Origin: Acidimicrobiia bacterium
Lineage (GTDB): Bacteria; Actinomycetota; Acidimicrobiia; IMCC26256; PALSA-610
Assembly: GCA_038228615.1 (NCBI GenBank)
Contig: JBBRPC010000002.1
Span: forward strand, 1-52,929
Direction of reading: 5' to 3'
Length of the DNA: 52,929 nt
Shown one piece after another: positions 1 through 52,929 of the stretch (the first letter of the stretch is position 1; the number at the start of each line of letters is the position of its first letter). The translations under genes and the position numbers were made by a program. The notes under the pieces were generated by a model, which had not been told where the DNA came from, did no database searches, and worked only from the letters and a program-made list of their open reading frames with translations.

Positions 1-166
1 GGATCTCCGAGTTAATTTCGCCTTCGAGGCCGTGTTCTTTCGCGAGGTGGCCCATCCAGACGCCAGGCGATTCGCCCCGACCCGAGTAGTAATCCTCAAG
101 CCCATCAGCGACCGCTGAGAGGTAATAGTTCTGTGCCCCGCCACGGAGCTTCGCGACGCTCAACAC
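1..166 (-). CDS. TrwC/MobF-family conjugative relaxase, first ~55 codons only (the gene runs off the left edge)
   Basis: Minus-strand translation from GTG at 166 gives VLSVAKLRGGAQNYYLSAVADGLEDYYSGRGESPGVWMGHLAKEHGLEGEINSEI. This fits the conserved relaxase N-terminus pattern MLSxxKL..YYL..VA.G.EDYY.G.GE.PG.W.G....LGL.G.V. It is missing from the ORF track because the window edge truncates it. Confidence 0.8.
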   Translation of the reverse strand, partial: MLSVAKLRGGAQNYYLSAVADGLEDYYSGRGESPGVWMGHLAKEHGLEGEINSEI

Positions 167-268
167 GACTGCCACTCACCCACTCGCGACCCCACCCAGA
201 ACCACACCCGCGGCGCGAGTGTGGCCGCGACACCGATGGTGCAAGTGTGTGTCATTACCCGTACGCGA

Positions 269-802
269 TCAACCACCACTCAACCCCGACTCCCCGACCA
301 GACTGTCGAACAACGACCACTCGACCGCACGCGTCCTGTCGCGTTTCGCTTTCGGTTTCACACCAGTCTCGACAACCTGATCGCGAACCCCACCGAGATC
401 ATCGTCACGCTCCACATCGCGTTCGTGTTCGACGCGATCGTCGACTGCGGCAGCACGTTCGATTGTGATCGCGTGCAGCACATAGTGCGTATCGCCGAAA
501 CGCGAATTGCCGAGCACGCGACTCTGGCGTAACTCGATCCAACCCGTCCGTCGCAACGCGGCGAACGCGGACGCGCAACGATCCTTGCCCAACTGCAACT
601 CCGTCGCGGTCGAGCGGACCGTCGCGAACGCCAGCAGTTCATCGTCGAGCGCGACAGCCGACAATGCGAGCGTCTCAAAGACAGTCCATGCCGTCGCACC
701 AACCAGAACCCTCGCAGCGATGCTCTCAACGCGCGTGATGACTTCGAGGCCGTGGTCTGGTGTGAGACGCCACACCAGACCGCTCAAACTCGTCGCGTTC
801 AC
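269..802 (-). CDS. Hypothetical protein, possibly a winged-helix DNA-binding accessory protein of the mobile element
   Basis: This 177-aa ORF has coding-like composition. Its GTG start overlaps the TGA stop of the upstream HTH gene (GTGA at 799-802), and it sits directly upstream of the relaxase gene. I recognised no family motif. Confidence 0.5.
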   Translation of the reverse strand: MNATSLSGLVWRLTPDHGLEVITRVESIAARVLVGATAWTVFETLALSAVALDDELLAFATVRSTATELQLGKDRCASAFAALRRTGWIELRQSRVLGNSRFGDTHYVLHAITIERAAAVDDRVEHERDVERDDDLGGVRDQVVETGVKPKAKRDRTRAVEWSLFDSLVGESGLSGG

Positions 803-999
803 GAAACAGTCGCGGGCGCGGTCGGTGTGCCGAGCAGTGTGTCGATCGCGTGACGCGGGATGACAATGCGTCGACCCAACCGCACATGTACCAACTCACC
901 CCGCGCAACCAACTCATACGCATGCGTACGCGAAATCCCGAGCAGTTCCGCGGTCTCCACCACCGTAAACACCAACCGAGAATCATTCATAACAGGCAT
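799..999 (-). CDS. Excisionase-family (MerR/AlpA-like) helix-turn-helix DNA-binding protein
   Basis: The 66-aa product contains VFTVVETAELLGISRTHAYELVARGELVHVRLGRRIVIPRHAIDTLL, the typical Xis/HTH_17 signature. It is the first gene of the operon that leads to the relaxase. Confidence 0.75.
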   Translation of the reverse strand: MPVMNDSRLVFTVVETAELLGISRTHAYELVARGELVHVRLGRRIVIPRHAIDTLLGTPTAPATVS

Positions 1000-1074
1000 A
1001 GCGATACTCCCTTGGTCTATGAGTCAGCCGTGCGGGAATGCACAAGCCGCACCCCTAGTGAGCGCACCGAGCAG

Positions 1075-1167
1075 CCAAATCGGAACCAGAAATCCCGGAA
1101 CCGAAGAAGCTCGACGTACTCACACCTGTTATGTGCTCTTCAAAACCCCAAATCGGAACCAAAATCC
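1075..1167. repeat. Iteron-like direct repeats: CCAAATCGGAACCAGAAATCC (1075-1095) and CCAAATCGGAACCAAAATCC (1148-1167), with a third CGGAACC at 1096-1102
   Basis: Read directly from the sequence. The repeats lie in the AT-richer non-coding stretch just upstream of the xis-like/relaxase operon. Confidence 0.7.
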
Positions 1168-1538
1168 AAAGAAAACCGACAAGGTTTCTTCAACGCAGGA
1201 CGCAACGGACGCCGACGGACGCAACGAACTCCGCAGCTGATGCGCAGAGAGCGCTCCCGAAATAACGACTACATGGACTTGGCCATCGGAGTCGGCTGCG
1301 GCGATAAGCACAGCAGCGCCTGCCTGAGCGTTCCCGGCAATGAGCACGCGGCCGTTCAAACGACCGACCGGTCAATAGCGCATCAGCGCGTCGACCAGCC
1401 GAACCCGTCATCTCCTCAGCGTTCAGGTCCGCGACCTGGTCAAGGCTCGCAGCCATCGGTCATGCACGGGATAAGTGGCAGCGAGCTGATCGTGCCGTCG
1501 CGGTACCATGGGGCCAGCGAAAAGAAGAGGCGTGCGAT

Positions 1539-1778
1539 ATGACAACTGAACTGCTGGAACGCATAGTCGTCGACCCATCGATCTGCTTCGGCAAGCCCAC
1601 TATCAAAGGCCACCGCATCTGGGTCTCGTTGATCCTTGGATATCTCGCTGAAGGCTGGACCACTGAGGCCGTCATCGAAGAATTCCCCCAACTCACCATC
1701 GACGACATTCGCGCGTGCATCGCTTACGGCGCGCATCTCGCAGACGTGCGCTTTGCGGACCTCGACTCCGTCGCGTGA
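1539..1778 (+). CDS. DUF433 domain protein (antitoxin-like)
   Basis: The 79-aa product reads ERIVVDPSICFGKPTIKGHRIWVSLILGYLAEGWTTEAVIEEFPQLTIDDIRACIAY, the DUF433 signature (DP.ICFGKP.I.G.RI.V..IL). Confidence 0.8.
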   Translation: MTTELLERIVVDPSICFGKPTIKGHRIWVSLILGYLAEGWTTEAVIEEFPQLTIDDIRACIAYGAHLADVRFADLDSVA

Positions 1779-2149
1779 GATTCAAGCTCGACGAGAACAT
1801 CGGCAACTCTTTCGCAACGGCCCTCGAAGCGGCCGGTCACGATGTCTCGACCGTCGCACGGCAACACATGACTGGAGCCGACGATCGGCGGGTGTACGCA
1901 GTTTGCGCTTCTGAACAACGCGCACTCGTGACGTTCGACCTCGATTTCGCCAATCCGCTCGATTACGACCCGACGCCTACGGCGGGGATCGTAGTTTTCC
2001 GGCTCCCGAACGATGCAACACCAAGCGACATAGGCGCGGCAATCACGACCTTCCTCGACGCGGCCGAGAGACATGATTGCCGAGGACAGCTCTGGGTGGT
2101 CGCCCGCGGTCGCGTGCGCAAGCATGTTCCGCGAACGAGCGACGACTAG
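1775..2149 (+). CDS. DUF5615 / Mut7-C-like PIN-fold protein (toxin-like partner of DUF433)
   Basis: The GTG at 1775 overlaps the DUF433 stop (GTGA). The product begins VRFKLDENIGNSFATALEAAGHDVSTV, which is typical of DUF5615 proteins paired with DUF433. Confidence 0.7.
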   Translation: MRFKLDENIGNSFATALEAAGHDVSTVARQHMTGADDRRVYAVCASEQRALVTFDLDFANPLDYDPTPTAGIVVFRLPNDATPSDIGAAITTFLDAAERHDCRGQLWVVARGRVRKHVPRTSDD

Positions 2150-2466
2150 CAGCCCAGCGCGAAACCGATCGAGAAACGCGACGACAACAATCAACACGAC
2201 AAGAACCACGGTCGCGGTGCACGCGGCAGCCGAGCGGCTCACACGAGCCACGACGCTGCGACACCCAGCGGACCCCCAATAACGCAAAGGAACCGAGAGA
2301 TGCGTGACCACCAACGCCAGTTCGGGGTCCGAACGTTGCAAAAATCGATCGCTGGGTATTTGTTCAGCAACAACTTTGCGTTGCTTCCGTCGTTACTGCC
2401 AAAAGGCACAACAATTCCGGCCTTGATGCCCTGACCAGGCCGTCTATCCAAGGGCGCGCTCGCAGA

Positions 2467-2488
2467 TCGAATCCCACTCCCTCCGCCA
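2467..2488 (+). other. Isolated tRNA 3'-end fragment (T-loop, acceptor strand and CCA); putative attR core
   Basis: TCGAATCCCACTCCCTCCGCCA differs at 2 of 22 positions from the 3' end of the real tRNA-Ser at 8688-8775. The upstream bases cannot form a T-stem or the rest of a tRNA. Confidence 0.6.
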
Positions 2489-2666
2489 ATGTTCACCCGA
2501 AGTTTTGTTCAGGTTTCCGTCGCGAATACGTGACGCGAAGCTGAGCGAAACTCATTTTCTGCTTTCAGCGCGGTTTCAGCGAGTCAGCAGATAGTCCTCG
2601 AAAAGCAGACGGCGATTCGTGCCTACGGGCAGCATTCCGAATCGCCATCCCATCGAGGAGACGAAC

Positions 2667-4325
2667 ATGAACGCACTTCGTTACAGCACCGCAGTACTGG
2701 CCCTGGCGGTCGCATCCGGTTCCGGAATCTCGGCCGCGACAGCCGCCGGGGCGGCGCGCAAGCCCGATGCCGTCACCACGACTAGCGCGAAGCAGTTTGC
2801 ACTGGGCGCGCTGGCGCCGAAGGTCCGCGTCGAACCTCCGAAGCAGGCACTCGCGCGGTCCGGGGCGCTCCCCGCGAGCGTCGACTTGTCGCAGTGGACG
2901 ATGCCTGTGGCCAACCAGGGCAACGTCTTATCCTGTGTCTCGTGGGCGATTGGCTACGCGATGCTCGGATGGTATTCGCGCCACGACTTCGGGATCGCGC
3001 AGTCGATGGCGCCGATGTTCGTGTACTCACAGACGAAGATCGGCGGGTTGGACAGTGGGAGTTGGCCGACCGACGCACTCACGGTCCTCAAGAATCAAGG
3101 CATCGATACGGCGAGCCACTACTCGCACGACGGGTTGGACTGGTGGGACCTGCCGGGGGCTTCTGAACGCTCGAACGCTCAGCACTTCACAATTCGCGGG
3201 TTCACCACGTTGTTCGCGAACAATGCGGCCTCGACGATCCCGAGCTCTCTGCCGCAAACGGTTCTCATGAACGAGCTGGCAAAGGGGCATCCGGCTGCAT
3301 TGATGATCTCGGTCCGCGACGGCTTCCGCTACATGGGTCGGACGTCGGACGCGTATGACACCGACACGCAGAGTCTCAACGCTGGTCTGCACGAGGTACT
3401 GGCGATCGGGTACGACGCGCATGGCGTGCTGGTCCAGAATTCCTGGGGCACGACGAACTGGGGCTTTCCGACAGCTGGTCAACCCGGCGGGTTCGGCCGA
3501 ATTGGTTGGAATGTCGTGCAGCAGGACACGCATGAAATCGACACCATCGCAGGGTTTGGGAACGGACACCACGACTTCACCGGCGACGGCGCCAACGATC
3601 TGATCGCTCGCCGGACCGATGGCAACCTGTTCACGTACCGCGGCAACGGGCGCGGCGGCTTCGGAACGCCGATGCAGTCGGGGTCCGGCGCTGCCGTCTT
3701 CAGCGCGATCGTGCCCACACGTGACTTCAACGGAAACGGCACCAATGACGTGATCGCGCGCAAGACCGACGGAACGCTTTGGCTGTACGACGGAACCGCG
3801 AACGGAGTGTTCGGCGGCGGTCAGCAGATCGGACAGGGCTGGAACGTGCTGACGGCGATCCTGGCGCCGGGCGACTTCAATGGTGACGGCACCGCGGATC
3901 TCATCGGCCGCAAGGCTGACGGCACGCTCTGGCTCTACGGCGGAGACGGGCACGGCGGTTGGGTGAGTTCGTTCCCGCAGATCGGACAGGGCTGGAACGT
4001 GCTGACGGCGATCGTCGCGCCAGGCGATTTCAACGGTGACGGCACCGCGGATCTCATCGGCCGCAAGGCTGACGGCACGCTCTGGCTCTACGGCGGAGAC
4101 GGGCACGGCGGTTGGGTGAGTTCGTTTCCGCAGATCGGACAGGGCTGGAACGTGCTGACGGCGATCGTGGCGCCAGGCGACTGGAACGGTGACGGGCGCG
4201 CCGACTTGATCGGTCGCAAGAGCGACGGGACCCTCTGGCTCTACGGCGGAGACGGGCACGGCGGTTGGCTGAGCTCCTTCCCGCAGATCGGGACGGGCTG
4301 GAACACCATGAACGTCATCGGGTGA
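2667..4325 (+). CDS. Secreted papain-like (C1 family) cysteine peptidase fused to C-terminal FG-GAP/VCBS-type beta-propeller repeats
   Basis: The ATG at 2667 follows GAGGAG. A signal peptide is present (MNALRYSTAVLALAVASGSGISAATAAG). The catalytic motifs are QGNVLSCVSWA (Cys) and HEVLAIGYD...VQNSWG (His, Asn-Ser-Trp). They are followed by repeated DFNGDGTADLIGRKADGTLWLYGG units. Confidence 0.8.
   Translation: MNALRYSTAVLALAVASGSGISAATAAGAARKPDAVTTTSAKQFALGALAPKVRVEPPKQALARSGALPASVDLSQWTMPVANQGNVLSCVSWAIGYAMLGWYSRHDFGIAQSMAPMFVYSQTKIGGLDSGSWPTDALTVLKNQGIDTASHYSHDGLDWWDLPGASERSNAQHFTIRGFTTLFANNAASTIPSSLPQTVLMNELAKGHPAALMISVRDGFRYMGRTSDAYDTDTQSLNAGLHEVLAIGYDAHGVLVQNSWGTTNWGFPTAGQPGGFGRIGWNVVQQDTHEIDTIAGFGNGHHDFTGDGANDLIARRTDGNLFTYRGNGRGGFGTPMQSGSGAAVFSAIVPTRDFNGNGTNDVIARKTDGTLWLYDGTANGVFGGGQQIGQGWNVLTAILAPGDFNGDGTADLIGRKADGTLWLYGGDGHGGWVSSFPQIGQGWNVLTAIVAPGDFNGDGTADLIGRKADGTLWLYGGDGHGGWVSSFPQIGQGWNVLTAIVAPGDWNGDGRADLIGRKSDGTLWLYGGDGHGGWLSSFPQIGTGWNTMNVIG
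3825..4283 (+). repeat. Three tandem 153-bp coding repeats (FG-GAP blades); units 1 and 2 are nearly identical at the DNA level
   Basis: Units start at 3825, 3978 and 4131, each beginning cagatcggacagggctggaacgtgctgacggcgatc, and a fourth partial unit starts at 4284. Units 1 and 2 differ at only a handful of bases. Confidence 0.9.
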
Positions 4326-4373
4326 CATCAGGCTGTCGTGAACTGGCGGTCGGCCGCGGGCAACAATCCTTGG

Positions 4374-5459
4374 ATGGAACAGGCGAACGACGCGGAGCTG
4401 ATCGCGCGATCTCGTGACGAACCGGCCGCCTTCGCCGTGGTCTACGAGCGTTACGCCACCACGATCTACCGCTATGCCGCACGGCGCATTGGCGCGAGCG
4501 ATGCTGAGGAACTCATGGCCGAGACGTTCCGCATCGCGTTCGAGCAACGTGCGACGTATGACACGAGCCGACCATTTGCACGTCCGTGGCTGTATGGCAT
4601 CGCCACCAACCTTGTAGCGCGGCACTATCGCACCGAGACGCGACGACGGCGCGCGACGGCGCGGCTCGAAGCGGGCGACAACACGATAAAGGATGGCAGT
4701 GACCGCGTCGTCGACGCGATCGCAGCTGCCAACCTGCTGCCCGATGTCGTCACAGCAATCAATCGCCTCACGACGGGCGATCGCGACGCGTTGCTGCTCC
4801 ACGTGTGGGAGCAACTCCCCTATGAGGGGGTCGCGGCAGCTCTCGGCATCCCGGTCGGCACGGTGCGGTCGCGCATCAACCGCGCCCGCGCAAAATTGCG
4901 CGAACTCACCGCCGTCACCGACGAACAGCTGGTGCACGCAGATGTTTTTACCGCGAACAAGGAGCGACTCATGACGACGATTACCGGCAACGAACAATCA
5001 GAGGTGTTCGACCACCGCTCGCAGATGTATCCGCGGCTCGCGTATCGCGACGAGCATGCCGCGCTCGAATATCTCACGCGTGTCTTCGGCTTTACAGAGC
5101 GACGCGAGGCCCGTGTCGGGGGCAAGACACCCGACGGATACGACATGGGCGACCACATGCTCGCCTGGCTCGAGTTCGGTGCCGGGCTCGTCATGATCGG
5201 CCATGTCAACGAGGAGGTCCACCGCATCCGGAGTCCGCGCGACGTCGGAAGTGCGACAACGATGATCAACGTCGAGGTAGACGACGTCGACGCGCACTAC
5301 TCGCGAGCAGTCACAGAGGGCGCCGAGATCACCAAGGCACTCGAGGACACGTGGTATGGCGGGCGCGTGTACGAGGCGGCAGACATCGAGGGTCACCAGT
5401 GGCACTTCCAGGAATCTCATGAGCACATCCGCACCCGCGGTGGAGCGGTGCCGACCTAG
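4374..5459 (+). CDS. ECF-type sigma-70 factor fused in frame to a C-terminal VOC (glyoxalase/bleomycin-resistance fold) domain
   Basis: Region 2 reads FAVVYERYATTIYRYAARRIG...RPWLYGIATNLVARHYR and region 4 reads LTTGDRDALLLHVWEQLPYEGVAAALGIPVGTVRSRINRARAKLRE. The frame continues without a stop into a VOC domain (YPRLAYRDEHAALEYLTRVFGF...EDTWYGGRVYEAADIEGHQWHF). The start could instead be GTG 4338. Confidence 0.75.
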   Translation: MEQANDAELIARSRDEPAAFAVVYERYATTIYRYAARRIGASDAEELMAETFRIAFEQRATYDTSRPFARPWLYGIATNLVARHYRTETRRRRATARLEAGDNTIKDGSDRVVDAIAAANLLPDVVTAINRLTTGDRDALLLHVWEQLPYEGVAAALGIPVGTVRSRINRARAKLRELTAVTDEQLVHADVFTANKERLMTTITGNEQSEVFDHRSQMYPRLAYRDEHAALEYLTRVFGFTERREARVGGKTPDGYDMGDHMLAWLEFGAGLVMIGHVNEEVHRIRSPRDVGSATTMINVEVDDVDAHYSRAVTEGAEITKALEDTWYGGRVYEAADIEGHQWHFQESHEHIRTRGGAVPT

Positions 5460-5533
5460 GTGTGAAGCCAGCGATCCCGTAAGGGTCGCCGATACATGTT
5501 GGCGACACTTGCGCGTATCGGCGAAACTGGTGC

Positions 5534-6034
5534 ATGACTGCACCCGACAACGTCGTCGAACTTCCACTCCGCGAACAGTTCGACGCGTTCATCGACGAAC
5601 ACCGTGCCGTTTTGCACGACTGTCTCGAGGGATTGACCGAAGACGAAGCTCGACGTCGACTCGTCGATTCCGACACCACGTTGCTGGGGCTCGTCAAGCA
5701 CGTGACGTTCGTCGAACGTGTGTGGTTCGAAGAATGCGTCACCGGGAAGTCGCGCGCCGAACTCGGCCTGGTAGCTGGTCCTCCCGAGTCGTTCGTGCTC
5801 GACGACGGCGACACGATCGAATCGGTGCGCGCCACATTCCGAACGACGTGCGAACGATCCCGTGCCGCTAGTGCGTCAATCGGTCTCGACGATGTGGTGA
5901 CCGGGAATCGTCGCGGCCCGTTGCCATTTCGTTGGGTCTTGTTGCACGTATTACGTGAATTCGCCGGGCATTGTGGGCACGCCGACATCCTGCGTGAGCA
6001 GATCCTCGCCGCGCGCCGAAGGCAGAATCGGTAG
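5534..6034 (+). CDS. DinB-family / DUF664 (mycothiol-transferase-like) protein
   Basis: The product contains TLLGLVKHVTFVERVWFEE and LLHVLREFAGHCGHADILREQI, which are typical DUF664 motifs. Confidence 0.75.
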   Translation: MTAPDNVVELPLREQFDAFIDEHRAVLHDCLEGLTEDEARRRLVDSDTTLLGLVKHVTFVERVWFEECVTGKSRAELGLVAGPPESFVLDDGDTIESVRATFRTTCERSRAASASIGLDDVVTGNRRGPLPFRWVLLHVLREFAGHCGHADILREQILAARRRQNR

Positions 6035-6066
6035 AGCGTGAGGTGTGCCGTGCAACGTGCCGGTCG

Positions 6067-6714
6067 CTAGTCGTGTTGAGATTCGATGGTGGCTGCTTGT
6101 AACGCCGCCGCGACACGATCGACGCAGGCGCGACCTGTGAGGCGAAGGGGTTCTGCACTGCGCGTCGTGCGACTGAGAAGGAAGGCTCCTTCGACGGCAC
6201 AGAACAGCTCGACGGCAAGGTCACGCGCGATTTGCTCCGGAATGCTGGCTTGACACAAACGCAATTCGAGCAGCGCCAACCATGACGCGAACGCGTCGGC
6301 GGCGGCAGCTCGCATGGGTTCGCTTGTGCTCGCGACCTCGAGTGCAACGGTTGCGATTGGGCATGCATCGGCATAGTCGGTCAACTCGACAACCGCGGCT
6401 GCTCCTTCGAAAAAGTTGTGGGTCGCGGCCACCACGTCGCCGCCTTCTTGGAAGATCATGGCGACCAACTCGAGATACGTCATCCCTCCTGCGCGCAGCG
6501 CCGCAACACCGAGTTCTTCCTTGCCGCCCGGAAAGAAGTGATACAGCGACCCGTACGGTGCATTGCTTGCCGACAAGATCGCTTTGATTCCGGTCGCAGC
6601 GTATCCACCGCGACTGAAGAGCTCGCTGCTCGCGGCCAGAATCCGCTCGCGTGTCGCATGTTCCTCTGGCCTGGCTGGGGATGTGTGAACCTTGACGCTC
6701 GGCACGAGGTTCAC
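6067..6714 (-). CDS. TetR-family transcriptional regulator
   Basis: The N-terminal HTH reads RERILAASSELFSRGGYAATGIKAILSASNAPYGSLYHFFPGGKEELG. Confidence 0.85.
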   Translation of the reverse strand: MNLVPSVKVHTSPARPEEHATRERILAASSELFSRGGYAATGIKAILSASNAPYGSLYHFFPGGKEELGVAALRAGGMTYLELVAMIFQEGGDVVAATHNFFEGAAAVVELTDYADACPIATVALEVASTSEPMRAAAADAFASWLALLELRLCQASIPEQIARDLAVELFCAVEGAFLLSRTTRSAEPLRLTGRACVDRVAAALQAATIESQHD

Positions 6715-6754
6715 TATAGTATTAGAACGATCTATCTAGTGACGAGGACTCGAT

Positions 6755-7246
6755 ATGTACAAGGCTGCGGTTCGTTTCATGATCCGGCGCACGATCCGAG
6801 CGCTCAACCGCGGCGACTACCGGCCGGCGCTGGCGATGTTTGCAGCGAATGGCGAGTTGGCGTTCCCTGGTGACAACAGCTGGTCGCGCCAACAACGTGA
6901 GCCCCAACTCGGGCGCGAGTCGTTTGCTACGCATCGTGGACGCGCTGAAATTGAAGCGTTTCTTGGCAGGTATGTGGAACAAGGAATCGTCATGGAAGTC
7001 GATGACATTCTTGTCAACGGACCGCCCTGGAACACCCGAGCGGCCGCCCGTGTGCATCATTGGATCCCCGGCCCGGATGGTCGCGACGTCTATACGAACC
7101 GGGCAGTGATGTTCGTCAGCACCTCTTGGGGCAAGATCCGCTACCAAGAGGATTACGAAGACACCGTGCGTGTCGCCGCGTACGACCAGAAATTCGACCA
7201 GACCGTCGACGCTGGGGCGCCCGCCGAACATGCTCCGACTCGGTAG
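6755..7246 (+). CDS. SnoaL-like / NTF2-fold protein
   Basis: This 163-aa ORF is divergent from the TetR gene. I judged the pattern (RALNRGDY..ALAMFAANGELAFPG...GRAEIEAFL...W.....VMFVSTSWGKI) to be an NTF2-like fold from composition and arrangement. Confidence 0.55.
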   Translation: MYKAAVRFMIRRTIRALNRGDYRPALAMFAANGELAFPGDNSWSRQQREPQLGRESFATHRGRAEIEAFLGRYVEQGIVMEVDDILVNGPPWNTRAAARVHHWIPGPDGRDVYTNRAVMFVSTSWGKIRYQEDYEDTVRVAAYDQKFDQTVDAGAPAEHAPTR

Positions 7247-7295
7247 GCAATCCAGCCGCGAACGCGACGCTTGGCCGCTCGCGTAAGGTCGATCC

Positions 7296-7778
7296 GTGAT
7301 CTCGACGGCGTTCGCGGAGCAGCTGATGGTGGTTGCGCTCGCCGAAGCTGAACAGGCAGCGGAACACGGTGACGTTCCTGTGGGCGCTGTTGTGGCGTAC
7401 GAAGAAGTTGATGGCGCCGTTGTGATGCTCGCCTCGGCACACAACCGCCGAGTACTTGACCAGGACCCCACCGCACACGCAGAGATCCTGGCGCTGCGCG
7501 AGGCGTCGCGAATTCGCGGCAGTTGGCGTCTCAGTGACTGCGTGCTCGTGGTCACACTGGAACCGTGTCCGATGTGTGCCGGTGCTGCCGTCGCAGCGCG
7601 AATTGGTGCGATCGTCTTTGGTGCGTCGGACCCAAAGGCCGGCGCGTGCGGAACGCTGTACAACCTCGCGTCCGACCCGCGGCTCAATCACAATTGCGAC
7701 GTACTGCGCGGCATAGCCGCCCCCGAATGTTCGGAACTACTCAGCACTTTTTTTGCGCAGCGACGTGCGAACCACTGA
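7296..7778 (+). CDS. tadA: tRNA adenosine(34) deaminase
   Basis: The product contains the deaminase zinc motifs HAEILALREA and PCPMCAGA, and the length is typical (160 aa). Confidence 0.9.
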   Translation: MISTAFAEQLMVVALAEAEQAAEHGDVPVGAVVAYEEVDGAVVMLASAHNRRVLDQDPTAHAEILALREASRIRGSWRLSDCVLVVTLEPCPMCAGAAVAARIGAIVFGASDPKAGACGTLYNLASDPRLNHNCDVLRGIAAPECSELLSTFFAQRRANH

Positions 7779-7796
7779 CGCCTGCGAAAGGGCGGG

Positions 7797-7825
7797 GGTG
7801 TGGTGCAATCGGGCGGTACCACACC
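7797..7825. terminator. Hairpin between convergent tadA and the response-regulator gene
   Basis: GGTGTGGT (7797-7804) pairs with ACCACACC (7818-7825) across a 13-nt loop. Further small hairpins follow, for example CGTCTC-TAGC-GAGACG. There is no clear U-tract. Confidence 0.35.
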
Positions 7826-7955
7826 ACACACCCCGCGATCTTGCTGCGCGTCGACACACGCGTGTAGTGAGTATCGCATCACGAACTGCGGTGCACTAGA
7901 TCCATCGTCTCTAGCGAGACGTAGTGTGTTTGTACTAGTTGTCATCCACAAGTTG

Positions 7956-8606
7956 TCAGGGCATTTCGGACAGCAACCCTCTCGAACGAGCGATCGCCAC
8001 AGCTTCGAGTCGGGAATGCGCGCTCAATTTCTGGAGAACGTTTTGTACGTGATTGCGCACAGTGTTACGCGAGACCTGCAAGGTCGCGGCGATCGATTCG
8101 TTGCTGGCGCCCGCAGCAAGGAGTCGCAACGTCTCGGTTTCTCGCGGTGTGAGCGAAACCCTGGCGCGCTCACCGTCGTCGGGCACGACGCGGGCCAGTA
8201 AGTGGCGGGGAAATACAGCCTGTCCCGACGCGACGGCGCGCACCGCGGCGAGTACGTCATCGAGACCTTGATCTTTGGTGACGTAGCCGGCGCAACCAGC
8301 CTTCATCGCGTCGATGATCGTGCGTTCGGCCACCGACGCAGTCAGCACGATCACTTGGGTCGCAGGAGCCTGCGTGGTGATCGACCGGATGAGCGTTGCG
8401 CCGACCACATCGGGCAGCTGATAGTCGAGCAACACAACTCCTGGCTGATACTCGTCGATGTACCGCAACGCCTCTGCGCCGTTGCGGGCGACTCCAACGA
8501 CATTGATGTCGGGCGTGCCCTTCAGTGCCGCTGCCAGACTTTGTGCAAAGACCGCATGATCATCCACCACCAGCACATCAATGACTTCCGTATCGGCTGT
8601 GATCAT
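7956..8606 (-). CDS. NarL/LuxR-family response regulator (receiver plus HTH), with no adjacent histidine kinase
   Basis: The receiver reads VLVVDDHAVFAQSL...VVLLDYQLPD...VIVLTA and the LuxR HTH reads LTPRETETLRLLAAGASNESIAATLQVSRNTVRNHVQNVLQKL. I chose the start at ATG 8606 because the longer ORF (to 8741) would overlap the tRNA. Confidence 0.85.
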   Translation of the reverse strand: MITADTEVIDVLVVDDHAVFAQSLAAALKGTPDINVVGVARNGAEALRYIDEYQPGVVLLDYQLPDVVGATLIRSITTQAPATQVIVLTASVAERTIIDAMKAGCAGYVTKDQGLDDVLAAVRAVASGQAVFPRHLLARVVPDDGERARVSLTPRETETLRLLAAGASNESIAATLQVSRNTVRNHVQNVLQKLSAHSRLEAVAIARSRGLLSEMP

Positions 8607-8687
8607 CGTGTCATTGTGCCAGCCGATGGTGCGGTGAAGCGATCGCGGCTCGGAATTGGGTGCCGGCGTTCGCCTAAGATCGTCGAC

Positions 8688-8775
8688 GGAGGGATGCGAG
8701 AGCGGCCGAATCGGATGGTCTCGAAAACCATTGTGGCGCAAGTCACCCTGGGTTCAAATCCCAGTCCCTCCGCCA
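8688..8775 (+). tRNA. tRNA-Ser (anticodon CGA), class II with a long variable arm and an encoded CCA
   Basis: The acceptor arms are GGAGGGA/TCCCTCC. The anticodon stem ATGGT/ACCAT carries loop CTCGAAA. The variable arm is GTGGC-GCAA-GTCAC, the T-arm is CTGGG-TTCAAAT-CCCAG, and the end is G-CCA. Confidence 0.92.
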
Positions 8776-8784
8776 GATACGCCC

Positions 8785-8813
8785 GCGGGGGTAGCGAGCC
8801 TGCTCACCCCCGC
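8785..8813 (+). terminator. GC-rich hairpin immediately downstream of tRNA-Ser
   Basis: GCGGGGGT (8785-8792) pairs with ACCCCCGC (8806-8813). No U-tail follows. Confidence 0.35.
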
Positions 8814-8876
8814 CGGGCACGCTCTGTTCAGTGGCCAGTGAATCGACGGCCTTGGCACCGGTCGTAGCATGTTGCT

Positions 8877-9245
8877 ATGCCGACGCACCCGCAGCAACGC
8901 GACGAAGCGCGCGAACCTACGGGCCCGTTCCAGCGTGACGATGTCCTTGTCGAACTCACCAGAGTCGATGCCTTCGAAGCGGAAGTCGCCGCAGTGCGGC
9001 TGCGCGGCGCGGGTATTCCAGCGGCTGTCTTTGGCGTCGGTACCGCGGGCCAGCTCAGTGCAGTGCAATACACCGAGGGTTCACGCGTCATGGTTCGCAG
9101 CTGCGACCGCGAGGCTGCAGCGACCGTGATTGCAGAACTTTTCGGAGACGGTTCTTCGCCAGACCCAATCGACGACGATGAGCTTGGTGCGCTGGCCGAG
9201 GAATCGAAAGGTTGGTCGGATCCCAGCACCGGCGCAGTCGTCTGA
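8877..9245 (+). CDS. Hypothetical protein, possibly DUF2007-like (small signal-transduction-like fold)
   Basis: The 122-aa product contains VELTRVDAFEAEVAAVRLRGAGIPAAVFG...VMVRSCDREAAATVI, which resembles the DUF2007 beta-alpha-beta pattern. The acidic tail is low-complexity. Confidence 0.4.
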   Translation: MPTHPQQRDEAREPTGPFQRDDVLVELTRVDAFEAEVAAVRLRGAGIPAAVFGVGTAGQLSAVQYTEGSRVMVRSCDREAAATVIAELFGDGSSPDPIDDDELGALAEESKGWSDPSTGAVV

Positions 9246-9283
9246 TGGCTGCAGACTGAGCGGTGCCTGCGCCTTTGGGCGGC

Positions 9284-10138
9284 TCAGATGCCGAGGTTGT
9301 CGCAAATTTCTCGCGTTGCGGTGGCCAGGTTCAATGTGAAGAATTGAAAGCCGGGGACGCCTGCCGCGCGAAGTTCTTCGCAGAGCTTCGTCGCTTCCTC
9401 GACGCCGACGGCGCGAATGGCGGCGGGACCTTGGTCTTCGACTGCGTAGAGCTTGGCGGCCAGCCATTCGGGGAAGTCTGAGCCCTGGAGTTGGGCCATG
9501 CGCGCGATGCTGGCGATGCTGGTGGCCGGCATGATTCCAGCGATGACTGGTTTCGTGACGCCGCGCGTTGCGAGCCCGTCGATGAGGTCGAAATAGTGAC
9601 GGGCCTCGAAGAAGAATTGCGTAATTGCGAAGTCGGCAGCGTCAAGTTTTGCCGCAGTGTGATCACGATCTGCTGCGATGCTTGGAGACTTCGGGTGTGG
9701 CTCGGGATGGGCAGCAACACCGATGCTGAAATCTCCGACGGTCCGCAACAGCGCAACGAGTTCGCTCGAGTATTGCAGTTCGCCGGGGGGACCCTCGTGT
9801 CCTGCCGGCGGGTCACCGCCGAGTGCCAGAATGTTTTCAATTCCGGCAACGCGGTATTGCTCAATCAGCGAGAGTAAGTCGGCTTTGGTGTGCGCCGCGC
9901 ATGTGAGATGCGGCATCGCCGTAATACCCATTGCGTTGTTGATTTCGACCACGAGATCGTACGTGCGACCTCGAGTTGAGCCGCCAGCACCGTAGGTAAC
10001 TGACAAGTACGACGGATCGCGAAGTTTGAGTTCGGCCAACGTACGCGCGAGTGTCGCTTCGCCTTTCTCATCGCGCGGCGGGCCGAATTCGAATGAACAA
10101 GTAGGTCCGGCGCGAAGAAGTTCAGGGATGTGGGCCAT
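9284..10138 (-). CDS. metF: Methylenetetrahydrofolate reductase
   Basis: The product contains SFEFGPPRDEKG...SVTYGAGGSTRGRTYDLV...MPHLTCAAHTK...ILALGGDPP, the canonical MTHFR motifs. Confidence 0.9.
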   Translation of the reverse strand: MAHIPELLRAGPTCSFEFGPPRDEKGEATLARTLAELKLRDPSYLSVTYGAGGSTRGRTYDLVVEINNAMGITAMPHLTCAAHTKADLLSLIEQYRVAGIENILALGGDPPAGHEGPPGELQYSSELVALLRTVGDFSIGVAAHPEPHPKSPSIAADRDHTAAKLDAADFAITQFFFEARHYFDLIDGLATRGVTKPVIAGIMPATSIASIARMAQLQGSDFPEWLAAKLYAVEDQGPAAIRAVGVEEATKLCEELRAAGVPGFQFFTLNLATATREICDNLGI

Positions 10139-10164
10139 GGGCCAAGGATGCTACCGATGTAGGG

Positions 10165-12366
10165 CTACTGAGTGCCGCGGATACCTTGAAAGCGCCGGAG
10201 TCGCAGCGAATTACTGACAACGAACACCGAGGAGAACCCCATTGTTCCGGCGGCAATCATCGGGTTCAAGAGTCCGAACGCCGCGAGGGGAATTGCCGCG
10301 GCGTTGTAGGCGAAGGCCCAAAACAGATTGCCTTTGATTGTGCGCAGTGTTCTGCGGGCCAGCGCGATCGCGTCTGCCGCGGCACGTAGGTCGCCAGCGA
10401 CGAGCGTGAGATCGCCTGCCTCGATCGCAATATCGGAACCGGTGCCCATGGCGATACCGAGATCGGCAGCAGCGAGGGCTGGCGCGTCGTTCACGCCGTC
10501 GCCGACCACCGCGACTTTCTTGTTGGCCGCTTGCAATTCGTGGACGACATCCACTTTCCCGGATGGCAACGTTTCCGCGACGACTCTGTCGATTCCAACT
10601 TCGTCGGCGACCGCGCGGGCGGCAAGAAGATTGTCGCCGGTCACCATGACTACCTCGACGCCGAGGTCGTGCAGCGCGGCAACGGCAGCCTTCGACGTGG
10701 CGCGAATTGTGTCGGCGACGACAAACACAGCTTCGGCTGTCGCGGCGGCATTGCGTTCGCGTCCGAAGAATATTGGTGTCCGTCCGAGTTGTGCTGCGGA
10801 TGCTGCAGCGTCGGCCAACGCCTTCGGGACGGCGTCGAACATTGATGACCGTCCGACACGGACGGAGATCCCGGCGAGGGTCGCGTGCACGCCGAATCCA
10901 ACCTCGGATCGAAATGCGGTCGGCGACACAAGGTTGATTGCTCGGTCGCGAGCTCCTTGGGCGATCGCTTTGGCGATGGGATGCTCAGACGCGTCCTCAG
11001 CTGAGGCTGCCAGACGGAGGGCTTCGTCGGCGCCGATTCCTTGCACGGTCGGATCACCGATGAGCTCCATCTGACCCCGGGTGATTGTTCCCGTCTTGTC
11101 GAGAATTACCGCGTCGATTCGTCGCGTTGCTTCGAGAACTTCTCCGCCTTTGATGATGATTCCGAGCTGCGCGCCGCGGCCAGTACCAACCATCAGCGCG
11201 GTTGGTGTTGCGAGCCCAAGCGCACACGGACAAGCGATGATCAACACGGCGACCGCGGCCGTAAACGCGTCGTTGGCTGTGTGCCCGGTGAACAGCCACG
11301 CCGCTAGGGTTCCGAATGCGATCAGCATCACCACCGGCACAAACACGCTTGCGATCTGATCGGCGAGGCGCTGGACATCTGCCTTCGAACCCTGAGCCGT
11401 CGCGACAAGCTTGGCGATTTTGGCAAGCGCCGTGTGTTCGCCAACGGAGGTCGCCTCGACGACGATGCGTCCGGATTGATTGATTGTCGCTCCGAACACC
11501 GCATCGCCGATACCAACTTCAGCCGGGACGGGTTCGCCGGTGAGCATTGAGATGTCAATCGCTGTCGTGCCGTCGCGCACGATGCCATCGGTGGCAATTT
11601 GTTCACCCGGTCGGACGACGAACTGGTCGCCGATTTCCAGGCTCGCAATGGGAATCTCTTCGCCGCCCACGAGGCGCGCCGTTTTTGCTCCGAGCGCAAG
11701 CAACCCGCGCAGCGAATCTCCTGCCCGACGTCGGGAACGATGCTCGAACCATCGACCCAACAGGATCAGGGTCACGATGACAGCGCCGGTCTCGAAGTAC
11801 ACCTGTGGCCGGTCGCTCATCGACATCACGTCATGATGATCGGCGGCGCCGAGAAACACGAGTGCGACAACAGACCAGATATATGCGGCAATGGAACCGA
11901 TGGATACCAACGTGTCCATCGTGACGGCTCCGTGGCGAGCGTTCAGCACAGTCGCGCGATGAAACGGCCACGCGCAATAGGTGATCACCGGAGTTGCGAG
12001 CGCGAACGCGACCCATTCCCAGTTCTCGAAATGCCATGCGTCGATCATCGAAATCAACAAGAGCGGAACTGTGAACGTTGCCGCGACGAACACGGTCGTG
12101 CGAAGGTCGTTGCTCTCCGCCTCGCTGGTATCCGCCGCAGCGGCTTCCGGCACGGCGTAGCCGAGCGTCTCGATCTTGGTCCGGAATTCCGCTGGACCGA
12201 TTGTGGTCGGGTCGAACGTCACGGCAGCGCGTTCAGTCGCGTAGTTGACAGCGGCGGTTTCCACGCCGTCGAGTCGTGAGAGTCCTCGCTCGATGCGTGC
12301 TGCACACGACGCGCAGGTCATCCCGGTGATGGGGATTTCGATTTGCTCCATGACGACGGCTGCCAT
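10165..12366 (-). CDS. copA: Copper-translocating P1B-type ATPase
   Basis: The N-terminal HMA domain reads GMTCASCAARIE. The transmembrane CPC motif (CPCALGLATP), the phosphorylation site DKTGTIT and the hinge GDGVNDAPAL are all present. Confidence 0.92.
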   Translation of the reverse strand: MAAVVMEQIEIPITGMTCASCAARIERGLSRLDGVETAAVNYATERAAVTFDPTTIGPAEFRTKIETLGYAVPEAAAADTSEAESNDLRTTVFVAATFTVPLLLISMIDAWHFENWEWVAFALATPVITYCAWPFHRATVLNARHGAVTMDTLVSIGSIAAYIWSVVALVFLGAADHHDVMSMSDRPQVYFETGAVIVTLILLGRWFEHRSRRRAGDSLRGLLALGAKTARLVGGEEIPIASLEIGDQFVVRPGEQIATDGIVRDGTTAIDISMLTGEPVPAEVGIGDAVFGATINQSGRIVVEATSVGEHTALAKIAKLVATAQGSKADVQRLADQIASVFVPVVMLIAFGTLAAWLFTGHTANDAFTAAVAVLIIACPCALGLATPTALMVGTGRGAQLGIIIKGGEVLEATRRIDAVILDKTGTITRGQMELIGDPTVQGIGADEALRLAASAEDASEHPIAKAIAQGARDRAINLVSPTAFRSEVGFGVHATLAGISVRVGRSSMFDAVPKALADAAASAAQLGRTPIFFGRERNAAATAEAVFVVADTIRATSKAAVAALHDLGVEVVMVTGDNLLAARAVADEVGIDRVVAETLPSGKVDVVHELQAANKKVAVVGDGVNDAPALAAADLGIAMGTGSDIAIEAGDLTLVAGDLRAAADAIALARRTLRTIKGNLFWAFAYNAAAIPLAAFGLLNPMIAAGTMGFSSVFVVSNSLRLRRFQGIRGTQ

Positions 12367-12419
12367 ACGATGTACTATACCCCCCTATCCTATTATTGTC
12401 TCCTATTGGTTCGGCACGG

Positions 12420-12731
12420 ATGCAGAACCAACGAACAGAAAGTGGCGAGATGCGCGGCTATTCGATGCACAAAGACGACTATCGCAATCGGTTGCGGCGT
12501 ATCGAGGGGCAGGTACGTGGCTTGGAGCGGATGATCGACGAAGACACGTATTGCATCGACATCCTGACGCAGATCGCCTCGGTCAGCAAGGCGTTGCAGG
12601 GCGTGGGGCTCGGACTGCTCGACGAGCATTTGCGGCATTGTGTGATGCACGCCGCAGAGGCAGACAGTGCCGAGGGCGATGCGAAAATTTCTGAGGCAGT
12701 GAAAGCAGTCGAACGATTGTTGAGAGCTTGA
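12420..12731 (+). CDS. csoR: CsoR/RcnR-family metal-sensing transcriptional repressor
   Basis: The product reads RLRRIEGQVRGLERMIDEDTYCIDILTQIASVSKALQGVGLGLLDEHLRHCV, with the conserved Cys...His-Cys ligand pattern. The start is uncertain (12396, 12420 or 12450). Confidence 0.85.
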   Translation: MQNQRTESGEMRGYSMHKDDYRNRLRRIEGQVRGLERMIDEDTYCIDILTQIASVSKALQGVGLGLLDEHLRHCVMHAAEADSAEGDAKISEAVKAVERLLRA

Positions 12732-12754
12732 CCATCGAAGAAGGACGGAATCGT

Positions 12755-13000
12755 ATGAGCATGACCGTGTATTCAGTTCCTGGAGTTACATGCGGGCATT
12801 GCAAGGCGGCGATCGAAACCGAGGTTTCCGCGGTACGCGGAGTCGATCGGGTCGTTGTTGATCTTGATGCCAAGATCGTGTCGGTCGAGGGTGATGCAGC
12901 CGACGCTGATATCCGCGCCGCGATCGACGAAGCGGGATACGACATCGACGACAATGCGCCAGGCCGAGCAGGCGCTCCGGGCGGTAGCCTGCTTCCATGA
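12755..13000 (+). CDS. copZ: Heavy-metal-associated (HMA) copper chaperone
   Basis: The product begins MSMTVYSVPGVTCGHCKAAIETEV, carrying the GxTCxxC motif. GAAGGA lies upstream of the ATG. Confidence 0.85.
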   Translation: MSMTVYSVPGVTCGHCKAAIETEVSAVRGVDRVVVDLDAKIVSVEGDAADADIRAAIDEAGYDIDDNAPGRAGAPGGSLLP

Positions 13001-14172
13001 CTGCAACGGAAGCAGAAGCGCCAAAAAAAGAGCGCTGGACCGCCTCGTGGAAGCATCTCTACGACGAGGTGGTGACGAGCGGTTTGTGTACCGGCTGCGC
13101 GGGATGCGTGGTGGTGTGTCCGCACGACGTGTTGGGCTACGACGACAAACTCGGCGTGTACAAGCCGCTCCAACTCGAAGATGAGTATGGCGGCGCTGGC
13201 GACTGCAGTCACGGCGACAAGGCCTGCACCACGTGTACGCGTGCGTGTCCGCGGTTCGGCATGTGGGAGCCGGAGATCGACGAGTTTCTGTTTGGGCGTC
13301 AACGTTCCAATGAGGAAGCATCCGGAATCTACAAAGACATCGTGTTGGCACGAGCCAGCGACCCTGTGCTGCACGAAGTTGGTCAAGACGGCGGCCTCGT
13401 CTCAGCGATGCTCGTGTACGCGCTCGAACACGACATCATCGATGCTGCGCTCGTGAGCTATCTCGAAGGCGATGGCACAAGCTGGAAGGCGATACCTGGT
13501 ATCGCCCGTACCCGCGATGACGTCATTGCCTCGGCGGGTTCGCGCTACACCTATAGCGCGAACACGATGGCCTACATGGACCTCGAAAAAGATGAAGAAC
13601 GTATTGCACTCGTTGGCATGAGCTGCCAATCGTCGTCGCCGGCCGTGATGAAGCAACGCAAAGCGGGCAAGGTTGCGCGGCGCATATCGCTCAACATCGG
13701 CCTCCTGTGTTCCAAGACATTTGACGACGCCATCTTCGAAGAGTTGTTCGAAGCGAAATACGGTTTGAAGAAACAAGACATGCGCAAGATGAACATCAAA
13801 GGCGTGTTCCAGATCTGGATGAAGAATGGCGACTACCACGAAGTGCCGTTGAAGGAATGCCACGCGTGGACTCGCGAGGGATGCAAAATGTGTCCGGATT
13901 TCGCTGCCGAACATGCCGATATTTCAACGGGTGGTATTGGCGCATTTAACGACTGGACGCTGACGATCGTCCGTACGGAAACCGGCCGCGACTTACTTGA
14001 GCGGATGCACAAGGATGGCTGGGTGGAACTGCGTCCCGGCGACGATGATCCCGGCGCGATCGAGCTGATGCACAAACTTTCGAAGAAGTCTCGGAAGCGG
14101 TGGCCTGAGTTTGCGATCGATGCTCCTCGGTTGTTGCCCACTCCGAAACCGAAACCAGAAGCGTCCGCTTGA
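12997..14172 (+). CDS. Coenzyme F420 hydrogenase/dehydrogenase beta-subunit (FrhB/FdhB/FpoF) family protein with an N-terminal ferredoxin-like Cys cluster
   Basis: The Cys motifs are CTGCAGCVVVCPHDV and CTTCTRACPRF. The central region reads GQDGGLVSAMLVYALE and the C-terminal region reads CKMCPDFAAEHADISTGG, both typical of FrhB_FdhB N and C domains. The ATG overlaps the copZ stop (ATGA at 12997-13000). Confidence 0.7.
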   Translation: MTATEAEAPKKERWTASWKHLYDEVVTSGLCTGCAGCVVVCPHDVLGYDDKLGVYKPLQLEDEYGGAGDCSHGDKACTTCTRACPRFGMWEPEIDEFLFGRQRSNEEASGIYKDIVLARASDPVLHEVGQDGGLVSAMLVYALEHDIIDAALVSYLEGDGTSWKAIPGIARTRDDVIASAGSRYTYSANTMAYMDLEKDEERIALVGMSCQSSSPAVMKQRKAGKVARRISLNIGLLCSKTFDDAIFEELFEAKYGLKKQDMRKMNIKGVFQIWMKNGDYHEVPLKECHAWTREGCKMCPDFAAEHADISTGGIGAFNDWTLTIVRTETGRDLLERMHKDGWVELRPGDDDPGAIELMHKLSKKSRKRWPEFAIDAPRLLPTPKPKPEASA

Positions 14173-14522
14173 GTCGAGGGATACAGGTCGTGGCATTCGT
14201 TGACGATCTGATGGACCGCAGCCGAGTGAGTAGTGCGATCCCTGGCGCAAGATTCATGCGTTCGGTCGATGATTTGGTCGCGGCCCGCGACGAGGCACCG
14301 GCGTCTACGCGCGCGGCTGATATTGATGTTGTGGTGATCGATCTTGCGCGCTACCTCGACGCGGTCGGTGCGATTCGTGCGACGCTGCCGGGCGCGACGC
14401 TGATTGGCTTCGCTCCGCACGTCGATGGTCACGCCCGCGACGAATCGCGTTCGGGAACCGACGTCGTGATGCCGAGGAGCAAATTCTTCCACGATGTTCG
14501 CGCTGCCGTTGGTTACTCCTGA
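14169..14522 (+). CDS. Hypothetical small protein, possibly with a CheY-like receiver fold
   Basis: The TTG at 14169 overlaps the FrhB-like stop (TTGA). The pattern VVAFVDDL...DVVVIDLA...TLIGFAPHVD...GTDVVMPRSKF loosely follows receiver-domain secondary-structure landmarks. Confidence 0.35.
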   Translation: MSRGIQVVAFVDDLMDRSRVSSAIPGARFMRSVDDLVAARDEAPASTRAADIDVVVIDLARYLDAVGAIRATLPGATLIGFAPHVDGHARDESRSGTDVVMPRSKFFHDVRAAVGYS

Positions 14523-14549
14523 GTAGAAACGACACTGATGTAACTCTGT

Positions 14550-16274
14550 GTGAGTGTTGTGGTCAGAGAAATCGTGACCAGCCTCACCAGCACCAACTCA
14601 TCCTTGCGTTCGTCCAGCCTCATTGCTCGTATCGAAGCCGTCGCTGCAGGCGACAGCTCCATCACGTTCGTCGGCTCCGCCGCGGCGAGCGGCGAAGCCG
14701 AGTCGGTGCTGTGGAAGGATCTGTACGCCGAAGCGCGGTGTTTCGCGTCGGTGTTGCAATCTCGTGGGGTCGCGCCAGGGACACACGTCGCCATCCTCGG
14801 GCCGACGACACGGGCGCTCGTGACAGCAATCGAAGCGACCTGGCTTGCTGGCGCTGCAGCCGTGATGTTGCCGCTACCGATGCGCCTCGCCTCGATCGAC
14901 GAGTTCGTTGATGCAACACGAATCCGAATTCACGATAGCGACGCGGTGGTGCTGCTCATTGACGATCAGCTTGCTGACTTCCTCGACGAACGCCCGGGCG
15001 ATCCGCCGGTGTTGCGGCTCGGTGACCTAGCTGGCGAAGCTGCGGACCTGACTGCAGATGCCTATGTTCGGCCCACTGACGAACCCGATGCGCTCGCGAT
15101 TCTGCAGTACACGAGTGGGTCGACGAGCGACCCGAAGGGCGTCATGCTTCCCCATCGCTGCGTCACGGCGAATATCGATGCGATCGTGCGTGGCGGCGAT
15201 ATTCGAAGCGGTCGCGACGTGGGCGTCTCGTGGCTTCCGCTGTATCACGACATGGGTCTTATCGGTCTGTTGGCGATGCCGATGTGTACGGGAATCGACC
15301 TGGTGCTCTCTGCGCCCCAGGATTTCTTGGCAGCGCCGAGTCGTTGGATGGAATGGATCTCGCATTACGGCGGGACAGTCACCGCCGGACCAAACTTTTC
15401 GTATGTACTCGCGACGCGTTCACTGAAACGTCTTGAGAATCTTGATCTTTCGCAGTGGCGTGTCGCGCTCAACGGTGCGGAGCCGGTTGATCCCGCAACG
15501 ATGCGCGCGTTCGTCGAAGCCGGGGAACGGCACGGTCTACGTCCTGGCGCTGTGTTTCCAGCTTTCGGAATGGCAGAAGCGACGCTTGGCGTGACGTTCC
15601 CCGCCCCTGGCGCCGGGTTGAATGTCGATCGAGTCGATCGGCGCGTGTTGGAGACCGATCACTACGCGGCACCGGTTGTCGCTGGCTATGACGACTGTCG
15701 CGAACTCGCGAAACTTGGTCGGGCAATGTTCAACCTCGAAATCCGCATCTGTGATCGCGCGACCGGTGCGGTGATGGACGATCGTGAAGTCGGCGAGCTC
15801 GAAGTCCGCGGTGACTCCGTCACACCGGGCTATTACAAGCGTCCCGAAATCACTGCCGCGACGTTCCACGATGGATGGTTGCGTACTGGTGATCTTGGGT
15901 ACTTGGTTGATGGTGAACTCGTCGTGTGTGGACGCATCAAGGATGTGATCATCCTCGGTGGTCGCAATGTGTATCCCCAGGATGTGGAGCGAGCTGTCAA
16001 CGACGTTGACGGAGTTCGGTCCGGCAACGTGATCGCCTTTGGGACGCCCGGCCGTCGCGGCAAGGAATCTCTTGTGGTTGTTGCCGAAACGAAAGAGTCG
16101 GAACTCGAGACGGTCCGCGATGCGATCAAAAACGCTGTGTACGGAGCCGTTGGCTTACCGGCGGAGGCGATCGTCTTGGTCAGCCCCGGTTCGCTGCCCA
16201 AGACGTCGAGCGGCAAGCTGCAACGATCGCTCTGTAAATCTCGTTACCTCGACGAATCGCTGTCACCGGCGTAA
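14550..16274 (+). CDS. Fatty acyl-AMP ligase / acyl-CoA synthetase (FadD-like adenylate-forming enzyme)
   Basis: The AMP-binding motif reads ILQYTSGSTSDPKGVMLPH. Also present are WLPLYHDMGLI, GDLGYLVDGELVVCGRIKDVIILGGRNVYPQDVE and a C-terminal LPKTSSGKLQR. Confidence 0.85.
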   Translation: MSVVVREIVTSLTSTNSSLRSSSLIARIEAVAAGDSSITFVGSAAASGEAESVLWKDLYAEARCFASVLQSRGVAPGTHVAILGPTTRALVTAIEATWLAGAAAVMLPLPMRLASIDEFVDATRIRIHDSDAVVLLIDDQLADFLDERPGDPPVLRLGDLAGEAADLTADAYVRPTDEPDALAILQYTSGSTSDPKGVMLPHRCVTANIDAIVRGGDIRSGRDVGVSWLPLYHDMGLIGLLAMPMCTGIDLVLSAPQDFLAAPSRWMEWISHYGGTVTAGPNFSYVLATRSLKRLENLDLSQWRVALNGAEPVDPATMRAFVEAGERHGLRPGAVFPAFGMAEATLGVTFPAPGAGLNVDRVDRRVLETDHYAAPVVAGYDDCRELAKLGRAMFNLEIRICDRATGAVMDDREVGELEVRGDSVTPGYYKRPEITAATFHDGWLRTGDLGYLVDGELVVCGRIKDVIILGGRNVYPQDVERAVNDVDGVRSGNVIAFGTPGRRGKESLVVVAETKESELETVRDAIKNAVYGAVGLPAEAIVLVSPGSLPKTSSGKLQRSLCKSRYLDESLSPA

Positions 16275-16280
16275 ATAGTT

Positions 16281-17087
16281 CTAAATAACCGGCCACGGGT
16301 GGTCGCGGTAATCGCCGGTTGTCATCGGGAATCGCTTCGTCCTGAGTAGCCGCGCGATGCGTGCCTGCATCGCCGCGAGCTCGGAAGGCGCGAGCAGCGT
16401 GGCGAGTTCACTGGCAGCGATCAACGGCATAATGCGATCGATGTCGACAAGCAGATCGTTGGGTATCGCACTACCGGCGAATTCCCAGATGACTGTGCGG
16501 AGTTTCGGGTGTTCGTGGAAGCAAACACCGTGATCAATCCCCCAGATGTGATCGCGTTCGTCGAGGATGACATGACCCCCCTTTCGGTCTGTGTTGTTTG
16601 CGATCACGTCGAATGCGGCGAAGCGTCGAAAGGTGTCTTGGTGCGCGTTGAATATTTCGAAGTAGTGCTGCTCGGGGTCGTGGTCGTAGAACCGTGCAAC
16701 TGAACCGATGCCAAGTGGACCGTCGCGCAGGACAGTGTCGGGGACCAGGGACCAGCTCAACAGGTCGGAGAGCACGCACGCAGCAACCTCACGTTCGCAG
16801 AGTGTTCCCTCAGCGAAATCCCACAGCGGCCGTTCACCATCGCGCGGTTTATAAATCGCCAAGAGTGCGTTGTCGTGGTCGTCGCTCACTCGAGCCAGGA
16901 ACGTCGCGTTCGATGACCATGGCATTCGACCAACAATTTCAAGAGTTCCTTCGCGCAGCACCGAACGCGCAACCGCGTCGTCGACGACCGCGGGAAGCTC
17001 GAGGCCGGCCTGCTCCGACAGCAATGTCAATTCCAGCGCGGGCAAGCGTGCCCGTCGGGATCCATTGGAAATTGACAAAGGGGACAC
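16281..17087 (-). CDS. SCO1664-family protein (PI3/4-kinase-like fold, function unknown)
   Basis: The product contains WSSNATFLARV...AIYKPRDGERPLWDF..GTL..REVAA and NNTDRKGGHVI...IWGIDHGVCF. An alternative TTG start at 17030 overlaps the upstream stop (TTGA) and may be the real start. Confidence 0.7.
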   Translation of the reverse strand: MSPLSISNGSRRARLPALELTLLSEQAGLELPAVVDDAVARSVLREGTLEIVGRMPWSSNATFLARVSDDHDNALLAIYKPRDGERPLWDFAEGTLCEREVAACVLSDLLSWSLVPDTVLRDGPLGIGSVARFYDHDPEQHYFEIFNAHQDTFRRFAAFDVIANNTDRKGGHVILDERDHIWGIDHGVCFHEHPKLRTVIWEFAGSAIPNDLLVDIDRIMPLIAASELATLLAPSELAAMQARIARLLRTKRFPMTTGDYRDHPWPVI

Positions 17088-17563
17088 GGTGGACGACCGC
17101 GATCGACGCTTGCTGCACCGTGTCGCAACATGGCTCGCACCTGTGCGCGAGACGCGTAGAGACGTGCAACGAATCCTTCTTGTTCGCCAGGATCAACGGG
17201 CGGCGCGTCGTCTTCGGTCTCTGGGTGTTCGCGGAGCTCGAGCAATACGAGGTTGCGAGAAGGATCGAAACCGATGCCGATCAGTTGGGCGCGAAACAAC
17301 GGTTCTGCTTCAGTCAGTTGTCCACACAGCGCGTCGTTGACAGGGTCGAGACCTGTCTCGGGCTGTTCGGTGTCGTCGGCAGCGATGCGGTCGAGAAACT
17401 CGTTGGCTTCAGCTGCCAAGAGTGCGATCTGTTGCTTTTCGAGAAGGACGCTCAACAGCGCCCCGTTGCTGCGTGCCTGAATCATGAATCGGCGTTGGCC
17501 AGGTTGACCAATTGCGCCGGCGCTGATGCTGTCGACTGGATCGAACTCGATTGGATCAGGCAT
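17027..17563 (-). CDS. DUF3090-family protein
   Basis: The product contains FDPVDSISAGAIGQPGQRRFMIQARSNGALLSVLLEKQQIALLA and ends in CPLCQFPMDPDGHACPRWN, which is characteristic of DUF3090. Confidence 0.7.
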   Translation of the reverse strand: MPDPIEFDPVDSISAGAIGQPGQRRFMIQARSNGALLSVLLEKQQIALLAAEANEFLDRIAADDTEQPETGLDPVNDALCGQLTEAEPLFRAQLIGIGFDPSRNLVLLELREHPETEDDAPPVDPGEQEGFVARLYASRAQVRAMLRHGAASVDRGRPPCPLCQFPMDPDGHACPRWN

Positions 17564-18233
17564 CGTCGACTTCGCCTTCAGTCTGTGGCGACGGTGCGTG
17601 TGCGATCAGCTCATCCAACGAGCCAGTGTCGTTGCACTTCAGCATCGTGACTCCATACGGATGAAACTGGAACGCAGTCACCGATGCTGGTGAAACATGG
17701 ATCCGCTGAAAGAGGTCGAGATGCACGCCGGTGAAATGTGCAATTGCCGATTTGATCGGGTCGGCATGACTCACGACGAGGGTTGTTTCGCCGGGATGCA
17801 CGGCGACAATGTCGTTGAGTGCAGCGACCATTCGGGATTGCATTTCCATGAGCGACTCGCCGCCAGGGAAGCGCGCCCGTGAGGGCGCTGCCTGCACGAC
17901 TTTCCACTCGTCGGTCTTCGCTAGGTCTTTCAGTTCGCAGTCGGTCCAGTCGCCGTACTCGGCTTCGATCACACCGTCGTGTGGGAGAACGGGGAGTTGA
18001 TGATGGGCGGCGATGATCTCGGCCGTTTGCATCGTTCGCTCAATCGGGCTCGAATAGATCGTATTGATTGCGAGCGCTGCGAGTCGTTCGCCCGCGTTGG
18101 CGGCCTGTTCACGACCGATATCTGTCAGGTCGATACCGGGCATCCGACCTGAGAGCTTCCCGCCTGTGTGATGGGTGACTGCATGGCGCACCAATACCAA
18201 GCGGGTCGGTTGCTTCGGTGCGTCATCAGCCAT
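17556..18233 (-). CDS. Histidine-phosphatase superfamily protein (MSMEG_4193-type putative phosphomutase)
   Basis: RLVLVRHAVT carries the RHG-type motif, followed by VSHADPIK. It is the third member of the conserved actinobacterial triad with the two genes downstream of it. Confidence 0.75.
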   Translation of the reverse strand: MADDAPKQPTRLVLVRHAVTHHTGGKLSGRMPGIDLTDIGREQAANAGERLAALAINTIYSSPIERTMQTAEIIAAHHQLPVLPHDGVIEAEYGDWTDCELKDLAKTDEWKVVQAAPSRARFPGGESLMEMQSRMVAALNDIVAVHPGETTLVVSHADPIKSAIAHFTGVHLDLFQRIHVSPASVTAFQFHPYGVTMLKCNDTGSLDELIAHAPSPQTEGEVDDA

Positions 18234-18331
18234 CCGAATATCGAACCATGGATCGCGCTGTCAGACTGAACGGGCCGGTCGGACCTACCGGAGGAGCCCA
18301 CTACGGCGGCGCGGCGGTAGGGTCGCAGGCG

Positions 18332-18766
18332 ATGACAAGTGTGAGTTTTACGCCGACCGGACCTCCTGAAACGGTCCTTCCACCCGAACCAAGCGATGCC
18401 CTCGCGGCGCTCGTCGAGGCGCTCGCCGCACCGGCCGAGCGTCGGCGCGACGCCGTCGCCGAGGTGTGCGCACACTGGCCGAGTTTTCTCGATGCGTGGG
18501 CACAACTCGGTGAACTCGCACGCGACGATGTCGAGGCGTACGCATATTTTCGGGTGGGATACCACCGTGGCCTGGACAAACTGCGCCAATCCGGCTGGCG
18601 CGGTAGCGGCTACGTGCGGTGGACCCATGTCACCAACCGCGGCTTTCTTCGTGCGGTCGATGGGTTACGCAATGCCGCTGGCCATATCGGTGAAGCTGCC
18701 GAGGAAGCTCGATGCACCGAATTTCTGGCGCAACTCGATCCTGACTTCCAGCGTCGAGCCCGCTGA
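18332..18766 (+). CDS. DUF3151-family protein
   Basis: The product contains AYAYFRVGYHRGLDKLRQSGWRGSGYVRW...NRGFLRAVDGL. I chose the start at ATG 18332 (MTSVSF); the ORF is open from 18218. Confidence 0.65.
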   Translation: MTSVSFTPTGPPETVLPPEPSDALAALVEALAAPAERRRDAVAEVCAHWPSFLDAWAQLGELARDDVEAYAYFRVGYHRGLDKLRQSGWRGSGYVRWTHVTNRGFLRAVDGLRNAAGHIGEAAEEARCTEFLAQLDPDFQRRAR

Positions 18767-18802
18767 CCCGAGTTGGTCACGGAGCATCCGTAGACTTCGG
18801 CG

Positions 18803-19795
18803 ATGAAACGCGCGCTGATCACAGGAATTACCGGACAAGACGGTCGGTATCTCTCCGAGTCACTTGCCGCTAAGGGTTACCAGGTCTTTGGGATGATCCG
18901 TGGGCAAGCGAACCCGAAGGCTCGCGTTGTGCAGGACGAAAATCCTCGGGTTGAACTGGTCGACGGTGATCTGCGCGACATGGCATCGCTCATCGCCGTC
19001 TTGGAGCAGGTGCAGCCTGACGAGGTCTACAACCTCGGAGCCATCAGCTTCGTGCAGCTCTCGTTCCGCCAGCCCGAACTCACTGCCGAGATCACCGGTC
19101 TAGGTGTGCTGCGAATGTTGGATGCAGCGCGCATCGTCGGCGGCATGGAAAATAACCCCATCCGTTTTTACCAGGCCAGTTCGTCGGAAATGTTCGGCAA
19201 GGTGCGTGAAGTACCGCAGACGGAAACAACGCCGTTTCACCCCCGCTCTCCGTATGGCGTCGCCAAGATGTTCGGTCACAACATCACGGTGAACTATCGC
19301 GAGGCCTATGGCATGCACGCGAGCAGCGGGATCTTGTTCAACCATGAAAGCGAACGGCGTGGCCACGAGTTCGTTACTCGAAAGATCACGTCGTCGTTGG
19401 CCAGGATCAAACTTGGGTTGCAAGATACGATCAGCCTCGGCAACTTGGAGTCGCGTCGCGATTGGGGTCACGCCGCCGACTACGTCGAGGCGATGTGGTC
19501 GATGTTGCAACAAGATCAGCCCGACGATTACGTCGTGGCAACGGGTGAAACCCACAGCATTCGAGAGTTTCTCGATGTCGCCTTCAGATGTGCTGGCTAC
19601 GACTCGTGGGAGCCGTTCGTGACCCACGACGTGCGGTTCGATCGTCCGGCCGAAGTAGATCTCCTCATCGGGGATCCGAGCAAGGCGAAAGCGAAACTTG
19701 GGTGGGAACCCAAGGTGAGTTTTGAAGACCTCGTGCGTCGGATGTACGAATCGGATTTGGTTGAGGAAGAAAAAGAGGCGCGCGGCCTTCGTTGA
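18803..19795 (+). CDS. gmd: GDP-mannose 4,6-dehydratase
   Basis: The product begins [19 protein letters not shown], and [10 protein letters not shown] and SPYGVAKMF are also present, together with the extended SDR architecture. Confidence 0.88.
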
Positions 19796-19804
19796 TCGCA
19801 GGAG

Positions 19805-20770
19805 TTACGCCCTGGCGCGTTGGAGGCGGTCGAGCGTTGCCTCTGCCTGCTCGACAACCATGCGCACCAAATCACCTGCCGGTATGAGCGAATCGACTGC
19901 GCCGACGAGTTGGCCAGCTGGGTAGCACTCCCGATCGGTATCCACTTCGGTGTCTTCATTGCCGCCGAGGTGGAGCACCCCGGCGCTCAACGTATGCAAC
20001 ATCATTTCTGGGAATGGCTTCAGCGCATCCGGGTTCGCTTCGATTTCGTTCGTCCACTCGTTGCGGACCACGCGCATGGGTTTGCCTGAGTAGCCCTTGC
20101 TAATCACGGTGTCGTCCTCGTGGCTGCGCAGCAATGCATCTTTGTAACCGCGCACAGTTCGTGCCTCTGGCGTCGCGATGAAACGAGTGCCCATCCAAAC
20201 ACCGTCGGCACCGAGCGCGAGCGACGCCGCGAGCCCGCGTCCATCGAAAATTCCGCCTGCCGCGACCACGGGCACGCGGTCACCGACGGCGTCGACGATC
20301 TGAGGCACGAGTGGCATGGTCGCGATCAAACCGGTGTGACCGCCGGCCTCCGTGCCTTGCACGATGACGAAGTCGACACCACTCTCGACGGCGCTGACAG
20401 CGTGGCGAACTTTCCCGCACATGCTGGCAACGAGCACACCCGATTCGTGGAGTTGGCCAATGATGTCGCGCGGTACGCCCAAACCGGCCACGAACAATGA
20501 CGCGCCACCTTCGATGACAAGATCAACGCCTCGGGTCAAACTGTCGGGAAGCGCGGCGAGAAGATCGACGCCGAACGGTTTGCTGGTCGCCTTCGCGGTC
20601 TCGCCAATCTCGTATTGCATTTGTTCCACCGTCAATGGTGCGGCGCCGATCGTCCCGATTCCACCCGCGTTCGATACAGCGGCGACGAGCTCGTGATAGG
20701 CGACGCCTCCCATACCGGCAAGCATCACTGGGTGTTCGATTTGGAGAAGTTCGGTGAGACGGGTCTGCAT
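19805..20770 (-). CDS. Nitronate monooxygenase / FMN-dependent enoyl-reductase-like (NMO family) protein
   Basis: The product begins [42 protein letters not shown], followed by [14 protein letters not shown] chose the start at ATG 20770. Confidence 0.8.
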
Positions 20771-20801
20771 GGTCGCCAACGTTAGAGCTACCGTCGCTGT
20801 T

Positions 20802-21302
20802 ATGAATAGTCCACTCGTAGGCGTGATCATGGGAAGCGATAGCGACCTGGTCGTGATGCAAGGCGCCATTGATGTGCTCGACGAGTTCGACGTATCTCGC
20901 GAGGTGCGAGTCGTCAGCGCTCACCGGACCCCCGACGTCATGTTCGACTATGCCAAGACAGCAGCCAACCGCGGCATCAAGGTGATCATTGCGGGCGCTG
21001 GCGGGGCAGCCCATCTCCCTGGAATGACCGCATCGCTGACACCATTGCCAGTGATCGGCGTTCCGGTTCCGTTACCGACGCTCGACGGGTTGGATTCGTT
21101 GCTCTCAATTGTGCAGATGCCGTCGGGTATTCCCGTCGCTGCTGTGGCAATTGGCAACGCCCGCAACGCTGGGCTGCTCGCAGTGCGCATCCTCGGTGTT
21201 GTTGACGCGATGCTTCAAGACCGCATGGTGCAGTACCAACGCGAGCTGGCAACCATGGTCGGCGAAAAAGACGCGCGGGTCGAAAAACAGTTCAACACGT
21301 AA
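20802..21302 (+). CDS. purE: 5-(carboxyamino)imidazole ribonucleotide mutase
   Basis: The product contains [14 protein letters not shown]...[10 protein letters not shown]...[14 protein letters not shown]...PVIGVPV. Confidence 0.9.
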
Positions 21303-21309
21303 ACGTCGG

Positions 21310-23886
21310 CTATTCCGTTCGAATTGCGTCGAGCACGTTGAGATTGGCAGCACGCCGCGCGGGAATCACTGCCGCCAAGACGCCAGCGAATCCCGCGATG
21401 AGCGCGATCAAACCCAGACGTGGGAGCGCGAAATCGAGCTTCGTGACAAGGTGTTGGGTGCGCAACGATGTGACGAGGATCGCGCCGAACACGATCCCAA
21501 TCGCCAATCCAAGCAGCGTACCGAACACCGAGATGATGACTGATTCCCAGCGAATCGCGGTCCGAATTTGTTCGCGAGACGTCCCGACGGCACGGAGCAG
21601 TCCGATCTCATGGGTTCGTTCGTGGACTGACAGCGCCAGCGTATTGACGATGCCGATGAGTGCAATCACGATGGCGAGTAGCAGTAGGCCGTAAAACAAA
21701 AACAAGGCCTGATCAATCTGCGTTTCTTGATCGGCTTTGAATTGTGCGAAGTTCTGCACCTGGACTGTCGGGTAGTCGCGCAACGATCGCTTAATCGCGG
21801 CGGCGCCTTGATCCGGGTTTGTTCCCGGCGAGGCTATTGCAACGCTGAATTGGTCCTCGGGTATGTCGGCAACGCGCACAAACACGCTGTGATCGATCAG
21901 GAGCGCAGGTCGGTCGAAGATGCGCTTCTCGAAAATTGCGACGATTGTCAGGTTGAGTTGCGTTTTCGTGAATCGAGCGAACACGGTCGAGCCGACCTTG
22001 AGGTGATGCGCGTTTGCGAATGCGCGAGGGACAGCGATTCCTCCGTTCGCAAGGTTGTGAATATTGCCGGAGACTGCTCCGAGATCAATGAAACGGCTCA
22101 GCACCCGTGAATCTGCGGCGAGGACGAATCGAGCGTCGCTGGGTCGGGTGTTGTCGCTGAGCTGCAGCACCGTCTCCGCGAAACCTATGCCCATGGCGAT
22201 GTCGACGCCGCGCGTGTGCGCCACTTTGTTCGTGACGTCTGGGCCTTGTGCGCCGGTGATGAAATAGTCGGTGGTGCCGAGTTGATTGTCGAGCGCTGCG
22301 GCAATGGTTTCTTTGAATGACGCAGTCACGATTGTGACCAAACCGACGATTGCGACCCCCAACGTCAACGCGATCGCTGTCCATGCGCTGCGTCGGGGAT
22401 TGCGGTACGCGTTGTCGCGGGCCAGTCGGCCCGCCATCCCGCGCCATCGAGCTGGGAAAAAACCGAGCACCTTGGCGGCTGGGGGAACCAACATGGGGCT
22501 GATCACAAAGACACCACCGAATGCCGTGACCGCGCCAGCGGCTGCGTAGTACACGTTGTTGTTGATCTTTGTGAACAGTCCAACTGCGACGCCGACGATC
22601 CCTAACGCGATCACAACGCCGCCGAGAATTGAACGGGATGCTCGAGGCAAGGGCTGTTCGATCGCCGATTCCCGAAGCGCTGCGATGGGACGGATTCGTG
22701 CCGTGCGTAACGCTGGGACAAGCGCCGCGATCAGAGTGACCACAGTGCCGACGCTGATGCCGAGAGCGACAGTCCTCGCGAGCACCACGAGGCCGCCACC
22801 GGGTAACGCCAGATCGAGCCAACCTAAGACGGCACGCAACGAAATGGCGAGGCCGATACCACCGAGCACTCCGAGCGCCGAAGCGACGATGCCAACAACG
22901 ATCGCCTCGCCGAGCACCGACGCGACGACTTGGCGGGGCGACGCGCCGATGGCGCGCAGGAGCGCGAGTTCGCGAGTGCGTTGCGCCAAGATCACCGTGA
23001 AGGTGTTGAAGATGATGAATCCTCCAACGAGGAGCCCGATCCCGCCAAAGACAAACAGACCGATGTACACGAACTTGAGCACCTTGCGAACCTGATTTTG
23101 CTGTTGCTGGCGGAACTCGTCGCCAGTCACAACGTCGACGTTCGCGACGCGTAAGGCATTTGCGATCTGAGAACGCACGACTGCCGGAGCGAACCCAGGT
23201 CGGGCGTGCACCACGATCTGTCGGTACTGTGCTGGCAATCGCGTGATGCGCTGCATTTCCGCAATGGTGAACAGTGCGCCGGTTGCGCCGATTGGGCGAT
23301 CAACCCGACCAAAGCGAGCGACGCCGACGAGGGTGTATCGATGGGCTTTGTCCGGTGGCGCGTTGACCAACACCGACGCGCCGATCTTGAGGTGGCCGTC
23401 GCGTGCCGACGCGGCGTCGACCACTATCTCGCCGTTGGCTTGCGGCGGTCGGCCCTGTGATATCCGCCATGGGGTGAACTCGCGCCGAGGCATCCAGCTG
23501 TAACCGAATTGCGGCGCAGTTCGTCCGCCGATGGGCTTGCCTTGCGCGCTGATGAGCGCGATCGGCTGATCGGAATCGGACTGGATCGTGCCTTCAGCGA
23601 AGTCGACGCCAGGAAGGTTGCGGACTTGCCGTATCAGCGACGCGGGAATAGCGCTGCGTTTTTCTTGTTCATTCGGATTGCCGAAACCACCGCGCATGAG
23701 TGGGCCCTGGACAACGGCGTCGGTCCCTTTCGTGAGCTGAGTGAATAGGTCATCGAACGACACGCGGATCGTGTCGGTGATGATGAACGATCCGGCAAGG
23801 AAGGTGATTCCGAGCACGATCGCAAGGCCGGTGAGCAGGAATCGCACGAGGTGTGAGCGAATGCCTCGCACGAGCAATTTGAACAA
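21310..23886 (-). CDS. ABC transporter permease with two FtsX-like domains (MacB-type)
   Basis: In this 858-aa product an N-terminal TM is followed by a large extracytoplasmic domain and a 4-TM FtsX module, and the arrangement is duplicated. RELALLRAIGASPRQV and HEIGLLRAVGTSREQI are the conserved FtsX cytoplasmic motifs. Confidence 0.8.
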   Translation of the reverse strand: MFKLLVRGIRSHLVRFLLTGLAIVLGITFLAGSFIITDTIRVSFDDLFTQLTKGTDAVVQGPLMRGGFGNPNEQEKRSAIPASLIRQVRNLPGVDFAEGTIQSDSDQPIALISAQGKPIGGRTAPQFGYSWMPRREFTPWRISQGRPPQANGEIVVDAASARDGHLKIGASVLVNAPPDKAHRYTLVGVARFGRVDRPIGATGALFTIAEMQRITRLPAQYRQIVVHARPGFAPAVVRSQIANALRVANVDVVTGDEFRQQQQNQVRKVLKFVYIGLFVFGGIGLLVGGFIIFNTFTVILAQRTRELALLRAIGASPRQVVASVLGEAIVVGIVASALGVLGGIGLAISLRAVLGWLDLALPGGGLVVLARTVALGISVGTVVTLIAALVPALRTARIRPIAALRESAIEQPLPRASRSILGGVVIALGIVGVAVGLFTKINNNVYYAAAGAVTAFGGVFVISPMLVPPAAKVLGFFPARWRGMAGRLARDNAYRNPRRSAWTAIALTLGVAIVGLVTIVTASFKETIAAALDNQLGTTDYFITGAQGPDVTNKVAHTRGVDIAMGIGFAETVLQLSDNTRPSDARFVLAADSRVLSRFIDLGAVSGNIHNLANGGIAVPRAFANAHHLKVGSTVFARFTKTQLNLTIVAIFEKRIFDRPALLIDHSVFVRVADIPEDQFSVAIASPGTNPDQGAAAIKRSLRDYPTVQVQNFAQFKADQETQIDQALFLFYGLLLLAIVIALIGIVNTLALSVHERTHEIGLLRAVGTSREQIRTAIRWESVIISVFGTLLGLAIGIVFGAILVTSLRTQHLVTKLDFALPRLGLIALIAGFAGVLAAVIPARRAANLNVLDAIRTE

Positions 23887-23888
23887 CG

Positions 23889-24641
23889 TCAGCCTTCGAT
23901 ATTCGCCATGCGGTTGAGCAGCGCCTCGGCGGTCGGCGAGGTTTCCTCATCGACGATGCGACCGTCGCTGACGAAGATCACGCGGTCGGCAACTGCAGCT
24001 GCAAGTGGATCGTGGGTCACCATGACAATCGTCTGTTCGAACTCGTCAACGGCGAGGCGCATGAATCGCAGTATCTCAGTGCGCGATTTTGAATCGAGGT
24101 TGCCAGTGGGTTCGTCGGCGAAGACGACCTCCGCGTGGTTCGCGAGCGCCCGCGCCACTGCGACGCGTTGTTGTTGTCCTCCGGAGAGCTCGCTTGGCCG
24201 ATGTCGTAACCGATTCGCCAACCCGACAACGTCGATCACCCGGTCGACCCATTGATGATCTGGCTCGCGGCCGGCAAGGGCCGTTGGCAGCGTGATGTTT
24301 TCGTAGGCCGTCAACGTGGGGATCAGGTTGTATGCCTGAAAGACGAAACCCAACTGGTCGCGACGTACTTTGGTGAGTTGGGTCTCTGAAAGAGAACTGA
24401 TCTCGAGGTCGCCGATAAACACAGCGCCGGCGGTGAGTTGGTCGAGCCCAGCCAAACAATGCAGCAGGGTGCTTTTCCCCGAACCTGACGGTCCCATAAT
24501 CGCACTGAAACGGCCCCGTGCGAACTCCACGTCGATTCCATCGAGTGCCCGAACTTCGGTTTCGCCCTGACCATAGGTTTTGATGGCTCCGACGGCGCTC
24601 GCTGCCATGGGCGAAATGAGTTGTGTGTCGATCGAACTCAC
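23889..24641 (-). CDS. ABC transporter ATP-binding protein (MacB/LolD-like)
   Basis: Walker A is GPSGSGKST, the signature is [15 protein letters not shown] and Walker B is VVFADEPTGNLD. Confidence 0.9.
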   Translation of the reverse strand: MSSIDTQLISPMAASAVGAIKTYGQGETEVRALDGIDVEFARGRFSAIMGPSGSGKSTLLHCLAGLDQLTAGAVFIGDLEISSLSETQLTKVRRDQLGFVFQAYNLIPTLTAYENITLPTALAGREPDHQWVDRVIDVVGLANRLRHRPSELSGGQQQRVAVARALANHAEVVFADEPTGNLDSKSRTEILRFMRLAVDEFEQTIVMVTHDPLAAAVADRVIFVSDGRIVDEETSPTAEALLNRMANIEG

Positions 24642-24645
24642 CGGT

Positions 24646-25629
24646 TCACCCTAGGGCGGGGGCATCTGCTGCTGGATCGTCCGATTGCGAAGATTCTGTT
24701 GTCGCGTTGCGTGCACGCATGCGGAGCCGGATGAACCATCCCGTGCTGAGGAAGAAAATTACAGCCGACAGCAGCGCGTTGAAACGCAGACCGCCGAAGA
24801 TCTTCGTTGCGTCATCGACTCTGAGCAGTTCCATGAAGAATCGCTCAAATGTGTACATGGCGATGTACAACGTGAATGATTGGCCCCGACCGAGCTTGTC
24901 GCGCCGTTCGAGTGCAACGATCACGGCGAAGATCGTGAAGCACCAAATCGATTCATAGAGAAATGTTGGATGGAACGTTGCGAATCGTTCATAGCCGGGT
25001 GGACGGTGAGCGAGGTCGATCTTCAGTGCCCACGGCAGCGTGCTTGGCCGACCGAAGAGTTCCTGATTGAAATAGTTTCCCCAGCGCCCGATGCCTTGCG
25101 CAACTGCAACTGCAGGTCCGAGCGCGTCGCAGACCAAGACCGTGTCGAGGTTCCGCTTTCGTGCGACAAACATGAGGGTGATCGCACCACCTGCGACGGC
25201 TCCCCAAATTGAGAGGCCGCCTTCCCAGATTTTGAACGCGCCGAGGATGCCGCCTTTGTTCCACTTGTAGCCAGTGAAGAGGTGGTAGACGCGTGCGCCG
25301 ATCACGCCACCAATGACGAGCTTGGTTGCGAGTTCACCGACGAGTCCCGGCGCGAAACCGCGTCGAACTGTTCGAGGTTCAGCGATACGGACCGCGACGA
25401 CGACGCCCATCGCAAGCATGAGTCCGTAGGCATGCAGCGGGAGGGGACCGAGGTGGAACACCCCGTTGTGCGGGCTAGGGATTGCGGCGAACAAGAAGCG
25501 AGGTCCTGTCTTCGGAGGCTGGTCTTCGGGGGCTAGTGGTTCGGGGGCTAGTGGTTCGGGAATTGCAACATCAAAGGTCGAGCCAAGGCATTGCAAATTC
25601 GGCGCTTGTGCGCTCATGATATGACGCAC
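24646..25629 (-). CDS. lgt: Prolipoprotein diacylglyceryl transferase
   Basis: The product contains IPSPHNGVFHLGPLPLHAYGL, GGLSIWG and GRWGNYFNQELFGRP. The N-terminal ~40 aa, including PEPLAPEPLAPE, are uncertain. Confidence 0.88.
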   Translation of the reverse strand: MRHIMSAQAPNLQCLGSTFDVAIPEPLAPEPLAPEDQPPKTGPRFLFAAIPSPHNGVFHLGPLPLHAYGLMLAMGVVVAVRIAEPRTVRRGFAPGLVGELATKLVIGGVIGARVYHLFTGYKWNKGGILGAFKIWEGGLSIWGAVAGGAITLMFVARKRNLDTVLVCDALGPAVAVAQGIGRWGNYFNQELFGRPSTLPWALKIDLAHRPPGYERFATFHPTFLYESIWCFTIFAVIVALERRDKLGRGQSFTLYIAMYTFERFFMELLRVDDATKIFGGLRFNALLSAVIFFLSTGWFIRLRMRARNATTESSQSDDPAADAPALG

Positions 25630-25738
25630 GGTCTGTCGATGAAGTCAGCAGGTTCCACGCGATCGATCCATAGGGGACGACGACTGGCGGCTCGCTTATA
25701 TGGCGCCTGCTTCGCCCGGCGCGGCGAGCCGCCTGCGC

Positions 25739-25836
25739 GCCGGGTCACTCGCTGTCGCTCGCCCCGGTCGCTTCGGCGACCGCGGTCTTGTGCCGGGTCA
25801 CTCGCTGTCGCTCGCCCCGGTCGCTTCGGCGACCGC
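25739..25836. repeat. Two copies of a 45-nt unit (25739-25783 and 25792-25836, period 53), each carrying a GGTCGC-TTCG-GCGACC hairpin
   Basis: GCCGGGTCACTCGCTGTCGCTCGCCCCGGTCGCTTCGGCGACCGC occurs twice with no mismatch, in the 219-nt spacer between the Fpg/Nei-like gene and lgt. Confidence 0.85.
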
Positions 25837-25848
25837 AGTCTGGCGCGG

Positions 25849-26688
25849 CTATTTGAGGAGGCGCGACATACGGCGATCGGCGAGGACCTTGCCGTTGGTT
25901 TGACACGTTGGGCAATACACGACCTCGTGCGACTCATACGAGACGTGCTCGAGGTCGGTTCCACAATCAGGGCACGGCAATCCGTGTTTGCCATGGATGG
26001 TGAAGTGCTCACCCAACTTCGGCTCCGAGAGCCCTCCCTTTCGAAGTCGTTCGAGTGCCAGACCGTCGGCCAGGGTGCATTGAATCGCCGCAAGCAGCCG
26101 TTCACGACCTGGTGCGTCGAGCGACTTCAACGATGAGTACGGCGACAATTTGGCTCGATGCAAGATGTCGTCGCTATAGCCGCGCCCTATCCCTGCGACC
26201 GTTCGTTGATCGCGCAACAACGTGTGGATTCGTCGCCCGTCGACACTCGTGCGGATGAGCGCCGTGAACGCTTCGGAATCCGGTTCAGGACCAAGCCGGC
26301 TCAGGGGTCCATCATCGCCAGCGGCGAGTACCCACCAACCTGTTTTTCGTTCGGTTCCAAATTCGCGCAGCAACAGGGCGTAGCCATTGGCAAAGTTCCA
26401 GCGAACGACGGAACCTTTTGGCTTGGTCGATTTCGCGGTCGGTTCGATATCGAGGCGCCCAGCTTGCGAGCAATGAAACAGCAGTCGGTCGCCTCCGTCG
26501 AATTCCAGCCACACGTACTTCGCGCGGCGGCCCATCGAGATGACGGGCCGGCCGATAAGTGATTCGGGCGCAGGCACGACAGTTTTCAATCCATGAAATG
26601 AATACGGGGTGAATCCGCTGAACGCAGCGCCAATCACCACCTCGCCGATGCGCTCCGCGAGTGCCTGCATTTGCGGAAGTTCGGGCAT
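25849..26688 (-). CDS. Fpg/Nei-family DNA glycosylase/AP lyase
   Basis: The N-terminal MPELPQM carries the catalytic Pro2/Glu3. The C-terminal zinc finger reads CPDCGTDLEHVSYESHEVVYCPTCQ. Confidence 0.85.
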   Translation of the reverse strand: MPELPQMQALAERIGEVVIGAAFSGFTPYSFHGLKTVVPAPESLIGRPVISMGRRAKYVWLEFDGGDRLLFHCSQAGRLDIEPTAKSTKPKGSVVRWNFANGYALLLREFGTERKTGWWVLAAGDDGPLSRLGPEPDSEAFTALIRTSVDGRRIHTLLRDQRTVAGIGRGYSDDILHRAKLSPYSSLKSLDAPGRERLLAAIQCTLADGLALERLRKGGLSEPKLGEHFTIHGKHGLPCPDCGTDLEHVSYESHEVVYCPTCQTNGKVLADRRMSRLLK

Positions 26689-26716
26689 ATCGCGACGCTA
26701 TCCCTCGTGAATCCGG

Positions 26717-28333
26717 CTACTGACTGTTGCGCTTGCGTCGAGATCGCAAGGTTGGTTTCGTTCGGGTGCTCTCGAGATTTCGCCGGATCACGTCACGCCG
26801 ATCTTGCACATCGCGATAGGTCAAGCTCTCAACCGATGGATCGACGCCGAGCGAAACTTTCACGGCCTCGGGATCGAAAACCACCTCGCTGAGGTCGATT
26901 CCCATTTCCGATGCGAGTAGTTCTCCGTGACGTATCGCAATCTCGGTATGGACGGTTTCGAGTTCGCCAATAATGTCGAGATCCGGCGCCAAGGTTGCGA
27001 TGGAACCATCGAGAAACATTAGACTTTTTACAAGGAGCATCAATACTTTCGGGATGCGAGCGCCGTATCCCATCAGTTTCTTGGTGAGGTCGCGGAGTTC
27101 ATTGAGGAGTTGGTCGGCGTTCAATGTGGTGGGGTCGACCATCGGGCGATCGAGCCCAAGATCCGTGTATACCTCATCGAGGTCGGTATCAGGTGGAAAC
27201 GCTCCGAGATCGCGCAACGCGCGGAGTTGTGATCGCACGTCGCCCGTTGTCGCACCAACAAGAAGGAACAAGAACGCCATGCGTTCTTTCGCGTTCATTC
27301 GTCCAGTAATGCCGAAATCGAGCAATACGGTCCGCCCGTCGGGGCGCACCATGAGGTTGCCGCCGTGGAGATCGCCGTGGAATACGCCGTGCACCATCGC
27401 ACCTTCCATGAACCCGACGAGACCGGCGTGCAATACCGCAGCTGTATCGATTCCAGCAGCGTGCATCGCGGCGACGTCGTCCCAGGCGAAGCCGTCGAGG
27501 CGCTCCATGACCAACACCCGACGCGTGACGAGTGTGGGATGTGGGCGCGGAATGATGATGGCGCGTTGTTGAGTCTTGGCGAGCACCGCTGCGACGTCGA
27601 GCATGTTCTGCGCTTCGAGTCGAAAATCGAGCTCCTCGACGATCGTCTCGGCGAACAACTCTACGAGCGCGGGCGGATTGGCGAGCGCAGCGACGGGAAT
27701 ACGACCGATGAGTTTCGGGGCGAGCCACGCCATCGCACGGATGTCGTCGCGTACGAGTTGGTTCACACGCGGTCGTTGGACCTTGACGACGACGTCTTCA
27801 CCAGTATGTAGTCGTGCTGCGTGCACCTGGGCAATTGACGCGGCAGCTAGTGGGGCGCGATCGAAATGCATGAAGATTTGTTCCAACGGCCGCCCAAGTT
27901 CCGATTCGACCACCTTGCGAACATGATCAAACGATTCGCCGGGTACCCGATCGCGCAGCAGTCGGAATTCGTTGACGAGTTCTTCGGGAAACAGGCCCTC
28001 TCCAGACGAAACGATCTGGCCGACCTTGATGTACGTCGGTCCGAGTTTTGCAAACTCGACGCGTAGTCGTTTGGAAAGAGCGCTTCGCCGCGGTGACTGT
28101 TCCTGGCGGCGTTCGAGAACTGCCCAGACGCCGAGCGTAAATCCAACGCGAGCGGTGACCGCGATGAGGCGTCGGATCGGCGGGAAACGACGTGCATCGA
28201 GCAAGGTTGGGACCATGTCGCGTGCGTTGTTGCGGACATGGTCGAGCCCTCTCGCCCATCGCAGCGAGTCGAGCGTTACGTTCCACGGGCCAACGTCGCT
28301 AAATCCGAAGTCGTCGACGTCGGGACTTTGCAT
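26717..28333 (-). CDS. ABC1/UbiB/AarF-family atypical protein kinase
   Basis: The product contains LGPTYIKVGQIVSSGEGLFPEE, PLAAASIAQVHAA and FHGDLHGGNLMV. Confidence 0.85.
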   Translation of the reverse strand: MQSPDVDDFGFSDVGPWNVTLDSLRWARGLDHVRNNARDMVPTLLDARRFPPIRRLIAVTARVGFTLGVWAVLERRQEQSPRRSALSKRLRVEFAKLGPTYIKVGQIVSSGEGLFPEELVNEFRLLRDRVPGESFDHVRKVVESELGRPLEQIFMHFDRAPLAAASIAQVHAARLHTGEDVVVKVQRPRVNQLVRDDIRAMAWLAPKLIGRIPVAALANPPALVELFAETIVEELDFRLEAQNMLDVAAVLAKTQQRAIIIPRPHPTLVTRRVLVMERLDGFAWDDVAAMHAAGIDTAAVLHAGLVGFMEGAMVHGVFHGDLHGGNLMVRPDGRTVLLDFGITGRMNAKERMAFLFLLVGATTGDVRSQLRALRDLGAFPPDTDLDEVYTDLGLDRPMVDPTTLNADQLLNELRDLTKKLMGYGARIPKVLMLLVKSLMFLDGSIATLAPDLDIIGELETVHTEIAIRHGELLASEMGIDLSEVVFDPEAVKVSLGVDPSVESLTYRDVQDRRDVIRRNLESTRTKPTLRSRRKRNSQ

Positions 28334-28356
28334 ATGAGATCACCGTAGCGAACGGA

Positions 28357-28377
28357 CCCGGCAGATCAACTGCCGGG
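28357..28377 (-). terminator. Perfect 8-bp hairpin just downstream of the Rpf-like gene
   Basis: The structure is CCCGGCAG-ATCAA-CTGCCGGG at 28357-28377. Confidence 0.45.
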
Positions 28378-28389
28378 CCCGATACGCGA

Positions 28390-29709
28390 CTAGTGCAGTC
28401 CGAGGCAGCGATTCACCCAGGGCGCGTATCCCCGCGCTTGGAAGAGATCCCATGCCAAAAGGTCTTGGTCTTGCACGGTGGCCGTCGCCGGGTTCACGCC
28501 AACGAGATCGGGGCGTGCTGCTCCGCTCGCGGTGCTGTTCCACGTCGATTGATCGAATTGGTACGCACCGAAGTAGCGGCCACTTGGGTTGACAGCCTGG
28601 TAGCCGTTGTCGAATGCAGGCGGGGTATGGCTGGATTCGTGGTGGCGGGTGCACACCAAGAACGCGTCGAGGTGGTCGACGTTTGGCAAACTGTTGCCTT
28701 GCACCGTCCAATATCCGTGGTCGGTCCCTGCGACGCCGACGGTGACGACTCGATTGGAAGTCGTTGCAGCGTCGCCGATGCTCGGAGTCGCCGCACCATA
28801 TGTGAGTACCGAACCGGAGGCCCGGGCGATTGCGTAGCCACTTCCGATGCGGCTGATGCCGACGGCGTCGTTTGGAATCGATCCGTAGGCGCTGCCGTAG
28901 TACTTCGAGTCACCAAAGGTAAATACGCCACCGTCAGCTGAAGCCAACGCGTAGCCATTTCCCGTGGCCGAGGCGGTGATGCCGACAACCGGAGACGTGA
29001 TATTGAACTGGGCTGCGCTTCCTTGGAACGTCGCGTCGCCGAAGCTGAACACACCGCCGTCGCTCGCTGCGAGCCAGTAGCCCTGCCCCGATGGGGTAGG
29101 CGCGATTCCAACGATGTTGTGCAGCGACACATCGGCCGCGCTGCCATGGAAGACCGCGTCGCCGAACGTGAAGACTCCGCCGTCTTGTGCGGCGAGCCAA
29201 TAGCCGTTCCCGCTGGGTGTGGCGGCGATTGCTACTACCGGTTGAGCCAACGAGATGGTTCCAGTACTGCCGTGAAACGCAGCATCGCCGAATGCGAATA
29301 CGCCGCCGTCGCCGGCCGTCAGCCAATAGCCCTTGCCGCTCGGCGTTGCCGCGATTCCGACGAGTGAGCGGGTGAACGGTTGCGCGGCCCCCGGGCCGTA
29401 GTCGGTCACCGTACCGTAGGCGTTGACCCCATTCGCGGTGAGCGTCGGAGCGGCCTGCCGGCTGGAACTCGCTGTTGCAGTGCCTGCAAAGGCCAACACC
29501 GCAGTCGCGGCAACGACGGTCGCGCCGCCGAGGATGCGTCCGGCGGTCGTGACGCGTGCGCTGCCGTCGACTCGACCGTTCGATTTGTTCGATTTCCCCC
29601 GACGAGCTTGGCGTTGCTCGCTGCCCACGATCCCGGTGAGCGCGGTGGCCGTGGTATCAGTGGTGTTCGGAGGTGCAGTGGTCTGTTTTCGTGCGCGTTT
29701 GAATGACAT
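28390..29709 (-). CDS. Secreted protein with 5-6 beta-propeller-type repeats (GYWL..DGGVF.FGDA.F.GS) and a C-terminal transglycosylase-like (Rpf-like) domain
   Basis: I chose the start at ATG 29709 (MSFKRARK), which follows AAGGAG. A TM/signal segment is present (GGATVVAATAVLAFAGTATA). The repeats have a period of about 41 aa. The C-terminus reads CTRHHESSH...YFGAYQFDQSTWNS...DQDLLAWDLFQARGYAPWVNRC and matches the Rpf/transglycosylase-like pattern (C..ES...Y.G..QF...TW...Q.....L....G..PW..C). Confidence 0.7.
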   Translation of the reverse strand: MSFKRARKQTTAPPNTTDTTATALTGIVGSEQRQARRGKSNKSNGRVDGSARVTTAGRILGGATVVAATAVLAFAGTATASSSRQAAPTLTANGVNAYGTVTDYGPGAAQPFTRSLVGIAATPSGKGYWLTAGDGGVFAFGDAAFHGSTGTISLAQPVVAIAATPSGNGYWLAAQDGGVFTFGDAVFHGSAADVSLHNIVGIAPTPSGQGYWLAASDGGVFSFGDATFQGSAAQFNITSPVVGITASATGNGYALASADGGVFTFGDSKYYGSAYGSIPNDAVGISRIGSGYAIARASGSVLTYGAATPSIGDAATTSNRVVTVGVAGTDHGYWTVQGNSLPNVDHLDAFLVCTRHHESSHTPPAFDNGYQAVNPSGRYFGAYQFDQSTWNSTASGAARPDLVGVNPATATVQDQDLLAWDLFQARGYAPWVNRCLGLH

Positions 29710-30005
29710 TGTTGTTTGATGCTCCTTTGTCGGGGCGCGACAGACTGTGTCCGCCCGGAAGGGTTGGCCGCAAGTTTCTTGGGCCAACTCACAACGGTAG
29801 GGAGCCGATGGCGAGGACTGCGAATGGGCACCCCAGAATTGCCTGAACATCAGAATATCGACAGATGGCGTCAGATTCGGGCCCGCTGGGCGAACCGGAC
29901 GGAGCCGTCGCGTGATGTTGGACTAGTTCGAAATAGCTCGAAAGAACTAGTTCGATCGACTGTTTTCACCAGTTACTCGATGCTTGGCACACAGGACCGA
30001 AGCGC
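29710..30005 (-). promoter_or_regulatory. 296-nt divergent intergenic region holding a long, highly structured 5' leader for the Rpf-like gene; candidate riboswitch (possibly ydaO/c-di-AMP class)
   Basis: The minus-strand RNA contains a GUUGGCC-CAAG-AAA-CUUG-C-GGCCAAC hairpin. A second GC hairpin (GGGCGGACA...UGUCGCGCCC) abuts the AAGGAG SD. GGGGUG and CCCGAAUCUG strings are reminiscent of ydaO motifs. The riboswitch class has not been verified. Confidence 0.3.
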
Positions 30006-31445
30006 GTGAAGGACCAGCTTGATGCCGTGATCGTGGGCGCGGGACCGAACGGACTGACGGCCGCGGCCCGGCTCGCGGTGGCTGGCTTTGCGGTGTGCGT
30101 CTTTGAAACGGCCTCGGAAATCGGCGGGGGAACGCGCACCGACACCAGCGCCGTTCCGGGCTTCGCGCTCGACGTCTGTTCGAGCGTTCACCCATTCGGT
30201 GCAGCCTCGCCGGCATTCCGTGAGCTGGGTCTCGGCGACCACGGTCTCGTTTGGTCACACGCACCGATCGCGTTAGCGCACCCGCTCGATGACGGTCGCG
30301 CCGCAGTGCTCGATCGTGATCCGCTACAGACCGCGAAGTCCCTTGGGCCAGATGCAACTCGGTGGCGTCGCCGTTTCGCGACGATCGAACGGAATTGGGA
30401 CGACTTGGTTGATGCAACCTTTGCGCCGATGTTGCGCGTTCCCATGCACCCGTTCAAGCTCGGTCGCTTTGGGGTTGAGGCGCTCCGGCCTGCGACCAAG
30501 GTCGCGACGAGCTTTGACGGAGCCGTCGCGCAGGCCCTCTTTGCTGGCCTCGCCGCGCATACCGCGGTGCCGTTAGAGCGTGTGCAGACCAGTGGAGCGG
30601 CGTTGATGCTTGGCGCGGCGGCAGGAGTTGTCGGATGGCCATACGCAAGCGGTGGTTCACAATCAATCGCGAGCGCGTTGGCTTCAGTGATTGTTGCCCA
30701 TGGAGGAACGATTGTGACGGACCATCCCGTTCGTTCACTCGGCGAGCTTCCGAGCGCTCGCGCGCAACTCTTTGATGTCAGCCCGCACGGGCTTGTCGCG
30801 ATATGCGGCGATGCGCTTCCTGATCGATACCGCGCGGCGATGCAACGGTTCCGCCATGGTCCCGGGGCATTCAAGATCGACTATGTGTTGCGCGAACCGA
30901 TTCCGTGGACCGCTCACGAATGCCGCTTGGCGGGGACGGTGCATATCGGCGGAACAATGTTGGAAATCGCCGCTGCAGAAGCCGCTGTTGCGTGCGGCGA
31001 AATCGCCGAACGCCCCTTTGTGTTGATGGGTCAATCGACTGTTGCGGATCCGTCGAGGGCCCCGGCTGGAGCGCATTCGGCGTGGTCGTACTGCCACGTG
31101 CCACAGGGCGTTGATCTGGGTTCTGTATCCGACCGAATCGTCGACTCGCTCGAACGCCAGATCGAACGATTCGCGCCGGGATTCCGCGATGTCGTGGAGC
31201 AGCGTCGAATACTTGGACCTGTCGAATTGGAGGCCCACAATGCCAATCTGCACGGAGGCGACTTTGGCGGAGGTGCTGCCGATGGTCTGCAGTTGCTCTT
31301 TCGACCGCGCGTCTCGCTTGATCCATACCGCACACCCCTCGACGGGGTCTATCTCTGTTCGGCTTCCACTCCGCCGGGGGCCGGCGTGCACGGGATGTGC
31401 GGCTGGAACGCCGCCGGTTCCGCCATTGCGCATTCACTCTCGTAG
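30006..31445 (+). CDS. NAD(P)/FAD-dependent oxidoreductase, phytoene-desaturase (CrtI)-related family
   Basis: The N-terminal dinucleotide fold reads DAVIVGAGPNGLTAAARLAVAGFAVCVFE...GGG. The length is 479 aa. Confidence 0.75.
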   Translation: MKDQLDAVIVGAGPNGLTAAARLAVAGFAVCVFETASEIGGGTRTDTSAVPGFALDVCSSVHPFGAASPAFRELGLGDHGLVWSHAPIALAHPLDDGRAAVLDRDPLQTAKSLGPDATRWRRRFATIERNWDDLVDATFAPMLRVPMHPFKLGRFGVEALRPATKVATSFDGAVAQALFAGLAAHTAVPLERVQTSGAALMLGAAAGVVGWPYASGGSQSIASALASVIVAHGGTIVTDHPVRSLGELPSARAQLFDVSPHGLVAICGDALPDRYRAAMQRFRHGPGAFKIDYVLREPIPWTAHECRLAGTVHIGGTMLEIAAAEAAVACGEIAERPFVLMGQSTVADPSRAPAGAHSAWSYCHVPQGVDLGSVSDRIVDSLERQIERFAPGFRDVVEQRRILGPVELEAHNANLHGGDFGGGAADGLQLLFRPRVSLDPYRTPLDGVYLCSASTPPGAGVHGMCGWNAAGSAIAHSLS

Positions 31446-31488
31446 CGGATTGATCCGCGCTTGTGAGCGAACGCCCCGGACTTTCGAC

Positions 31489-32949
31489 TTAACGGACGAT
31501 CGCGGTGGCGAGTTCTGCGAGCAGGTGAATTTCTGATTCGATCAGCTTGCGCCAATCGTCGAGATGCAAACTCTCATCTTCACCGTGCGCGTGTGAGTGC
31601 GGGTCTTCAGGGCCGATGAGCAGCGCCGGAATGCCGCCGAACGCATTCACGAACGGTCCAACGAAGGGAACGGATCCGCCCATTCCCGCAGCGACGGGGG
31701 CTTTGCCAAACCCTGCCGTCAACGCCCGTTCGCATGCCTCGAAGGCAGGGCCGGTTGGTTCGGTGGTCCAGGCTGGAACCGCTTCGTGGACGACGGTTGT
31801 CGTTTCGAGACCGAACGGCGTATGCCCTGCGATGTGGTCGAGCACCGTGGTGCAGACACGCTCGGGATCTTGACCTGGAGCAAGGCGAAAGCTCAGCCGA
31901 GCGGTTGCTGCGGCGACGATTTGGTTGGAACTTCCCGCGAGCGGATGCGAATCGAAACCGATCACGGTCAGGTTCGGATGAGCCCAGAGACGTTCAAAGA
32001 CGTTGATCGTCGGATCACCAACGGGCGTCACGCCAGGCCTTGTTCCCGCGGCGCGAAGGTAAGCCTCGGGCGTGGATCCAAGTTCGATGATGCGCGCGCG
32101 TTCAGCCGTCGTGAGCGGTCGTACGTCGTCGCAGAAACCGTCGATTGCGATGACATGGTGTTCGTCGACCATCGACGCGATGAGTCGCGCCAATGAAACC
32201 GTTGGGTCGGGAACTGCCCCGCCGAAGATCCCAGAGTGAACCGGACCGTCGAGCGCACGCAACGTGACGTCGATCGTCGCGAGACCGCGCAACATATACG
32301 TGATCGCAGGTTCGCCTACCTTCCACTGGCCAGCATCCGCGAGCACAAAGACATCGGATCGGAGATCCTCGGCGTAGGTGGTGAGGAATCGTTCGAGGTT
32401 GGGTGAGCCGCTCTCTTCTTCGCCTTCGATGAACACTTTGACATTGCATGGAATCGTTCCGTGCGTGTCGAGCCATGCCTTGACGACCGCAGCATGAGCA
32501 AGGACGCCTGCCTTGTCGTCGCAAACGCCGCGTGCGTAGAGGCGACCGTCGCGTTCGATTGGTTCGAAGGGATCGCTCGTCCAGTTGGCGACGACACCTG
32601 GGGGTTGCACGTCGTGATGCGCGTACAGCAGAACGGTCGGAGCGGCACCATCTTCGGCATGCATCCACTCACCAAGCACCGAAGGGTGCGCGCCGTCAAG
32701 ATGAAGGAGCCGAACGTCCTCGAGTCCGTGCGCGCGAAGGATGTCGGCTGTCAATTCGGCGCTGTCGACTACGTCGGCGTCGTGCGCGGGATCGGCGCCG
32801 ATACTTGGGATGCGCGCCAGTGCTACCAGCGCACGTTGGGTATCGGGAAGCGCGGCGCGCGCGGCGCCGATCACAGGTTCGACATCAAGCGGCATATGCC
32901 ATTGTTGCGCATCGTGCGTGCTCAGCCGAGATCGATCGACATCCCTCAC
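31489..32949 (-). CDS. M20/M25/M40-family metallopeptidase (dipeptidase-like)
   Basis: The product contains VLLYAHHDVQP, RGVCDDKAG, FIEGEEESGS and HSHAHGEDES. The start may be the internal ATG near 32895. Confidence 0.8.
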   Translation of the reverse strand: MRDVDRSRLSTHDAQQWHMPLDVEPVIGAARAALPDTQRALVALARIPSIGADPAHDADVVDSAELTADILRAHGLEDVRLLHLDGAHPSVLGEWMHAEDGAAPTVLLYAHHDVQPPGVVANWTSDPFEPIERDGRLYARGVCDDKAGVLAHAAVVKAWLDTHGTIPCNVKVFIEGEEESGSPNLERFLTTYAEDLRSDVFVLADAGQWKVGEPAITYMLRGLATIDVTLRALDGPVHSGIFGGAVPDPTVSLARLIASMVDEHHVIAIDGFCDDVRPLTTAERARIIELGSTPEAYLRAAGTRPGVTPVGDPTINVFERLWAHPNLTVIGFDSHPLAGSSNQIVAAATARLSFRLAPGQDPERVCTTVLDHIAGHTPFGLETTTVVHEAVPAWTTEPTGPAFEACERALTAGFGKAPVAAGMGGSVPFVGPFVNAFGGIPALLIGPEDPHSHAHGEDESLHLDDWRKLIESEIHLLAELATAIVR

Positions 32950-33022
32950 GTTCCGAGTCCTTGAGGCGCGCCGATTCGCACCGCGACCACCCGGTCATAT
33001 GGGCCGGACCTAGGGTTGCGAC

Positions 33023-33685
33023 ATGACGGCAGATGCTGAGTTTTTCTGGGATCCAATGTGTCCTTGGGCGTGGGTGACTTCGCGATGGGTTGTTGAAGTC
33101 GCCAAACAGACCGGCTTGACAGTGAATTGGCGATTCATCAGTTTGCGCCTTGTCAACGAATCAAAGAACTACGAACAAGATTTCCCACCGCGCTACATCG
33201 CCGGGCACGGCACCGGTTTGAAGTTGCTGCGCGTCGCTGCTGCGGTGCGTGACACCGAAGGTATCGACCCGATAGGTGAGCTATATACCCAGTTCGGTGG
33301 TGATGTGCACGTGCGCGGCCGTCGTGACGAAATGATCGAAAACTGGGAGGCGGGATTCCCCGACTATCTGCGCAGCGTTGGTATCGCCGAGCAGTACATC
33401 GGGGAGGCCAACAACGATGCGTGGGATGAGACGTTGCGCATCGAAAAGGACGAAGCGCTGAGTCGCACTGGCAAGGATGTCGGGACGCCGATAATAAGCT
33501 TCACGCTTGACGGCGAAATGCAATCCTTCTTCGGCCCCGTGATATCTGAAGTCCCGACAAAGGAACGCGCTGTTCCGTTGTGGAATGCCATCTGGGAAAT
33601 CGCAACGATGCCTGGTTTCGCGGAGATCAAACGGTCGCATCGAAGTCGACTCAAACTCGATACGAGTCTTGACCTCGAGGGCTGA
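33023..33685 (+). CDS. DsbA-family thioredoxin-fold protein of the Rv2466c type, with a CPWA (single-Cys) active-site motif
   Basis: FFWDPMCPWAWVTSRWVVEVAKQ compares with the Rv2466c-type FWFDPLCPWCWITSRW. DVGTPIISF and the C-terminal FAEIKR are conserved. Confidence 0.7.
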   Translation: MTADAEFFWDPMCPWAWVTSRWVVEVAKQTGLTVNWRFISLRLVNESKNYEQDFPPRYIAGHGTGLKLLRVAAAVRDTEGIDPIGELYTQFGGDVHVRGRRDEMIENWEAGFPDYLRSVGIAEQYIGEANNDAWDETLRIEKDEALSRTGKDVGTPIISFTLDGEMQSFFGPVISEVPTKERAVPLWNAIWEIATMPGFAEIKRSHRSRLKLDTSLDLEG

Positions 33686-33714
33686 ATCTCGCGCTCTACC
33701 TGTCGCGCAGCGCG

Positions 33715-34470
33715 CTATACACCGTTGGGAAAGCTGCTTTGCAGCCGACGCATCCCGCGAATCCAACGGTCGTAGTCGGTGGCTTTACGCTTGAAGTATT
33801 CAGCAACCTCCGGATGCGGGAGGATGAGAAACTGCTCGTGACCGAGACCGGCAACGACCGCGTCGGCAACGACGTCGGGTTCGAGCATGCCGTCGACTCC
33901 TGCGACTCCACCGCTTTCGGTACCGGCGGTCATCCCCGTACGCACTGCCTGCGGACACAACACCGACACTTTGAGTCCGCGATCTCCATATGTGATCGAC
34001 AACCATTCAGCGAAGGCGATTGCTCCGTGTTTTGTGACTGAATATGGCGCAAGGCCAATCTGGGTAAGTAGACCCGCTGCGGACGCCGTTTGGAGCAAGT
34101 AGCCGGCGCCGCGCTCGAGCATTCTCGGAACTAGATGTCGGGCGGCGCGAATGTGTGCCATCAGGTTGACGTCGATGACCCGCTGCCAAGCTTCGTCGGT
34201 AAGTTCAAGCGCCCCGAAATCGCCGAGAATGCCAGCATTCGAGCAGAACAAGTCGATTGCGCCGTTGCGCTCCTCGGCATCGTCGATCAGCGACTGGAGT
34301 GCCGCGTCGCTGGTCACATCGCAGACGACCGCGTCATCGACGGGGATCCCCTCCGCTCGAAGGTCGGCGCCCACGACGTGTGCGCCCTCGCGGGTAAAGC
34401 GTTGTGCGAGAGAAGCTCCGATACCGCTTGCGGCGCCCGTGACCACCACATGCTTGCCTTCGAGTTTCAC
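33715..34470 (-). CDS. Short-chain dehydrogenase/reductase (SDR)
   Basis: VVVTGAASGIGASLA carries the TGxxxGxG motif, NAG is present, and the catalytic YSVTKHG carries YxxxK. Confidence 0.88.
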   Translation of the reverse strand: MKLEGKHVVVTGAASGIGASLAQRFTREGAHVVGADLRAEGIPVDDAVVCDVTSDAALQSLIDDAEERNGAIDLFCSNAGILGDFGALELTDEAWQRVIDVNLMAHIRAARHLVPRMLERGAGYLLQTASAAGLLTQIGLAPYSVTKHGAIAFAEWLSITYGDRGLKVSVLCPQAVRTGMTAGTESGGVAGVDGMLEPDVVADAVVAGLGHEQFLILPHPEVAEYFKRKATDYDRWIRGMRRLQSSFPNGV

Positions 34471-35312
34471 AAGAGCCTCATTCCGTCGCTATCGATGCTG
34501 CAATGCAGTGGACGCCCAGTGTTGGGCAATGCGGCAATGATGCCACCAACCGCATCAGGTGCGCAGAGCGCGGCCACGCTCGGGCCTGAACCGGAGAGCC
34601 AAGCGCACCACGACCCGGCAGCCAACATCGCGTTGTACACATTGAGTGATTCTGGCGCTGCTGCGAAACGGCGATCTTGGTGGATGCGATCGACGCACGC
34701 GGCGCGCAATGCGCGGGTATCGCCGGCAGCCAACGCAGCAACCAGCACGCTCACTGCTGCGATGTTGAACACCGCATCGCCGAACGGAACGTCGTCGGGC
34801 AGCGAATGGCGCGAGCGTTTCGTCGAGGTCTCGGTTTGCGGTATCCAGAGCACGACCTCGGGATCCATACCGAGCGGAATCGAAACGACGGTGGTGCCAG
34901 ACACTGCGACGATTCCACCGAACACGCTCGCTCCGACGTTGTCGGCGTGGCCTTCGAGTTCGGTGGCGATCCTCAATGACGCGGTCCGCGACTCCCCGAA
35001 TGTTGCTCCTTGTTGCAACTGCGCTCCCGCGATCCCTGCGACTCGAGCGGCTCCAGAAAATCCAAGCCCTCGCCCGCCGGGAAAGGCTGCGTGCGCAGTA
35101 GCGACTCCCACGCCACCGTGCGCTCGAAACGTCCTGACGGCAAGATGTTGCTCATTCGAGCTGTCGCTGTCGCTGTCGCTGTTGCCGGGGTCGTCAGGGT
35201 TGCGGTCGTGGAAGGTGAAGTCGAGATATGACGTGAGTGCCATGCCGAGTGCATCGAAGCCAGGCCCCAAGTTGGCAGACGAAGCTGGTACTCGCAGTGT
35301 CGTTGAACTCAC
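34467..35312 (-). CDS. thrB: Homoserine kinase (GHMP family)
   Basis: The product contains VPASSANLGPGFDALGMAL and the GHMP motif PGGRGLGFSGAA. Its ATG overlaps the stop of the upstream VOC gene. Confidence 0.8.
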   Translation of the reverse strand: MSSTTLRVPASSANLGPGFDALGMALTSYLDFTFHDRNPDDPGNSDSDSDSSNEQHLAVRTFRAHGGVGVATAHAAFPGGRGLGFSGAARVAGIAGAQLQQGATFGESRTASLRIATELEGHADNVGASVFGGIVAVSGTTVVSIPLGMDPEVVLWIPQTETSTKRSRHSLPDDVPFGDAVFNIAAVSVLVAALAAGDTRALRAACVDRIHQDRRFAAAPESLNVYNAMLAAGSWCAWLSGSGPSVAALCAPDAVGGIIAALPNTGRPLHCSIDSDGMRLL

Positions 35313-35788
35313 GTCAACGCGGCGACGTAATCGGCGTACGACAGCGGTAAAAGTTCCACGAGCTGACGGTCGGGATCGCGGATGAATATCGCGGCCTCAA
35401 TGTCGGTGGACTCGACAACTTCGCCGCCATATGCGGCGACACGCGGGCGCACGGCATCGATATCACACGAAATTGAGATGTGTGTCAGGCCGGGTTCGTC
35501 CATCGATCGCGTCCGTGGTTGGGTTGCGCGTTCGGGCGCCGAGTAGTGCAGGAGCTCGAGGACGAAACCGTCGAGGCGCAAATAGCACGCTGTTAAGCCC
35601 AGCGCGCCAGAGAGATCGAGGAGTCGCGCCGACGATTCGTCTGGCGGGTTGATCTGGCGCAAAAACGTGAAGCCCAACAGTTCCTCGTAGAACCGTCTCG
35701 ACCGGGCCAAGTCGGTGACGCACTGCCCGACGTGGTTGAACACGAATCGGTTGGACACTGCGCTCTTGATCGGGACATTCGGTGTCAT
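35309..35788 (-). CDS. VOC-family (glyoxalase-fold) protein
   Basis: I chose the start at ATG 35788 (MTPNVPIK). The product contains FNHVGQCVTDLARSRRFYEELLGF...GLTHISISCDDIDAV...IFIRDPDRQLVEL. Confidence 0.75.
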   Translation of the reverse strand: MTPNVPIKSAVSNRFVFNHVGQCVTDLARSRRFYEELLGFTFLRQINPPDESSARLLDLSGALGLTACYLRLDGFVLELLHYSAPERATQPRTRSMDEPGLTHISISCDIDAVRPRVAAYGGEVVESTDIEAAIFIRDPDRQLVELLPLSYADYVAALT

Positions 35789-35852
35789 GGGCGAGAATCC
35801 TCGCGCGTTCTCCCGTCGTTCGCCGTGCGGAATGTGCGATATGGTCGTATTC

Positions 35853-36395
35853 ATGCGTAGGCATTGCGGGCGCCCAGGGTGCAACGCGGTCGCCACCGCA
35901 ACGTTTTCCTTTGACGCAACTCGCTGTGTTGTCTGGCTGAATCCGATTGCCGACGGTACGCCGCGAGCTGGCGACCTTTGCACTCGTCACGCCGACGGGA
36001 TGGCGCCCCCAAAGGGTTGGGAGCGGATCGATCATCGGTCGGAACTCGCGCCCGTTCCGAAGGCCGTCACCGACGATCTTCTTCCCAATCGTGAGACGCC
36101 CAAACGCAAACGCAAAGCCGCTGGCCAACAACGTTGGGACGAGGTGCCAGGTCTTTTCGATCCTGCCGCTGCGGCAGCACCGATACAACCAGCGGAGCAG
36201 GAGCAGCCGAAAGCCACGCCATCGGACCCAACGCTGGCGGAACCCGAAACGCCGTGGATGCCACGTTTTGCCAATGATGACGATCTTGCGGGCGTCCTCG
36301 ACGCATCGACGCCGCTGCTCTCTCGGGCGTTTCGCAACGCTCGTCCAAGCGATGCTGGCGATGGCGACGATCGAATCCCAAAGAGCAGCGACTAG
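35853..36395 (+). CDS. DUF3499-family protein
   Basis: The product begins MRRHCGRPGCNAVATATFSFDATRCVVWLNP...LCTRHADGMAPPKGW, the signature N-terminus of DUF3499. Confidence 0.7.
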   Translation: MRRHCGRPGCNAVATATFSFDATRCVVWLNPIADGTPRAGDLCTRHADGMAPPKGWERIDHRSELAPVPKAVTDDLLPNRETPKRKRKAAGQQRWDEVPGLFDPAAAAAPIQPAEQEQPKATPSDPTLAEPETPWMPRFANDDDLAGVLDASTPLLSRAFRNARPSDAGDGDDRIPKSSD

Positions 36396-36400
36396 CTCCG

Positions 36401-37540
36401 CTATTTGGTGCCGTATTCCTCGACATCTTTGAAATAGTTCGAGAGATTCGGCGGCCACCATGGTGGCGACACGCTCCCAGTGATTGTCCGAGGATCGACT
36501 GGCCCCCGCTCAATGCTTGCTTGGTACACCGCGAATGCGAACTGAAGAGTTTTGATCGCGAGCTCCGGCGACATTTCTGGATCGGGGGTTCCATTGAGGA
36601 GCGCGTCGATGAACGCCTTCCCCGTGTGTACAAAGCCGCTATCCCAGCGAGCTTCAATATTTGAATACGAGGTGGTGGTGCCATCGGGGTGATACACGAT
36701 CACAGGTGCAAGATCGAGCATCTCGCCGGTACCGCGCGTGACCCAGATCCAACCATCAGTACCCTGAATCTCGAAGAACTCGTCGGCTCCGTAGAAGCTG
36801 CTCCGAATGTGCATTCGGGGCGCGTACGTGACCTCCATCATTCCGAGCAGGCTGTCTCGTTCGTATTCCCAAATCGCGGCCATCGGCTCGAAGAACAGCG
36901 GAGCCTGACGCACGATTGCTTGCACGCTCGTGATGTCTTGGTCGAATAGCCACAGCGCGGTTCCGTACTTGTGCACCATGTCGTCGAAAAGATGACCGCC
37001 AGGACTCTGCGCGTTGAATCGCCACGTATATCCAGCAGGGTCGAGACCGTTTTGAAATGCAGTGTCGGTTTGCGCGACGACTGTTTTGATACGGCACATC
37101 GTTGGGTGACCAATCGCCCCCTGTTTGATGAGTTCTTTGGCCTTCACCAGCGGCGGGTAGCCGAAATTGCACTCGGCGACACGCAAAGTGAGCCCCGCGG
37201 CTTTGGCGGCGGCGGCCATCTCTCGACCGTCAGCAACGCTGTTCGCAATCGGCTTTTGCACGCTGACGTGCTTGCCGGCACTCAATGCCGCAAGCACATG
37301 TTCTTTGTGCATCATTGTTGGTGTGAGCACCTCGATCGCGTCGAGGTCGGGATCGGCGAGCATCGCATCCATATCGGTGTAGACCTTCGGTGCACCCCAC
37401 TTCCCGGCGGCATCGCGCGCCTTTGCTTCGCGGGTGTCGCACACCGCGAGCACGTCGCATTGCGGATGTTGCAGATACGCCGCGACGTTGAGTGGGGCGA
37501 TATTTCCAGTACCAAGTATGCCAATGCGAACGCGATCCAT
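36401..37540 (-). CDS. Gfo/Idh/MocA-family oxidoreductase
   Basis: The product begins RIGILGTGNIAPLNVAAY, followed by the EKP-like motif (VQKPIA). The length is 379 aa. Confidence 0.85.
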   Translation of the reverse strand: MDRVRIGILGTGNIAPLNVAAYLQHPQCDVLAVCDTREAKARDAAGKWGAPKVYTDMDAMLADPDLDAIEVLTPTMMHKEHVLAALSAGKHVSVQKPIANSVADGREMAAAAKAAGLTLRVAECNFGYPPLVKAKELIKQGAIGHPTMCRIKTVVAQTDTAFQNGLDPAGYTWRFNAQSPGGHLFDDMVHKYGTALWLFDQDITSVQAIVRQAPLFFEPMAAIWEYERDSLLGMMEVTYAPRMHIRSSFYGADEFFEIQGTDGWIWVTRGTGEMLDLAPVIVYHPDGTTTSYSNIEARWDSGFVHTGKAFIDALLNGTPDPEMSPELAIKTLQFAFAVYQASIERGPVDPRTITGSVSPPWWPPNLSNYFKDVEEYGTK

Positions 37541-37581
37541 GACCGTCGCCTATCACATGGCGCCCAGTGGAAACAAGATGA

Positions 37582-38112
37582 CTACGTTGAGAGTTGCAAG
37601 GACACCGAAGCGTCGAGTGAACCGTTGAGGTTCGAGCCGCGAAGGAGCAACGTCGGTGTCTTCGATGAGGGCGTGAACGGTGCGAACGTGATGCTGATAG
37701 TTGTCGTGGATCGCGCCGGCACGAGGTTGGGCACAGCATGCGTCGCTGTGGCTGCAACGTCTGTTCCGAAGAGACCATCGCGTGCCGTGAACATCGAGCC
37801 GAGCGTTGCTGGCAATCGGATCGCTTTGCTCGTACCGTTCAGGAGTTCCACCGTGACGGCGAGCGTCTTCCCCGACGACCGTGCCGATTCGACCGTCATT
37901 TGCCAGGTCTCCCCCAAGCCAATGTGTTGCTTCATCTCGCTGGGATTCGGAACGCGTGTCGGATCGATCGTGGCGCCTGGAAACTGTGAGGAAGGTGATG
38001 AATTCCTTGAGGTCGACGCGGGCGGCGAGAGCTTGCCGCGGGTCGGGCTGCAGCCGTACGCCGCGACGCACATGATCGCAAGGCCAATTGCACGGTTGCG
38101 CATAGCGCTCAC
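37582..38112 (-). CDS. Putative lipoprotein (Ig-like/DUF4352-like)
   Basis: The signal peptide has a lipobox-like AAYGC (MRNRAIGLAIMCVAAYGCS). It is followed by a Ser/Pro-rich linker and a beta-rich domain. Confidence 0.5.
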   Translation of the reverse strand: MSAMRNRAIGLAIMCVAAYGCSPTRGKLSPPASTSRNSSPSSQFPGATIDPTRVPNPSEMKQHIGLGETWQMTVESARSSGKTLAVTVELLNGTSKAIRLPATLGSMFTARDGLFGTDVAATATHAVPNLVPARSTTTISITFAPFTPSSKTPTLLLRGSNLNGSLDASVSLQLST

Positions 38113-38178
38113 GTAATCACGACACGATCCGAATGAGGTAGTCGCAGAGTGAACGTTTACCTACGCTCCATCTTGTTG

Positions 38179-39480
38179 CTAGGAATCGTTTTCCGGATGT
38201 TCTCCAGTCGCGAGTTCGCTGACCCGTTGGCGAGAATCGAGTGCCGCGGTCCGGTAGATCCCGCTCGCCATATACGACTGTTCCTGATTGCGTCGAGCTT
38301 CGTACACGGAGGCTCGTACCCCGTGCGCGTATCGGTTGTTGGGATCAGCGAGTACTGCAAGTTCCGCGAAATGACACGCCAGGCGCAAATCGTTCGCTTC
38401 TGCAAGTGTTGCCGCACGAGCCGCGAGGTTTGCGGCGCCTCCGCACAAATCTGCAGTTTGTTGTGCGATTGCCACGTCGGTCGCTGGTTTGAGATTCGCG
38501 GGGTTGCCGTCGTACCAGCCTCCGTAGAGTCTCCAGAGATTGCGCACCACGAACTCTGGCTCGTCGTACGTGGGCTGGAGGTACGGCTTGCTGGCGAGAT
38601 CATCTGGCAGTCGCACCGAGTGCACGACATCGATCAGGCGTGCTCCTTGATTCATGAGGTCGAGTACCTGCGTGTGAAGCGACTCCAACGCAGTCGCAGT
38701 GTCAAGCAGTACGGTCTGTACGTACTCGGCGCCGCCAACGGCTGGCCCGTGCGCCGGAAGCATGAGCTCGGGTTGCAGCGCAGCCATATCTCGCAGTGCC
38801 ACCGCCCAATCCCACGCGAAACGTTGAACTTTCTGTGGATTGCCGGCGTTCGGAAATTGCCAAATGAACAGATCGCCAACGCACACTGCGCGGTGACCGG
38901 GCACCCATGCCCAGGTGTGATCGTCGGTTTCGCCTCGTGCGTGATGCAACTCGAATCGCATATCGCCAACACTGAGCTCCGCGGTGTCGCGATATTCCGT
39001 GTCGGGATAGCGAAAATCACTGGGAAACGTTGGTGCGGGGAGTCGGAATTGGCGCATGTTGATGTGGCCGTTGTAGCCGTTGGTGATGCCGTACCGGTCG
39101 AAACGGTGCGCGACTGCTTCATGCCCGACAAACGTGATGCTGCGATCGCCGCGGTCCGCCGCCTCAGCTTCAAATGCTCCAGAACCCGTGACGTGATCAA
39201 CGTGGCCATGGGTGTAGACGGCGGTGTCGACGTGGTCAGTTGTCCACGCGCGGAGCGCTGTGAGCACAGTTGGCGCGAAGAGTTCGTGCGATACGTCGAA
39301 CAGCGTCAGCCCGTTGCCAGTTGTGAACGCGATGACGTTGGAAAAAGCTTCGATCAGTGCCACGCCTTCTGCCACTTCGTGCAGCGTGCCGTTCGTGGGC
39401 GACATGAGGCCGTGCATCGTTGTGGGTTCGAGGCCCTTGATGATGCGAGCGGATCGTTCAAGCATGTCTGTCATGAGCAC
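38179..39480 (-). CDS. MBL-fold metallo-hydrolase of the alkyl/aryl-sulfatase (SdsA1/BDS1-like) family, lacking the SCP2 tail
   Basis: The product contains YTHGHVDHVTG (HxHxDH). ARGETDDHTWAWVP and WQFPNAGNPQK are typical of alkyl-sulfatase MBL domains. A helical dimerisation-domain-like C-terminus follows. Confidence 0.7.
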   Translation of the reverse strand: MLMTDMLERSARIIKGLEPTTMHGLMSPTNGTLHEVAEGVALIEAFSNVIAFTTGNGLTLFDVSHELFAPTVLTALRAWTTDHVDTAVYTHGHVDHVTGSGAFEAEAADRGDRSITFVGHEAVAHRFDRYGITNGYNGHINMRQFRLPAPTFPSDFRYPDTEYRDTAELSVGDMRFELHHARGETDDHTWAWVPGHRAVCVGDLFIWQFPNAGNPQKVQRFAWDWAVALRDMAALQPELMLPAHGPAVGGAEYVQTVLLDTATALESLHTQVLDLMNQGARLIDVVHSVRLPDDLASKPYLQPTYDEPEFVVRNLWRLYGGWYDGNPANLKPATDVAIAQQTADLCGGAANLAARAATLAEANDLRLACHFAELAVLADPNNRYAHGVRASVYEARRNQEQSYMASGIYRTAALDSRQRVSELATGEHPENDS

Positions 39481-39511
39481 AAAACTACGGGTAGGGATCG
39501 ATCTCCTACGG

Positions 39512-39543
39512 CAGGAGGCCCCGACACACGTCGGGGCCTCCTG
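39512..39543 (-). terminator. Perfect 14-bp stem hairpin downstream of the PstS-like gene
   Basis: The structure is CAGGAGGCCCCGAC-ACAC-GTCGGGGCCTCCTG. Confidence 0.55.
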
Positions 39544-39608
39544 TATTGCCGTTGGTACTGATCTACCGCCGCTCGTTGGAGTGGGGCAGAGCCGCGCCGG
39601 GGAGATGC

Positions 39609-40748
39609 TTAGAGCGCTGCAGGGTTCTTACGGCAGTAGCTAGTGATTGTGACACCGCCACCAGTCGCAAGCTTCTTCAGGGCAACGAAACCGTAGGTGG
39701 TGATGATCTTGCTCCCACCGTGGTTGCAGATGTAGCCAGCGCCGGCGTTATCGACACCGACAAAACGCATCACGTCGTTGTAGCTCGGCGATGTCGTCTT
39801 TGCCACGTTGAAGACGTAACGAGTGCCGAGGAAATGTGTCGGCGTTTCGTTGATCGTCGAACTCGATGCCTTGACTCCATTGATCTGGCCGAGCGTGGTG
39901 CCGTTGCGAAGGTCTGCGATGACTGCCTTCGATGCTGCGGTCCACTGTGCATACGAAAACGGAAGGATCGCATTCGTCTTGTCAGCAGCGAGTACACCAC
40001 GTGCGTCGTGTTCTTCGAGGAACGTCGACAGGTGCGAACCGTTGCAACCGGCATCGATTGTGGCCCCGTTGAGGATCTTCGAGTTGAAGAACGAGTACGT
40101 GCCAGAACTTGTCTGCGGCGCGTACTTCTTGATTGTTCCTGCGGTGCCGCCAACTGACGCCCAGTCCGAAACGAAGGGAAGGCCGGTGGTGGGGTCGCAG
40201 GTGTAGATGTCGATCAAGTTCTGTTGTGTCAGGTTCACCGGCGAATGTGAGCCAGCGAAACGGGCCCACGACAGACCGTCGAGTGCGTAGGCGTAAAACT
40301 CATCGCTTGATGGGTCCGTGACTTTTTGGCCTCGTGAGGAACGAGAAAAGTCGATGCAGCCGGTACCGTCGTTGTTGAGGGCGGTGATACCCGCACTCGA
40401 ACCGTTGGGCGGCAGGTTGCCTGCGTCGTAGGTGATCGCGGCACAGTTTCCGTCGGCAACTGTTTCGGTGCCTGCGGGGAACGGCGCACTCACGACCGGC
40501 GGGACGTTGATGACGCGGTCTTTGGGGCTTTCTGTGTTGACGGTGCTGTCAACGTTGTACTGGTTGTGCAAGCCGTACATCATCCAGTACGTCGTGTCGG
40601 AACCGACGGCCGTCAGGGTGGAACCCGGATTTGATGCGCCGGGTACTGCGTGTGCTGGCGATGCCATGAGCGCGCTCCCGGCGATTCCGGTGAGCACGCC
40701 CGCTGTCACCGCGAGCTTCTTCAAGGAAATGTTCACGTTTGCCTCCAT
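39609..40748 (-). CDS. Secreted PstS-like (PBP_like_2) substrate-binding protein, paralogue 1 (no C-terminal anchor)
   Basis: I chose the start at ATG 40748. The signal peptide reads LAVTAGVLTGIAGSALMASPAHA, followed by LTAVGSDTTYWMM, which is typical of phosphate-type binding-protein folds. Confidence 0.6.
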   Translation of the reverse strand: MEANVNISLKKLAVTAGVLTGIAGSALMASPAHAVPGASNPGSTLTAVGSDTTYWMMYGLHNQYNVDSTVNTESPKDRVINVPPVVSAPFPAGTETVADGNCAAITYDAGNLPPNGSSAGITALNNDGTGCIDFSRSSRGQKVTDPSSDEFYAYALDGLSWARFAGSHSPVNLTQQNLIDIYTCDPTTGLPFVSDWASVGGTAGTIKKYAPQTSSGTYSFFNSKILNGATIDAGCNGSHLSTFLEEHDARGVLAADKTNAILPFSYAQWTAASKAVIADLRNGTTLGQINGVKASSSTINETPTHFLGTRYVFNVAKTTSPSYNDVMRFVGVDNAGAGYICNHGGSKIITTYGFVALKKLATGGGVTITSYCRKNPAAL

Positions 40749-40875
40749 TGCCACACCCCTGTGGCGTGACACCAACATCAAAACAGGGGTACATGAACGG
40801 CAAACCGCCAATACGGCAACGTCGAAGTGAAGTGAACATAAACAACTGTGCTCGTTCGAGAAGTTGCGGCGGTGG

Positions 40876-41880
40876 CTACAGCGCGCCGGGCAGCAAGCGA
40901 GCGAATTGCTCGAACACCAGCCACATAGCGACGACGAGCAGTGGTGTTGCGATCAGCCACGTCGCATGGGGCTTCCAACGTTTGTAGAGGATCACCGCAC
41001 CAACGGTGATCGCCAACAACAGCTGCAAGCTCAACAGCAGCGGGAACCAGGCGTTGCTTTCTCCGGAGAGCCCGAGCTCATCTGCACGAACCTGGAACTT
41101 CGATGGCGTGAAGTTCTTCGCGCTACCGATCAGCTCCGCCTGAACGACGTAGCGATCGCTTGCGACAATCGCCGGATCCGAAGTCACCAACGTGAGCGTG
41201 TTGATGTTGTACGACGCTGGCCCGGTGCCGGTGGTCAGGGTATTAAAGATTCGGGCGTCGTTCGCTTTGGCCGCTCCCGTTGCGAAGACGCGGTAGGCGA
41301 CGTCACCGAACGCTGTGGAGAAGTGGATTTCCTGGCCTTTGCGGAGCGTGTTGATATCGGCGCATGGAGCGCCACCGGTGGCACGGCGGCATATGACAAC
41401 GGAGTTGCCATATTGGCCTGGAAGCGGTGTGGATCGAACATGCCCTGGTCCCCGCATGGTTTGTGACGACGTGCTCCCCTCCACGACAACTTCAGAAACG
41501 CCAATGTTTGCAATCCTCATCCAAGCAACTGGACTACCGACTGCAATGGGCTTCGCCGTTCCGAGCGACCCGTCTGGGTTATGGACAAATTGCGGGGGCA
41601 GTTGAAACGCAGCGGCTTCGTTGCGAAAGGCGCGTTGCAGATCGGCCTGCGAACGATTGTGGCTCAATGCTGTGCCTGCAAAAAGAAAGAGCGCGAGACA
41701 GAGGCACAACACCGCGAAGCCGGCAAGTGAGTGACGAACGATTGCGAAGATCGAGTGCGGCTGAGACTCGCGTGGAGGTGCCTTGGGTTGTGTCTGGCGA
41801 GATGTCCGAACGGTTTCGCGATCTGCGACGACCACGGTGTTGCTTTCGCGAACTTGGGTATCGGTGGCGACAGTTGTCAC
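40876..41880 (-). CDS. Sortase-fold membrane protein with a degenerate active site (His->Arg, Cys->Ser) and extra C-terminal TM helices
   Basis: MRIANIGVSEVVVEGSTSSQTMRGPGHVRSTPLPGQYGNSVVICRR...GQEIHFST..GDVAYRV...NTLTLVTSDP...DRYVVQAEL parallels the sortase signature IP.IG....V.EG.....L..G.GH...T..PG..GN....GHR...GD.I.......Y.V...LTL.TC.P...R. The GTG at 41880 overlaps the upstream stop (GTGA). The ORF is open to 41916. Confidence 0.6.
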   Translation of the reverse strand: MTTVATDTQVRESNTVVVADRETVRTSRQTQPKAPPRESQPHSIFAIVRHSLAGFAVLCLCLALFLFAGTALSHNRSQADLQRAFRNEAAAFQLPPQFVHNPDGSLGTAKPIAVGSPVAWMRIANIGVSEVVVEGSTSSQTMRGPGHVRSTPLPGQYGNSVVICRRATGGAPCADINTLRKGQEIHFSTAFGDVAYRVFATGAAKANDARIFNTLTTGTGPASYNINTLTLVTSDPAIVASDRYVVQAELIGSAKNFTPSKFQVRADELGLSGESNAWFPLLLSLQLLLAITVGAVILYKRWKPHATWLIATPLLVVAMWLVFEQFARLLPGAL

Positions 41881-43970
41881 GCGAGGGCCACTTTCTTGAG
41901 TTGTTGGCGACGCCATCGCAACAGTCGCTGTATTGCAGGCCAGGAACCGCTGATGATCGCTGCGATTGCACCGAGAAGCAGCAGAAGCGGCAAGGCGATG
42001 TGTGAGCTAATGGGTCCGATACTTGCGATTGGTGTCCAACTCGGTGCCGTGAGTGCAAAACGCAGCGGCGCAGGTTGGGTCGCCTGCTTACTCGTTGGGG
42101 CGTCGGTTGGCGACGAAACCAGCCCGGCACCATCGGTGGTGAACGTCGCCGATGAACCTCCGGAGCCGCCACAGCACGCGCTGCCCAGTCCGCTCGCGTT
42201 ATAAATGGTGGTTGGTGTCCCGAAGTCGGTGACACTCGTGGGAGTGAGTGACGTCGATGTTGTGGTGGTTTTCGGCGCTGTTGACGTTGTCGTTGGAGTC
42301 GTGGTCGATGTCGTGGTGGGCGTACCAGGCGCGGCGATCGTTTTGATGACGCTCGCGGCCGTGGCTATTTGCGCCGCCGGAAGTGGGAGATACCCGAGCG
42401 CGAGATCTTGTTGGCCAGCACCGATCGCGTAGTTCAACAGCTGTTGCAAATGCGCTGCTTTCACCGGATCTCCAACTTGCACTTGATTCGCATCGACGGT
42501 GAACACCGATGTGCGAACCATGGCGTAGTCGATCTTGGTGAGTGGATACGCCGCTGGCGCAGTGGAGGTCACGTCGGGAACCAATGCCCCGTCGACGAGG
42601 TGCAATGCTTGCACTCCGGCAAGGAGCCCTGCCTGGTCCGGCGCCACTGCTTTGCCTGCGCCGTTCACGAGGCTTGCCATCGGTAGTCCGAAGCGAACGG
42701 CGTTGCTTCGGGAGAGCAGACCTATGTAGCCCTGATTGCTTGACTGCGTTCCGTCGGGACGGGCTTGGTAGAAGAGTCGGCGGGCGGCGTCGATTTCGCC
42801 AGTATGAGGAACAAATCCCGAAGAATCCGAAGCTGCAATTTCGAAATTCTCGACCGGGTACACCTTGTTTTTGAAGTCGGGCATCACACGTACACCGTGG
42901 ATGTCGGTACCTGCGAGCAACAGTTTGGAGTTCGGATCGTGATACATCCATTCGGTGGTGATGTGCGTGTCGGCGTTTGCTTCGGCGCGCAGCATCGGCT
43001 GCGATGCGCCGCCGGTGGGCCAGTTGTGGGTCGGATTCAATGCAAGGAACTCAGGATCTTGGAAGAAGCCAAGGAGTTGGGAGTCGGTCACCAGGCGGGT
43101 GACGAGGCGCGGCGACAGTGTCATGTCGGTGATTTGTTGGCCGGTAACCGCGTCGCTGATGTTGAAAGCGAATACAGCAGCGTTCAAGCTGATCGGCGCG
43201 TATTGAATCGAAGCCGGATTCGTGGCCGTGGCGAGCTCAGCTGGCGTTGCGCCAAGTGACGTGAACGCGAGGTCGGTCAGGCCGGCGAGCATGTTGGAGC
43301 GTGCATTGTTCGACGACGATTCGGTGAAGTCGATCGACAACGCTTTCGCCCCAGTGCATTGCGATGCGTCCCACTGGTAGGTCTGTTGAGCGACTGAGGC
43401 CTCGCCTCCGATTGTCGCGTCGAAGTTGATCGGAATCGGACATGTGGCGCTGGATTGTGCGAAGGTAATTGGAGCGACAACGGCGCCGGGAGGCAAACCG
43501 TTCGCTGGGATCGTGGTGTTGCTATCGAACGCGACGATCGAACACGGGGTTGTGCTGCTACAACTCAAATCGGAAAGCTCGGATGCATCTCGAACTTCAA
43601 AATTCGCGCTGCCCGAAAGGTCGAGTCCCGTGACGCCATTGCGGACCGTGTTCCCGCCCGCCGAACTGGGGAACGGGTCGGCGGTGTAACAGTCTGCGAG
43701 CGATTGCGGGTTCGCTTTGCACTGGTAGATCCACACAGCGTCGCTGCCGAATTGTGTCGCCGCTGCGAATCCTGTCCAGTTCACGGTGACTGCCTGCGTC
43801 ACGAGCCCTGTTGAGGGGGTGACGGTCAAGGTCGGTCCGGTTGCCGCGTTCGCACCATTGGTGCCAGTGTCGCCCGGTTGTGGATTGAACGCGACGAAGG
43901 CCGTACACAATGCCGCGAGTACGCAATAGCGGCGCGTGAAACGGACGCGCGCAGAAGGAATCGTTTTCAT
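41877..43970 (-). CDS. Secreted multidomain protein: neocarzinostatin-like Ig domain, PstS-like binding domain, Thr/Pro-rich linker, then C-terminal TM anchor with a basic tail
   Basis: I chose the start at ATG 43970 (MKTIPSARVRF...). PTLTVTPSTGLVTQAVTVNWTGF...YQC....C...C.....CSIVAF matches the NCS-family pattern. IDFTESSSNNARSNMLAGLTDLAFTS and GYLPLP are PstS-like. The linker reads PTTTSTTTPTTTSTAPKTTTTSTS and the tail reads IALPLLLLLGAIAAIISG...RLLRWRRQQLKK. Confidence 0.6.
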   Translation of the reverse strand: MKTIPSARVRFTRRYCVLAALCTAFVAFNPQPGDTGTNGANAATGPTLTVTPSTGLVTQAVTVNWTGFAAATQFGSDAVWIYQCKANPQSLADCYTADPFPSSAGGNTVRNGVTGLDLSGSANFEVRDASELSDLSCSSTTPCSIVAFDSNTTIPANGLPPGAVVAPITFAQSSATCPIPINFDATIGGEASVAQQTYQWDASQCTGAKALSIDFTESSSNNARSNMLAGLTDLAFTSLGATPAELATATNPASIQYAPISLNAAVFAFNISDAVTGQQITDMTLSPRLVTRLVTDSQLLGFFQDPEFLALNPTHNWPTGGASQPMLRAEANADTHITTEWMYHDPNSKLLLAGTDIHGVRVMPDFKNKVYPVENFEIAASDSSGFVPHTGEIDAARRLFYQARPDGTQSSNQGYIGLLSRSNAVRFGLPMASLVNGAGKAVAPDQAGLLAGVQALHLVDGALVPDVTSTAPAAYPLTKIDYAMVRTSVFTVDANQVQVGDPVKAAHLQQLLNYAIGAGQQDLALGYLPLPAAQIATAASVIKTIAAPGTPTTTSTTTPTTTSTAPKTTTTSTSLTPTSVTDFGTPTTIYNASGLGSACCGGSGGSSATFTTDGAGLVSSPTDAPTSKQATQPAPLRFALTAPSWTPIASIGPISSHIALPLLLLLGAIAAIISGSWPAIQRLLRWRRQQLKKVALA

Positions 43971-44022
43971 CAGCACGAAGGAAACCACGCGCACCCTCGC
44001 GGTACGAGAGCCGACGTGAGTT

Positions 44023-44066
44023 GTTCATCTGTCATTCAACTCGAGGCAAGGTGTCGGTCATTCGCG
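44023..44066 (+). promoter_or_regulatory. Candidate PHO box: four in-phase 11-nt units in the divergent pst promoter region
   Basis: The units are GTTCATCTGTC (44023), ATTCAACTCGA (44034), GGCAAGGTGTC (44045) and GGTCATTCGCG (44056). The fourth unit fits the actinobacterial PhoP direct-repeat consensus G(G/T)TCAYYYR(G/C)G exactly, the first fits it at 9 of 11 positions, the second carries only the TTCA core, and the third does not fit. Confidence 0.4.
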
Positions 44067-44070
44067 TGGT

Positions 44071-45108
44071 GTGGAATGCCTCCGCGTGACGACTATTGCG
44101 ATTTCCGACGTGTCGGTTCCCGACGAATCGCCGATCGCCATTCAGGTAACTCGCAACGGACGCGACCGCGTGTATCGCTCGACCGGATATGCGGCGGGTT
44201 GGGTCACTCTGGTGTTGATGGGGCTTATCGGCGGGTTCTTGTTGTACCGATCGTTCGACGCGTTCCGATACGAAGGATTGCGATTCTTCACGGAAACTCG
44301 CTGGTTACCGAATGCATCCGGTGGTGTGTTCGGTATCGCTGCGTTGCTACTTGGCACGGTGCTGATTGCTGCGGTTGCGTTGGTGTTGGCAGTGCCGATT
44401 GCCATTGGCACCGCGCTGTTTATCACCGAGTATGCGCCCCGACGATTGCGCAAAGTTCTGACGTCCGCGATCGACCTGTTGGCTGCTGTTCCCAGTCTGA
44501 TTTACGGCATCTGGGGCGCATCGATTTTGCAAAGCAAGGTCGTTTACGTCAGTCGGTTCCTCTCAGATCACTTCGGTTGGTTCCCCCCATTTCATACGAC
44601 GCCGTTTTCGGGTTCGGGGCATACGACCTTGGCCGACTTTTCGGCATCCGCGTTTCTTGCGGGAATTGTCGTGGCGTTGATGAGTTTGCCGATTTGCACT
44701 GCGGTGATCCGCGAAGTGTTCTCGCAGGCTCCACCCGGCGAAAAGGAAGGTGCGCTGGCGTTGGGTGCGACTCGTTGGGGCGTAATCCGTGATGTGGTGT
44801 TGCCGTTCGGAAAGGGCGGCATCATCGGCGGGTCGATGTTGGGACTTGGTCGTGCCCTTGGTGAGACGGTCGCAGTGGCGTTGATCATTTCCCGAACGAC
44901 CAATGTGCACAACCTGTTGCAGTTGTTGAAGACGGGCGGCAACTCGATCGCCGCGACGATCGCGCGGAGCTGGTCAGAAGCGAGTGGTATCCAGACGAGC
45001 GCGCTGATGGCTGCGGGATTGGTGTTGTTCGGCGTCACGCTGGCCATCAACGCCGCTGCGTCCTTTGTTGTCGCGCGGTCGCGTTCCGGCGCTGCGACGG
45101 AAATCTGA
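44071..45108 (+). CDS. pstC: Phosphate ABC transporter permease PstC
   Basis: The product has six TM segments. FFTETRWLPNASGGVFGIAALLLGT...LFITEYAPRRLR...IDLLAAVPSLIYGIWG is the typical PstC signature. The start is uncertain (44071 or 44086). Confidence 0.85.
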   Translation: MECLRVTTIAISDVSVPDESPIAIQVTRNGRDRVYRSTGYAAGWVTLVLMGLIGGFLLYRSFDAFRYEGLRFFTETRWLPNASGGVFGIAALLLGTVLIAAVALVLAVPIAIGTALFITEYAPRRLRKVLTSAIDLLAAVPSLIYGIWGASILQSKVVYVSRFLSDHFGWFPPFHTTPFSGSGHTTLADFSASAFLAGIVVALMSLPICTAVIREVFSQAPPGEKEGALALGATRWGVIRDVVLPFGKGGIIGGSMLGLGRALGETVAVALIISRTTNVHNLLQLLKTGGNSIAATIARSWSEASGIQTSALMAAGLVLFGVTLAINAAASFVVARSRSGAATEI

Positions 45109-45114
45109 TCGCAC

Positions 45115-46257
45115 ATGACCACGATCGATTTGGCTAATCCCGATGTCGAAGAGGACCCGGATCCGTCCGATGCCGTAGCGCCGCTTGGCGAGGCACTGAT
45201 TCGTATCCGGCGCTTGGATCCCGATTCCGTGATCACCTATTGCGGCGCGGCATTCTCCGCGCTCGCGTTGGCGTGGTTGATCTACGAACGGTTCGCGCCG
45301 TTCTCCGGAGGTCTTGGTTTTCTCGTTGTGGCTTGGACGGCATTTTGCATCATCGTGTATTCGCTGTGCCGTCAGCAGTGGGGCAAGATCGCGGCACGTG
45401 ACCACTTGGTGAGACTCCTAGTTGCAAGCATGGCAATGCTGGCATTGATCCCACTCGGCTCGATTGTGTTCACGGTCGTGCAACGTGGTTACCACGGATT
45501 ACAACCGTCGTTTCTGACGCACACGATGGCTGGCGCCGCAAGCCTCAGCAAGTTCTCGCAAGGCGGCGCATGGCATTCAATTGTCGGAAGTTTCGAGGTC
45601 GTGGGGATCGCGATGTTGATTTCGGTGCCGCTCGGCGTGATGACTGCTGTGTTCTTAAATGAGATCGGCGGCCGCTTGGCACGGCCTGTGCGAACGTTGA
45701 CCGACGCGATGAGCGCGGTTCCTTCAGTGGTCGCCGGTCTCTTCATCTTCGCGGTGTTGATTCAGCCGCAGTATCTCAAAGCCACTGGATTCGCGGGAGC
45801 CCTTGCGATTTCGATCTTGATGGTTCCGACGGTCACCCGTACAGCCGAGGTCGTGTTGCGTTTAGTGCCGGGCGGCCTCCGCGAAGCATCGTTTGCGCTT
45901 GGCGGGAGCGAGTGGAACACGACCAAACAAGTTGTTTTGCCTACGGCGCGCACGGGTCTGGTGACAGCAGTTGTGCTCGGAGTCGCTCGGGTGGTCGGCG
46001 AGACCGCGCCTCTGATCATCACCATGATCGGTGCGCAACAATTCAATGGGAACCCGTTTCGTGGGCTGCAGGACGCTCTGCCGTTGTTTATCTGGAGCGA
46101 CAAAGTCAATTCGACCGGACAAGGAGTCGTGGACACCTGGATGTGGAGCGGTGCATGCGTACTGCTTGCCATCGTGCTCGTGTTGTTTGTCGCGGCTCGT
46201 GTGTTGGGAAATCGTTCGGGCCTCGGAGCTGTTCCGCGCGTTCGACGTCAGCGTTAG
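45115..46257 (+). CDS. pstA: Phosphate ABC transporter permease PstA
   Basis: The product contains [34 protein letters not shown] and the EAA-like motif [23 protein letters not shown]. Confidence 0.85.
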
Positions 46258-46268
46258 GAGAACGCCGT

Positions 46269-47090
46269 ATGACCATTCTCGAAGAGGTCTCGCTTGAGTC
46301 CGACTCCGCAAATGTCGCGAGTGCATTGACTGCCCGTTCAGTCTCAGCCTGGTTTGGGAACCACAAGGTGTTGGAGCGCGTGTCGCTTGAGATGCGACCA
46401 AATGAAGTGACCGCGCTCATCGGCCCTTCGGGTTGCGGCAAGTCGACGTTCTTGCGGACGTTGAACCGCATGCACGAGCTTGTTCCTGGGGCGTCACTTG
46501 CTGGTGAGATATTGCTCGATGACACCGACATCTATCGTGACCCGGTCGCAGTCACCGAGATTCGGCGTCGCATCGGCATGGTGTTCCAGAAACCAAATCC
46601 GTTTCCGGCAATGAGTGTCGCCGAAAATGTTGTCGCCGGCTTGAAACTTTGCGGGCACAAGGTCGATCGCTCGTCGCGCGACGACCTTGTACAACATTGT
46701 TTGAGCCGGGCGGGATTGTGGAACGAGGTGAAGAACCGCCTTCATGACAATGGCGGCGCGTTGTCTGGGGGGCAACAGCAACGTCTGTGCATTGCCCGAT
46801 CGCTCGCGGTGCGGCCCGACGTGTTGTTGATGGACGAACCGTGTTCGGCCCTCGACCCCACCTCGACTCGCAGGATCGAAGAAACGATCGACGAACTCCG
46901 CGAGGAAGTCACGATCGTGATCGTTACCCACAACATGCAGCAGGCGCAGCGCGTGTCACAACGATGCGCGTTTTTCTTAGCTGGGGAAAACGAGCCGGGA
47001 CACGTCGTTGAGGCGGGTCGAACCGAAGCCATGTTTACGAATCCGCAAGACCAGCGCACGCTCGACTACGTCCGAGGCCGATTCGGATGA
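46269..47090 (+). CDS. pstB: Phosphate ABC transporter ATP-binding protein PstB
   Basis: The ATG at 46269 follows AGGAG. Walker A is GPSGCGKST. The product continues [41 protein letters not shown] and a C-terminal YVRGRFG. Confidence 0.92.
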
Positions 47091-47121
47091 CCGGCGTACC
47101 ACGATCGAGGGACTACCGACG

Positions 47122-48771
47122 ATGATTCGTTCTCTTCATATCAGCCGAGTTCTTGTGGCGTGCGCCATCTCGGGTGGAGCGATTGGCGTTGTGGCGGTCG
47201 AGCCGGCGAGTGCCAGCGTGACGCTGAGCGGCGCTGGTTCAACCTGGAGTTCGATCGCCGTGAGCCAATGGCGAGCCGACGTGCACGGTAGTGGTCTCAA
47301 CATCAACTATGACGCGTCTGGATCGACCGCAGGGAGAACCTTCTTTATCAACAAGCAGGTCGATTTCGCGGTCTCAGAGATCCCATTCTCAGCCGCGTAC
47401 CGAGATAGCACCGGCACCGTCGTGACAAATGAAATAGCGCAAGTTCAGAGCTCAGGTCGGACCTATGCCTATATGCCGATCGTCGCAGGTGGCACTTCAT
47501 TCATGTACCACCTCGATGTGGGGGGAAACCGCATCACGAGCCTGAATCTCAACGCCGACACGATCGCGAAGATGTTCACCGGCGTGATCACGTCGTGGAA
47601 TGATCCAGCGATCAAGGCAACGAATCCCACGATTCCTTTGCCTGCGCTACCAGTGCGACCTGTCGTGCGAGGTGATGGTTCCGGGACTACCGCGCAATTC
47701 ACCGCGTTCATGGCGAGCCAAACGCCCGCAGTATGGAACGCGTTCTGTAGCAAACTCGGGTTGAGTACGCCATGTCCTTCGACGTCGCTCTACCCGATTG
47801 CGCAAGGTCAAGTAGCGCAAAACCTTTCGGATGGCGTTGCGAACTACGTCGCGGCTTCGTACAACAACGGTGCGATTACCTACGTTGAGTACGGCTACGC
47901 GAAGCAACGCAATTTTCCTGTTGCGTCTGTAGAAAATGCGGCTGGCAAATTCACGCAACCCACGGCCTACAACGTCACGGCAGGGCTCAAGGCCGCCACG
48001 TTGAACGCTGACAAGACCCAGAACCTTGGTGGCGTCTATACGAACGGTGATCCCTATACATATCCCGTATCGAGCGACTCGTACATGATCGTGCCCACAA
48101 GTACCGCGGCACCGTTCAGCGTTGCCAAAGGCGACGTACTGCGTCAGTTCATTGCGTATTTTATTTGCGCGGGCCAGCTGAAAGCTGAACAACTCGGCTA
48201 CGCGCCGATGCCGCTCAATCTGCGCCAGGCAGCCTTCGATTCTGCCTCGAAGATTCCTGGGACCGCGCCCTTGCCGCCACTCGACAACGCCCACTGTCCT
48301 GGCAGTCAAAATAAGCCACCACCTCCACCGCCCACAACAGCGCCACCCACAACTGTCCCCGGTGGCGGTGGCGGTGGCGGCGGCGGTGGTGGCGGCGGCG
48401 GTGGCGGCGGTGGCGGCGGTGGCGGCGGAACAACAGTCGCAGGCCAGAGCTCGAACTCGCTCGGTGGCGGGTCGTCGGCCACGTATGCAACGACACCTGG
48501 TGGTCAGCAGATCGGAACAACGACGCCGGGTGCACCCGGAACCCGAACGGTGCGTGATCCGAAGACTGGAAAGCTTGTCACCCTCGCCACGGATGGCTCC
48601 GGTGTTGTGTTGGAGCCGATCGCCGCGGTCGAAACGGTGACGCCGCCCAACGACGACGGACCCGTGTCTCCGTACGTGATCGTGTTTACTGTCGGCGTAT
48701 TGCTTGCGTTGGTGTTCGCGCCCCCGGTCGTTGCGTTCGCGTTGAGCAAGAAACGGGCAGCGCGCTCGTAA
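47122..48771 (+). CDS. pstS: PstS-like phosphate-binding protein tethered by a Pro/Thr plus 23-Gly linker to a C-terminal TM anchor
   Basis: The signal peptide ends ...EPASA/SV. SGAGSTWSSIAVSQW...NYDASGSTAGRTFFINKQVDFAVSE and GYAPMPLNL are PstS motifs. The linker reads PPPPPPTTAPPTTVP(G)23, and the protein ends in the TM VIVFTVGVLLALVFAPPVVAF plus KKRAARS. Confidence 0.75.
   Translation: MIRSLHISRVLVACAISGGAIGVVAVEPASASVTLSGAGSTWSSIAVSQWRADVHGSGLNINYDASGSTAGRTFFINKQVDFAVSEIPFSAAYRDSTGTVVTNEIAQVQSSGRTYAYMPIVAGGTSFMYHLDVGGNRITSLNLNADTIAKMFTGVITSWNDPAIKATNPTIPLPALPVRPVVRGDGSGTTAQFTAFMASQTPAVWNAFCSKLGLSTPCPSTSLYPIAQGQVAQNLSDGVANYVAASYNNGAITYVEYGYAKQRNFPVASVENAAGKFTQPTAYNVTAGLKAATLNADKTQNLGGVYTNGDPYTYPVSSDSYMIVPTSTAAPFSVAKGDVLRQFIAYFICAGQLKAEQLGYAPMPLNLRQAAFDSASKIPGTAPLPPLDNAHCPGSQNKPPPPPPTTAPPTTVPGGGGGGGGGGGGGGGGGGGGGGGTTVAGQSSNSLGGGSSATYATTPGGQQIGTTTPGAPGTRTVRDPKTGKLVTLATDGSGVVLEPIAAVETVTPPNDDGPVSPYVIVFTVGVLLALVFAPPVVAFALSKKRAARS
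48361..48429 (+). repeat. 69-nt GGY triplet tract encoding 23 consecutive glycines
   Basis: Codons 48361-48429 are all GGT, GGC or GGA, read directly in the pstS-like frame. Confidence 0.95.
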
Positions 48772-48884
48772 GGATCACCAAGAGTGAACACCACGCTGCG
48801 CTCATGCGAATGGGCGGTGAAGTGCTGGTGAAGACGCACGCTAGATAGTGCCAATTCGCATTCGATTTCCATACGGTAGGAACC

Positions 48885-50096
48885 ATGAAATCATTCCAGA
48901 GAAAACTCGTATCGACGGTGTTAGTCGCGCTCTGCGCTGGCCCGTTACTCGGCGTATCAAGTGCGCACGCCGCGGGCCCGGCGAACAATCAATTCGCGAG
49001 CTCCGAGGTGCTGGCGAGCTCTGGTTCGATCACTCGCTCAAACACCGGTGCGACGGCGCAGGCCGGCGAACCGGCACCGATTACGGGAGATCCGTTCGCA
49101 ACGATTTGGTTTTCGTGGACGGCACCGACGACCAAGACGGTCACCTTCGACACGATCGGATCGGATATCGACACGGTGTTGTCGGTCTACACCGGAACGT
49201 CGCTTGCGGTGTTGGTTGAAGTTGCAAGCAACGATGACGGATTTGGCTGCGATTCTACAAGCGCACTGCAATTTCAGGCGGTTGCAGGTACCACGTATCG
49301 GATACAGATCGGAACGACGGATCCAAGTGATCAGTCAGACAATCTGATGCTCACGTGGAACTGGGCTCGAGGTGCGGAGGCAGCAAACGACAATATTGCT
49401 CAGGCGACCGCGGAAACGGGCACCCAAACGATCCATGGAACGACGAACAATTCGACTCCCGAACTCGGTCAGAACATCAATGAGAACGAAGGCGAATCAT
49501 CGGTCTGGTACAAGATCCCGGCAGCGCTACCCACCGAGGTCGATCTGACGTTGGCGACCTCGAACACGCCGAACATCTTCGGATTCCAACCGGCAGTGAG
49601 TGGCGAAGTTTGGTACGGAACCAACCCCGCGACGGCCAGTTTTTCAGCCACGATTGTTGCCGATAGTGCCGGAGCAATCAGCGCCCACATCGTCACTCCA
49701 GGAACCATCTGGATTCGTATCTTCAGTTCCTCGATATGCGAGCAAGGCAACTTCACACTCAACATGGACGCACGTACCGGCACTGTTGTCACGACGTCGT
49801 ACGCGCCCAATGAGTTTCAGCTGCTGAGCGATATTTCAACCCGGTTGGGATGGACGCCCGAACAGCTGCAACATGATGCTGCACTGATCTGGCAGTTCAT
49901 CTACGCCATTTCTGGTATCACCGTACCGACGCCGGTGCCAACGCCTGCTCCCGGTTCAGTCCCCGTGAGCTCTGTGTGGAGCGCATCGGAAATTAATCAG
50001 CTCACGTTGTTGAACAAGCAGTGGGTGCTCCCAAGCACCCATACCCAACGGGTAGCTGCGAACGTGCTGATGTTCATCGTCGGTTTGGGCGGCTAG
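48885..50096 (+). CDS. Secreted hypothetical protein with two PPC-like (pre-peptidase C-terminal-type) beta-sandwich modules
   Basis: The signal peptide reads LVSTVLVALCAGPLLGVSSAHA. NNQFASSEVL..SGSITRSN.GATAQAGEP....WFSWTAP...VTFDT.GS.IDTVLSVYTG.S...L..VASNDD is a recurring secreted-protein module. I recognised no catalytic motif. Confidence 0.45.
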   Translation: MKSFQRKLVSTVLVALCAGPLLGVSSAHAAGPANNQFASSEVLASSGSITRSNTGATAQAGEPAPITGDPFATIWFSWTAPTTKTVTFDTIGSDIDTVLSVYTGTSLAVLVEVASNDDGFGCDSTSALQFQAVAGTTYRIQIGTTDPSDQSDNLMLTWNWARGAEAANDNIAQATAETGTQTIHGTTNNSTPELGQNINENEGESSVWYKIPAALPTEVDLTLATSNTPNIFGFQPAVSGEVWYGTNPATASFSATIVADSAGAISAHIVTPGTIWIRIFSSSICEQGNFTLNMDARTGTVVTTSYAPNEFQLLSDISTRLGWTPEQLQHDAALIWQFIYAISGITVPTPVPTPAPGSVPVSSVWSASEINQLTLLNKQWVLPSTHTQRVAANVLMFIVGLGG

Positions 50097-50103
50097 CCCT
50101 GCG

Positions 50104-50541
50104 CTAGCCGGATGTCTCGGCGTATCGTGCGAGACGCTTGGCGGTATCGGTGATGAAACGCTTGAGAAACCATGCGAAGAAGCCACCTGTGAACGCCGGT
50201 CGTGCGCTGTCGAAGCCGGATTTCCACGTGATCGTGGTACCGGATGAGGTTGACGCGAGGAACACGTCGGCGCGGTAGTTGTTGACTGGCATTCCCGACA
50301 GCAATGTGTACGCGAAATGCTTGGGAGCGTCGGACACTACGACCTGTTCGCGGCTGAGAATCGGTGCATTCCCGAACACGCGGATCGCGCCGACGCCGTC
50401 GTCGCTGAGTTCGCCGAGATGTTCGAGTTTTGCCGTTCTGAATCGACCCCAGACGTTCCAGCTTCGAGTGTCGACCAGAATGTCCCAGACTCGTTCGATT
50501 GGTGCTGAGCTGTGTTCGACAACTTCCCATGCGCGCGCCAT
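50104..50541 (-). CDS. SRPBCC-superfamily (polyketide cyclase/START-like) protein
   Basis: The 145-aa product contains VVEHSSAPIERVWDILVDTRSWNVW...YTLLSGMPVNNYRADVFL...TTITW. Confidence 0.7.
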   Translation of the reverse strand: MARAWEVVEHSSAPIERVWDILVDTRSWNVWGRFRTAKLEHLGELSDDGVGAIRVFGNAPILSREQVVVSDAPKHFAYTLLSGMPVNNYRADVFLASTSSGTTITWKSGFDSARPAFTGGFFAWFLKRFITDTAKRLARYAETSG

Positions 50542-50558
50542 CTAGCTAGCGTAGGTGC

Positions 50559-51653
50559 ATGCGCGCTGCCCTCCTTGAAGCTGTCAACACGCCGTTGAGG
50601 ATTGTCGATGATGTCGATATCGCCGATCCCGGTGTTGGTGAGGTGTTGGTTCGCGTCGCGCATTGCGGTGTATGCCATTCCGACTATTCCAATGTGAACG
50701 GCACGTTCCCGATTCCGGGGCCCATCGTGTTGGGTCACGAAGCGGCGGGAATAGTTGAGACAGTGGGCGCAGGGGTGGTGGGACTCCGTCAGGGCGACCG
50801 TGTTGTGCTGTCACCGATCGCAGCATGTGGATCTTGTTACGGGTGCGTGCGCGGCGAGTTCGGTACATGCATCAACGCTTCCTCAATTTCTTCTGGAACC
50901 TTTGTGAACGGGTCGACTGGCTTGTCGCGTCGCGGGCAAACAGTCTTTCGTGGCTTGGCCGTCGGTGCGTTCGGTGAGTTTGCCTTGTTGGAAGCCTCCG
51001 GCGTGATCAAGGTCGCCGACGATGTACCGCTCGAGGTCGCGTGTGTGATCGGGTGTGCGGTCCAGACGGGTGTGGGTGCGGTGCTGAATGCTGCAAACGT
51101 CGAAGCGGGCGCGACGGTTCTTGTGATGGGCCTCGGTGGGGTCGGGATTTCCATAGTGCAAGGTGCCCGTATCGCTGGCGCGTCCCGCATTGTCGTGAGC
51201 GACCCCAACAGCGCCCGCCGCGACCTCGCGGCCCATTTCGGCGCGACTGACGCGATCGATCCTGGTAGCGAGGATGTAATGGCCCGTGCCATCGAGATCA
51301 CCGCGGTTGGGGTCGACTACGCCTTCGACGCTGTTGGTTCGGCGGCGTTGATAGAAACCGGGATGTGGGCCACACGGGCAGGCGGCACCACCGTATTGGT
51401 CGGCGCCGCGCCGATCGATCAGATGGTCCAAGTTCCGGCGACGTTGTTCATGGCATCAGAACGAAAACTCATTGGCACGTTGTTAGGCGGATGCAACGGT
51501 CGCCGCGAAATTCCTCGTTTGCTCGACCTCTGGCGTGCCGGCCGTCTCGACCTGGAAAGCATGGTCACCGCACGGCGGCCTTTGGGAGAGATCAACGAAG
51601 CATTCGCCGATCTGCATGCTGGGATTGGCTTGCGCACCATCCTCGATCTGTAG
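50559..51653 (+). CDS. Zinc-dependent medium-chain alcohol dehydrogenase
   Basis: The product contains VRVAHCGVCHSD, GHEAAGIVETVG, the structural-zinc Cys cluster CGSCYGCVRG and the Rossmann motif VMGLGGVG. Confidence 0.88.
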   Translation: MRAALLEAVNTPLRIVDDVDIADPGVGEVLVRVAHCGVCHSDYSNVNGTFPIPGPIVLGHEAAGIVETVGAGVVGLRQGDRVVLSPIAACGSCYGCVRGEFGTCINASSISSGTFVNGSTGLSRRGQTVFRGLAVGAFGEFALLEASGVIKVADDVPLEVACVIGCAVQTGVGAVLNAANVEAGATVLVMGLGGVGISIVQGARIAGASRIVVSDPNSARRDLAAHFGATDAIDPGSEDVMARAIEITAVGVDYAFDAVGSAALIETGMWATRAGGTTVLVGAAPIDQMVQVPATLFMASERKLIGTLLGGCNGRREIPRLLDLWRAGRLDLESMVTARRPLGEINEAFADLHAGIGLRTILDL

Positions 51654-51900
51654 GTAGGGAACGAGCTTCGGGTGTGCATGATTAAATCGTTTGGAACCGG
51701 CGGGGCTCGCGCGCGATCATGGCGACGCCGTACGAACGACGTGAAGGAGGTGTCACCGTGATTGGAATGAACTCGCAAAATTGCCCGCGTGTGACCCCCA
51801 CGTCGCGCGGCCGTTCCTGACTCCTGCGCAAATTCGCGCGGTCAGTCGTTCCGTATTTCGAGGCGCCATCGCGCGCGTCGATCTCTTTCAGGAGACAATC

Positions 51901-52020
51901 ATGTTCAACCATCCTTTGACCGTCGCGCTGTTGGCTCGTGAACACCAGCGGCGTCTGTTGATCCAGGCCTCCGACGCCCGCTTGCGGCGACACCTCCGCA
52001 ACGGTCGGCGGGCGCCCTAA
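51901..52020 (+). CDS. Possible small basic protein (39 aa)
   Basis: The ATG at 51901 is preceded by AGGAGA at 6-nt spacing. The product is MFNHPLTVALLAREHQRRLLIQASDARLRRHLRNGRRAP. No homology support is available to me. Confidence 0.3.
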   Translation: MFNHPLTVALLAREHQRRLLIQASDARLRRHLRNGRRAP

Positions 52021-52115
52021 GGCAATACGAGAACCGAACACAGCGCCGCCAGCGTTGGGTCCGCCGACCGGGAGTCGGTGGCCCAATGCTGCGGCGTTCA
52101 GCTACGTTGCCGCGT

Positions 52116-52929
52116 ATGACCAACGCGACGATTGTTCTCGACCACATCGCTATCGCCGCGGATTGCGCTTGGGACAACTTTGACAGATATCGGGGAGACC
52201 TCGGCGGTATCTGGAATGGTGGGATGAACAACCCAGGTTTTTATTGGGGACAGGTGCGATTCTCCAACGACATGGTTGTAGAGATGCTGCAACCTGCCGA
52301 AGTGCATCTCGACGATTTCTTGCGGCGATTTCTGGATCGCAGCGGAGATGGTCCTCACCACCTGACGTTCAAGGTCCCCGACATCGTTGCCGCGATGGAT
52401 GCCGCGGCCGAGGCTGGCTTCCCCCCTGTGCGCAGCGACCTGTCGCAGGATTTCTGGAAAGAAGCGTTCTTACATCCCAAACAATGCCATGGCATCGTCG
52501 TGCAACTGGCACAGGCGAGTCGCCATCCATATGACGACGAAGTGATGCATCACTTGTTGCCGCCTGCACGTGCCGAGTCGGTTGCCTCGCTGGATTGCAT
52601 TGTGCATCTCGTGGCAGATCTCGATGGTGCGATGCAGCTGTTTCGTGGGGTGCTGGGTGGCGAGGAAGTCGTGAGTGAACACGACGATCTTTCGGGGCGG
52701 CGCGCGGAGTTGGCGTGGCAAGGGCCAGGAAGATTGCGATTGGTCGAGCCCACATCGAGCGACGAAATTGCTTGGCTTGGCGATCGGCCGGGTCGAGTGC
52801 ATCACCTCGCGTTTACAGTTGCGGATGCCGCGACGGTGCGCGGAGCTGTTCCCATCGGCGAAGGCGTCTACGAAATCGCGCCCGAAACCAACCATGGCGT
52901 GCGACTCCGGCTGCGCGAACGGCGATGAC
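52116..52929 (+). CDS. VOC-family protein with two glyoxalase-fold modules (3' end outside the window)
   Basis: The product contains VLDHIAIAA...GPHHLTFKVPDI and VHLVADLDGAMQLFRGVLGG...VHHLAFTV. The frame is still open at the window edge. I chose the start at ATG 52116. Confidence 0.65.

Follow-up and report, generated by a model that had tools for sequence, protein, structure and literature searches.

Few surface enzymes of Gram-positive bacteria have been studied as thoroughly as sortases, which are regarded as obligate Cys/His/Arg transpeptidases. What, then, is a sortase homologue with two of these residues replaced doing in a phosphate-transport (pst) locus? This question is raised by a stretch of 52,929 nucleotides of an Acidimicrobiia bacterium (assembly GCA_038228615.1, contig JBBRPC010000002.1), which we refer to in its entirety as the window. 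The original prediction for this gene offered two answers, a pseudo-enzyme that docks or chaperones tethered binding proteins, or a mechanistically different processing enzyme.

The pseudo-sortase gene, taken from the list of open reading frames, lies on the reverse strand (40876..41880). The full frame (40876..41916, reverse strand) encodes 346 amino acids if the ATG at 41916 is used, and 334 from an in-frame GTG at 41880-41878; either start is possible. The GTG overlaps the TGA (41879-41877) of an upstream 705-aa frame as GTGA, so that the overlap first described for this gene is indeed seen at 41880-41877, and the N-termini of homologues, ‘MTT(V/I)..’, agree with the GTG start. Residue numbers below refer to the 346-aa form. 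The HMM search and structural superposition suggested with the original prediction both identify a sortase. Pfam Sortase (PF04203) matches residues 133-262 with 57.7 bits (E 1.3e-15, cutoff 26.6), and the best-scoring NCBIfam class is class E (NF033747), at 69.4 bits and below its cutoff of 160. The AlphaFold2 (AF2) model, with a pLDDT of 87.7, contains the eight-stranded sortase beta-barrel, and Foldseek matches it to SrtD (4d70, TMt 0.81) and to SrtE (5go5, TMt 0.78, rmsd 3.2 A; 5go6, TMt 0.80, rmsd 2.8 A). The sortase-fold domain, residues 105-265 (41122..41604, reverse strand), retains the GPGH and PGQxGN structural motifs.

The active site is another matter. In HMMER alignments to the class E sortases 5go6 and 5go5, by which the residues were mapped, ‘GNSVVICRRATGG’ stands opposite ‘GNFAVAGHRRTYG’, placing Arg177 (ICRR for the canonical GHRT; codon CGC, 41386..41388, reverse strand) at the catalytic His site. 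Likewise ‘LTLVTSDPA’ stands opposite ‘LTLVTCEPE’, placing Ser246 (TLVTS for the canonical TLxTC; codon TCG, 41179..41181, reverse strand) at the catalytic Cys site. Both replacements had been read correctly from the sequence alone, as had the distance of TCG from TGT and TGC, two substitutions in each case. The catalytic Cys and His that characterize the sortase superfamily (MEROPS C60) are therefore both missing. The third residue of the triad, in alignment to SrtE, is retained as Arg255 (SDRYVVQA; codon CGC, 41152..41154, reverse strand). Three arginines may line the pocket, the new Arg177 (77%-conserved), the ancestral Arg178 and Arg255, with Ser or Ala in place of the Cys. A determinant of specificity has also changed. 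A conserved Tyr in the beta3/beta4 loop of class E sortases (Tyr229 of SrtE1) recognises the Ala of LAXTG (PMC5148588), and the pseudo-sortase has Val160 at this position, after GPGH. Located via the equivalent of F92 in 4d70, the position holds L, V, M or F and never Tyr in the 39 genome-derived pseudo members (0/39), Tyr in 12/146 pseudo-sortase representatives, and Y, M or F in canonical relatives.

Are these substitutions peculiar to one genome? The searches, a profile scan with a 12-sequence alignment among them, show a family of at least about 145 clusters at 50% identity, and over 30 genomes hold full-length, intact homologues, with identities as low as 28%. The residues at the Cys position of 146 cluster representatives are S103/A29/G6/T6/L1/C1, and those at the His position R113/H24/K4/S3/A1/P1, hence orthologues mostly share the Ser and Arg and the canonical His/Cys pair is not what characterizes them. 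The substitutions are also conserved in a set of 40 homologues. Ala or Gly occupies the Cys position in ~24% of representatives. Among the 39 pseudo members from genome loci none has the catalytic Cys (0/39) and 16 (41%) have Ala there. The third-triad Arg is kept in 101/146 representatives and in 30/39 genome-locus members, versus 126/126 canonical relatives, in which His and Cys are invariant as well. Compared with these, relaxation in the pseudo-sortases is concentrated near the active site, and GPGH and PGQxGN are still ~100% conserved. The Cys-less clade is monophyletic in a neighbour-joining (NJ) tree. The loss of catalytic residues is thus conserved over an intact, diverged and syntenic family, the mark of a pseudoenzyme. 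Judged by these sequences, this is a conserved and presumably catalytically dead sortase-fold family rather than a decaying copy. It is apparently undescribed so far; our literature searches for pseudo- or inactive sortases, Cys-less sortases, sortases with PstS and LAXTG-bearing binding proteins found nothing relevant.

The membrane topology of the protein proved to be shared more widely than expected. An N-terminal transmembrane (TM) helix, residues 56-83 (41668..41751, reverse strand), runs on as a stalk helix to ~102 (AF2 helix 56-102), and the cytoplasmic N-terminus before it is short and unconserved, with no signalling domain. Two C-terminal TM helices follow the barrel, both with pLDDT >90: residues 288-310 (40987..41055, reverse strand; AF2 helix 287-313), present in all family members, and residues 318-337 (40906..40965, reverse strand; AF2 helix 316-341). 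The protein then ends in a conserved extracytoplasmic RLLPGAL (40879..40899, reverse strand; family consensus R-L-L-P-[AGSN]-T-L-COOH), with the Pro in 143/146, the Thr in 102/146 and the terminal Leu in 97/146 representatives. The original prediction of two extra helices is borne out by the AF2 model, but its statement that canonical actinobacterial sortases lack them is not, as 80 canonical (His/Cys) Acidimicrobiia sortases have the same two-TM tail and an LLPxx(Y/L) end. We define here a three-TM, tail-bearing sortase subclass (N-terminal TM, two C-terminal TM helices and LLPxx(L/Y)), to which the pseudo-sortase belongs. The canonical members, for which we found no published description, are its sister group in the NJ tree. 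Unlike it, all of them retain the triad of His, Cys and Arg (80/80), and most are not pst-linked. We also considered that the LLPxTL end might be a pseudo-substrate peculiar to dead enzymes, and rejected this because the 80 catalytically intact relatives carry LLPxx(Y/L).

The partner gene, pbp705 (41877..43994, reverse strand), is the one whose stop overlaps the pseudo-sortase start; its frame encodes 705 amino acids, or 697 from an ATG at 43970. The product was predicted to be a C-terminally anchored PstS-like protein, and this is what we find. It consists of a signal/TM segment, a beta-sandwich domain (neocarzinostatin-like according to Pfam matches of homologues), a diverged PstS fold, a disordered Thr/Pro linker of ~100 aa, a C-terminal TM helix and a basic tail. 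A sequence search of PDB chains gave no match, and the fold was assigned from the AF2 model (pLDDT 81) and Foldseek, which matches M. tuberculosis PstS-1 and PstS3 and E. coli PstS (1pc3, 4lvq, 1quk) with TMt 0.77-0.82. The score against TIGR00975 (PstS) is 40.8 bits, below the cutoff of 205, and the SGT phosphate-binding loop is replaced by ADT (‘RAEANADT’ opposite ‘RGDGSGTT’ of the canonical PstS587). Despite the TM helix and basic tail, pbp705 and the ~30 partner proteins examined have no L[AP]xTG motif, and there is no LPXTG/LAXTG sorting signal anywhere in the window. A hunt for a fossil LAXTG in the partners returned loose, subgroup-specific and unconvincing patterns only ([AV]LTA[GSP]; G-D-x-R/H-h-h-h-P), the latter, more loosely G-[DS]-x-[RH]-h-h-h-P, at the entrance of the TM helix. 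As read from its sequence, the partner has the architecture of a sortase substrate, minus the LAXTG/LPXTG motif.

The surrounding genes are those of a pst locus, as originally stated. Divergent from pbp705 and the pseudo-sortase, and on the forward strand, are pstC (44071-45108; Pfam BPD_transp_1), pstA (45115-46257; BPD_transp_1) and pstB (46269-47090; ABC_tran). These are followed by a second C-terminally tethered PstS of 549 aa (47122..48771, forward strand; PBP_like_2, 125.8 bits), in the translation of which the DGSGT loop is followed by a Pro/Gly linker, a TM helix and the tail KKRAARS. A 76-bp divergent promoter separates pbp705 from pstC and contains a PHO-box-like direct repeat, TTCATC-N5-TTCAAC (44024..44040, forward strand). 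The pattern, drawn from the Streptomyces PhoP box consensus, was chosen post hoc, and has 2 matches in the window versus 0.12 expected. Downstream of the pseudo-sortase lies pbp400 (39609..40811, reverse strand; probable start 40748, 379 aa), which is PstS family-2-like (TIGR02136, 42.6 bits, below cutoff) and has a signal peptide but neither a lipobox nor a C-terminal TM helix. Its C-terminus, C-R-x-N/D-P-x-x-L, and its gene position are conserved in homologous loci.

Is the pst context conserved too? In a first genome scan, 31/34 Cys-less loci were in pst loci versus 0/46 canonical ones (p=4e-19). Five further metagenomic Cys-less members, at ~29-37% identity where measured, were all pst-linked (5/5). 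Pooled with a second set of loci, typed as pseudo or canonical by alignment, pst loci hold 36/39 Cys-less members versus 4/126 canonical sortases (p=3e-28). The three Cys-less copies not linked to pst (3/3) are from one MAG (L017, L019 and L021). At most loci the start codon overlaps, by 4 nt or 1 nt, the stop of an upstream gene whose protein ends in a TM helix and a basic tail; one locus, L009 (IMCC26256), has the reverse order, with the pseudo-sortase ahead of its partner. Members with Ala at the Cys position, for example in Yinghuangia (TLVTA) and an Acidimicrobiaceae group (L020-L032), have the same pst context and overlap. At one locus PhoU and a PhoPR-like pair are adjacent. Cultured hosts include Phycicoccus badiiscoriae, Kitasatospora sp. 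GAS204A and Yinghuangia spp., the first two reached via the partner protein. The co-occurrence with PstS-like genes that the original prediction proposed to look for holds down to 28% identity, cultured Actinomycetes included. The sortase fold, the loss of the canonical residues in orthologues and the PstS association, on which that prediction was staked, were therefore all found. Two fusions of a binding protein with a pseudo-sortase (P0135 and P0119) were rejected as Rosetta-stone evidence. They are probably frameshift artefacts, because their assemblies carry many fragmented genes; P0119 has no TM helix between its two extracytoplasmic domains.

The exceptions among the canonical sortases are informative about ancestry. 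Four canonical pst-linked relatives follow a PstS paralogue ending in LA(F/L/Y)TG, a TM helix and RRR. The pst-linked canonical sortases (L088/L089-L092, e.g. in MAG GCA_031362155.1) are, among canonical sortases, the most similar to the pseudo clade, and L089-L092 sit in the pseudo-sortase's slot, with a 4-nt overlap after the PstS paralogue and adjoining pstCAB. A search for further pairs of LAXTG-PstS and active sortase, with the L088 PstS as query, returned only the same three close relatives. The existence of these active relatives suggests that the pseudo-sortase descends from an active PstS-anchoring sortase. The partners are not simple orthologues, because the LAXTG-bearing PstS is closer to PstS587 than to pbp705.

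What might the protein do? We lean towards the reading that it is a dead descendant of a three-TM, class-E-type sortase that now serves a Pst-type phosphate-uptake locus as its dedicated accessory in the membrane, acting as a docking partner. The ancestor would have been an active sortase processing a PstS paralogue. Cleavage would then have been lost on both sides, with a dead active site and a vanished sorting motif, and recognition kept. The pseudo-sortase would be made in step with its partner by translational coupling, and the former substrate groove would hold the partner's juxtamembrane anchor region uncut. In this way the tethered binding protein, and perhaps also the untethered downstream PstS, may be organised beside the PstCA permease. 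Its function is probably to dock the tethered binding protein without cleaving it, and the argument is strengthened because the intact pst-linked relatives have a LAXTG-bearing PstS partner. Against this reading stand the lack of a conserved LAXTG-like motif to be recognised in the partners, the reversed gene order at L009, the three Cys-less copies outside pst loci and the fact that the partners are not simple orthologues.

Could the protein regulate or protect instead? As a decoy it might shield PstS anchors from the housekeeping sortase, or it might relay the binding protein's state to Pho signalling. The dedication to pst loci, the tail-bearing active sortases encoded in related genomes, the neighbouring PhoU and PhoPR-like genes at one locus and the PHO-box-like repeat would all fit. 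However, partners without LAXTG offer a housekeeping sortase nothing to cut, so protection seems needless, and the short, unconserved cytoplasmic N-terminus without a signalling domain speaks against a signalling role. We regard this role as rather unlikely.

A further possibility, which we consider unlikely, is that the dead site has been remodelled into a pocket, lined by the three arginines, for an anion or a carboxylate. It would clamp phosphate or a free peptide C-terminus, either the protein's own LLPxTL-COOH or a pbp400-type end, and would act as a receptor retaining a free binding protein. The pbp400-type end, ...C-R-x-N-P-x-x-L-COOH, is that of the untethered PstS paralogue immediately downstream. 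If true, ABC-transporter binding proteins would have a new means of tethering at a monoderm surface, neither covalent nor based on lipid.

Canonical sortases also bind lipid II or the amine nucleophile of a cross-bridge, and the fold may have been kept for this second substrate site; by binding lipid II or peptidoglycan stem peptides it would link the Pst machinery, without a covalent bond, to the wall or to places where wall is made. The conserved barrel and loops are compatible with this, but no data specifically favour wall binding and why the protein should be coupled so strictly to a single TM-anchored PstS paralogue is left unexplained, which makes the idea improbable.

The mechanistically different processing enzyme of the original prediction fares no better. 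Here Ser246 would act as the nucleophile, helped by an Arg or by the GPGH histidine, to cleave or transfer the tethered binding protein. In its favour, 109/146 representatives do have Ser or Thr at the Cys position, most retain Arg255 and His159, and the partner's C-terminus is substrate-like in architecture. However, 36/146 representatives have Ala, Gly or Leu at this position and 16/39 loci have Ala, with the same pst context and overlap; serine-sortase chemistry is hard to reconcile with the Ala or Gly found in about a quarter of members. Furthermore, the general base His is Arg or Lys in 80% of representatives, His159 is not newly recruited for catalysis since canonical sortases keep it equally invariant, and the LAXTG cleavage motif is gone from the partners. 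The sequences thus argue against transpeptidase activity, and we think a serine sortase quite improbable. Finally, although catalytic residues are missing, we give practically no credence to the idea that an ordinary sortase is decaying here as a pseudogene or has been altered by a sequencing artefact, since the frame is intact, full-length homologues are intact in >30 genomes at identities down to 28%, the substitutions are family-wide with structural motifs at ~100% and conserved synteny, and the Ser codon is two changes from a Cys codon.

How does a docking pseudo-sortase compare with known systems? The class E sortases (S. coelicolor SrtE1/SrtE2, and SrtE of S. avermitilis and Thermobifida fusca; 5go5/5go6, 9m2g; PMC5148588) have the same beta-barrel and N-terminal TM anchor. 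The pseudo-sortase retains their GxGH and PGQxGN loops, TLxT motif and catalytic Arg. Unlike them, it lacks the Cys and His, has Val for the specificity Tyr and two extra C-terminal TM helices, has no LAXTG substrate nearby and occupies a fixed place inside pst operons. Dedicated one-sortase/one-substrate systems are known, such as SrtB-IsdC and the class GN ‘marine sortase’ TIGR03784 with its single target. There, as here, a sortase-family gene adjoins and apparently specialises on one C-terminally anchored protein, but those are active enzymes with a cleavable target motif, whereas the pair described here has lost both halves of the reaction. A conceptual analogy is provided by the CspC and CspA pseudoproteases of Clostridioides difficile, in which a protease-family fold is re-used with partner proteins (PMC7200643). 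In both cases the fold is conserved under selection after the loss of catalytic residues, although the fold (subtilisin) and the process (spore germination) are unrelated.

In summary, a large, conserved clade of dead sortases is wired into phosphate ABC-transporter operons, and, as far as the searchable literature goes, no sortase pseudoenzyme family seems to have been described before it. The LAXTG-PstS proteins of the active relatives make transporter binding proteins a new substrate class for class-E-type sortases. If the docking reading is correct, the family would be a concrete example of an enzyme–substrate pair turned into a non-covalent partnership, and it bears on how monoderm Actinobacteria hold binding proteins at the membrane without lipoprotein anchors. 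The presence of members in cultured strains makes the role directly testable.

The pseudo-sortase, a sortase-fold protein without catalytic Cys or His, is encoded on the minus strand at 40876..41916 (346 aa counted from the ATG). As originally predicted, the upstream 705-aa ORF, whose TGA stop occupies 41879-41877, shares a GTGA overlap with a second in-frame start, the GTG at 41880-41878; this alternative start fits because homologues open with 'MTT(V/I)...'. Residues 133-262 match the Pfam Sortase model with 57.7 bits (cutoff 26.6), yet the top NCBIfam match, class E sortase, reaches just 69 bits where the cutoff is 160. HMMER alignment to 5go6/5go5, a class E sortase of known structure, placed the catalytic positions. 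Here 'GNSVVICRRATGG' lies over 'GNFAVAGHRRTYG' at the His site, 'LTLVTSDPA' over 'LTLVTCEPE' at the Cys site and 'SDRYVVQA' over 'SHRLIVWA' at the Arg site. The catalytic His is therefore replaced by Arg177 (CGC, 41388-41386) and the Cys by Ser246 (TCG, 41181-41179), the two replacements first claimed for this gene, and the active-site Arg255 is kept (CGC, 41154-41152). All three minus-strand codons were checked on the sequence.

An AlphaFold2 model (mean pLDDT 87.7, from 40 homologues) confirms the sortase fold, with TMt 0.81 to sortase D (4d70) and 0.78-0.80, at an rmsd of about 3 Å, to sortase E (5go5/5go6). A long N-terminal helix (56-102) forms a TM segment and stalk. The two TM helices predicted after the catalytic domain, hereafter the tail, appear at 287-313 and 316-341.

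We collected 70 homologues. None of the 40 that were aligned (identity down to 29%) has Cys at the TLxTC position, 39 have Arg at the His position, and all 40 share the N-terminal TM, the tail and a '(R)LLPxxL' C-terminus. Searching 1.84 billion cluster representatives with a profile yielded 2184 matches at E<=1e-30, the best 150 each full-length and above 275 bits. The original prediction had asked whether Arg and Ser are conserved, and they do predominate in 146 of these best 150: the former Cys position holds Ser in 103, Ala in 29, Gly in 6, Thr in 6, Leu in 1 and Cys in 1, and the former His position Arg in 113, His in 24, Lys in 4 and other residues in 5. In the same set Arg255 is kept in 101, and the C-terminus reads R-L-L-P-[AGSN]-T-L-COOH (Pro in 143).

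Among genome-derived proteins, all 126 canonical relatives have His, Cys and Arg, whereas 39 Cys-less members keep them in 15%, 0% and 77%. The structural motifs GPGH and PGQxGN are present in ~100% of these 39, and the positions relaxed relative to the canonical set group around the active site. The class E specificity Tyr, the residue after GxGH (Tyr229 of SrtE1; PMC5148588), is Val in our protein and L/V/M in most of the Cys-less clade. With Cys lost family-wide and His in most members, structural motifs retained and relaxation near the active site, the family bears the marks of a pseudoenzyme under purifying selection.

The gene's position inside a pst locus was also borne out. The minus-strand order is pbp705 (the 705-aa partner, 41877-43994), pseudo-sortase, and pbp400 (PstS family-2-like, 39609-40811), divergent from pstC, pstA, pstB and then a second, canonical C-terminally tethered PstS (PstS587, 47122-48771, plus strand). 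In a first genome scan, tblastn and alignment-based typing split 80 loci cleanly: 31 of 34 Cys-less tail-bearing proteins lie beside pstCAB and pbp705/pbp400 homologues, compared with none of 46 canonical (GHRTT, TLTTC) sortases (Fisher p = 4e-19). The remaining three are copies from a single MAG (L017, L019 and L021); they retain the His, and their surroundings are of the sortase-NlpC/P60-exosortase type. Pooled over our scans, which were pattern-seeded rather than unbiased and cover mostly MAGs, pst linkage is 36/39 for Cys-less and 4/126 for canonical proteins (p = 3e-28).

Five of five further metagenomic members (about 29-37% identity where measured) lie in pst-type loci, their starts overlapped by a large upstream gene. 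Searches from the partner protein reached cultured strains with the same arrangement: Phycicoccus badiiscoriae (His to Thr, Cys to Ser, C-terminus RMLPAAL) and Kitasatospora sp. GAS204A (Arg and Ser, C-terminus LLPNLY). Yinghuangia aomiensis and Y. soli share this arrangement. Across ~30 loci the upstream ORF ends inside the pseudo-sortase start, by 4 nt in 22 and 1 nt in 6, and in nearly all it ends in a TM helix and basic residues. The suspected association with tethered PstS-like genes extends across the family. Two representatives, P0135 and P0119 (loci L169 and L170), look like single-ORF fusions of the two proteins; these are probably frameshift or assembly artefacts, as many neighbouring genes are fragmented in both assemblies.

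In the AlphaFold2 model of pbp705 (pLDDT 81), an N-terminal helix is followed by a beta-rich domain (~47-170) where homologues match Pfam Neocarzinostatin. The next domain (185-545) resembles E. coli PstS and M. tuberculosis PstS-1/PstS3, with TMt 0.77-0.82. Residues 555-657 are disordered and rich in Thr and Pro, and residues 659-696 form the C-terminal helix. The anion-binding loop of pbp705 departs from the canonical one ('RAEANADT' against 'RGDGSGTT' in PstS587), so the protein may not bind phosphate canonically. With its linker, hydrophobic helix and basic tail, the C-terminus looks like a sortase substrate minus the LPXTG/LAXTG motif, and no such sorting signal was found across the whole window.

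A plausible origin comes from canonical relatives. P0239, the sole protein among 146 of the best 150 representatives with an intact GHRTT/TLTTC and the same tail (ending RLLPANY), comes from an Acidimicrobiia MAG (locus L088) with the order pstC, pstA, pstB, PstS (524 aa), PstS (428 aa), sortase, and a 4-nt overlap. At the C-terminus of the 428-aa PstS, '...SQLAFTGGPELGLWLGSGFGLVAAGSWVRRRVRR' is a LAXTG sorting signal of the textbook class E kind; that of the 524-aa PstS consists of PLGRTG, a hydrophobic stretch and RRRTLRK. Three related genomes have LALTG, LAFTG and LAYTG.

A second scan seeded with P0239 gave 80 loci (L089-L168), all with an intact triad, the tail and a conserved extracytoplasmic LLPxx(Y/L) terminus; only the L088-type locus and its three relatives (4/80) are pst-linked. 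The claim that canonical actinobacterial sortases lack the extra helices therefore fails, and tail and terminal motif are ancestral to an entire subclass of Acidimicrobiia sortases rather than new in the dead clade. In a simple NJ tree of the sortase domain (about 160 columns), the 39 Cys-less proteins form one clade, sister to tail-bearing canonical sortases, with tail-less ones outside. Of the canonical sortases, the pst-linked ones come closest to the dead clade, at 43.5% mean identity (within the clade: 45.7%). The LAXTG-bearing PstS, likewise without an SGT loop ('RGQAGGAT'), is 35% identical to PstS587 and 26% to pbp705, and the two sortase partners are not simple orthologues.

Several side observations accompany these loci. 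The sortase-coupled PstS paralogues of L088 (4718-6004) and the window both lack the SGT loop, the other PstS in each locus retains DGSGT, and judging by these loops the coupled paralogue may bind a ligand other than orthophosphate. Pbp400 and its homologues (L001-L013) carry what looks like a cleavable signal peptide but neither a lipobox nor a C-terminal TM, and end in a conserved C-R-x-(N/D)-P-x-x-L-COOH, resembling the pseudo-sortase's own LP(A/G)xL-COOH end. The linker of the TM-anchored PstS587 has about 10 Pro and then an uninterrupted 23 Gly. PHO-box-like direct repeats (TTCAHC-N5-TTCAHC, a pattern picked post hoc) occur twice in the window against 0.12 expected: at 44024-44040 (plus), inside the divergent promoter (76 bp) that separates pbp705 from pstC, and at 48816-48832 (minus), between PstS587 and a 403-aa secreted protein (48885-50096, plus) with a hydrophobic C-terminus and no match in a Pfam search. 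Directly downstream of pbp400, on the same strand, lies an alkyl-sulfatase-like metallo-beta-lactamase (38179-39480, minus; Alkyl_sulf_dimr and Lactamase_B). In L170, PhoU and a PhoPR-like two-component pair adjoin the cluster.

The hosts of the 80 tail-bearing canonical sortases are Microthrixaceae, Iamiaceae and other Acidimicrobiia, and an ABC-type ATPase gene adjoins many of them; we found no description of this tail and terminus for class E sortases. In several Acidimicrobiia MAGs (L017 5551-11909; L088 6001-12649; L092) the genes after a tail-bearing sortase, which in L017 is a Cys-less one, encode NlpC/P60, a small ORF, an EpsH-family exosortase and a GT2 glycosyltransferase. A sortase and an exosortase within one gene string is unusual, and a protein encoded nearby in L017 (9372-9980) has a PEP-CTERM-like signal at its end.

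The pseudo-sortase is thus a three-TM protein whose sortase fold is catalytically dead, resident in a pst operon and in stoichiometric genetic coupling with a TM-anchored PstS paralogue; its active relatives have a PstS substrate. That it is a pseudoenzyme dedicated to pst we regard as very probable. For its mechanism we favour docking, tentatively and at slightly under an even chance. An ancestral active sortase would have processed a PstS paralogue; its catalytic function and the partner's cleavage motif would both have disappeared, leaving a stable membrane complex where there had been an enzyme and its substrate. The partner's juxtamembrane region would be held in the sortase groove, and the binding protein(s) placed near PstCA. 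Speculatively, the Arg gained and conserved at the His site could line a pocket for carboxylates or anions together with Arg178 and Arg255; the ligand might be the protein's own LLPxTL-COOH tail, the conserved C-R-x-N-P-x-x-L-COOH end of the untethered pbp400, or phosphate.

Rivals to docking are a decoy or regulator, and a binder of wall or lipid II. A serine sortase, with Ser as nucleophile in place of Cys, would suit the commonest residue at that site, but is unlikely as the conserved function because at least a quarter of members have Ala or Gly there in the same gene context. A pseudogene, or decaying copy, is rejected, since the substitutions recur throughout a conserved family that keeps its structural motifs under apparent purifying selection.

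As to how it works, the protein shares with sortases just the fold and, probably, the recognition of peptides. By the features that define the family it falls short: the catalytic Cys and His are missing, its score stays under the class E cutoff, and it lacks a substrate with an LPXTG/LAXTG motif. Public annotation calls its homologues 'sortase' or 'sortase A', and there is no curated Pfam or NCBIfam model specific for them. Full-text literature searches turned up no account of a sortase pseudoenzyme, of sortases in pst operons or of LAXTG-anchored PstS. The pseudo-sortase matters to both the sortase and the ABC-transporter fields, and its role is testable in cultured Actinomycetes.
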